In this document: piece after piece, positions 1 to 64,000 of the stretch | Layout of the letters: each line of letters starts with the position of its first letter | Position numbering within the stretch: position 1 is the first letter of the stretch | Assembly: GCA_951406725.2 (NCBI GenBank) | Contig: OX597824.1 | Location: 28,334,001-28,398,000, forward strand | Direction of reading: 5' to 3' | Origin: Octopus vulgaris | Lineage: Eukaryota | Length of the DNA: 64,000 nucleotides | The notes under the pieces: generated by a model | Seen by the model: only the letters and a program-made list of their open reading frames with translations | What the model was told of the DNA's origin: nothing | Databases searched by the model: none | Translations under genes and position numbers: made by a program

Positions 1-152
1 AGAAGAAAGTGCTGTAATTGTAGATGTGATCGAAACGGTTAGCTCTGGCAGATGATTTGGTGGTGACGTTGACAACTGCATCCATTTATTTGAGAAGACG
101 ACGCGTTGAGGAGAGCTTTTTCCCGACATTGCTTTAATAAGTCGTCCGTGTT

Positions 153-209
<57 letters not shown>

Positions 210-893
210 ACATATGTGTGTTTGTGTTTATTTGCTTCTATGGTTGAGTGTGGCTGTACATATATACGTGATTGAAGTAGCGAGTGTTCGTGAGTAACGC
301 GTGCGTTTATGTGACAGAAATACTAAGTGAATGAGCGTGTGAAATAGAAAATTGATAAGTATTCGGTATATAATCTCAGCAGTTAGTATGATGTATGAGT
401 TTAATATATGACTGTCTTTCATCAACCCTCTCTATCTCTTTCTCACTCTTTCTAACTCCCCGTTCTCTCTCTGTCTTTCTCTCACACTTTCTTCTTTTTC
501 TCACTCGCGCTTCGTCGTATTTCTTTCAATATAGAGTTTCCATAATACAAAGAAGAGTAATAACCATCACCAGAACAACAACAACGAGAACAACAACAAC
601 AGCAACAACATCAGGCCAAAAATAAATAACGAAAAATAATAACGATGATGAGTGTGTATGTTGGACAGTACTCATCAGCGGGGCCTACATGCGAGAGTTC
701 GCCCAAGTCAAATACTAAATGAATCATAGAGATTTAATTGACATTTACGCATATAAACCAGCGTCAATTTTCTTCGTAACACAATCACAGCAATGAAACG
801 ATATCCAGACTAAAACAATTAGAAATACAATTCAAATTATATTCTTTTCCTGTTTACCTATTTGTTTATGTAGTAGTAATAATGATAATAATC

Positions 894-1004
<111 letters not shown>

Positions 1005-1064
1005 GTAATAATAATAGAAGAGGCAAAATCAAATGTATGGACACGGCCCATCGATCCCAGGCGA

Positions 1065-1430
1065 GTTATAAAATACTTGGGGATTTTGGAAATGGATAAA
1101 TTGATGGAGAAAGAAATGACTGAAAAATTTAAGGTGAAGTACTTGGGCAGACTGTGACTGATCCTTAAGTAGAAATTAAATTGATGGAATGAGATCGAAG
1201 CTATCATCACCTGGGCGGTTTCACTCCTTAGATATGGAGCAGGGGTAATCGCATGGACAGTAGACGAACTAAACAGCTTAGACAGAAAGACAAGGAAGTT
1301 GCTAACTAGATATGGGGCACTCCACCCAAAAAGTGACACAGACAGACTGTATGTACCAAAAAGAAAAAAATGAGGGAGAAGAGGACTTATAGGATGCAAA
1401 CACAGCATCAGAGCAGAAGAAAACAACATA
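1065..1430 (+). mobile_element. Dong/R4-like (RLE-class) non-LTR retrotransposon fragment, end of RT/thumb region, decayed
   Basis: Reads KYLGILE...WAVSLLRYGAGVIAWTVDELNSLDRKTRKLLTRYGALHPKSDTDRLYVP..GRRGLIG with several in-frame stops. Follows a (TAA)n tract at about 877-1015. Confidence 0.85.
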
Positions 1431-2111
1431 ACATGTTTTGATTCATTCGTCGAAAAGTTCTTCAAGTCAGCGCTCCAGCATGGCCTCAGTCTTATGACGG
1501 AGACAAATAAAAGATTAAAAAAAATTTTTTGATGTAAATGTCTTAAAATAGAAGGCTGAAAAATTAGCATCTAAGAAAGACAATTGTACACGCAATAATC
1601 GGAGCTTGAGGGATAATACCAAATGTCACCTTAAAACACTATTGTCAAATGCCAGGATACCCAAGAATAAAAGAATTACCAAGCATTTTTGTCATGATTA
1701 CGATCCACGCTATAAGAGAACTCACTGGCAGCCTGTGAATATCTGGATCTTTCAAGCCGTTTCAAATTTACAATCAATACAAAGATTGAACTAAATCTTT
1801 ATTCTCAGGATTTTGTTTTCATTTCCTTGCGATATTTTAAACCGAGATCGTAAAATCACTTTAAGACTATAAGTCATGAATAAGAAAGAAACTAGCCCTG
1901 TTTTGTCACCGTGCATGCCTAAAATTACGCACCTTTCCTTTTACATGTCTTTATGTATTTTTGGATGAATTTTGATATAAATTATGTCACCTTTGCCTTT
2001 CATTAGAGTTAACAGTATTCCTTCTTAAAGCTGTCACTCTACGTCATATTCTTTTTTCTTCAGGTGTTATGTGAGGAAAAGTTCAATTTCCTCATGTTTA
2101 ATGTGTCATTC

Positions 2112-2360
2112 TTCCAACCAATTAGTCAAGCTTATCATCCTTCTCCTTCTTCTACTTGTTTTCTTTCCGGTCCGGTGTTCGCTAAATTCTTCATACCCTC
2201 TTACCTCATCAAATGACCAAGAAATTCCAGGTGCTTGGACCTGATCTCACGAAACGGTTTCCTATTTACCCCAACCCGGGACATCGCTTCATTTATCTAT
2301 CCATGCTATCCTCAATATCACTTTTAAGAACCACATTTCGCAGCTTCCGAACGACATCAT
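2112..2360 (-). mobile_element. RTE-clade LINE C-terminal fragment, decayed
   Basis: Minus strand encodes EAAKCGS/EMWFLK-like, ILRIAWIDK and FREIRSKHLEFLGHLMR segments typical of the RTE ORF2 C-terminus. Frameshifted. Confidence 0.7.
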
Positions 2361-3397
2361 TCCTGATGTCATTCTAATTTCTCATTTTTTTTTTGCTATA
2401 TTATGTATAATAGGCCGCAGTTAAACACACAAGTTACAAAGGAGGATGAATAGGATATTACACTATATTGATTGCCACGTGTCTTCTATCTATTCTTGAT
2501 ATCCTATCTGTGCAAATATATTTTATTTTTAACCGTGTATTCAGTATTAAACTTGTAATGTGAAACTCCGACAAATTAAGCTTTTGTGGCCATCACCAAC
2601 GCTTACATGGAGTTTAGCCATTTTTTCCACTGTTTCATAGTTTAACTAGGGAGTGGGCAATTCCCGGTAACCTGCATTTCAACAAAGACCTGATTTGTTT
2701 TGTGTAAGAGAACAAATCTTCTTCAAAGCGGAGAACGGTAACTGGACCATAATATTTGTCTTCGGAGGAACTCCGCATAAGGTAGTCAGTGAAGTTGGTA
2801 TAAAAGCGGACGAGATATTGAGTCTAGTGGACGAAAATACAGATGCGAGCATTCAGAACAAATAGGGCAAAATATATTGTTTGAACTCTGGTAAAATTCA
2901 TTCAACACCCCGCTTTAGATTGTGACTATATTTTCCGGGTCAGAACGAAACTGAATACAGAGCGCAGAGATCTCTGTTTAAATTCTTCTGGATCAGCTTT
3001 GCAACGTTTTTCAAAACGGGCAAGTTTTGAACAGTAACCTCGAATAGATTGATAGAATGGACATAGATTTTGGCAAACAGACCTAACCACTTTACACACA
3101 CAAACGACGATAATCATCCACACAAACGCACACAAACTCACGTACGCATGGATATATATACATATATACGAGCGCGTAGATTGACTAATCAACTGACGGC
3201 GGCGCTGCAAGCCAGAACATTCCACTCTATGGATCCTGCAAAATACTAAACGAATAAAAGAATAAGGAGAGGCAGAATGACGAAATTCGATTGCTCATTT
3301 ATATCAAATCCTCCAATTTTCAGTACTGATAGATATTTGTCTGGATTCTACAAATAATTATAATCTATACGTATTTCAGATTTAATATTTTAGCAGA

Positions 3398-4227
3398 AGG
3401 CCAGGAAATTTGGGAGAACGGAATAAGTCGATTGCATTGGCACCGCTGTTTAAGTGGCAGTTACTTTATCGACCCCGAAGAGATAGAAGGTAAAGCCACC
3501 TCAGCGGAGCTTGAACTCAGAACGTAAAGACTGGAGAAACGCCACTAAGAAATTTGCTCACCGTGCCGACGATTCTAGCACTTTGCTGATTTAGCTATCT
3601 ATACATAATATTCTCTTCTACTCTAGGTACAAGGCTCAAAATTTTGGAGGAATGGGGCATTCGATTTGATCGATCCCAGTAGGCAAGAGGTACTTAATTT
3701 ATCGGTCCCGAAAGAATAAAAGGCAAAGTCGACCTCGCAGAATGTGAACTCAGAACGTAACGTCAGACGAAATACGGCTACGCGTTTCGCCCGGAGTGCT
3801 AACGATTCTTATTTCTTTATTGCCCACAATGGGGCTAAACACAGGGGGGACAAACAAGGACAGACAAAGAGATTAAGTCGATTACATCGACCCTAGTGTG
3901 TAACTGGTACTTAATTTACCGACCCCGAAAGGATGAAAGGCAAAGTCGAATCAGCGGAATTTGAACTCAGGACGTAGCGGCAGACGAAATACCTATTTCT
4001 TTATTACCCACAAGGAGCTAAACACAGAGGGGACAAACAAGGACACACATAGGTATTAAGTCGATTACAACGACCCCAGTGCGTAACTGGTACTTATTTA
4101 ATTGACCCCGAAAGGATGAAAGGCAAAGTCGACCTCGGCGGAATTTGAACTCTCAACGTAACGCAGACGAAATACCGCTAAGCATTTCGCCCGGCGTGCT
4201 GTCGATTCTGCCAGCTCACTGCCTTTA
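3398..4227 (-). mobile_element. tRNA-derived SINE family A, tandem array of partial units
   Basis: Repeated rc of GGCGGCGAGCTGGCAGAA...GTTCTGAGTTCAAATTCCGCCGAGGTCGACTTTGCCTTTCATCCTTTCGGGGTCGATAAA with B box GAGTTCAAAT. The same family recurs many times in the window. Confidence 0.85.
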
Positions 4228-4573
4228 CCTAGACGTAATATTGCTGAGTGGTTACACAAACCATATGGCCAGGCAAATACACTTCATCTAATAATCTTTT
4301 ATTCTCCATTTTCTCATAGGAAGTTCCTTAATTTTCTATTCCATTCTGACAATATTCCAATAATTGCCTTAATGGACATTGCTACTTGAATAAAAATACA
4401 TGATGATATCGTATTTGTTTGGCACATTTTCCATTTGTGCAGATATTTTTTTATATATCAAAAGTAAGCTATACGTTTCTTTTATGTTTCAGTTCTTAAT
4501 TGCAGGTGGTCTTATACGTGGTTGAATTTATGCTTGAATACTATGACGCTGTCTCTTTCGTTCTCTCCCCACA

Positions 4574-4716
<143 letters not shown>

Positions 4717-4835
4717 TCAACTTTTCAATTTATGTGTATTATTATTATATTTCTTATATGGACATATATATATATATATATATTTATATATGTATGTATA
4801 TATATATGTATATATATATATTTATATATGTGTGC

Positions 4836-4891
<56 letters not shown>

Positions 4892-5013
4892 ATGTATATA
4901 TATACACATACATATCGTTGGAATTTACAAAGCAATAAACATAACAAAAGACGAAAACGTGTGTATAAACAACAAACATATGTATTAGTTTAACGCTCGG
5001 GAAGTGAGAAAGT

Positions 5014-5051
5014 CTTTTTACGTTTCGAGCTTACGCACATCGACAGAAAGG
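5014..5051 (-). ncRNA. Minimal type I hammerhead-like motif (A6U variant), stem II degraded
   Basis: Minus: ccttt CTGTCGA t gtgc gtaa gctc GAAA CG TA aaaag. Same repeat family as 43893-43930. Confidence 0.45.
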
Positions 5052-5142
5052 AAAACAGAAATAAACAGACAGAGAAGAGATTTAAAAAGGTATAGTGGCT
5101 TACGATCAATCATGGCTAATGCCGAACAGAGGTGGTTAGACA

Positions 5143-5226
<84 letters not shown>

Positions 5227-5330
5227 TTATTTATTTATATATATAGACATACATACATACATACATACTTACATATATACATACATATATGTGTATGTAT
5301 ATGTATAAGAAATATAATAATAATACTCAT

Positions 5331-5371
<41 letters not shown>

Positions 5372-5458
5372 CAAATGATAGCTATGTACATGTGTATATA
5401 TGTAAATTTATGTAACCATAAATATGTATATATATATATTATATATGTTTGCACATAC

Positions 5459-5681
5459 ACAAGAGGCGATATTGAAAAGTTCCTAAATTTAAAGGTATCG
5501 CGAAAGTTGTATGCTTAGAAGGCCAGAATTTCGAGGTCATTTACAAGGCTTAGAAACACTGAAGGACAGATGTAATGAGAGTGGGAATCTGAGAGGGGAA
5601 TATGTTGGAAGAAATCATAATTAACTGATCCTTCTGTATTTTTTTTACCCCAAACCAAGACCTTTTTAGCGGTCCCACGTA
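5459..5681. mobile_element. Tc1/mariner-type MITE remnant
   Basis: Degenerate terminal inverted repeats (aagaggcgatattgaaaagttcct ... rc tacgtgggaccgctaaaaaggtctt). A related copy lies at 48499-48880. Confidence 0.45.
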
Positions 5682-5944
5682 TGTGTGTATATGTATATGT
5701 ATATATATATATATATGTCTGTATGAATATATATACACACACACACACATGCATGCACACACACACGCATACACGCGCACGTACACACACGCACACACAC
5801 ACACAAACTCACACACACACGAACATATATATATATATATATATAAGGAAATTATGAGTATATAAAACATGAAGGCATACATGTAGATTTTGGAAATATT
5901 AGAAGCTGTAGATAATAAAGGGGAGTGTAATATTTATCATTGTT

Positions 5945-6675
5945 AGGGCAGCGAGCTGGCAGAATCGTGAGCACGCTGGGCGAAATGCTTAGCGGTATTT
6001 CATCTGCCTTTACGTTCTGAGTTCAAATTCCGCCGAGGTCGACTTTGCCTTTCATCCTTTCGGGGTCGATAAATTAAGTACCTGTTATTCACTGGGGTCG
6101 ATATAATCGACACAATCCGTTTGTTTGTCCTTGTTTGTCCTCTCTGTGTTTAGCCCCTTCTGGGTAGTAAAGAAACAGGTATTTCGTCTGCTGTTACGTT
6201 CTGAGTTCAAATTCCACCGAGGTCGACCTTGCCTGTCATCCTTTTGGGGTTCGATTAAATAAGAACCAGTTATGCACAGGGGTCTATGTAATCGACTTAA
6301 TCCCTTTGACTGTCCTTGTTTGTCCCCTCTATGTTTAGGCCCTTGTGGGTAATAAAGAAATAAATATTTGGTCTGCCGCTACGTTTTGAGTTCAAATTCC
6401 GCAGAGATCGACTTTGCCTTTCATCCTTTCGCGGTCGCTTAAATAAGTGCCAGTTACGCACCGGGGTCAATGTGATCGACTTAATTCCTTTGTATGCCCA
6501 GAAATAAAAAATCTACCATTGTTTTTCTGGAAACATGTACGTGAGTATCAAAGTCGACATCGGCAGAATGTGAACTCAGAACGTAAAGACAGACGAAAAA
6601 CAGTTAAATATTTCGCCCGGCGTGTTAACGATTCTTATTTCTTTATTGCCCACAAGGGGCTAAACACAGAGGCAG
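5945..6675 (+). mobile_element. SINE family A, one head plus about 3 tandem body units, then an inverted fragment
   Basis: Roughly 180-bp body units repeated at about 5993, 6178 and 6365. Minus-strand piece at 6552-6675. Confidence 0.85.
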
Positions 6676-7278
6676 AATGTGATATATATACGTCGAATAT
6701 ATACATTCAAATAACAATAACAAGAAATTAAAAGACATAAGCATAGCCTCTGCAGCTCATTTCCATCACAACTTCAGTTAAATTCCTGGATGAATAATTC
6801 ATAACTTATACACATATAAATACATACAATCATGCATGCAGACATGTAAACATACCTATTACACACACATACATATGCACATACGTATATATACAAAAAT
6901 ATATACATATATATTAATATATATGTGTATTTATGCATGTACATGTATCCTTTCCATATATATATATATATGCATATATGTAAGCATACGTTTCAAGGTA
7001 TATATTAAATATTATAGTGTGTATGTTATATATAATAATGTGTTATTGTATATTGTATTACATTATCCACGACTTGGTTTACCTTGAAGTAATTTGGATT
7101 TTGTAACTGTTCTCACGTGCAATAATTTCCTTCCCTTAAAAGCTACCAATTTCTTATTTTATTTTCCTTTCTAAATTCCATGTTTTCCATCCATTTTGTA
7201 TTTTAATTTTCGGATTTGACAGTACATTTATACATACACACACACACACACACACACACATACACACACACACACACA

Positions 7279-7329
<51 letters not shown>

Positions 7330-7610
7330 CATGCATACAAACACACAGGTACACAGACAAACACAAACACACAGACACAGGCAGACCTACAAATACACAC
7401 ATATACACATAGTCTCATACACACACACACACACACTCAGATACTGACACAAATATTCTATCTCCGTCTCTGTCACTGTTTCATCACATATGTATGCATA
7501 TAAAATATAGAAACGTATACATACACACACAAATATATATATACATATATATACATATATATATATGTCAGTATATATATGTGTTTATGTGTATATATAT
7601 ATATATATGT

Positions 7611-7673
<63 letters not shown>

Positions 7674-7778
7674 CATATGCATTTATGTATATAGCCTATA
7701 TATGTATCTAAATAGTTACGTGTCCACATGTATATATACAAATGTATGTATATATAATTATGTATATCTATCTATGTA

Positions 7779-7854
<76 letters not shown>

Positions 7855-7870
7855 TATACATATATACACA

Positions 7871-7906
<36 letters not shown>

Positions 7907-8207
7907 AATCTATATGTATAGAAATATGTGCATATATATGCAATTACAAGTGTATGCATATATGTATGCATATATGTACATACCATAGGAGCGCACACAG
8001 TGGTACACCTCTATAAAGACATTTGTATCATTCTTTCTTCTATTATAGTAGCTTTGCTGATAGCAGGGATTAATTTATTAACCGAATAACCAAATACTCG
8101 CAATATCCTTTCCAAGATATTTCTAATAATTGAAGCTAACAGCTTTAAGTAGATATTTATAAAAATGTTTTTCTGCTATTCATCATATACATATGTATAT
8201 ATTACAC

Positions 8208-8261
<54 letters not shown>

Positions 8262-8263
8262 AC

Positions 8264-8352
<89 letters not shown>

Positions 8353-8575
8353 TATAAATATATATAAATATATGTGTGTGTATACATATATTTACTTGCA
8401 CACTAACAAACATGTATGTATGTAGGTAGTTATGTATGTATGTGCGTATGCATATTTGTATGTATCCATTTCGAAATGTCATCAAGGTTTTATATTCCTT
8501 TACCAATAAAATATTAGGTTTTAGAAAGAAATGATGCCATAAGGATAGTGATATATAGTTTTCGAATTCTTATTA

Positions 8576-8654
<79 letters not shown>

Positions 8655-9321
8655 TGGTATTATGTTTTCCTTAATACAAGTTGAAAAATAAAATAAGATA
8701 AAATAATATGAAATAAAATAAAATAGCGTGAACGTAATGCCATTAAATAAAAACTTCGTTCTTTATATGCTTTTCATTCTCTAAAACATCACGTTGAAAA
8801 TTAAAAGACGAACTGAGTGAGAAAGAGGTAGAGCGAAAAAAAGGGTGAAACGCAACGATCGTATGAGGGCTACGTGTGAGAGAAAACGAGAAAGAGCGAA
8901 AGACTGGGAGAGATACTAAATGCAATGTAAGAAAACAAGTAAAATAAAGCAAAATAATAAATATGGCTGTACAGCAGCCATTGAATAGATTTGGAAATAA
9001 ATCTGCTAAAACCCAACTAAGCAATCGTAGCGAGAGCTTTTAAATGTCTTTATGGAATATGTTCAATGCTTTCATTATTTATCTTATTGTTTATTTGTTC
9101 CTTTCAATGTTTCTTTCTTATTTTAATACAACTAAAAGGATTTTAACTCTATATGTATGTGTATATGGATACGTATATACATGTATAGATACACACACAC
9201 ACACAGATATACAGATATATTACTGCATTTCTACACGTAAAAATATATCCACAAATATATTACACTCACATAAACACACATATGTTTATATGTGTGTATA
9301 TATATACATATAGTTATATAC

Positions 9322-9440
<119 letters not shown>

Positions 9441-9466
9441 AATATATACATATATATTCCTATAAA

Positions 9467-9524
<58 letters not shown>

Positions 9525-9627
9525 GTTTAGTTGTATATATATTTCTGTGTTTGTATACTAAATCTTATAGTTTATCGGAAACAAGAATCCGGTCACCAAC
9601 CAGACAGGAATGGATACTAAATTCTGA

Positions 9628-9767
9628 TGACTCTGCTACTACTGCTGCTACCGCTGCTGCTACTGCCGCTGGTCGCGTTGCTACTGCTGCTGCTCCCGCT
9701 ATTACTACTACTACTGCTTCTAAAACTACTACTACTACAACTACTACTACTACTACTACTGCTGCTG

Positions 9768-9807
<40 letters not shown>

Positions 9808-9855
9808 TGCCGCTGCTGCTACTACTACAGCTGCTGCTGTTGATGCTGCTACTGC
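9628..9855. repeat. Compound (CTA)n/(CTG)n microsatellite
   Basis: Direct reading. Confidence 0.9.
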
Positions 9856-10429
9856 TATCAGATACCGCTATTACTGATCAGAAGTATTCATAGAATGAAA
9901 GTTTGCATGAGTGCTTAACCTAGCTGCTAAACCTCCCTCAAATTACACACTGTCGTTTTGAAAATAATACATAGTTACGCTGATTAATACAGTCCCGAGT
10001 TACCTGCCCACAACACCAAATACTTCCATCACTGTTTCTACTGACTTCTTTTACATCATAGGTGTTTTCCTGATTAAGCATTTCTCTGAATCCAAAATAG
10101 AAGCCAGACCAGGAGCCATTAGAGCACTAATAAATTATTCAAGATAGTTTTGCGGTGCTAATTGTAGAGTACTAATACTGTACTTATAGCAATAATGCTA
10201 TTATGTAGGGCTGTTTACACTAAACATTTTAACCAAAGAAAACCAAATAAATAAATAAATAAATAAATAAAAATCAGAAAAAAGCGAAAATGAAAGTAGA
10301 ACCAAATCCACTTCTATGAACATTGCCATCGTCTCTATCGTTACCACCAGCAGCAGCACCATGTCCTCGAACACTGATAACCAATACAAACGAGTGTAGT
10401 GATAGCACCTGCTTCTACTACTCAACAAG

Positions 10430-10986
10430 TCCACCACCACCTACACTACTATCACCACAACAATCATCACCATCTGCCCCCATCATCATCACCGCTACTA
10501 TCACCATCATCACAACCATCACCACCGTCATCATCATCATCGTCATCATCACCACTACTATCGCCATCACCACCAGCACCGGCATCATCTTCAGGGCCGA
10601 CACCATCACCACCGCCATCAAAACCAACATCACCATCATCCTCATCATCCGCCTCTTCCTCATCATCATCATTATCATCGTCATCCTCCTCCTCATCATC
10701 ATCATCATTGTCATCATCATCATCATCATCGTCATCATCATCATCTTCACCACCACCATCACCACCATCACCATCGCCATTGTCACAACCACCGGCACCA
10801 CAACACCATCATCATCATCATCCTCATCATTATCATCATATTCACCACCACCATCACCAACATCATTACAACCATCACCATCGCCATTGCCACAACCACC
10901 GGCACCACAACACCATCACCACCGCCATCAAAACTAACATCACTATCATCACCATCATCATTATCATCATCATCATCATAATCATT

Positions 10987-11034
<48 letters not shown>

Positions 11035-11167
11035 GTCATCTTCACAACCACCATCACCACCACCACCAACATTATCTCAACCATCACCATCGCCATTGCC
11101 ACAACCACCACCATCACCACAACCACCGGCATCACAACACCATCACCACCACAAACTCCACCATCAT
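10430..11167. repeat. Compound (CAT)n/(CAC)n low-complexity tract with internal 40-60 bp duplications
   Basis: atcgccattg(t/c)cacaaccacc occurs three times and accatcaccaccgccatcaaaac twice. Confidence 0.85.
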
Positions 11168-11505
11168 AATGCTCCACTACCAATTATTTTTCAGTATTCC
11201 CTGTACACAAATTGTCAATGAATCTCACAACATAATAGAAATTATAATCATTTCCAATTTCTCTCCTTCAATTTTTGTCCATTCCTTGAATTAATTTTAT
11301 AATGGGATTTTTTTTTTAGCATTGTTTATCTTCATTTTCTACTTCGCCATTTTCTTAAATTGAATTTCATAGGGTGGGACTGCAAAAAATTAGTTTTAAT
11401 TCTAGACACACCAATTAATTCTGTTGCTTTCATTTAACATTCCTTCAGCTAAAACATAAATCATGGCTATCATAATTGTTGACGATTATGATGGAGGTGA
11501 TGACG

Positions 11506-11593
<88 letters not shown>

Positions 11594-11597
<4 letters not shown>

Positions 11598-11880
11598 TAG
11601 TTTTATTTTTATAGCGTGCTTTCACTTCACTACCGAGCGCAGCTCTGTGTGCCTTGGGTATGTGCTGTGATTTGTTGTGATGCTCTGATGGCTATGGTAT
11701 GGAAAGTGTTCTGCGTAGGATGTGTGCAGTGCCTAGTAGTGCAATTTTCTGTATGTTATATGTGTTTGTAAGTCCTGGTGTTTTTGTTATGTATTTGTCT
11801 GAATACTTTTTTATCATGCCTAATGCACCTACTATGATAGGAATTGTTTCTGTTTTCAGATTCCACATTCTAGTTACCTC
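11594..11880 (-). mobile_element. Dong/R4-like LINE 3' end inserted in (TTA)n
   Basis: Near-identical reverse complement of 25537-25820 (VTRMWNLKTETIPIIVGALG...HILRRTL plus 3' UTR). Flanked on both sides by (TTA)n. Confidence 0.9.
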
Positions 11881-11964
<84 letters not shown>

Positions 11965-12185
11965 GAGTTTTGAGGCGATGGAATCAGTAGCACACTGGAT
12001 GAAATACTAAACGGTGTTTCGCGCGTCGCTACGTTTTAAGTACAAATTTCCCCAATTACCCCAAGACACATGATGAAGACTAGAGGGTATATCACCCGAA
12101 ACAGCATATGGGAACCAGTATTAAGGAAGAATAGGAGACTATTAGATTTGTAAGGCCTAAAATTCACTCTATAATCCCCACCCCC

Positions 12186-12245
12186 GGGCATTCGGCGTAG
12201 TGGTTAAAAGCGCGGGCTAATAACCCCAAGATTCCGAGTTCGAAT
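12186..12245 (+). mobile_element. tRNA-derived SINE head (A and B boxes)
   Basis: TCGGCGTAGTGGTT (A box) ... GAGTTCGAAT (B box), truncated at (TAA)n. Confidence 0.5.
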
Positions 12246-12422
12246 AATAATAATAACAATTTTCGTTTTTTTTTTTTTAAGTCATTCACTAGTACAATAC
12301 TAAATACAAAACCAAATATATGGCACACTAGGCATAACAACAACATGAACTTCCAACCTGTTGTCTCATGAGGTCTCTGGGTGAGACTTGCACAACTTGC
12401 ACAATTATAAAGCAAAAGTCAA

Positions 12423-12492
<70 letters not shown>

Positions 12493-12511
12493 TAATAAAG
12501 CAAAAAGTCAA

Positions 12512-12587
<76 letters not shown>

Positions 12588-12589
<2 letters not shown>

Positions 12590-13187
12590 GTGTCGTGTAT
12601 GCAAGCAACAAAATGAAACCATTGACCATGTGGTCTCCAAGTGCAGTCTTCTAGCGCCTACAGAGTATCTCAACAGGCACGATAGAGCTGCACAATATAT
12701 TCACTGGGTAATCTGTAAAAACCTGGATTTGCCCCATGAAAAAAACTGGTGGGAACACAAACCACCCCCAGTGCTTGAAAATGACCACATCTCACTCCTC
12801 TGGAACTTCACCATTCAAACTGACAGGAAGATAGATGCAAATAGGCCAGACATCATATTGAAAAACTTCAAACAAAGAACATGCCTCCTCATTGATATGA
12901 CTGTCCCAATCGATATAAACGTATCTGTCAAGACCTACCAAAAACTGAGCAAATATAAAGATCTTGAAATAGAAATCAGCAAAATGTGGAAGCTGAAGAC
13001 TAAAACAATACCTGTTGTCATAGGTGCCCTGGGAATGATAGCAAAAGGGGCTGATAGCTACCTAACTCAGATACCAGGAAACCCAAAAATGGCAGAAGTT
13101 CAAAAGATAGTGCTCATGGGAACTGCTCATATCCTACGCAAAATACTCTCTATGTAATCTCAAGGTTTAAAACAAACATAATTTTCG

Positions 13188-13223
<36 letters not shown>

Positions 13224-13396
13224 TTTTTTTTTTTTTTTTTTCTTTTTAGACATTCATTAGTACAACATCCCCACCCCCCAAATATATGGCACACTAGGCA
13301 TAACAACAACATGAACTTCCAACCCTGTTGTCTCTTGAGGTCTCTGGGTGAGACTTGGAGCCAACTTGTACAAATATAAAGCAAAAGTCAAACATA
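12588..13396 (+). mobile_element. Dong/R4-like LINE 3' portion: CCHC zinc knuckle, restriction-like endonuclease and 3' UTR
   Basis: CRVCKQQNETIDHVVSKC (CCHC), RHD, and NRPDIILKNFKQRTCLLIDMTVP..K..KY (PD-D RLE). Open to the stop at 13157, 5'-truncated, (TAA)n on both sides. Extra 3' UTR-only copies at about 12280-12427 and 12495-12516. Confidence 0.92.
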
Positions 13397-13808
<412 letters not shown>

Positions 13809-13862
13809 GCAGCATCAAAATAATACCTTAGGAATGAGAACGCAGGTTCAAAATTTCCCCAA

Positions 13863-13908
13863 GACACCTGATGAAGTCTGGAGGGTATATCAGCCGAAAC
13901 ATTTTGTT
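13863..13908 (+). ncRNA. Minimal type I hammerhead motif in a PLE-like repeat fragment (13820-13987), partly decayed
   Basis: gacac CTGATGA a gtctg gagggtatat cagcc GAAAC att ttgtt. A more degraded copy lies at 12062-12105. Confidence 0.55.
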
Positions 13909-14142
13909 AGCAACAAACAAGATGAGGACAAATATCCGTCAAATGTAAATAATGTACATAATCCATCATCTCTTAAATATAGAACTGTACCATTTGGTAA
14001 ATATGTAACATCGTCTAGGGGTGGTGATAATTCTAACAAGTCAAGAATTTGTATTGTATGGCATTTGATTTACTTGTATTTGTTTACAGATATAAGTCTA
14101 CTGATTTTCATTAAGATGGTTAATTTACATAATTAAAATTTA

Positions 14143-15037
14143 TACTCTTTTACTCTTTTATTTGTTTTAGTCATTTGACCGCGGCTATGCTGGAACACTG
14201 CCTTTAGTCAAGCATATCAATCCCAGGACTTAATCGTTCTAAACCTAGTACTTATTCTATCGGAGTATGTTGCCGAACCGCTAAGATAAGGGGGCATAAC
14301 CACACCAGTATCGGTTGTCAAGCGATGGTGGGGTCACAAACACAGACACACAAACATACATGCACACACCCAAACACACACACGTAAACACACACACATA
14401 CACACACACATATACGATGGTCTTCTTTCAGTTTCCGTCTACCAAATCCACTCACAAAGCTTTGTTCTGCCCGAGGCTATAATAGAATAAACTTGCCCAA
14501 GGTACCGCGCGATTGGATTGAACCCGGAGCCATGTGGTTGGTAAGCAAGCTACTTACCACAAAGCCACTCCACAGAATAATTTAGTGAATATTTGTACGC
14601 TTTTGTGTTATACTATGTGATATTTTATTTCTGCTTTGTCTCCTAATCAGAAGAAAAATGCAAAAATAAAATTGCTGCAAGCTACCGTTACTCTTTTACT
14701 CTTTTACTTGTTTCAGTCATTTGACTGCGGCCATGCTGGAGCACCGCCTTTAGTCAAGCAAATGGACGCCAGGCCTTATTCTTTCTAAGTCTAGTACTTA
14801 TTCTATCGGTCCCAGCATCTGTTGTCAAATGATGTTGGGGGAACAAACACAGACACACAAACACACACATATATATACATATACATATATACGACGGGTT
14901 TCCATCTACCAAACCCACTCACAAAGCTTTGGTCGGCTCGATGCTATAGCAGAAGACACTTGCCCAAAGTGCCACGCATCGGGACTGTACCCGGAACAAT
15001 GTAGTTGTTAAGCAAGTTAGTTACCACACAGCCACTT
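14143..15037 (-). mobile_element. SINE family B, two copies (14143-14571 and 14689-15037) with internal microsatellite
   Basis: Head GGAGTGGCTGTGTGGTAAG..GGGTTCAGTCCC, CCTTGGGCAAG core, internal (TA/TG)n, tail GCTCCAGCATGGCCGCAGTCAAATGACTGAAACAAG(TAAAAGAG)n. Further copies at about 17316-17807, 19426-19872, 20335-20590, 35413-35568, 47090-47300 and 49830-50160. Confidence 0.85.
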
Positions 15038-15479
15038 CTGCAAGAAAAATGGTGTCAGTCGAAACAAATCCTTGCTTCTGGATTGTCGTCGGATGCTTCT
15101 CGTTTGCGTGTATTCTTTCATTTGTTCTGTGTCATTTATATCGATATCTGTGATGGTGGGTAAAACCGATTCTTGCGCGGAGCAATTTTCCGTGAGGAAC
15201 GGTGTTGAAGGCGTGCGTCGATACAACATATCAGTTGAGACAGTGATCATCTTACAATCCCCACCAGTGCGGGAAAGATACTGCTGTCACAAACATCCGT
15301 AAGAGACAAACGGTGTGAATTTTAGCAGAGGTAGCCCTCGTTGGAAACCATAGAAATAGGTTTCTTTATTTTGATAACTGAACAGATACGTTAGATACAT
15401 GTGATTTCCGTAGTCTATTAAAAGACTCTTTCTTAATCCCACAGTGTTGTGAGGCGGCAGTTCTCAATAAATTGTATTT

Positions 15480-15641
15480 TTATACAAGAAAACATCCAGA
15501 TAGACGATACAAAAAAACAAGGACGGGTCATTCCAAGCTTTCTATCCTCAGTCAAGAACCAGATCATTCTCGCAATTTCGGCTTATTTATCTTGAGATTG
15601 CTCCAATCTGGCCAACCCCAAGGAAAAACTAAGCTAAGAGC

Positions 15642-15642
<1 letters not shown>
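15480..15642 (-). mobile_element. Repeat family X fragment (PLE-terminal-like) carrying a rearranged hammerhead-like motif
   Basis: Homologous to 44885-45240, 46410-46765, 53870-53965 and the 55543-57082 tandem. Adjacent to (TA)n. Confidence 0.6.
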
Positions 15643-15692
<50 letters not shown>

Positions 15693-16442
15693 CGTGTATG
15701 TGTGTGTGTGTGTGTAGAACTCGTTTATGTACTAATTACTAGTTGGTTAATTAATGCCATATGTACTTTTCTAATTTTCCGTAATTTTCTCTTCAAATCT
15801 TCGCGGTGTTACCAAGGTATCACTCACGACATAGTTTTCTGAAATATTAATTAATTAACATTTTACTACCAGAGATTGGAGTTGTTTGTTTTCTTGGCAA
15901 CTTCATTAAATGCAACAAGCTACAAGTCTCCAAAACAAAATAATATGTCTGCCTTTAATTAACGCATTGTAAATTATAGTTAAAAACATTCGTATAACGT
16001 TAGAAAAAACGTTGTAAAGGAGGTGAATAACTGTTGCCAGGATTTTACTATTGATCTGATCAACTGTGTTGTCAAATTTGACTCGTGTTTCAAAAACTTG
16101 CAAATTTTTTATGCATTTAAAAAAATCTAAATACGGAAGTGTGCTAGTATGTCGTGAAAATCATTATTTTATTTTCTGAAATAACATTTATGAATTCGTT
16201 TGGCATCTCCCCAATGATATCTTTTATCCCTTGTCTTCTACATGCTTCAGTCATCGGACTGCGGCCATGCTTCGACACTATCTTGAAATACTTAGTCGAT
16301 CAAATTGTCCCCAATATTTATTTGTTGACTCTGGTACTTGTTCGACCGCTCCTTGTCTTTCTCTTTTCTCTCTCTCTCTCTCTCTCTCTTCAAACCGGTA
16401 AGTTACGTGGACTTATACAAACTAACATTAGTTGATAAGTGT

Positions 16443-16678
16443 AAGGCGGCAAGCTGGCTGAAACATTAGCACGCCGGGCGAAATGCTTAGCGGTATTTCG
16501 TCTGCCGCTACGTTCTGAGTTCAAATTCCGCCGAGGTCAACTTTGCCTTTCATCCTTTCGAGGTCGATTAACTAAGTACCAGTTACGTACTGGGGTCGAT
16601 ATATAATCGACATAATCCGTTTGTTTATCCTTGTTTGTCCTCTCTGTGTTTAGCCCCTTGTGGGTAGTAAAGAAATAA
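16443..16678 (+). mobile_element. SINE family A, full single copy
   Basis: Complete head-to-tail match to the family, ending ..GTAGTAAAGAAATA. Confidence 0.85.
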
Positions 16679-16796
16679 GTAGTTGATAAGTGTTGGGTTG
16701 GAACATACGAACACAAAGTGACACAATACGCCCGCTCGGGCGATCTCTCTCTTTCTCTTTCACACACACACATAAACACACACACACATACAAACT

Positions 16797-16844
<48 letters not shown>

Positions 16845-17535
16845 TATATAGAAGCCAACACACGGAACTCTTGGATCTTGAATCACCCGGCAGCTTCTGC
16901 TCATTATTACAAAAAATATACATGCACTCATATTTTGTGTTCTACTTTTCGCCATTGCATTACCATCTAGAAATTTCCCTTCCGAGACACATGTCTGGAG
17001 AAGGTTTTTTATGAAATAACAGCAGTCGTCCATGCATACCAGCCTCCTCTATCCACGCCGCCGATGTCCCTCAAGGGAAAAGCAAAGGCCGATACAGGTT
17101 GGCACCTGTACAGCTGAGTGAATTAGAACACAACACATGGCCCAGCTCAAGAACACAACACATGGCCCAGCCCGGGAATCGAACTACCTATTTCGTGACT
17201 GTGAGCGCGATGCTCTAACCACTGAGCCATGCACTTTCACCATTCTCTTGTATAATACTCAGTGTAAAATCGCGTATGACTGGAACACAACCATAGATTT
17301 ACAATACAGAATATTTTTTTTACTTGTTTCAGTTATATGACAAAAACCATGCTGGAGCACCGCCCTTAGTCAAATGAAAGCGACTCCAGGAATTATTCTA
17401 TGTAAGCCTAGTAATTATTGCATCGGTCACTTTTTGCCGAACATCAAAGTTACGGGGAGCTAAACACACCAGCATCGGTTGTCAAGCGATGTTAGGGAGA
17501 CAAACTCAGTTACGCCAAATATACACACACAAACT

Positions 17536-17612
<77 letters not shown>

Positions 17613-17811
17613 GTATATATATACATATATATATATATATAAACGACAAGCTTCTTTCAGTTTCCGTCTACGAAATCCACTCACAATTCTTTGGTCGGCC
17701 CTAGGCTATAGTAGAAGTCACTTGCCCATGGTGCCAAGCAATGGGACTGAACCCGGAACCATGAGGTTGGTAAGCAAGCTACTTAACACACAGCCACTCC
17801 TGCGCCTGAAA

Positions 17812-17933
17812 GACGCATACAGAACCCTAGGTTTTGCAACCGGTCACCCATCTAAGAACTAACTAGGGTCGACTTTGCTTAACTTCGGTGATCGGACGAG
17901 AACAGGTGCTTTCAACATGATATGGCCGTAAGA
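17812..17933 (-). rRNA. 5S rRNA copy, diverged, probably a pseudogene
   Basis: rc = TCTTACGGCCATATCATGTTGAAAGCACCTGTTCTCGTCCGATCACCGAAGTTAAGCAAAGTCGACCCTAGTTAGTTCTTAGATGGGTGACCGGTTGCAAAACCTAGGGTTCTGTATGC, colinear with eukaryotic 5S (about 120 nt, box A and box C recognisable). Isolated copy with no T4 terminator. Confidence 0.9.
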
Positions 17934-18367
17934 ATGGTGATGAGCTATAGACTCGCATCCTGCTACTAGAATATTCAGAGCTATTTAATAATCTAAATGA
18001 CATTGTTAGTCTTGTGTACTAAGAGAGCTTTAAAAGTATCTTGCTCGGATTGATAACCGCACACTCATAACAGTGCTTTATATCCACATATATATATATA
18101 TACACATACAAGTGTGTGTGTGTGTGTGTGTGATGACAATGAAAATGAGCTACGAGAAATGACGGAGAATAGCCAATAGCAAGTATTTGAACATAGACAA
18201 ATATTGATATCTCAGGAACTATACAATATATAATTTTTGATTGATCAAATTTATCACTGCAACATTCTCCAGAGGCGCTGATTATTTTAATAAATCTAGA
18301 ATTCAAGTCGTATTTTACTTGAAATACCTGTATTATTTTTATATCTATCTATCAACTTATCAACAGA

Positions 18368-18399
<32 letters not shown>

Positions 18400-18563
18400 C
18401 ATACATACATACATACATACATACATACATACATACATACATACATACACACAAGCCCGTCGTATATATGTATATATATGTATGTGTGTGTATATGTTTG
18501 TGTTTCTGTGTTTGTTTCCCCACCTCAACATCGCTTGACAAATATATACATACATATATATAT

Positions 18564-18677
<114 letters not shown>

Positions 18678-19226
18678 TGTATGTATATTTGGGTAGCGGA
18701 CGTCATCAACTGTGTAAACAACATGAAGTATGTAAACAGCGACAATATGAAACTTCAAAGACAGTTTCTCCCATAAATTCCCAATAAAATTTCGGGTTTA
18801 TGGAGGGGCGTTAGATCAGAACGAGGGGAAATAGTGAACGCTGGGAGAAATATTTTCTTTCAAAACAGAAAAGATAGTAGAGAGAGAAAGAAAAGCATCC
18901 ACTACTTAGAACATCGTGCAGGAAAAGAAATATGGACAATGGTCACATGTGAGCAACGAGCGAGAGGGAAAAGAGAAAGATGGAAAATGGTTAAAGAGAG
19001 AAAAAGTAAATTAGAGAAGGATAGGGGGCGACAAAGACTCATATTGTCTTTGAAATCTTGAAGAGAGGAGTAGATAGAGAGCGGAGAACTGAGGAAGGGT
19101 CCTTCTATGTGTTACTTGTCGTGTTTTCTGTTTTTCGCTGTTTGCTATATAAATCGTTTGTTTTCGTACTTCATGATGTCTTCACATTTGGTGACGTGTT
19201 TTTGTGTGCGTGTGTGTGTATATATG

Positions 19227-19260
<34 letters not shown>

Positions 19261-19587
19261 AATGTATGTATTTTTGTATATATACACATATATATTATTT
19301 ATGTTATTAACTGACAGAAACATTAGCGCGCCGAACGAAATGCTTAGCGGTATTTCGTCTTTCTTTACGTCTTGAGTACAAATTTCGCCGAGGTCGACTT
19401 TGACGTACATATTATTTAATTTTTAGGTGTAGGAGTGGCTGTGATGTTAGTAGCTTGCTTACTAATCACATGGATCCGAGTTCAGTCCCAATGCGTGGAA
19501 CCTTGGGAAAGTGTCTTCTACTATAGACTCGGGCCGACCAAAGCCTTGTGAGTGAATTTGGTAGACGGAAACTGAAATAAGTCCGCC

Positions 19588-19696
<109 letters not shown>

Positions 19697-20370
19697 TTGT
19701 GTTTCTGTGTTTGTTCCACCCAACATCGCTTGACAACCAATGCTGGTGTGTTTACGACCCTTTTCGGCGAAAGAGATCGACAGCATAAGTACTCGGCTTA
19801 CAAAAATTAAGTCCTGGGGTCGACTTGCTCGACTAAAGGACGTGCGACAGCATGGCTGCAGTCAAATGACAATCTTTTATGTACATACAGATAATATTCC
19901 TACAAGTCTACCATAGTTATTAATATAAAAGTGTAATCATTATATTCTATTGTCTCCCAAACAAAACAAACTTGACTTAACTTAGCTAATAATATAACTA
20001 ATTCTGTTTCATAATACAAAACTTTATAATTAAAATACTAAATTCCTATTAAATACTCATTATCCTTACATGCTTTAATATTAAACTTATATACCAGTAA
20101 CTTAATAGTTCATTTAAAGTATTTATAATTTGGAACTAATAAATGAATACTTGTAATTAACCATTATAAAAACCTTTTTAAGATGAAAGCTAAATATAAA
20201 ACTGTTTGAAAGATATCACTAAATACAAAGTTAAAACACTTACATGTTACCTGGACCCACGAGATTCAGTCAACTATATGGTAAAAAATGTGTCATATAT
20301 ATATATCGTTAATTTAAATATCGATTTTATCAATTTTATCGGTTGTCAAGCGATGGGGCGGGGGTAGAAA

Positions 20371-20406
<36 letters not shown>

Positions 20407-20620
20407 ACACACACATATATATATACAACGGGGTTCTTTCAGTTTCCACCAATCAGATCCACTCAGATACATTTTGTCGACCCAAGGCTAAGTAGAAGAC
20501 ATTTGCCCATGGTGCCATGCAGTGGGACTGAACCCGGAACCAGGTGGTTGGTAAGCAAGTTAGTTACCACACAGCCTCTCCTGCGCCTATATATATATAA
20601 ATATAAATATATATATATAT

Positions 20621-21497
20621 ATGCAGTTTAATGCTGAAAAATTCCAGGCCCTGCGCTACCAGCATCCTAAACTGAATATTAAACTTACAGGATACACCGG
20701 TCCACATGGAATTTCAATCCCAGAGCTTAAGTCTGTGAGGGACCTGGGTATCGACATGAGTGATGATACCTCTTTCCAGGTGCACATTACCAGGATGGCG
20801 ACAAAGTGCAGACGACTGGCTGGGTGGATCCTAAGAACATTCAGAACCAGAGATAAGGAAACCATGATGGTCCTCTGGCGGACATTCGTCCTCAGTCGCC
20901 TGGATTACTGCACACAGCTATGGTCACCCACCAGTGTAAAATTAACAGCGGACCTTGAAGCAATCCAGAGAAGATTCACAAAGAAGATCGTCTCTTTGCA
21001 ACAGGTCAGCTACTGGGAAAGGTTGAAACAGCTAAGACTCTACTCCCTGGAGAGAAGACGGGAGTGGTATGCAGTAATATATGTCTGGAAGATCCTGGAA
21101 GGAATTGTGCCAAATGTTGGCATTGTAAGCTACACCAATGCTAGAACGGGACGACACTGCATAGAGCCAAAGATCCCAGCAATGCCATCACGCTTCAGGG
21201 CCAGCTTCTGCAACAGCCTGGGTTTCAAGGGCCCACAGCTTTTTAATATTCTCCCAAAGAGTCTGAGGAACTTGCACAAAGTAGATGTAGCGGTTTTTAA
21301 ATCAAAGGTAGACATTTTCCTCTCAAGAGTCCCAGATGAACCTACCTCACGGCAAGAGGTGCAAATGAGAGTAGCTGTATCAAACTCCATTCTTCACCAA
21401 GTGCCACATATTAAACGAGGTTCGTCGTAATAACAGTGTAGCACAAAATGGCGGTGCATCAGCATGGCCGCAGCTCTGAGCTGAAACTAGAAAAAAA
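20621..21497 (+). mobile_element. CR1/L2-group LINE 3' end (RT thumb and C-terminus, 269-aa open frame to 21430, plus 3' UTR)
   Basis: FNAEKFQAL, VRDLGI, RLDYCTQLWSP, LEAIQRRFTK, LYSLERRR and GPQLFNILP motifs. 5'-truncated at (TA)n. Confidence 0.9.
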
Positions 21498-21514
21498 TAA
21501 CAAACAAAACACAC

Positions 21515-21626
<112 letters not shown>

Positions 21627-22225
21627 AAATGAGAAAAATGGAGAAATATATCTAAATCAATCATCAACCATCAGATAATACCCAATTAATACTTTATTAA
21701 ACCATTACACAATACCAATGATATTATACATTAATATAGTACAAATATAACAAGACATAGAAATAGAAATAGGAGTATACATATGGATATGTAGATGTGA
21801 GTGCAATTCTATTAGTTCGTTGGTGAGGGTTTAAATAGGAAAATATTAGTATTGTAATAATACTAGACTTCTTACGTAGGGATGTTATCTGTATAAGCTA
21901 TAAGGAGTTATTTTGATTATATATCTTAGCGTATTTTGACTTTTTACAATTAATTTCTTATAATTTAATTATTATAAACCTCTGTTAACCTAGTATATAT
22001 ATATTTTTATGTCCTTTGATAGACAAACACAAACGGGCATTCTATACTTTATAATTTGTATGTATATATATATATATATATGTATTTATGTATGTGTGTG
22101 TATGAGTTCCGTTGTTGTATAGCATTTTTATTCATGTTTTCCATATTACTTTTCAATATATTTTGTGTGCGTATTTTGAAATCTTTAGAAAACTTTTCGC
22201 TCAGTGTTCCACGCTTCTCTTGTCC

Positions 22226-22422
22226 TCCTCCTCCTCCTCTTCCTCCTTCTCCTTCGTCTTCTTCTTCTTTTTCTTCTTCTACTGCTTCTTCTTCTTCTTC
22301 TTCTTCTTCTTTTTCTTCTTCTTTTTCTTCTTCTTCTTCTTCTTCTTTCTGCTTCTTCTTCTTCTTCTGTTTCTTCTTCATTTTTCTTCTTCTTCTTTTT
22401 CTTCTTTTTCTTCTTCTTTCTT

Positions 22423-22502
<80 letters not shown>
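22226..22502. repeat. (CCT)/(CTT)n/(TTA)n compound microsatellite
   Basis: Direct reading. Confidence 0.9.
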
Positions 22503-23092
22503 CGTTCTCCTCCTCCTCCTTCTACCATTACTACGAGGACTAAAACTAATACATCCTTTATTTTCCTTTTTATTATCATCATTATTTATTTTTTAATATT
22601 ACTATTATCTCGCACTAGAGAAATATATATTCTTATCTCCCTATAATATTCTAGTCATTTGTTATTACACGAAGTTTTTATTCATTTTTCCGAGTGGGTT
22701 TGTAGGGTTTACACAACATTGAATTTTTCTTTTTTTGGTCCTTTTTTTTTGTCGTTTATTTTAAATAAATTTCCTTTTATTGGGATTACGCGAGCTGAAA
22801 CTTATTTTTCGCTTTTGTTATCTGCTGTATAAGAAATACAACTGCAGCTATTTACAATTTGCACTGACGTAAATGAAAATAAAACAAACAAATTCCTTGC
22901 ATAGGAGTACAGCTTCAATATTCCGAGCTTGTGTTAGATAAACATATTTTCATTGAAGAGAACGTGTGTATATATTCATACATACATATTTACATACGTA
23001 TCCATACTTGCATACAAATACACATACACACTCAAAATACGCACAAATGTATACATATATATATAAATATATATTATATATATATACATATG

Positions 23093-23143
<51 letters not shown>

Positions 23144-23681
23144 GTGTGTAAATTTGCACGTATAAATAAATATATGTGTATATGTTTACGTCAGTGATGT
23201 ATACATAATAAGAAATATCCATTTTAAACGTCTTCATTCTTATCCACTTATAATACACTAGAGACCTCCGCAGATGTACTTACATGTATACACCTACGTA
23301 ACAACAAACATCATATAAGCACTGGATTACCCATACAGATCACTACATACGTATGCATACGCAGAAATTCAAACATCTACATACGCATACATCACTATAC
23401 ATCCCTGTTTGTATACAAATATTATTCCAATTATTTATATACATGCAATTCTTAAGAATCCTACAGACTAAACGAAATTGCTAGCTGTTGGTATAACTAG
23501 ATATTCAAAACTCATTTTTGTAGTAAATTTGTTATTCGCAAATAACATTTCAAGGTTTGTTGAACTTCATCCTATTTAACCGATAATAAAGCCATACATA
23601 GTAATGAAACTTTGGGCTAATCTAAGAAAATTCGCATCATCTCCACATTGCAATATATGTATATATATATGTATGTACGTA

Positions 23682-23720
<39 letters not shown>

Positions 23721-23794
23721 CAAAGTGAAATTGTAAGGTACGAGTGGAAATATATATGAAAGAAGGTGTGAAAATGCAATTTTAAAGATGTTTA

Positions 23795-23842
23795 TTCACT
23801 TGACCGGTTTCACTTTTTTAGAAAAAGATTGTCAAAAGTAAA
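23795..23842 (-). ncRNA. Minimal type I hammerhead, U3-A8 core variant
   Basis: Minus: tttactt TTGACAA t cttttt cta aaaaag t GAA ACCGGT C aagtgaa. 7-bp stem I, 6-bp stem II, palindromic stem III. Confidence 0.7.
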
Positions 23843-24142
23843 ATGTAAAGATTTGTAAAAGCTTTGTTGTACTGGTTGTCACAAAATATTACAATACATA
23901 TATACATTCTTTGATAATAATAAGAAAATGCAAAAACAGTTTACAAGGAAATATCTTGAGAAAATACTTTTAAAAAATTTCAAAAAGATAGATTAGGATT
24001 TCATTAAAAATCATGTTTGTTTGGAAGTATCTATATACATATACACAGAAAGGTATTATATATATGCGTACATACGTATATATATAGGTATATAATAATA
24101 ATAATACTAATAATAATAATCACCATAATAATAATAATAATA

Positions 24143-24185
<43 letters not shown>

Positions 24186-24453
24186 GTAGTAGTTGTAGTA
24201 GTAGTAGTAGTAGTAGTAGTAGTAAAAGTAGTAGCATTATTATTAAGGCAGTGAGCTGGAAAAAAATCTATAGCACGCCGAGCGAAATCCTTTGCGCTAT
24301 TTCGTCTGCCGCTACGTTCTGAGATTATATTTCACCTAGGTCAATCTTGACCTTCATCCTTTCGGCGTCGGATACGTACCAGATACGCACTTGGCTCAAT
24401 GTATTTGACTTAATCCCCTTCCTCAAGCTGCCCCTGTGGCAAAAATTTAAAAA

Positions 24454-24503
<50 letters not shown>

Positions 24504-24720
24504 TAAGACGGTGAACTTTCAGAATCGTTAGCGGGCCCTACCAAATGATTTGCGGTATTTCGCCCATCGCCCCGATTTCAAATTCCTTCGAGGACTTTCA
24601 TCATTTCGTGGTCGAGAGATTGGGAACCAGTCAAGTACTGGGGGCGATGTGATCTATTGCCCCTCCCCACCCTAAAATCCATGTTTTTGCCTATAGTAGT
24701 ATAATCCATTATTATACTTC

Positions 24721-24791
<71 letters not shown>

Positions 24792-24796
24792 TATTA

Positions 24797-24850
<54 letters not shown>

Positions 24851-24862
24851 ATTATAATAATA

Positions 24863-26062
<1,200 letters not shown>

Positions 26063-26647
26063 TTATTATTATTATCATTCTCATTATTAAGGCGGCGAGC
26101 TAGCAGAAACGTTAGCACGCCGGGCGAAATGCTTAGCAGCATTTCGTCTCCCGTTACGTTTTGAGTTCGAATTCACCGAGGTCGACTTTGCCTTTCATCC
26201 TTTTGGGGTCGATAATTTAATTACCAGTTACGCACTGGGGTCGATATAATCTACTGGCTACCTCCCTAAAAATTTCGGGCATTGTGTCTAGATTAGTAAA
26301 GGACGTATAACATTTGGTAAAATTATACATAATTTCACTAAGAATGAGGTAATCATACTAATATTTATTATCGAACTTCCTGGTGTATGTATAATTAGTG
26401 CACAATTGTCGATACAAAGTTTCATAATTTGCACCAATCACATATAATGTCTTCTTCAGTTTGTAAACATTTACTAAACCAATAAAGATGACATGTGCAA
26501 TGTTTATCACTGATGTAATGCCACCGTTTTGTAAGCAAGATGTACACTATATGTTATAGAAGAAGCAGCTGTAAGCTGATAAAATTCATTACATAACATT
26601 TGGTTTTTCCGGTGTCATCACGTTGTTAAGTATATATATATATATAT

Positions 26648-26693
<46 letters not shown>

Positions 26694-27248
26694 CATAGAT
26701 ATATGCATATGAATGTATATGTATATGAATGTGTGTATGAGTGTGTGTGTGTGTTTGTGTGTGTGTGCGTGTGTGCCTTTGTGATGGTGTTTCTCTCCGA
26801 CCACAACTTCAGAAGGGACATTGGTGTGCTTACGAACTAGTAACATAACGGCGTTCCACAACGCCCTCAGTTTAACGGCTGCAACAAGTAGAATAAAGAA
26901 TAATAGTATGTATGTATGCATGTATGTATATGTATGTGTATATATATATGTATCTTCGTGTTTCTCAGTGTCCCTTGACAAAAGGGAAGACATAGTACTC
27001 AGTACCTGATTCGGTCTTTATAGTTATTAAGAGTCAGTTTATGATTCATTTTGTCGATTTTCAATGCTATACTCTATGGCTTATTTAAATGCTTCAGACT
27101 AAACAGATTAATACACACAGGTACACACTAGTATGAAAATACATACATTCATGCATAGACACACGCACACATATATTCGTATATACACGAATATATGGAT
27201 ATACGCTCACACACACACACACGTACACACACGCACATATGAATATAT

Positions 27249-27291
<43 letters not shown>

Positions 27292-27324
27292 TAAACTCAC
27301 ACACACATGTATAAAGATACATAA

Positions 27325-27355
<31 letters not shown>

Positions 27356-27370
27356 GATAGACAGACAGAG

Positions 27371-27445
<75 letters not shown>

Positions 27446-27504
27446 AAAAAAGAAAGAACGAAAGATAGGAAACGAATATATTTGTGCGTAAATAACATTC
27501 AATT

Positions 27505-27604
<100 letters not shown>

Positions 27605-28196
27605 TGTGTGTGTATATATGTGCGTGTGCGTGCACGTGTGTGTGTGTGCGTGTATGTTGATGTTTACGTATGAATATATGTATATATGTTTATATTTATA
27701 TATAGGTATATTAATAGTGATAACAAATGCAATGTTAAATAAAGTTAATTAGAGCCGCCATGTCTTTTGAGTGAATCAATTACGTCAGTATTCTGAAAAT
27801 AAAATGGATATCATTAATTTCCTAAGTATCAACGACTGCGACATTTCCACTGATTCAGCTATTGACCTTTATCTTAATTCTACATATTCACTCTTATATG
27901 TCAGGTCAACTAACACTCCACAAAGGCAACAATGAATGCACGACATGCAGCGTGGCGAGGTGGAGGAGGGGGGAGCTAAAAACAGACAACAAACTAAAAC
28001 TTCCCAGTCTAAACATTATATTATTGATAAAGTTTAAACAGCATGTAAATTAATAGAGTCCCGATTTTACAAACAGTTGTGATATAAGCTGATTTTGTAT
28101 GGGTTGTTTTTTCGTCCATTCTCTATTGTGTGTTTATGTATGTTTGTGTGTCTGTATGTGTGTGTGTGTCCGTCTGTCTGTTTGAAAGCATCACGC

Positions 28197-28234
<38 letters not shown>

Positions 28235-28250
28235 GTATGTGTATATATAT

Positions 28251-28320
<70 letters not shown>

Positions 28321-28409
28321 ACGTATGTACATATATATAAATGTTCATAGTATATATATATGTATATAAACACATATATAGATACACGTAGGTATATTAC
28401 GTATATTCA

Positions 28410-28454
<45 letters not shown>

Positions 28455-29409
28455 ATAACATATAAATATATATTTATATATGAATGAATGTTCTCTTTCA
28501 ATTTAGTTTCCTTTCATTTTTTATCGGTGGTGGGGGATTGGCATTCATTAATGATAAATCAAAATGGTCGTTTATTTTTTCGTTCTCACAATAGCCGTTT
28601 AGCAATCCATGTTCTTAAATTCAACTATATTTTGTCCTGCTTTTGATAAAATATTTTTTTCAGCTTTACTTAATACACTGGAAAAAATCTTAGGTTTTGA
28701 TATTACCTTAAAATTTCCGTCATCCGAGGCCATTTTCAGTTTCGAGGAGTGTGAAATTATCAAACAATGCACGATTATTTGTTTGTTATATTATTTTTTG
28801 TCATTATATTCATGCGTAGCCACTGGTATGTTTATTATCGGTATAATGTGAATAAATTTATTATTGGCGTAATCATCTACGTTAAGTAAAATATACCGAA
28901 TATTATTTTTACCTAGGTTTTTTGTTAATTACTGTTTTATTTATCAATAGAGATTAATTTTCCAAACCATGCGGCTGATAGTGGATACTTGCTACTGATG
29001 ATACCCAAAGAAGAAGAAATCAAGACATAGCAATTCAACCCCCACTGTTGTATGATTTTTGTCTACTACTGGTGTACTTCGCTGCGTTTTAATGCTATAA
29101 ATTTATACGAAAAGATTTTTGCAGACGATTATTGCAGTTTACTGGATTTCTATATATATATGCAAGTTAATTAAAATATACGGGGATTGCTATTACAAAT
29201 AGAAAACAACAATTGCTTCAACAGACGAGTATATATCAAGAATCTTGTAAATCAAATACAAAAATGAAAATTAATAGTTGATAGATCCTGGAAAGTATTT
29301 AGATTTTAATTGTACTATATTTATTTCAGCAGAAGTTTGACCATAAACAACTGACGTGGAATCAAACAAACATCTTTAAAGATATGAAATAATTGTTACA
29401 AATTTTTGC

Positions 29410-29778
29410 CACATCGTCACAAATTTTGGAGGAGGAGGTGAGTCAATTATATTGACCCAGTGTTTCATTGGTACTTTTCGACCCCGAAAGGATGAAAAGG
29501 AAAGTCAACGTCGGCAGAATTTGAACTCAGAAAGTAGCGAAATACCTATTTCTTTACTACCCACAAGGGGCTACACAGAGGGGACAAACAAGGAGAGACA
29601 AAGGAGTTAAGTCTATTACATCGACCCCAGTGCGTAACTGGTACTTAATTTATCGACCCCGAAAGGATAAGAGGCAAAGTCAACCTCGGCGGAATTTCAA
29701 CTCAGAATGTTACGTCAGACAAGATACCGCTAAGCATTTCGCCGGGCGTGCTAACTATTCTGCCAGCTCGCCGCCTTA
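29410..29778 (-). mobile_element. SINE family A dimer
   Basis: Family A consensus, two body units. Confidence 0.8.
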
Positions 29779-30407
29779 GATATACGTATTAATGACAATA
29801 CAAAATGACTAACACTGTAATCTGTGTATTCGTCTTCCAAATAAAGCATTTATTTTCTTGTCTCACAAAAACAAATGTCTTACAAAATATCTTTTGGGCG
29901 ACGTACAATAGTTGGCTGTTTTCACAAATTCAAATTTTTTCGAATATTTATTTAGATGTTAATATACATACGATATTTCTCCGCTTACACATGGAAAACA
30001 CCTTGCTCCTGTTTCAAACATCGACATTTTCACCTAGAGGGACTTTTACGTATGAATAAAACAAACCATTCTGCCATAAAGATAAATTTCTAACTTACTG
30101 TTTTCTATTGCAGATGTTGCTAGAGCGATTATTCATCAATTTACCTGTATTGACTAGAGGGCGATTTAAATGACGCCATCATTTTTACATTCACAGTCAA
30201 CTACACTGTATGAAAGAAGACAGCTAAAGATTACCAATAAAATGTGGACGGAAGGAAAGAAATTATTCACACAACTCTATTGTATTGTTACATTAAATTT
30301 GGAGTTTAATAATACTAAAATTACTGGATTTTAATACCAGTTTTCAACAACAAACTCAATACCAGAGAAAGTTTGTCGAGAATATATAAATATATCCAAA
30401 CCAATAA

Positions 30408-30767
30408 TCTCTCTATATAAAACTGAAGTTGTCTATGTATAGCAGGTTTGGTAGCCTTCAACTAACACTATCTCCTCCGAGACCCTGCGGCGCAAGTTGA
30501 CCAAAATTGAGAGTATGATAGAAGGCTTGCTCTTCATTCCGTAGTAGAAAAAATTCAAGCCGGACCATGTTAGCACCAAAAATTATTTACATCAAAAAGG
30601 TGCTTTTTTTCTATGAAAATTCCTATTTCTTACTATTTTTCGTCTGCTGTGTCGCCATTTTCACTTAAAGAGAATAACAAGCTACATAACGCACAATTTT
30701 TACTTTTCAAACATTCCAATTCTAAAGGGTCGAAACAAACCCGAGCAACGCTGGGCGATACTGCTAG
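30408..30767 (+). mobile_element. Short non-autonomous Helitron
   Basis: Starts A|TC(TCTCTATATAAAA), ends with a GC-rich hairpin CCCGAGCAACGCTGGG followed by CTAG|T. Confidence 0.75.
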
Positions 30768-30971
30768 TACTTGAAATTACTGTTATTCTAGAAAATGAGC
30801 ACTCGAGTAAATGCTTTGATGAACATTCTAGTATAGTTCCCTCTATCAAGACCTTTACATGTGTCACGCGGTTTTCCTCTCCGGCGCATTGTTTCTTTGT
30901 TTTGCTTCCTGTTAGTCATAAATCATTTTATTCTAGCGGATTCTTTTTCGAACGGCTACGCCCTGGAACTT

Positions 30972-32114
30972 ACCTATTTATTACTACCCACAAGGGGCTA
31001 AACACAGAGTGGACGAACAAGGACAGACAAACGGATTAAGTCGATTATATCTATTTCTTTATTACCCACAAGGGGCTAAACATTGAGGGGACAGACAAGA
31101 ACAGACAAACGGATTAAGTCGATTACATCGACCCCAGTGTGTAACTGGTAGTTAATTTATCGACCCCGAAAGGATGAAAGGCAAAGTCGACCTCGGCGGA
31201 ATTTGAACTCAGAACGTAACGTCAGACGAAATACCTATTTCTTTATTACCCACAAGGGGCTAAACACAGAGGGGACAAACAAGGACAGGCATAGGTATTA
31301 AGTCGATTACATCGACCACAGTGTGTAACTGGTACTTAATTTATCGACCCCGAAAGGATGAAAGGCAAAGTCGACCTCGGCGGAATTTGAACTCAGAAAG
31401 TAACGTCAGACGAAATACCGCTAAGCATTTCGCCCGGCGTGCTAACGTTTCTGCCAGCTCGCCGCCTTTACGCCCTGAAACTTACCACCATCATCATCAT
31501 GTTTTCCTCTCGTCTATGATATTCAATTCCTAAATCTTTCCGATAGTCGACATCTTTTGAATTTGTATATCCGTTCTTCCCCTTTCCTTGTACATTCACC
31601 TCGAACTTTCCGTGGAACAATGTCAGTAAAGAAAAAGTATCAAGCAATTTTTCTTGCTGTGCCTTCCCAAATATATAATAAATTCAATATTTAAAGGAAG
31701 GCGGCGAGCTGGCAGAAACGTTAGCACGCCGGGCGAAATGCTTTGCGGTATTTCGTCCGCCACTGCGTTCTGAGTTCAAATTCCGCCGAGGTCGACTTTG
31801 CCTTTCATCCTTTCAGGGTCGATAAATTAAGTACCAGTTACGCACTGGGGTCGATGTAATCGATTTAATCAGTTTGTCTGTTCTTGTTTGTCCCCTCTGT
31901 GTTTAGCCCCTTGTGGGTAATAAAGAAATAGGTATTTCGTCCGCCACTGCGTTCTGAGTTCAAATTCCGCCGAGGTCGACTTTGCCTTTCATCCTTTCAG
32001 GGTCGATAAATTAAGTACCAGTTACGGACTGGGGTCGATGTAATCGACTTAATCAGTTTGTCTGTTCTTGTTTGTCCCCTCTGTGTTTAGCCCCTTGTGG
32101 GTAGTAAAGAAATA
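30972..32114. mobile_element. Two divergently oriented SINE family A tandem arrays (30972-31468 minus, 31698-32114 plus)
   Basis: Plus array has 183-bp near-identical units at 31748-31930 and 31931-32113. Confidence 0.85.
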
Positions 32115-32514
32115 AATATTTAATGTATAGTTTCAGAAGTGAGCTGGCAGAATCGTTATCACTCCGAGGAAAATGCCTAGTGGAATTTAGTCCGGGGCCG
32201 ATGTAATTGACTTACCCCCACCCACTCCCAAACTTGCTGGCCTTGTGTCAAAATTTGTAACCGGTATTTAATGTCTAGAAGGCTGTGTGTCGGCAGAATC
32301 GTTAGGACGCCGGATAAAATAACTAGCGACATTTCGTCCGTCCTTACGTTCTGATGTCAAATTCAACCTAGGTCGACTTTGCATCTAATCCTCTCGGGTT
32401 CGATAAAATATTTACTGGTTGAATACTGGGGTCAATGTAATCGATTTAACACACACTCTCTCTCTCACTCTCTCTGTGTCTCTGTGTCTCTCTGTCTCTC
32501 ACTCTCTCTCTGGC

Positions 32515-32550
<36 letters not shown>

Positions 32551-33134
32551 ACACACACGAAATTGTTGACCATGTACCAACATTTGAAACCAATATTTAA
32601 TGTCTAGCAGATATTAAATAATAACTTCATGAAGAACACAAGGATCTTACATATAGATTTCAGAGTTTGGCACAAGGCCAGCAGTTATCGACCCCGAAAG
32701 GATGAAGGGCATAGTCAACCTCGGCGGAATTTAAACTCAGAACGTAAAGACGGACGAAATGTCGCTAGGCATTTTGCAGCTCACCGCCTTTACGACTTGA
32801 TGTAGTACAACAAGTCATTGACTGTTGGCGCATTCGTAAAAAAAGAATTCTGATGATCACCTGTAATTAGAACAGACGTAATTGGGAATCGATGAAACAA
32901 ACTGACGTACGTACACTGCGAGGGTGTGTCTTTACGGACCCACAACGGACACCTGCGTTTAACTCTATCTATTTATATATATTATACAAAATATTTCCCG
33001 TAAGCCCATAGTTTCTACCTTTAAAAACAAGGAGTTACACCCTTTTTATTTATGTTACTTTTGCTACCCTAGTAACTACTTAACTATTTTTTTCCGTGTT
33101 AATTGTTAACAAGGGAAAAATAGACACAAATACA

Positions 33135-33170
<36 letters not shown>

Positions 33171-33232
33171 TATATATACGTTTAAATATTTGTTGTGCAA
33201 GATTTTTTATGTGAAGTCGTGTGTTGAAACAG

Positions 33233-35327
<2,095 letters not shown>

Positions 35328-35380
35328 TATATATATATATTTATATATATATATAGAGAGAGAGAGGGAGAGAGAGATGC

Positions 35381-35411
<31 letters not shown>

Positions 35412-35565
35412 ATGGTTCTGTGGCAAGTAGCTTGCTTACCAACCACATGGTTCTGGGATTCAGTCCCACTGCGTGGCACCTTGGGCAAGTGTCTTTTACT
35501 ATAGCCTCTGGCCGACCAAAGCCTTGTGAGTGGATTTGGTAAGCGGAAACTGAAAGAAGCCCGTC

Positions 35566-35616
<51 letters not shown>

Positions 35617-36712
35617 ACCTGCAAGTTCGAAGGAGATTGTGGTATCATCGACCGCAGTGTTTAACTGGTTCTTATTTTATCGGTCCCGAAAAGATGAAAG
35701 GTAAATTCAATCCCATCGGAGTTTGAACTCACAAAGTATAGATGGAGGAAACGCCACTAAGCATTTTGCACAACCCAGTAACGATTCTCCCTGCTCACCG
35801 CCTTATGATGACCAAATGTTGGCATAAGGCCAGCAGATTCTGTAGAGGGTTTCAGTTGATTACATCGAACCCAGCCCTCAACTGTGGCTTATGATATCGA
35901 CCCCGAAATGATAAAAGGCAAAGTCGACCCCGGCAGAATGTGAAGTCAGAGTGAAAAGACGGATAAAACTCCGCTAATCATTTTGTCCTGCGCGGTAACC
36001 ATTTCACGCACTCACCGCTTAATGACAACCAAAAAATTAGTAGCCGTTAATTGGAATAGTCGTATTGTAATGCTTTTTCGTGTGTCGGTTTCTTGTACAA
36101 CAAAAGTAACGTTTAACCTAGAATACTCAAAACTTGTCCTAGCTACACTTGCAATTTATGTATTCTGCCTCTGTTTCCGCGGACAGATCGACATCATTAC
36201 ATTCCCACACACTACATATACATACACTAAGTATTTAAGAATTTCCTTTGAGTTCTCATATTATCTCTCTCCTTCTCTCTTCCTTTCTCTTCCTCTCTCT
36301 TCCGTTCTCTTCCTCTCTCTTTGACTCTACATACCATCCGTATTCTTCAAAGTTGAATGTAATATAAGAGACTATTTCTTTACGGCATTGAAATTCTCAT
36401 ACAATTGAGACACTAAATGTTCTTGTTTTCTCCAACAGAATTTTCATGAAATCGATGAAACTGCAATACAGTAAGTGTAAATGTTGAAATCTCTAATTTA
36501 ACATGTATATATAAATATTATTGATTAAGTAGCTGTGTCTCTAATATCACTTAACATTTGATGAAATTAAATTCATTTTCGATATATTTCTTTAATATCA
36601 AGAGAATTTATGATTGCTGCTGTCTTATTGCAAAGGCCATGGTATTTCGTTTACACATGAGATTTGGAGTGTTATACTGCATTAAAGTGCACAAATACAC
36701 ACATAATCATCG

Positions 36713-36744
<32 letters not shown>

Positions 36745-37732
36745 GTACATGCACAACTCTATCGTCAGTCAATCGACGTATACACATACAAGGTTTCTCG
36801 CGAAAGTAATGTAAAAGATTACAGGTTCTTTTATAACTGATGTGAGAGTTTAACACTATTCATAATGGTGGAATAGTGAAGGCACGTGTCTAACTGGTTA
36901 GTGTATTCGGCTCACGATGTTAAGGTCCTGTGTTCGAATCCTGACGATGCGTAGAGTTCGTGTGCAAGATACTTGATTTCACGTTGCTCTAGTCTGCTCG
37001 GCTGGCAAACATGACAAGTACTTGTAGTACCTATATTTCAAAAGGTCAGTCTTCATACATTCTCTGTCCCACAGAATCTCCTTTAGAAATACCTTAAGGG
37101 TAGGGTACGCATGTGACGATCAAGCTTTTTATTTGATGAAGTGGATCCCTCATTGCAGTAACCGACAGAGTATCTGTTTCTTTATTGCCCACAAGGGGCT
37201 AAACATAGAGGGGACAAACAAGGACAGACAAACGGATTAAGTCAATTACATCGACCCCAGTGCGTAACTGGTTCTTAATTTATCGACCCCGACAGAGTAT
37301 CATTTACTGGTAGGATAACCGTTCTTCTATATTAACTCCTGTCCCAGTTCTTCACTACAGACATATAATGTGTTCGAAGCAGATGCCTGTATAGATATGT
37401 TTCTAAAAGGGATGATGAGGAAAATGACGTCATCCTGGAAGATGTACCTATTTTTGGTACATTATTTAAATATTCGCTCTGGTTAGTCTTTAAAAGTTTT
37501 TTTTAACCATCAGTTTCAAAAATAGTGAAATAAAAGTACTAAAGAGAAAGTATATATTCTAAAGATGAAATATATCCAACTTCAAAGTTTTGAGAACTAA
37601 GCAAAGAGAAATAATTACGATTATTTCCGTATTTATTCTTAACATGTCTAGGCAGGTACAGACTCAAAATAGACTTGCCAGTGTAGGTCACGTCATAAGA
37701 AAACATCTCCCTTTTTTCTATGACAGCGTGTG

Positions 37733-38055
37733 AAGGAACGTGGCCTAGTGGTTAGGGCATTCGGCTCACGATCCTAAGGTCGTGAGTTCAATTCTCAGCG
37801 ACGCGTTGTGTCCTTGAGCAAAACAATTTATTTCACGTTGCTCCTGTCCACTTCGCTAGCAAGAATGAGTAGTACATGTATTTCAAAAGGACCAGCCTTG
37901 TCATATTCTGTGTCATACTGAATCTCCCTGAGAACTACATTAAGGGCACACGTGCTTGTGGAATGCTCAGCCACTTGCACGTTAATTTCACGAGCAAGCT
38001 GGTCCATTGATCGTATCAGCTGGGACCCTTGTCGTCGTAACCGACGGAGTGCTCC
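37733..38055 (+). mobile_element. SINE family C, older copy (another at about 36880-37170)
   Basis: tRNA-like head TGGCCTAGTGGTTAGG..GAGTTCAATTC and tail GTCGTAACCGACGGAGTGC shared with 47977-48362. Confidence 0.75.
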
Positions 38056-38530
38056 TCATGATAGCGTATTCAACACACATGGCTAATTAGCGAACGACAT
38101 TCTGAGACATCAGTATTTCGATATGCTGCGACTCGTCAGCCATATACATACAGAACATTAAGCTTAAATGAAACCGTTGGCTTTGTTTATACTTTGACCG
38201 ACAAAAGGATTTTCTGATCGGTGCTTATATTTGCCAACCGACAAAAGTTTTCCATGTGTCTTGTGTACAACGCCACTCGGCACGATTATTCGCGTATTTA
38301 TTCTTCACACATATGTAGAGTTTCTGACGGAAAATATGTCGTATATGTCAGAGGAGAATCATGGGAGAATAAGTTCTCCCATTTCGACACATGTCGAAAT
38401 GTCGCTGTCCCAGAAAGCCGTTTGCCAATGAGCCGAGAGTATTGAATAGACTGTCAGATGAATATGGTACTTAAGTTAAAGACACCAGAATTTAGTATGG
38501 AATTATCCATAAAATTTAAAATAAGGTGAT

Positions 38531-38892
38531 TATTATCAAAACAAGCAACAAGGATATCCAGAGGTAATGCAGTAAGATCGTTTCATGCGACTCCATTTAA
38601 TTAAAAAATGTAAACATAACATCAATTTAAAATGTAGAGCAAACTTCAGCTGCATAAAAATATAGAATTTAGTTAAATTCGAAGGACTCATTTGTGGACT
38701 CATTTGTATAATTATACAAATGAGTCCACAAATGAGTCCTTCGAATTTAACTAGATTCTATGTTTTTTGTGCAGCTGAAGATTGCTCTACATTTTAAATT
38801 GATGTAATGCTTGCATTGTTCAATTAAATACAGTCGCATGAAACGATCGTACTGCATTACCTCTGGATATCCTTGTTCCTTATTTTGATTAT
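38531..38892. repeat. Spacer-less palindrome of about 360 bp made of two PLE-like terminal repeats, with an HHR in each arm
   Basis: Centre 38711/38712. Plus-strand HHR at 38770-38856: tgcag CTGAAGA [long stem II] GAA ACGATCGT A ctgca. Confidence 0.9.
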
Positions 38893-39499
38893 ATATATAT
38901 ATTTTTTCACACTGACACACAGGTACTCGCATTAGGTTATGTATGTATGTTTGTTGTATATACAGCGATTTCCGTATATAGATAATATTTAGTGACACAT
39001 ATACGCTTGCACATGCTCGCACTCAAGCATACACAAACGCACACACACATACACACGCAAAAAAAAAGAAAATTTTCTACGCTTCATATCTCAACAACCT
39101 GGAAAGCCTACCGTGTATACCTGGAAAGCCTACCGATCCAAGATTAAATTGAACTGAAGATCAGAGCGTCTACTTCATCCTCTGAAAATGTCTAACAAAC
39201 GGTCTCGTTGATTTCTTACTTGTGATGTTTATTCTAATAAACTTACTGCAGTACAAAATAGACGGACTATCCTATGTTGTAAATAGATATACACAAGCAC
39301 GCAATAAACATGACACGGAAATTTTTCGAAAGGCATGAGCACTCGAACAAATCTTCTCACCCATACAGACACACGCACACGCATGTATACGCATGCACTC
39401 ACACACACACGCACATACACACTCAAACATGCATACATAAACACAATCAGAAAACCCATATATATATATATATGTGAGAGCGAGTCTAAGCATACACAC

Positions 39500-39541
<42 letters not shown>

Positions 39542-39671
39542 GCATATATATATACATGTGTATATGTTTATATACACAAACACATATATACACACACATA
39601 TATGTACATATATATATATACATATATACATACATACATGTATATATCCATATATGTATATATATATACAC

Positions 39672-39736
<65 letters not shown>

Positions 39737-39755
39737 TATATATATACATATATAT

Positions 39756-39807
<52 letters not shown>

Positions 39808-40206
39808 CTACTTACATCACATGTTGAACCTGAATAGTCGCCATTAATCAACTACGCCATTTCAGTCACTTCCATCACGCTTTTATTATTGTTCTGTATA
39901 GTATTTGTAATAAATAAATAAACGTCTATTTTTCCCTTCGCCGTCTTCATTTTTTCTTCTTTTTTTTTTCTTTTTTCTTGATTCCTTTATTTTTCTTCTC
40001 TTATTTCTTCTTCCTTTTCTTCATTCATTATCTTACAATATATGGTAATGAAAACACAGAAATAAATAAGACAGTTTTAACTTGTTAAAAGATCTACACG
40101 ATGCACGGTCCCACAAACCTTCTAAATAGGGAAGCTTTTCGTTTTAGCTTCGCGTTTTCTTCATCATTATCATTATCATTATTATTACTATTATTATTAT
40201 TATTAC

Positions 40207-40269
<63 letters not shown>

Positions 40270-40730
40270 TACTATTACTATCATTATTATTATTATTACT
40301 ATTATTATTTTTTTTTTTTTTCAAATATATGAGTGGTGTGTCTTGGTTCTTGAATCTTGGCTTCAGGCTCCGGTACTAATGAAGACTATAGATTGCTGTC
40401 TTTTGTTTGATGAATGCTTGGGAAATTACATTACCATTTTCCACCTCCGGCTGGTCACGAAAACCAATTCTACTGTGATGACATAACCCTAATCAGTTAT
40501 CATTGTCGCTGACTGAAAATTAACCACCTTTATTATCAGCTTCATTGAAACGACACCTACCTACCACACACCGAACAAATCAGAGAACTGATACACTTCT
40601 ATGTGTGTTCCCTTCCCTCATTTCCTTCTCTCTTCACTTTTTCTTCTTTTCTGTATCTCCTTGCCTCCTGCTCTCGCTCATATTCTCAATCGCTTTACCT
40701 CCGTCTTTTCCTCTATCTATCAATCAATCA

Positions 40731-40830
<100 letters not shown>

Positions 40831-40981
40831 GTCTATCTATCTGTCTGTCTGTCTATTCGTTTGTCTGTCTTTCACTCAAACACTCATTTCGGACTTCCCC
40901 ACGCTGTCTTTCAACATTCATCCGCCATATTCTTTCTCCCACTCTGTTTATCCCAATCTCCTTCTATTTCCTTATCACCCC

Positions 40982-41059
<78 letters not shown>

Positions 41060-41189
41060 CTTGCTCTCTTCTGCAACCTTTCGTTCCGAGTCTCTTCCGC
41101 ACTATCTCTCACACTCTCTGCTTCTCTCTCGATCTCCTACTCACAATATATTTGTAGATAAAAAGAAAGATAGGTAGATAAATAGATAC

Positions 41190-41261
<72 letters not shown>

Positions 41262-41272
41262 GGATAAATAGG

Positions 41273-41320
<48 letters not shown>

Positions 41321-41446
41321 CAGACAGATATGCATGCATTTATGTACATGTATATGTATATATAAAATATACACAGATACACACAGACACACATATATGC
41401 ATATATCGAAATATATATATAATATATGGGCGTATGTATGTGTGTA

Positions 41447-41502
<56 letters not shown>

Positions 41503-41855
41503 TATGTATACGTATATATGTGTATATATGTATATATACATGCATATATACTCACATACAAGCCCACACAGACACACACAATATATATATATATATATGC
41601 ATACATACACAAAAACCAATCTGGTTCCACTAATGCAGTAGCATTATTTATAACTCTACACTTGCATTGACATCGTAAACTTCAATATCGTCGTCGGCCA
41701 GTTTTACAGATTTGTTTCGATGCTGCTTTCTCTTTTTTTTTTTTATTTCCACTTGACATTACTTTTATTGAAGGTCAGCGACAATCATACCTGATATCTG
41801 AAATAGTTTAACACACCTCAGTGTATATATATATATATATATATTTATAAGTATG

Positions 41856-41911
<56 letters not shown>

Positions 41912-43892
41912 AATATATGTATGTATATATGTGTGTGTGTCTGTAAATGTGTTACGGATGTTTTATTTAAGAATGCATATGTATATGTGTGTCATGTTTG
42001 TAATCCAGTGATGTTTTTGTAGGCAAAGACATATGCACCATTTGCCTATATTTTTGTGTATGTATTCAAAGTGCGTGCATATAAATGTATACATATATAT
42101 ATATATATATGTATATGCATTTATATATACATATGCTCATATGCATACAAATATATACACATAGATTCAAACCGATATACATACATGCACACTTACACAC
42201 GTGTATGTTCGTGTATAGTTATCGAAAGAGTAAACGTGCAGTGTCGTTTACCACTGTAAATGCTCGTTGAACAATGCTGTAATAGTGTTTATGTATGCGT
42301 GCGTGAGCATACATGTGCACGCGCACGTGATCGTCTGTAAACCTGTCTGTATGCATACGTGTACCGGCAAGTCTGTGCGGATGTGTGTTTGCAATGTATC
42401 CAAATAACCTTGACTTGCATGTTTGTCTTCAGGGAATAGAAACCAGTTTAAGATTAAGTCTTTATTTGTGTCGCTTTCATATACACTTTGTTTAATGATG
42501 TACTTATATTTCGTTGGTGCACGTTACAGCCTCCCGATCGTGACTGACTGCGATAGATTATGAATGCTTTACGGGGGAGATGGAAAAACACACAGTAAAC
42601 TTTAGTCTAAACCATGTTCTAGGCTGCTGTGGGGCCCTATGCAAGTAAAATATTAACATCGATTTAGTTCTTCTAAATCTTGGTTTGATGTTGTTTGCGC
42701 ACAAATGATGTGTCAATAAGTTTATGCATTTTTCTTGATTTTAATTAAATGCGAAGAAAATTTTGGACTATCAGGCGTAGTTTTTTGCCGCTAAATTGGA
42801 TCTTTCTCCATCCTTGTCCTGTTTTCTAGAAGTCAGCAAGTACATCATAATATTTTCACTTGGCGCCAAAAATAACTCTTCAGTCACGCTTGGGAGTTGA
42901 CTAGACCTGATCCTAGAGGAAATCGAAAAAATCCTACAGTCAGTTATGCTTATCGTAGTGAGGATAAATTGTCCTCTTGTCAACTTCAAATGTCGTGTAG
43001 CAACTGATACCGAAACATGGCTAAGCGCCTTACTTTCTCACGGATTTGATAAAATGAATTCAAGTAGATTACTTCATCAGTCAGCAACGTGCACAAGCAT
43101 ATGACTATCATAAAATAACAGGTTCCTTATATCCTACGTTGTTATATGCCCGATAATATTATATAGTGAAAAGTTGCAAAGTATTTTCGCAATCACGCTT
43201 ATATTATTGCAACTGTTGTCTTTTAGAGTCTGCTTTACGAGATATTTAGTCTCTCTGCGACTCTCTGGTAGAAGCTCCTTTTAATAGCTATTCGTTAACG
43301 AAATTAAATTCACCTTTTAAAAACTTGAATTTGATTTTGGTTAAGTTTAGATTTGAGCTGACATCAAACATCTCAATGGTAACAACTTCTGCATCTTTCA
43401 GGTTCTTAGATTCCCAAAATGGGTCATAATGACTGACTTCATGATCATAACATCGAAGTCCAATAGCCTTTCGGAAATCTCTCCCATTCACAGAAACTCT
43501 AGGTTGAGAGGAACTCTTCATGCAAATCGAAAAGTTATCAAGATTGTAAAATGAAGTTCAGACTATTCTCGGGAGTATATATAAATATTTGTAGGCGACT
43601 AAGTCTGGAAAATCTGACAAAGTACACAAGATGCAACTAGTTTTGCAAGACACCAGAAAGTTGTATTTCCCATCTTTGCAATTAGCGTAGTTATTAATAT
43701 TGTAACTAAAAATAAGGATAATTGATTTTATTGGCACCATTCAACGCCACCAGTAACATATGTTGCTGATTAAAAGCAGCAATGTTTGGGAAAAATAAGT
43801 AATATACATATATACATATATAGATATATAGTTGGAATACACAAAAAAAGACGAAAACAGGTGTATAAACAACGCCCGGGGAGGTGAGAAAG

Positions 43893-43930
43893 CCTTTTAC
43901 GTTTCGAGCTTACGCTCTTCAACAGAGAGG
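43893..43930 (-). ncRNA. Minimal type I hammerhead-like motif, A6U variant
   Basis: Minus: cctct CTGTTGA a gagc gtaa gctc GAA ACGT A aaagg. Confidence 0.6.
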
Positions 43931-44520
43931 AACACTAAAAAATAAACAGAGAGAGAATACACTGTTTATAGTTCCGTTATAGGGATCAACAAAAGAAGTA
44001 ATCCATCCAGTAAGAGATAAATATAATATAATATACACAAGTCAAAAAGGGTTGCTAACAATTTAACAGTTTCATGCTTTAGAAATACTATAAGCTTATA
44101 TAGAATGCCATGTATGTCCAAGCGATCTTCCAGGCTCAGTGCATATCGTCAGATGTATTTAAAAACCAGGACGCTGCTAAATGCGAAAAGATGAGAGAAA
44201 AAAGAACGAGAAGAAAAAATGCAAAAGTCGGGTGGTACAAAAACTGGTTATTGTTTTTTGGTTTTGCTTTCCATTCTTCTCTGATGTTGTCACATTGCCG
44301 AGCGTCTTGTTTATTGTTTAGATATATTTGATGGTATGCATGGGTCCTCATACATGGCATGTTATACAATCTGCCAATTAATTGCTGTATCTTTGAAGTA
44401 TGAAAGTATTAGTAGCTCTTTGGTAAATTGTGCTTATTAAAAGATACGTATATACATATTTATATATAAATATGTGTGTGTGTATGTATGTATGTATGTA
44501 TGTATGTATGTATGTATGTG

Positions 44521-44604
<84 letters not shown>

Positions 44605-44820
44605 GTGGAGGCGCAATGGCCCAGTGGTTAGGGCAGCGGACTCGCGGTCATAGGATCGCGGTTTCGATTCCCAGACCGGGCATTGTGAGTGTTTATTGAG
44701 CGAAAACACCTAAAAGCTCCACGAGGCTCAGCCACTTACACGTTAATTTCACGAGCAGGCTGTTCCGTTGATTCGGATCAACCGGAACCCTCATCGTCGT
44801 AACCGACGGAGTGCTTCCCC
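44605..44820 (+). mobile_element. SINE family C with internal deletion
   Basis: Head almost identical to 47977. Jumps from ..GAGGCTC to CTCAGCCAC.., lacking about 170 bp. Confidence 0.85.
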
Positions 44821-44884
44821 ATCCATATATATACATATATGTTTTATTTTATTGTGGAATCTTCTTTGTGAAATCTTTTATCCC

Positions 44885-45240
44885 TGCCGTAAGGCTTCAT
44901 TTCCAAACACACCAGCTTAATTTAATTCGTCCTTAGTCGAAAGATACTTGTTGTTATGTTCAGTTTATTTGTGTAAAATTCCGTGTTTGTTTTTACATAC
45001 ATTCGCTGCTTTCTTCTAAAGAATCAAACGCTCTTTGCTTAGTTTTACCTTGGGGCTGGCCAGAATGGAGCAATCGCAAGTATAATCAGCCGAAATTGCG
45101 AAGATAATCTGGTACTTGACTGATGATAGAATACTTCGAATGACCCGTCCTTGTTTTCTTTGTATCGTCTATCTGGATGAATTGTTGTCCTATTTTGATA
45201 TCACCTAACTAGTCGGATGTTTTGCGTTCTTGTCCCACTT
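44885..45240 (+). mobile_element. Repeat family X fragment with a rearranged hammerhead-like motif at 45069-45126
   Basis: Homologous to 46410-46765 and rc of 15480-15642. Confidence 0.6.
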
Positions 45241-45246
45241 TGTATT

Positions 45247-45298
<52 letters not shown>

Positions 45299-45387
45299 AT
45301 ATATATATACATAAATGTTTGTGTGCGTATATATATAAGTGTATACATATATACATGCATCTATCTATATGTATATACATATACACA

Positions 45388-45454
<67 letters not shown>

Positions 45455-46761
45455 ATTTAAATATCATGAATATTCCAGCCATGATACCATATTTATACGT
45501 ATACACCACTATTTATCTCCTGTATATTTTATTACAATATATAAATCTACATTTCCCTCGCAACTACCAAACGATTAAAGAATGTCGAGCATTTCACACG
45601 TCGTTCATTTGACTACATAAACAGGAGATCTTCAAATGTATTTCACACAATCATAATCATACATCGCCATTATATCCGACTGAAATTTCATTCTGAAAAG
45701 GAAAATTTTAAAAAAATTAAACAAGAACAAATATTATATATATTCTCGGGAAAAAACTAAAAATCAAATTAGCTAATTTGTATACCATAACAGCTTTATA
45801 TACAACTGTATAAATGAATAAATGGAAAATGTGATACATATTTTCGTAAAATAGCTATGAAAAAGAAAAAATTAATAATGGAAAAATTGAACATTTCCAA
45901 AGATAATATGCTATCTAAAGTATAAAACTTTAGAGTACCTATATTAGAGGCTTTTAAAGTAGTTACCGCCTGCCGTTTGTACGTATACATACACACACAT
46001 GCACGTACATATGCAAACCCACACAGGCACAATCGCACATACACACACACACATATATATACATCGTTGAAAGGGTGATAAACTGAGGTATTCGTCTTAA
46101 GATAGCATTCTTATTAGACGCGTACCTACTTTAAGTATGATGTGCAGAGTGTTGTTTTGAATTACTATTGCGTCTGTCGCTCATATTTTATTCAGCTAGC
46201 CGGGCTATTTCCTAGACAATGAATTTTCAATCACTATTTTACATTATCAATATATGTATATATATATATATTCTTCTGTCCCTCTGCTTCTACTTCTCTC
46301 TCCTCTCTTCCCACGTGACCGATTGGCCAACCTGCTCTTTCTTCTTGGTCTGACCGTGCTCCGTGCAACATTGATATTCTTCCCTGTGTTTGTGAAATCC
46401 TTGCATCTCTGCCATAAGGCTTCATTTCCACACGCGCCAGCTTAATTCAATCCGTCCTTAGTCGAAAGAAACCAGTTGTTATTTCCTGATATCATTTTTT
46501 TCCGTCCTTGGTTTTGTATACATTCGCTGCTTTCTTCCAAGGAATCAAATGCTCTTAGCTTAGTATTTCCTTGGGGCTGTCCAGATTGGAGCAATCTCCT
46601 GAATATTCAGCTGAAATTGCGAGGATAATCTGGATCTTGACTGAAGATAAAAAACTTCGAATGACCCGTCCTTGTTTTCTCTGTATCGTTTATCTGGATG
46701 TTTTGTTGTTTCCTTTTTGCATCACCTAGTTTTCTGGATGTTTTGAATTCGTGTCCTATTT

Positions 46762-46798
<37 letters not shown>

Positions 46799-47976
46799 CG
46801 GCTTACGGGGATGTAAATTTAACAATGTCGGTAGGCAAACGGTGATGGGAGACAAATACAGATGAGGGCGGCGAGCTGGCAGAATCGTTAGCACGCCGGG
46901 CGAAATGCGTAGCCGTATTTCGTCTGCCGTTACATTCTGAGTTCAAATTCCGCCGAGGTTGACTTTGCCCTTCATCCTTTCGGGGTCGATAAATTAAGTA
47001 CCAGCTACGTACTTAATCCGTTTGTCTGTCCTTGTTTGTCCCCTCTATGTTTAGCCCCTTGTGGGTAGTAAAGAAATAAGGGAAAAAAATACAGACACAA
47101 ACACATACACACACACACACACAGACATACACACACACATACACACATTCGACAGGCTTCTTTCAGTTTCTGTATATGAAATCCATTCACAACACTTTGG
47201 TCGGTCGATGGCTATACAGTACAAGAAACATGCCAAGGGCCTGCCACCAGAATCATGTGGCTGGGAATGAAGCTTCTTACCGCACTACCATACCTGCGCG
47301 ATGGGAAATATACTTTTAGACAATGCCATATACTAAACGATACTTAAATTAAGGAAGTTTCAAACGCTGTTTCCAATCGTATACTTAATTTAAATCAGCG
47401 GCGTGGTGCCGAGCTTGTAAAATATATTATGTATGAATACCAGTGAAGAAAATGAGATTTACCATAAATTGTAACCTACCGGGTGTTGACTTACCATGTT
47501 ACGGTTTCGTGAGTATACCGTAATCAGCAACAATGTATAATATTAATAGAAACGTCTTCAAATATTTTCGCTGCAATATCATTAGGTGTTTCCTGAAGCT
47601 ATGAAACCCTCTTGTTACAGTCTTCTATATGATGCATACATAAAAGTGCACTTACGATCACAAAACAGACATATGCACATATGTGCAGAAACGCACATGT
47701 TACACGTAATAAAGCGCACATATTCATGTATATATATATATATATGGGTGTGTGAAATCTAGGCTTGTGAGTGTGTATGTGCGTGTCTGTGTGTGCGAGT
47801 GTGTGCGCGCGTGTGTGTGTTTAAGTGTACGGGTATATTTATACATACAATTATACATACATCTGTACAGGCATATATATGTAGAAAGACGGAGAGAGAA
47901 AGAAAGACGGAAGGGAAGAAGCACTTGGATATAAATTGATATCTACATAGCTAGAGAGATAGTTGATAGATAGATA

Positions 47977-48362
47977 GTGGAGGCGCAATGGCCCAGTGGT
48001 TAGGGCAACGGACTCGCGGTCATAGGATCGCGGTTTCGATTCCCAGACCGGGCGTTGTGAGTGTTTATTGAGCGAAAGCACCTAAAAGCTCTACGAGGCT
48101 CCGGCAGGGGGTGGTGGTGATCCCTGCTGTACTCTTTCACCACAACTTTCTCTCACTCTTACTTCCTGTTTCTGTTGTACCTGTATTTCAAGGGGCCGGC
48201 CTTGTCGCTCTCTGTGTCACGCTGAATATCCCCGAGAACTACGTTAGGGTGCACGTGTCTGTGGAGTTCTCAGCCACTTACACGTTAATTTCACGAGCAG
48301 GCTGTTCCGTTGATTCGGATCAACCGGAACCCTCATCGTCGTAACCGACGGAGTGCTTCCAT
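47977..48362 (+). mobile_element. SINE family C, full copy inserted in (GATA)n
   Basis: GTGGAGGCGCAATGGCCCAGTGGTTAGGG..GGTTTCGATTCCC tRNA-like head. A copy with the same head but a different tail lies at 58495-58805. Confidence 0.85.
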
Positions 48363-48364
48363 CC

Positions 48365-48446
<82 letters not shown>

Positions 48447-48620
48447 GTAGATAGACAGATAGATAGATGGATAGATAGATGCATACATACATGCACATAT
48501 GAGAGGGTGCTGAAAAGTTACTGGCTATTGGTAAAAACAAAACATGATTGTATGCATATATGTCTATGTATACATGTTTTATATATACACATACACACAG
48601 ATATATCTATGAATATATGA

Positions 48621-48654
<34 letters not shown>

Positions 48655-49702
48655 ATATGTATGTATGTATACATATATATATGTATGTATATATATATGT
48701 GGTGCATGTGTGTGTTTGTGTGTAAAACAAAATACAAGAAGTTAAGTTAATCATGATTTATTCACAATATTTTCCTCTCCCATTCACCCACATATTGCAG
48801 CGATCCTTTAAAATGATACAGAAATTTGGATCTCTAGTCATAACTTTAAAGCCAGGGGCTTCTCAGAACACCATCGAGTACATAGATACACATGGTGGTT
48901 GTCAATGCGTAAACTTGTACGATACAAATTATCTTATCCTAGAGGTTAAATACAAATTCTATCAGCAAACCCCGTGCTGAAATTTAAAATAAGTAACAGC
49001 TTGCGCAAAACCGCTAAGATTCTCGCCTACAAAGTTAATTAGACTAGAAACAAACAAGAGAAAGCCCTCGGATTTTGCATTAAAACGGGTGTTATTTCAA
49101 AATTGGCTCTTTTCAGGAAGATGTCATAAGAAAGACAACGTGTTTCCCACTACCAGCCGTGCGATAGCCGTTGATTCTAATGAGTTCTTCTGCCTCTGAA
49201 CAAGTTTTGTTTTTCCGTCCTACAAAGTGTCCAACGAAACTACTTTCATTGGTACGGATACTTTATACTGTTTGCCGTTTAGTTACCGTGGTTTCGACCA
49301 TGCAAAATGTTCATTCAATATGTCACCGAAAAATCATATCCATCTTACAACGTTTGTGAAATATACTGATTATTTCCTATGCCGCGTCTCTTAAACAGAA
49401 AACTGATTGTAAGATAATACAAAGTTGTACACGTTAGTAAGTAGTATGCGTAACGCAGATGTTCAATCGCCTCCACTGCATTAAATTAAAATTAATGGCA
49501 CGTATGGGAGCAACTGTCTTCGAAGACTCATATTGTCGTTCAATGCTCCAAATGAGTAGATAGACAGCCGACAATTGACAAAGGGGCGTCCTTATATTTA
49601 ACTTGTCCTGTCTCCATTTGTTTCTCTTGTTGTTGGCGTAATGAATTCATTTGCTTTCGTACTTCATGTTGTTTACCGTCTGGTGACGTCCGTATCCATA
49701 TA

Positions 49703-49760
<58 letters not shown>

Positions 49761-50017
49761 AATATATATACATATATATGCATTATATACATATATATGT
49801 GTGTGTGTGTGTGCGTATTCATATATTCTTTTATTTCTTTCAGTAATTTGATTGCGGCCATGCTGGAGCACCACCTTCAGTCGAGCAAATCGACCCAGGA
49901 CTTATTCTTTGTAAGCCCAGTACTCATTATATCATTTCCCTTTGCCGAACCGCTAAGTTACGGGGACGTAAGCAAACCAGCATCGGTTGTCAAGCGATGT
50001 TTAGAAGACAAACACAG

Positions 50018-50064
<47 letters not shown>

Positions 50065-50340
50065 CGACTGGCTTCTTTCGCTTTCTGTTTTCCGAATGCA
50101 CTCACAAAGCTTTGGTCACCCCTAGGTGCAGTGTATTGGGACTGAACCCCGAACCACTATGGAAGTACTTTTACTAAATTTTATTTCTTCTTCATATGGA
50201 CACAAACGCAAACATACACACGCACACACACTCACACGAAAACAAAAATTTGTGCATGTATATGTGGAGGGCGGTGTATGTGGATACATAACACGAATGC
50301 ATAAACACACACACACTAACAAGCAAACACACTATCTCTT

Positions 50341-50377
<37 letters not shown>

Positions 50378-52498
50378 TCTGTGTGTATATACACATGACG
50401 AAACTGCTGTAGAGGTTGGAAACATGTAAACCATACTGAAATAACAGGGTCAGTATGACCGACTAGAACTCTTGACTGCCTTACCCCAGCATGGCCGCAG
50501 TCGAAAGTTTGGAAACGGTAAATGAAAATATAAAAGCCATACATAAAATTCATGCTTCTCTTTGTATGTATGCACGTAAATATATATATATATATATATA
50601 TATACAAATACATGCGCGTATGCATGTACTGATGTATGTACTTATTTATGTATGTACATACGTATCTATGTATATGCATAAAAGTGACTGAATATGGGAT
50701 GTGCTATATATAACCATATGTGTGTGTTTGTGAGCAGCTGTAAATGTGTGTGTGTGTGTGTGCGTGTGCGTGTGTGTGTAATCTGAGATTGTGTATGTCA
50801 TCAAAGCATTATTTTCGTTAGAAGCCATATAGATCGCAACGGTATTGAGTCAGATTCGATTAAAGTGAATGATTAGATCGCCAGATTTAATTTAATAAAC
50901 ATTTATATTTTATTTGATGTTTATTTCCAATGAAAATGATAATATGCCTGTTGAAATGACTAATAGAATATGAAATACATCACGGATATTTTATTTCGAT
51001 TGATGGCTTCTTATCCTCATTGTGAAATATAAATTTGTAATGTGCTAATGCATCTACAAGAAAATGTTTTCCTAACAAACACAATTACACGTATATACGA
51101 ACCCATTTTTAATGGTTTATTTGTGAAAATTAAAGAAGAAAAACTTATTACCATACAAATTTATGTGTACTGTAAATAAATGTACTTTTTACGTGGTCAA
51201 GAAAATCTGAAGTTTGTCATTGTGTAGTTGTTATATACATATACACTTAAACATGTCAGCCTTTAGCAATGTTAAAGAATTATCGAACTTTGGGCTAGTT
51301 AAAATAGATTTGTGACGAATTTCAAATACTCGTGATCGTAAAATTAACGTTTCGATTCCTAGATCAAACTCTTCATTTCATATCCGTTCTGCCAACTCAG
51401 CTGCCAAAAGTAGTAATTCTGCGACGGACCGGCGTTCATGCAGTGGGGAGAAGAGAATATAAACCATAGGATCCTGAAAACTGGCCTTCTGAAACGATGT
51501 CACGAAATGGACATTTAATATTTTCCTCTGTATATAGTTGTGGACATGCGTGAGTATGCTAAAACTGTTTCCGTATAGAGGGCAAAGACCCCTTTTCGGT
51601 CATGAATGACCATGGGATTACACATAAAAAGTACCCCTGCAAGGTACAGGTCCTGGCAAGGTTGTTTGTGGAACAGCAGCAGTCGCCCATGCATGCTAGC
51701 CTCCCCTCTAAATGTCATCGATTTTTATCCAAGGTAAAGGCAAATGCTGATACTGGATACGGGATAAGATCATAAACAATACAATGTGTATTTGTAACAG
51801 ATCCAAAACTGCTTCCCGACAACCAATCTTAATGTAGATTAGCTGTCTACAACACTGAAGTGGGATCCATATTAGAATATACTAGATCCCACACTAGAAA
51901 ATGGTGTACTACTAAACGCTTCACCATCCTCGACCGCATGCAAAATGAAAAGAAACAAAACTATTCAATTTACCGCGAAAAAAGCTCGAGGTGGAGGTAA
52001 GACGATTCCCACAAACCTAGTGTCCAACGCCGACATATTTTACCGATCCCTAATTCATAGAACGGAGAGTAGACCCCGGTGGCATTTGAACTCAGAACGT
52101 AAAGACGAAAGAGATGGCGCTAAGCATTTTCCCGGGATTGTAATGATTCTCCTAGCTCGCCTTAACCACTTGCGCTTCATGTGTTGCATCACTACAGAAG
52201 ACGTTACACGGTCAGCAATCTGAAATATTCTTGGCACGTGTTTTCTTTCTTCCCCACGTCTACATATAGTCGTTTGGACTACACATCCTTCGTACCATTT
52301 ACAGTGGTTGCAGGCAATCGTGTTATCTAATGTTACTTAAAGAATATTTAACTTGCAAAAACGAAACGAAACCTATATACTTACATATGTATCAATAGGC
52401 GCTTTCAAAACGAATTAAGGCAGCATTTGAGAGAATTAGATAGACAGCTTTATATAAATCACTGTATGAGTGCGAATGCACACACAGACGCAAGCACT

Positions 52499-52580
<82 letters not shown>

Positions 52581-52726
52581 CAGAGAGAGAGAGAGAGAAA
52601 GCTAGATATATAGATTATAGATATATGGATATAGATAGATCGATATATAGTTACACACACACACAAATTCTTACATATACACACATTATCGACATATATA
52701 TATATATATATTATATATATATATAC

Positions 52727-52789
<63 letters not shown>

Positions 52790-52798
52790 TACTTATAT

Positions 52799-52851
<53 letters not shown>

Positions 52852-53304
52852 CACACACACGCAAATGAACATCAGCTAAAATGCCGCATATGTTAAGAAT
52901 CAAACATTTTCTGAAGGAAGAATGATGTAAGGAGATAATGTGGAGTGGGGGAAGGACTAGAGACAGAGGGAGAGGAACCGGGATTGGTAAATAAACTGTC
53001 TTAAGCTAATCTGTGATAGGAAACTATTTTAGAAGCTTATTTATTATCCTAAAGGCATTACTGATTTCATATCAACAGGATTTATCGAGCTACAATGAAG
53101 GCGATGAGTATATATTTATATATTTGTATAGTTATCCATCTATCAATCTGAATATATAAGTGCATACATGTAAATACATTATATATAAATGTTTATATGT
53201 ATACATGTATATTATACATATATTTTATATACGTTCTTCGCACACAACACCTACGCACCCACAAAGGCACTTATATCCACATACGTATGTATATATATAT
53301 ATAA

Positions 53305-53361
<57 letters not shown>

Positions 53362-53759
53362 TATATACATATATATATGTATTTATGTATGTGTATATAT
53401 ATATATATTTATATATATATTTGTGTAAGTATGTATGTATAGTTCCTCGTTTATTTTCAAGACGAGTGCTCAGTTATTGATTAAGCGCTTAAATCTTTCA
53501 ACATTCCAACGGCCACGTGTACTTTTCACTTAACTTTTAAGCAGCATCAGCGTGACAGAATGCGTGACAATTCTGAATGCATGGTTTGCAGGGAAACTTA
53601 AAATCTCTCTAGAACCAACATAAACCCGAACCTCTACGTATTTACAGCTATATTTTCTCAATAATTTGACCACACCGCGCCTGTACGTATATATATATAT
53701 ATATATATGCATTTTGTTTGAATTTCTGTTTGCTTCTGTTATGTTTTTATGTGTGTCTT

Positions 53760-53867
<108 letters not shown>

Positions 53868-53999
53868 ATACAAAATGGGACAAGAACGCAAAACATCGGA
53901 CAGCTAGGTATCCAGATAGATGATTCAAAGAAAACATTCGAAGTTTTCTTTCCTCAGTCAAGCACAGCTAAATAAATAGATAGACAAGCAGACAAATAT

Positions 54000-54094
<95 letters not shown>

Positions 54095-54429
54095 TATGAA
54101 TGCATATCTAGCTCTATATACATAATGTTATGATAAAAACCACGAGTCATTTTAAATACCGCTACACAGGGTTTCCTAGGTGAAACGTTACTTTATTTCA
54201 AAATTTCTGAAGCTCTGAAGAAGATTGCCTTTCAGTTACTTTTAAAGCCGTTCTAGTTTAACAATCGACGCTGGCAAGTTAGATGACAATAAGAAAGACA
54301 CAAGGTAGATAACAAACGTTACAACAAACAAATGTTAAAATGACGTAAATGAGATGGCTTACGATGTGTCTGTTGCTCTATTTTTAAATTCCCTCAAGTT
54401 TGTATTCTTAATATGTGGACTTAGAGAAG

Positions 54430-54978
54430 AAATTTACGTTGGAATTTACGTTGTCATTGGAAGCTCTAAAGTTCTCTAAGAGATGTAGCTTTTGCAAAAG
54501 AGTATATTGGACATCGTTTGTACTCGTTCATATAGGTCACCTGGAGCTTTCTCTATTTGATGCTGTAGTTGGTCCCTTCGCTTTCAAGTCTCCAGATTAA
54601 AGCTGAAAGAGTCGTTCAATATCTGTTTAACTGGACCCTATTTTTTTATTACCCACAAGGGGCTAATCATAGAGGGGATAAACAGGGACAGACAAATGGA
54701 TTAAGTCGATTACATCAGCCCCAGTGCGTAACTGGTACTTAATTTGTCGACCCCGAAAGAATTAAAAGGCAAAGTTGACCTCGGCGGAATGTGAACTCAG
54801 AATGTAGCGGCAGACAAAATACCACAAAGCATTTCGACCGATGTGCTAACGTTTCTGCCAGCTCACCGCCTTTAACCGGACACTATTAACGGATCAAAAA
54901 GATATTCAATATGTTCTCTCCAAAAACTATGCCTCTTAAAGGAATTTAGGGCCTCCATCGACAAAGTAAATTTCAGGA
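54430..54978. mobile_element. Old MITE-like inverted repeat interrupted by a SINE family A copy (54640-54872, minus)
   Basis: 54430-54520 matches the rc of 54890-54975 (aatttac.ttgtc..tgga.gc.ctaaa). Confidence 0.55.
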
Positions 54979-55231
54979 ACGAGATTATTTTTATGCATGT
55001 CCATATTGCAAGAAATACATCTTGCTGGAACTTTAAAATAGGGCACAGAAACATTATAAACAATTAAAGTCTAACTTACAGCTTTTAGACGTTTGTTAAC
55101 AGTAACATTGGTTAGTCACTGGTGTTTTTCTTTTCGTTTTCTTCACTATTTAAAATGCAATCTTCATAAAAAGCAACTGAGGAAGGGTCTTGTTCTCAGC
55201 CGGAAAAATGGCGAAATATGTGTGTATATAC

Positions 55232-55284
<53 letters not shown>

Positions 55285-55542
55285 AATAATTTTAAATAAT
55301 TCGAAAATGTAGACAACTTTAGATCAACAAATCAACTGGACAGCATCTGTATCTTATTATTATTTAATACAGAACATGACGTAACATAGCATTTATGCGA
55401 CATAACAATTCTTACGGCCGTTTCCGCTTCGGATGTCAGTCAGTGCCTACAAAAGAATTCCGAAAATAATATTCTTCATATTCTTAGGATATTCGGAATA
55501 GAACATGCAGATTCATTATATATATATATATATATATATATA

Positions 55543-57082
55543 GGTAAACAGTAAAAATAATTACAGACATGGACAAGAACATGAAACACTACAGAGACGA
55601 CACAAGAACCACAGGACGGGACATTCGAAGCCCTCAGTCATCAGTCAAGAACCAGATCATCTTAGCAATTTCGGCTGATTAATCTTGAGATTGCTCCGAT
55701 ATGGGCAGCCCGCCAAGGGAAATCTAAGCCAAGCGCATTAGATCCCCTGGAAGAAAGCTTCGAATGTATACAACACGAGGACGGAAAACGAACGAAGTAC
55801 ACGAACAAAAATACAAAATACGTGACACCAATAAGAATACAAAAACGTAAAAACAATAACGGTAAAAATAAAAAATAAACAACAAAACAAAACCAGGACG
55901 TAGGACAAGGGTCTTTCGACAGGACGAGTTGAGTATGGGGCTGGCTTATGAAGTTGTGCCTAATGGCCGCAGGGAGACGAACAAATACGTGTTGCTTCGG
56001 CGGCTGCTGGAACGAAAAGAGCGCTCAACAGCGGCTAGCGGTCACGTGAGAACAAAAGACAGGAGAAAGGGACAGATGAAAAGAGAGAGAAGGTGGACGA
56101 GGGAGGAGAAGAAAGAGACAGATCGAGGGGGCTGGAGGTGAGAGAGATAGAGAAACGTAGAAGGGGGGGGAAGACGGATGGAGAGGGAAAGAAAGGAAGG
56201 GGAATAAGGGAGGAGAGAGAGAGAGAAAGAGACAGATTAAGAGTCGTATCAATGCTAGAGAAAAAATATACTTATCGTATAAGGACAATTGTGGATACGT
56301 AGCCGCCGATTATATAGGTAAACAGTAAAAATAATTACAGACATGGACAAGAACATGAAACACCACAGAGACGACACAAGAACCACAGGACGGGACATTC
56401 GATGCCCTCAGTCATCAGTCAAGAACCAGATCATCTTAGCAATTTCGGCTGATTAATCTTGAGATTGCTCCGATATGGGCAGCCCGCCAAGGGAAATCTA
56501 AGCCAAGCGCATTAGATCCCCTGGAAGAAAGCTTCGAATGTATACAACACGAGGACGGAAAACGAACGAAGTACACGAACAAAAATACAAAATACGTGAC
56601 ACCAATAAGAATACAAAAACGTAAAAACAATAACGGTAAAAATAAAAAATAAACAACAAAACAAAACCAGGACGTAGGACAAGGGTCTTTCGACAGGACG
56701 AGTTGAGTATGGGGCTGGCTTATGAAGTTGTGCCTAATGGCCGTAGGGAGACGAACAAATACGTGTTGCTTCGGCGGCTGCTGGAACGAAAAGAGCGCTC
56801 AACAGCGGCTAGCGGTCACGTGAGAACAAAAGACAGGAGAAAGGGACAGATGAAAAGAGAGAGAAGGTGAACGAGGGAGGAGAAGAAAGAGACAGATCGA
56901 GGGGGCTGGAGGTGAGAGAGATAGAGAAACGTAGAAGGGGGGGAAGACGGATGGAGAGGGAAAGAAAGGAAGGGGAATAAGGGAGGAGAGAGAGAGAGAG
57001 AAAGAGACAGATTAAGAGTCGTATCAATGCTAGAGAAAAAATATACTTATTGTATAAGGACAATTGTGGATACGTAGCCGCC
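55543..57082 (-). repeat. Near-identical 774-bp tandem duplication of repeat family X inside (TA)n
   Basis: Units start at 55543 and 56317 and differ by only a handful of substitutions or indels. Confidence 0.92.
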
Positions 57083-57356
57083 ATATATATATATATGTCT
57101 GTGTGTGTGTATATATATATATATATATTTATTAATCAATATAGGGTGGCAAAAAAATTCTGTATAATTTCTTTGCCACCAGCGGCCTAGTGGGAAAAAA
57201 TTAAATAGTCATAGACCATTTATAAGTTCAACATCACAATCAAGGAACGGCCATAATAGGCCATTCACCCACTAGAAATAACAGCCAAAGCTTCAACCGC
57301 AAAATAACATTAATTCCGCAAACCAGGAGAAAATTAAAAAAACATTTACCCTGTAA

Positions 57357-57461
57357 TTTCTTATACGATGCACCGTTTCATCTATTGTTTAATGGTAAAC
57401 TAACCTGATTAAATTAAATCAAGCCAATCTTCCATAGACCCTTAGATTCGTCAGTAAGAAA
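57357..57461 (-). ncRNA. Type I hammerhead ribozyme, canonical core (copy 1)
   Basis: Reverse complement of the 57759-57863 motif. Confidence 0.85.
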
Positions 57462-57758
57462 TAGCCAGATCGGAACAGATATTTTCACGAGGCACTTCTG
57501 TCCCTGCCTCGGCAATATCTGACCTAAAATTTTCAAATCATCGCACTCGCGCCAAATTTATCGGCAGCAAATAAACATAAGCCGCCGATTCCATTACGGA
57601 ATCAACCAGAAAATTCATAATTAATCAATATAGGGTGGCAAAAAAATTCTGTAGAATTTCTTTGCCACCAGCGGCCTAGTGGGAAAAAATTAAATAGTCA
57701 GATATTGCCGAGGCAGGGACAGAAGTGCCTCGTGAAAATATCTGTTCCGATCTGGCTA

Positions 57759-57863
57759 TTTCTTACTGACGAATCTAAGGGCCTATGGAAGATTGGCTTG
57801 ATTTAATTTAATCAGGTTAGTTTACCATTAAACAATAGATGAAACGGTGCATCGTATAAGAAA
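57759..57863 (+). ncRNA. Type I hammerhead ribozyme, canonical core (copy 2)
   Basis: tttctta CTGACGA atcta [58 nt] tagat GAA ACGGTGCATCGT A taagaaa. Predicted cleavage after A57856. Confidence 0.88.
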
Positions 57864-58247
57864 TTACAGGGTAAATGTTTTTTTAATTTTCTCCTGGTTT
57901 GCGGAATTAATGTTATTTTGCGGTTGAAGCTTTGGCTGTTATTTCTAGTGGGTGAATGGCCTATTATGGCCGTTCCTTGATTGTGATGTTGAACTTATAA
58001 ATGGTCTATGACTATTTAATTTTTTCCCACTAGGCCGCTGGTGGCAAAGAAATTCTACAGAATTTTTTTGCCACCCTATATTGATTAATTATGAATTTTC
58101 TGGTTGATTCCGTAATGGAATCGGCGGCTTATATTTATTTGCTGCCGATAAATTTGGCGCGAGTGCGATGATTTGAAAATTTTAGGTCAGATATTGCCGA
58201 GGCAGGGACAGAAGTGCCTCGTGAAAATATCTGTTCCGATCTGGCTA

Positions 58248-58352
58248 TTTCTTACTGACGAATCTAAGGGCCTATGGAAGATTGGCTTGATTTAATTTAA
58301 TCAGGTTAGTTTACCATTAAACAATAGATGAAACGGTGCATCGTATAAGAAA
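58248..58352 (+). ncRNA. Type I hammerhead ribozyme, canonical core (copy 3)
   Basis: Identical to copy 2. Predicted cleavage after A58345. Confidence 0.88.
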
Positions 58353-58890
58353 TTACAGGGTAAATGTTTTTTTAATTTTCTCCTGGTTTGCGGAATTAAT
58401 GTTATTTTGCGGTTGAAGCTTTGGCTGTTATTTCTAGTGGGTGAATGGCCTATTATGGCCGTTCCTTGATTGTGATATATATATATATATGTAAGTGGAG
58501 GCGCAATGGCCCAGTGGTTAGGGTAGCGGACTCGCGGTCGTAGGCTCGCGGTTTCGATTCCTAGACCGGGCGTTGTGAGTGTTTATTGAGCGAAGACACA
58601 TAAAGCTCCATGAGGCTCCGGCAGGGTGGTGGTTGCGATCCCTGCTGTACACTTTCGCCACAACTTTCTCTCACTCTTTCTTCTGTTGGCCTGCTCGCTT
58701 AGCCAGCGAGGTGGCGTCATTTGAAGGCTAAAACACTGCGAAGCGCATTGTGACCAGCGATGTGTAGCTACATCTGATAGCCTGGTCGGTCACGGGGATC
58801 ACGGTGATGTATGTATAGAGAAAGAGAGAAAGAGAGAGAGAGAGGTGTACTTGCATAGCAAGTGACTTGCTCTGAGATCGTGTGCTGGAA

Positions 58891-59183
58891 CGAAAGCAAT
58901 TGCAGCGTGGAAGGTGTTTATAAGTGATTTAAGAAACACACAAAATCCGTTAGATTCACTTCAACATTTAAATTGAAATTGTCAAAATATTTTCGTCGCT
59001 TTGAGAAAGCGACCTGTTCACTGACAAAATTCTGTGCACCACGGAATGTTATCAGTGAACAGGTCGCGGTCTCAAAGCGACGGAAATATTTTTACAAATT
59101 CAATTTAAATGTTGAAGTGAATTACAGATTTTGTGTGTTTCTTAAATGGCTTATAAACACCTTCCACTCATCAATTGTTTTCG
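58891..59183. repeat. Palindrome of about 290 bp carrying a G3-C8 variant hammerhead in each arm
   Basis: Centre about 59038. Minus 58979-59027: ttgtca GTGAACA g gtcgc tttctcaaa gcgac GAA AATATT T tgacaa. Confidence 0.88.
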
Positions 59184-59228
59184 TATAAATATATAGTTTC
59201 GAAATTCTGTGAATGTATATAGATCAGT

Positions 59229-60129
59229 ATATCAGTTGAATAACGTTTAATCATAGTCTGGTTTTTACGTTTTTTATTATGGAATTTTAACAAAATTAGC
59301 GCTTTCACACATGATGTACTCATCAGATTTCAAATGTGTTAAACTGACAGTTGAGTTCTTATCAACTTTAGTACCTCTTAGAGCAGTCCAACCAGCTGAG
59401 TTTTAGAATATCCTTTTGATCAATCCGCATGCTCATAAAAATCATGGTTTTCCAGGCATACCGATATTCTGTAACATATTTATATTTATTAATCCAGATT
59501 ATTAACTGGTTGTTATATTATTGCTGTTATTTCATTTCAGAACAGATTCGAACATTATAATAAATCGTTTTACTTTTATCTTCCTTCCAACCTCACTTGC
59601 GTCATGTAGTTTGTGTAAAGGAAAAATTATATACATTTTCTAACCACATGCCTCTATATGTTTGCTCGGTGTTCCGGATTTCTTGTCTGTGGACTCGTGA
59701 GCGTTCCGATAATGCATTCTCTGTTTCGCCTACATATAATAACTCGCAATTCGGACATTTAAGGCAGTAGATCAACTTTCTGCTTTTCAGTTCATATCTG
59801 AATTTGCGAAAATCTGTTCATTTTCTTGTTCTAATGGATCTACATATATGAGTGTATTGACACGTTCCACATCTGTTATCATTACACTTCAATACTATTA
59901 ATGCAAAACCGCCATTTTTAAGAGTATGCGGATTGATCAAAAGATATTTTTTTAAATTCACCTGGTTGGAGCGTTCTAAGAGGTGCTACAGTTGTCAAGA
60001 ACTCAACTGTCAGTTAAACACATTTGAAATCTGATGCGTACATCATGTATGAAAGCGCTAAATATGTTAAAATACCAAAATATAAAGTGTTAAAACCATA
60101 CTAAGTTTTAACTTTATTCCACTGATTTA
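59229..60129 (-). mobile_element. Penelope-like element 3' remnant: GIY-YIG endonuclease fragment, terminal repeat with HHR, and inverted terminal repeat
   Basis: Minus about 59790-59540 reads SRKLIYCLKCPNCELLYVGETENALSERSRVHRQEI..SKHIEACG. Inverted arms 59229-59442 and 59913-60129. HHR at 59291-59332 (minus): aaat CTGATGA gtaca tca tgtgt GAA AGCGCT A attt. Confidence 0.88.
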
Positions 60130-60199
60130 TAAATATATATATATATATATATGTGCGTGTGAGTGTGTGTGTATGTATGTATTAATTATATATATATAA

Positions 60200-60767
60200 T
60201 AGAAATATAAAATTTCTAAATATATCAGAGAGATATAAGCAGTGGTGGTACGATAGAGCAGTTGTATACTGTCAACTTAACGTGAAAGTCCCATAAAGGG
60301 AATCACACCACCGCTATTTAGCCCTTGGAAGCAACATCGCTTCCTGTTCGCCTTGACACATTTCCTGTGTCCTTATGTTTACACGGGGGAGACAAGCACC
60401 CCCATCTAGCTAAGCCTGCAACCAGAGACTAGTTTCTGAGTCTTGGCTCGTCATCAGTATGGAGTAGCATGGCTTACTAGCCGCAGATACCTGTCTAGAC
60501 ATTGTAAACATATATAATTCCAGTGAAATAAATCCACTGATCACAAAAAATAGAAATGTTAAGTTTCTAAATATCTCAGAGAGATATAAGCAGTGGTAAT
60601 ACGATAGAGCAGTTACAAACTGTCAACATAACGGGACGGTCCCATAAAGGGAATCACGCACCGCTATTTAACCCTAAGAAGCATCAACACTTCCTGTCAG
60701 CCTTGACACATTTCCTCTGTCCTTATGTTTACAAGGGGGAGACAAGCACCCCCATCCAGCTATGCCA
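60200..60767 (-). repeat. About 351-bp tandem repeat (1.6 units) with a minimal hammerhead at 60422-60462
   Basis: Units start at about 60200 and 60551. Minus: ccata CTGATGA c gag ccaaga ctc a GAA ACTAGT C tctgg. Confidence 0.75.
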
Positions 60768-61341
60768 TATGTGCGCGACATGGTGATCTCATATCAAGAT
60801 AAACTGCACATGACCTTACAGGTGGGGGTCCCAGTTAGAATTTTCCTCTGGTCGAGTAACCCATCCCGCTTGAAACGATCCCTGAATAAGGGTTAAGAAT
60901 GTTGAACGAAACACACATGTTTTCAGAGGTGAATTATCCAAAGCCCAAAGAATCCCTCTCAATACATAGCCATGATGCTGACCCACAATTTCTGCTTGTG
61001 ATCAGAGTTGCACATATGGCCAGCCACTAAGGGACATGCTCAACTGGTTAAGGTCAAGCAAATGGCAAGCAAATCTGTGGTATTGAGCAGAATATTTGCT
61101 GTAGCCCATATTTTATACCAAGACAAAACAATGTACACGATAACACTTTCAATCAGTTAAGATTAGAAGCCATGAGAGCCACTGTCTGCTACTGCATCAG
61201 AGCAAATTATTATTGTTGTTGTTGTTCTTCTTCTTCTTCTTGTTCTTGTTATTGTTGTTGTTATTGTTATTGTTCTTCTTCTTCTTCTAGTTGTTGTCGT
61301 TGTTGTTGTTGTTCTTCTTCTTCTTATTATTATTATTATTG

Positions 61342-61387
<46 letters not shown>

Positions 61388-61406
61388 TATTATTATTATT
61401 ATTATT

Positions 61407-61439
<33 letters not shown>

Positions 61440-61443
61440 GGTG

Positions 61444-61474
<31 letters not shown>

Positions 61475-61499
61475 CATCATCATTATTATTATTATTATC

Positions 61500-61558
<59 letters not shown>

Positions 61559-62130
61559 TATTAAGGCCTGAAATTTGGTGGGAGGAGACTAGTCGGTTAC
61601 ATCTTCCTTAGTTTCTCACTGGTACTTAATTTATCAACTCCGAAAGGCAGAAAGACAAAGTCAACCTCGGTAGAATAACATATAGTAAGAAAATTATAAC
61701 AATAATAAATGCCCTAATGCAGTACCAGACAGTGGCTCTCATGGCTTCTGATCTTAACTGATTGGAAGTGTTATCGTGTACATTGTTTTGTCTTGGTATA
61801 TATGACGGCCTACAGCAAATATTCTGTTCAGTATCATAGATTTGCTTGTCAATTGTTTGACCTTAACCAGTCGAGCATATGGCTTAGTGGCTGAACGATA
61901 TGTGCATCTCTGAACACGAGCAAGAATCGTGGGTGAGTATAATAGCTATGTGTTGAGAAGGATTCTTTGGGGTTTAAGTAATTCGCCACTAAAAACATGA
62001 GCGTCTTGTCCATCATCCTTAAACAACCCTTATTCAGGGAGTTTTTGAGCGGGATGGGCTACTCGTCCTACCTGGGCCTCCACCTGCAAGGACATGTTTA
62101 TCTTGATATGAGATCACCAGGTCTTGAACA
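60768..62130. mobile_element. Two copies of an element of about 430 bp in tail-to-tail orientation (60768-61208 plus, 61705-62130 minus) around a trinucleotide tract
   Basis: Shared TGGTGATCTCATATCAAGATAAAC ... GAAGCCATGAGAGCCACTGTCTG.TACTGCAT. Both end in (TAT)n-like tails. Confidence 0.75.
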
Positions 62131-62234
62131 TATATATACCTGGTGTACTTATATGGGACGGGTAGCATATTTCGCTTCGTATAATTTGTTCCCTAGTATC
62201 ACCTTGATACTGTGTTCTGCTCTCTCACTCAATG

Positions 62235-62300
<66 letters not shown>

Positions 62301-62373
62301 ATGGTGGTGGTAGTGGTGGTGGTGGTGGCGGCGGTGGTGGTGGTGGTAGTTGTAGTAGTAGTATTAGTAGTAA

Positions 62374-62412
<39 letters not shown>

Positions 62413-62820
62413 CACTAGTAGTAGTAGTAGTAGTAGTAGTAGTAAATTAGCTGTTATTTATTAGTCGCTGTCAAGCATTCATTGACTACATTCAGTCTCA
62501 TTTTGAAGCGTAAGTGACAGAACGTTTTACATTCGATGTCTCTAAAGTGCACAATATTTCTCTCTGAGAAAAGAAAAAAGGAAAAAGAAAAAAAAAACAG
62601 GGAATAAAAATGTTTTCTGTACCATTAACACAGACAATAAATGTATTTTCTCTTCCACGCTCACCTTCGCCTCTTACAAACGTAGACATTTGCTATCGAT
62701 TGCAATATGCAATTCGCTCTCTCTCTTTCTCTCTCACTTTCTCTTTCTCCCCCTTTTTCTCCCTCTCATTCTCTTTGTTTATGAATATATACAAATATAT
62801 GTATATATATATATGTATCA

Positions 62821-62854
<34 letters not shown>

Positions 62855-62951
62855 GTACATGTATATGTGTTTGTGTGTGTGTGTAAATATAAATATATAC
62901 ACATGTACGTTTGTTTGTGCATATGTATGTATATAATTATGCATATATGCA

Positions 62952-62982
<31 letters not shown>

Positions 62983-63098
62983 CTATATATGTGTGTATAT
63001 ATACATATATATGTATAAATATATAAATATGTATGTGTACAAATATAATTACATATGCAAAAGTGTGTATATGTGTCAGTGTGTGTGTGTGCCTATAG

Positions 63099-63184
<86 letters not shown>

Positions 63185-63193
63185 CGATCGATC

Positions 63194-63274
<81 letters not shown>

Positions 63275-63374
63275 TCTGTCTCTACTTTTAACAACTTACT
63301 AAAAGAAAGGAAATTGCTCCTTTTCACACATATAAACAATGTTTTCACTTTCTTTCTTAAATTCTCTTTCCTTT

Positions 63375-63409
<35 letters not shown>

Positions 63410-63921
63410 CCCACTCTATGTTTCATTATTTGTCTAACACACAAAGTGGGCAGAAGCCTATCTACACATTACAACGAGACACTGTGTATCTCTCTTTCTC
63501 CATCCTCATTTCTTCATTCTCTCACACGTTCTTCCCTTCCTCTCACATCTCTCTCTCTCCCTCTCTCTCTCTCTATCTATCTCTCTCTCTATCTATCTAT
63601 CTATCTATCTATATATCTATCTATCTATCTATCTATCACTGTTAAACTCATATTCTCATATCTTAATGTTCGTTTCGCCAGTACGCTTCCCATCACGTCT
63701 TTTTTTAGTTTCTTTTTTTCACACACACTCTCTTTCGTACTCTTTCTCTCTCTCTCTGCCTCTCCTCTCTCTCTCTCTCTCTCACGCTCTCTCTCTCTCT
63801 TTCTCTCCTATACACACATTTAACTAAACTGGGCACCAATTACAGACCACCCTTCTACCTTCTACCTTCATATTCAACGTTTATTTTCCTCTATTTTTAT
63901 CTATATCTATCTATCTATCTA

Positions 63922-63983
<62 letters not shown>

Positions 63984-64000
63984 TATAAACAGTGGTGTAG

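What the first reader, a model, noticed from the sequence alone, without database searches (positions are those of the whole stretch)
57131..58476. Young 489-nt hammerhead repeat: candidate cephalopod retrozyme making a unit-length (circular) RNA
Seen: a 489-bp unit with no ORF of 60 aa or more in the track, present as direct and inverted copies that differ at only a few bases and inserted in (TA)n. Each unit has a complete type I HHR: 7-8 bp stem I, CUGACGA, stem II ATCTA/TAGAT enclosing a 58-nt insert with its own hairpin, GAAA, a self-complementary stem III and a UA cleavage site. Two same-strand HHRs lie exactly 489 nt apart. Established: tandem type I HHR repeats in animals (non-LTR retrozymes, Penelope terminal repeats) self-cleave to monomers that can circularise. 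Inference: read-through would excise 57857-58345 as a monomer or circRNA. The more-than-unit-length, permuted copies fit reverse transcription of a circular template by a PLE RT, and the GTCA microhomology fits a template switch.
Basis: partly seen in the sequence, partly recalled or inferred. Interest (0 to 1): 0.85.

Follow-up and report, generated by a model that had tools for sequence, protein, structure and literature searches.

The report
Penelope-pasted hammerhead retrozyme, two fixed ends
This is one young copy of a small, protein-free jumping repeat that carries a predicted self-cutting RNA motif; the kind is known from other animals, but its copies end by the same two-site rule as Penelope-type retrotransposons, which likely paste it, probably from an RNA circle that has not been shown.

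Summary
Observation confirmed: three intact type I hammerheads in a 489-nt non-coding unit, laid out as two back-to-back arms (570 and 780 nt) in (TA)n. The genome holds 657 exact hammerhead-core matches. Arrays reach 14 units, and none of 82 insertions runs into an RT gene, so this is a stand-alone non-LTR retrozyme, not Penelope terminal debris. Of 55 two-ended insertions, 49 have one of each and none has two alike. A young autonomous Penelope-like family here follows the same rule (10 of 10), matching the two RT start sites shown in vitro. An older 468-nt sister family (73% identical) keeps the catalytic core, swaps base pairs in all three stems and keeps both end sites, so the ribozyme is under selection. 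Cleavage, expression and circles are not shown, variant mosaics argue against pure monomer rolling-circle copying, and the partner RT is unidentified. The scan reported similar families elsewhere in this genome. New member of a known kind.

The parts
57131..57700 (-). Left arm, 570 nt (1.17 units): starts at unit position 153, crosses one hammerhead, ends at position 233 = 3' end site B
   Evidence: L070
57697..58476 (+). Right arm, 780 nt (1.6 units): starts at unit position 330, crosses two hammerheads, ends at position 131 = 3' end site A
   Evidence: L070
57697..57700 (.). 4-nt microhomology where the 5' ends of the two arms meet
   Evidence: 32 of 55 junctions overlap by 1-4 nt
57758..57864 (+). 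Type I hammerhead 1; predicted cut after 57856
58247..58353 (+). Type I hammerhead 2; predicted cut after 58345
57356..57462 (-). Type I hammerhead 3 in the inverted arm; predicted cut between 57364 and 57363
57857..58345 (+). Predicted 489-nt cut-to-cut monomer, 37% GC, non-coding; the reference unit for all positions here
57945..58033 (+). Structure around site A kept in the sister family: hairpin 57954-57975 and long-range helix 57945-57952 with 58026-58033
   Evidence: 89.7% of cells paired, 3 of 16 pairs with double changes
57988..58092 (+). 105-nt 'tail' between end site A (57987) and end site B (58092), with a 16-bp hairpin at 58040-58075
57110..57128 (.). (TA)n target, left
58477..58490 (.). 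(TA)n target, right

Best explanation
The locus is one insertion of a young, non-coding tandem hammerhead repeat (a non-LTR retrozyme) that was likely pasted into (TA)n by a borrowed Penelope-like RT/GIY-YIG protein, probably from a self-cleaved and re-ligated RNA circle. Shown by sequence: 489-nt unit with a conserved type I hammerhead; (TA)n target; two outward-pointing arms, one ending 131 and the other 236 nt past the cut; random 5' ends joined by microhomology; both arms carry the same haplotype; arms run through the cut site for up to 14 units; no RT gene attached. Inferred: read-through transcripts self-cleave, probably as dimers through the palindromic stem III; a host ligase closes monomers and small oligomers; a PLE protein dimer nicks both strands of (TA)n, one subunit starts reverse transcription at site A and the other at site B on the same RNA; each copies past unit length, drops off at random, and the two cDNAs are joined at their 3' ends. 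Some long arrays were probably reshaped afterwards by local duplication.
For: 657 exact core matches, reversed control 0. 82 insertions at 80 loci: of 55 with two outward 3' ends, 49 are A+B, 0 A+A, 0 B+B, 6 have an unclassed end; 127 of 137 3' ends abut TA; 82 of 140 arms exceed 500 nt. An autonomous PLE family of this genome shows the same rule in 10 of 10 inverted insertions, ends 137 and 169 nt past its hammerhead cut; a third family ends at 141 and 184. Frangieh 2024 (PMC11167929) showed in vitro that two internal RT start sites define the PLE tail. Differences per site: within arm 0.0061, opposite arms 0.0056-0.0062, between loci 0.0200. 0 of 138 5' ends lie within unit positions 485-5 (2.8 expected), so cleaved linear monomers are not the usual template. 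55 of 55 junctions are distinct and none of 26 open 5' flanks continues directly into an RT gene. Sister family, 468 nt, 73% identical over aligned columns: same core, both end sites, A+B in 8 of 10 two-ended loci; 8 of 13 and 7 of 15 hammerhead pairs change on both sides. Within the young family N7 takes all four letters while the other 12 core positions show 2 substitutions in 234 copies. Circles are shown for coral, mussel and axolotl retrozymes (PMC7229834).
Against: No cleavage, transcript or circle was observed. In vitro the anole PLE uses uncleaved RNA as its main template and does not need its hammerhead, and only 1 of 9 Xenopus retrozyme dimers cleaved. Stem III is barely formed in monomer folds (pair probability 0.01-0.05). 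Units within an array are identical in only 16% of pairs and show shared mosaic or period-2 variants (L034, L039, L052, L053), which one monomer circle cannot give. The covariation is essentially one contrast between two families, so cell counts overstate it; half of the loci were chosen with a pattern that fixes 6 of the 12 core positions. No PLE family examined shares sequence with the unit, and their tails are 32-43 nt against 105 nt here.
Confidence: 0.62

Rival explanations
1. Same element and same PLE mover, but the template is a long, uncleaved linear read-through transcript of a multi-unit donor array; the hammerhead is kept for another step and circles, if any, are by-products.
For: Uncleaved RNA is the dominant template for the anole PLE in vitro. 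Donor-sized arrays of 10-14 units exist. Four locus-private variants are shared between the two arms but not by all units (L048, L052, L057, L100), which fits an oligomeric template. Weak monomer stem III.
Against: No inherited inversion junction among 55 and no shared unique donor flank among 26; no pile-up of 5' ends at any position, as a fixed transcript start or a cut end would give; the core is conserved across 27% divergence in a gene-less unit. Three of the four shared variants also fit arm-to-arm conversion in hairpin register.
Confidence: 0.27
2. The unit is the pseudo-LTR of an autonomous PLE that I did not sample, and the arrays are its truncated debris.
For: Same target, tail rule and hammerhead-to-site-A distance as autonomous PLEs. 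Only 82 of roughly 330 insertions were read (estimate: 59 matches in 30 loci on C1). Xenopus retrozymes resemble pLTRs.
Against: Arms continue into further units, never into coding sequence; PLE pieces near 7 of 80 loci are separate insertions or lie apart (three were read base by base); the sister family is homologous over the whole unit and likewise gene-less at 30 loci.
Confidence: 0.07
3. A dispersed minisatellite amplified at the DNA level, with an incidental hammerhead look-alike.
For: Mosaic and locally duplicated variants within long arrays.
Against: Fixed A/B ends, (TA)n targeting, unique junctions, dispersal over many chromosomes and compensatory stems.
Confidence: 0.03

Closest known systems
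Animal non-LTR retrozymes (Cervera and de la Pena 2020, PMC7229834, passages read; Li, Clavereau and Pollet 2026, bioRxiv 10.64898/2026.07.22.740005, main text read)
   Same: Non-coding tandem units with one type I hammerhead each, GC under 45%, dimers to multimers, PLEs active in the same genome.
   Different: Unit of 489 nt, above the 170-400 nt of the expressed examples though inside the 51-972 bp range of the 2026 survey; 58-nt stem II insert. Inverted two-arm insertions, fixed A/B ends and (TA)n targeting are not described in the passages I read. Circles not shown here.
EN+ Penelope-like elements, Neptune type (Craig 2021, PMC8557442, passages; Frangieh 2024, PMC11167929, parts 1-2 of 4)
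   Same: Partial tandems, inverted 5'-truncated copy, tail at one end only, (TA)n bias, hammerhead upstream of two RT start sites.
   Different: No ORF; tail 105 nt instead of 30-40 nt; canonical core with a 4-bp stem III rather than a minimal variant; no sequence match to the three young PLE families examined.
Dimeric hammerheads of newt and axolotl satellite repeats (PMC4209133 and PMC7229834, passages)
   Same: Weak, palindromic stem III predicted to pair between two copies (-17.5 kcal/mol as duplex, -0.2 as hairpin; sister family -15.9 and 0).
   Different: Stem III here can form 4 bp with a 4-nt loop, so monomer cleavage is not excluded.

Membership tests
Non-LTR retrozyme | Type I hammerhead in each tandem unit | tested here: met
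Non-LTR retrozyme | Short non-coding unit, low GC, no protein frame; no LTR-type terminal structure | tested here: met
   489 nt, 37% GC, frames of 61 aa at most; array anatomy. PBS and PPT were not searched separately
Non-LTR retrozyme | Dispersed dimers to multimers | tested here: met
   657 core matches, arrays up to 14 full units on many chromosomes
Non-LTR retrozyme | Self-cleavage of the RNA | not testable with these tools
   Only fold and conservation
Non-LTR retrozyme | Expressed as unit-length linear and circular RNA | tested here: inconclusive
   Only contigs of runs not on record as RNA were available; contigs cannot show ends or circles
Autonomous EN+ PLE | RT plus GIY-YIG reading frame between pseudo-LTRs | tested here: not met
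   0 of 82 insertions joined to PLE coding sequence
PLE-type insertion mechanism | Two fixed 3' ends (tail at one end only), inverted 5'-truncated arm | tested here: met
   49 of 55 A+B, none alike; 10 of 10 in an autonomous family
PLE-type insertion mechanism | AT-rich or (TA)n target | tested here: met
   127 of 137 3' ends
PLE-type insertion mechanism | Homology to the pseudo-LTR of a named partner PLE | tested here: not met
   No match to three young families or to other GIY-YIG loci; many families were not sampled

The most novel reading that the evidence does not exclude
These insertions are a genomic record of a Penelope RT dimer copying one small ribozyme-made RNA circle from two fixed start points at once, one per target strand, by rolling-circle synthesis. 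The retrozyme would hold the two start sites 105 nt apart on a conserved fold instead of the 30-40 nt of autonomous elements, so RNA shape rather than sequence would recruit the enzyme.
Probability: 0.4. Interest if true: 0.68.

Novelty: new member of a known kind. Interest (0 to 1): 0.42.

Why it matters
Which enzyme moves animal retrozymes is an open question: the papers I read propose PLEs from co-occurrence and terminal-repeat similarity and say the repeats carry no motif that names the partner. Here a gene-less retrozyme bears the PLE-specific two-start-site footprint, and the strict one-of-each rule constrains how a PLE protein dimer engages one RNA. With at least three young PLE families in the same genome (two shown here with intact reading frames) and two exact predicted start positions, the partner and the circle model become directly testable in vitro. 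It is still a selfish repeat of a described class, and no host function is indicated.

Tried and rejected
Rfam scan: no hammerhead family hit. Sequencing runs: no RNA holder listed; contigs of four runs guessed to be RNA cover parts of the unit but cannot show strand, ends, level or circles, so nothing is concluded on expression; read support from DNA runs was not obtained. Cut-site footprint at 5' ends: none. Partner search: the unit and its sister match none of PLE-A (L141-L156), PLE-B (L173-L202), PLE-C (L233-L263) or 30 GIY-YIG loci, apart from separate retrozyme insertions nearby; a guess that PLE-C has a ~105-nt tail failed (43 nt). A degenerate pattern for diverged hammerheads found nothing but had one position too many in stem III, so it says nothing. 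Homologue search with the PLE-A protein confirmed a wide RT/GIY-YIG family but did not name the host. Variant register between arms could not separate oligomeric templates from later conversion (4 informative cases). Literature: searches found no paper on cephalopod retrozymes or on A/B ends in retrozymes; the supplement of PMC7229834 could not be read and the bioRxiv supplements were not seen, and either could list such repeats.

Full report
Observation. The stretch 57131-58476 consists of a minus-strand arm (57131-57700) and a plus-strand arm (57697-58476) of one 489-nt unit, between (TA)n runs. The direct copies are identical over 291 nt and the inverted arm differs at three bases. A motif scan of the whole window found three type I hammerheads in the element, with stems of 8, 5 and 4 bp, and one unrelated minimal motif at 59326-59297. 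Folding gives z = -4.1 for the ribozyme region and -7.2 for the monomer. Stems I and II form with probability above 0.6 in the local fold; stem III does not (0.02-0.04) but pairs strongly between two copies. No frame inside the element exceeds 61 aa. Positions below count from the base after the cut (57857 = 1).

Family. G000 has 2.8 Gb in 227 contigs. The unit gave 241 matches among 40 scored of 1091 candidates, and a 28-nt core pattern gave 657 exact matches against 0 for the reversed control. On C1, 59 matches fall in 30 loci, so about 330 loci genome-wide (estimate). I read 80 loci: the 40 best-scoring (biased to long arrays, own locus included) and 40 of the 44 further loci among the first 100 pattern rows. 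Hits under 25 nt, hits nested in longer ones and insertions under 150 nt were dropped before counting.

Ends. Of 82 insertions, 55 have two outward-pointing 3' ends: 49 have one end at 124-137 (site A) and one at 228-241 (site B), none has two of the same class, and 6 include an unclassed end. 127 of 137 3' ends abut TA-rich sequence, and 82 of 140 arms exceed 500 nt, the longest 6976. 5' ends are spread over the unit; 0 of 138 fall within positions 485-5, with 2.8 expected. All 55 inversion junctions differ, 32 with 1-4 nt of overlap, and 26 open 5' flanks share only common repeats. PLE coding pieces lie within 7 of the 80 loci; the three I read base by base are separated from the unit by their own ends and (TA)n. 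The window insertion follows the rule: left arm ends at 233, right arm at 131.

Templates. Units differ by 0.0061 per site within an arm, 0.0056-0.0062 between the two arms of one insertion and 0.0200 between loci, so both arms likely come from one RNA or one source. Against a pure monomer circle: only 16% of within-arm pairs are identical, several arrays carry mosaic or period-2 variants, and four locus-private variants are shared by both arms but not all units. Oligomeric templates, later local duplication or arm-to-arm conversion could each give this.

Selection on the ribozyme. In 234 copies covering the core, N7 is C, G, A or T (141, 73, 13, 7) while the 12 other core positions show 2 substitutions in all; six of these positions were part of the pattern that chose half the loci, the other six show none. 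A sister family turned up by chance: unit 468 nt, 334 of 455 aligned columns identical, alignment score 416 against 149 +/- 11 for shuffles, 85 matches in 40 scored of 2550 candidates, mostly at 84-95% identity. It has the same core, a GUC cut, different stems I, II and III, a still palindromic stem III, the same two end sites, A+B in 8 of 10 two-ended loci, and no attached RT in 30 loci (one PLE piece 1.1 kb away). Across both families 96-99% of stem cells pair and 8 of 13 or 7 of 15 pairs change on both sides; this is mostly a single between-family contrast. Two helices around site A are also kept (3 of 16 pairs with double changes).

The likely mover. The genome holds at least three young PLE families. 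PLE-A: ORF1 479 aa plus a 781-aa RT/GIY-YIG frame with a CX4CX2C linker, ~504-bp terminal repeat, tail about 40 nt. PLE-B: 775 aa, at least 141 copies identical over 273 aa, ends 137 and 169 nt past its hammerhead cut, one of each in 10 of 10 inverted insertions (the 169 site is followed by a TA run in the element itself, so it is a lower bound). PLE-C: copies 99-100% alike, ends at 141 and 184. All three end in (TA)n. None shares sequence with the unit, so the partner is not named. Craig 2021 notes the tail at one end only and the inverted truncated copy as PLE traits (passages). Frangieh 2024 shows that two internal RT start sites define the tail, that both target strands are cut and extended, that the protein is predicted to be a dimer, and that hammerhead cleavage is dispensable in vitro (parts 1-2 of 4).

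Mechanism. Shown: anatomy, end rule, continuity through the cut site, conservation of the ribozyme, absence of coding sequence. Inferred: cleavage, ligation, dimer engagement of sites A and B on one RNA, rolling-circle synthesis. The argument for a circle is that the ribozyme is selected, yet no copy starts at the cut and no donor junction or flank is inherited. An uncleaved multimer remains a real rival.

Comparison and novelty. It meets every sequence-level feature of animal non-LTR retrozymes and fails membership of autonomous PLEs while inserting like one. Those papers propose PLEs as movers from co-occurrence and terminal-repeat homology; I found no report of the two-site footprint in a retrozyme or of cephalopod retrozymes, but could not see the supplements. 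The host was not identified here; octopus is recalled from genome size and repeat style. Earlier notes of this scan describe similar families of 351-590 nt in the same genome and reach the same reading; they are not independent support. Verdict: real, well supported, a new member of a known kind with a useful mechanistic footprint; interest 0.42.

Noticed in passing
window 55543-57091: A separate young 774-bp unit, two copies 99% alike, minus strand, in (TA)n directly left of the finding. About 2720 candidates genome-wide; fixed 3' end, variable 5' truncation, mostly just over unit length, no PLE match in 12 loci. It carries CUGAUGA and GAAA words in an order that did not fit a standard hammerhead; it may be a rearranged one.
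   Followed up: partly
window 59326-59297 (-) and 60031-60062 (+): Minimal type I hammerhead with palindromic stem III, and a decayed inverted copy, inside inverted arms 59213-59411 and 59946-60144 (82%); a weak PLE endonuclease remnant at 59784-59665. Likely an old two-armed PLE insertion.
   Followed up: partly
L141-L156, L173-L202, L233-L263: Three very young PLE families; PLE-A and PLE-B have an upstream ORF1 (479 and 454 aa; the 479-aa one has no Pfam hit) before the RT/GIY-YIG frame. Their hammerhead-like motifs have variant cores (U3-A8 in PLE-A and PLE-C, C4 in PLE-B).
   Followed up: partly
L196:7460-7996 (-), L203-L232: Older 468-nt sister retrozyme family, about 2550 candidates, several subfamilies with different stem II insert lengths.
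   Followed up: yes
L119:131-208 and 455-532; L149:2554-2633; L153:1941-1999; L114:633-690: Further unrelated type I hammerheads with long stem II inserts, one as an inverted pair; probably more retrozyme families.
   Followed up: no
L052 (G000:C1, 173.13 Mb): Two private variants alternate unit by unit along one arm and one recurs in the other arm, as a 978-nt dimer template would give.
   Followed up: partly
window 58497-58830: Very abundant SINE-like repeat directly right of the insertion; far deeper in the laid contigs than the retrozyme.
   Followed up: no
window 60198-60766; 3810-4176, 5996-6492, 31047-31419, 31747-32121; 61021-61893: A ~351-bp two-copy tandem (88%), several 183-185-bp tandem repeats, and a 184-bp inverted pair; not examined for ribozymes beyond the loose scan.
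   Followed up: no
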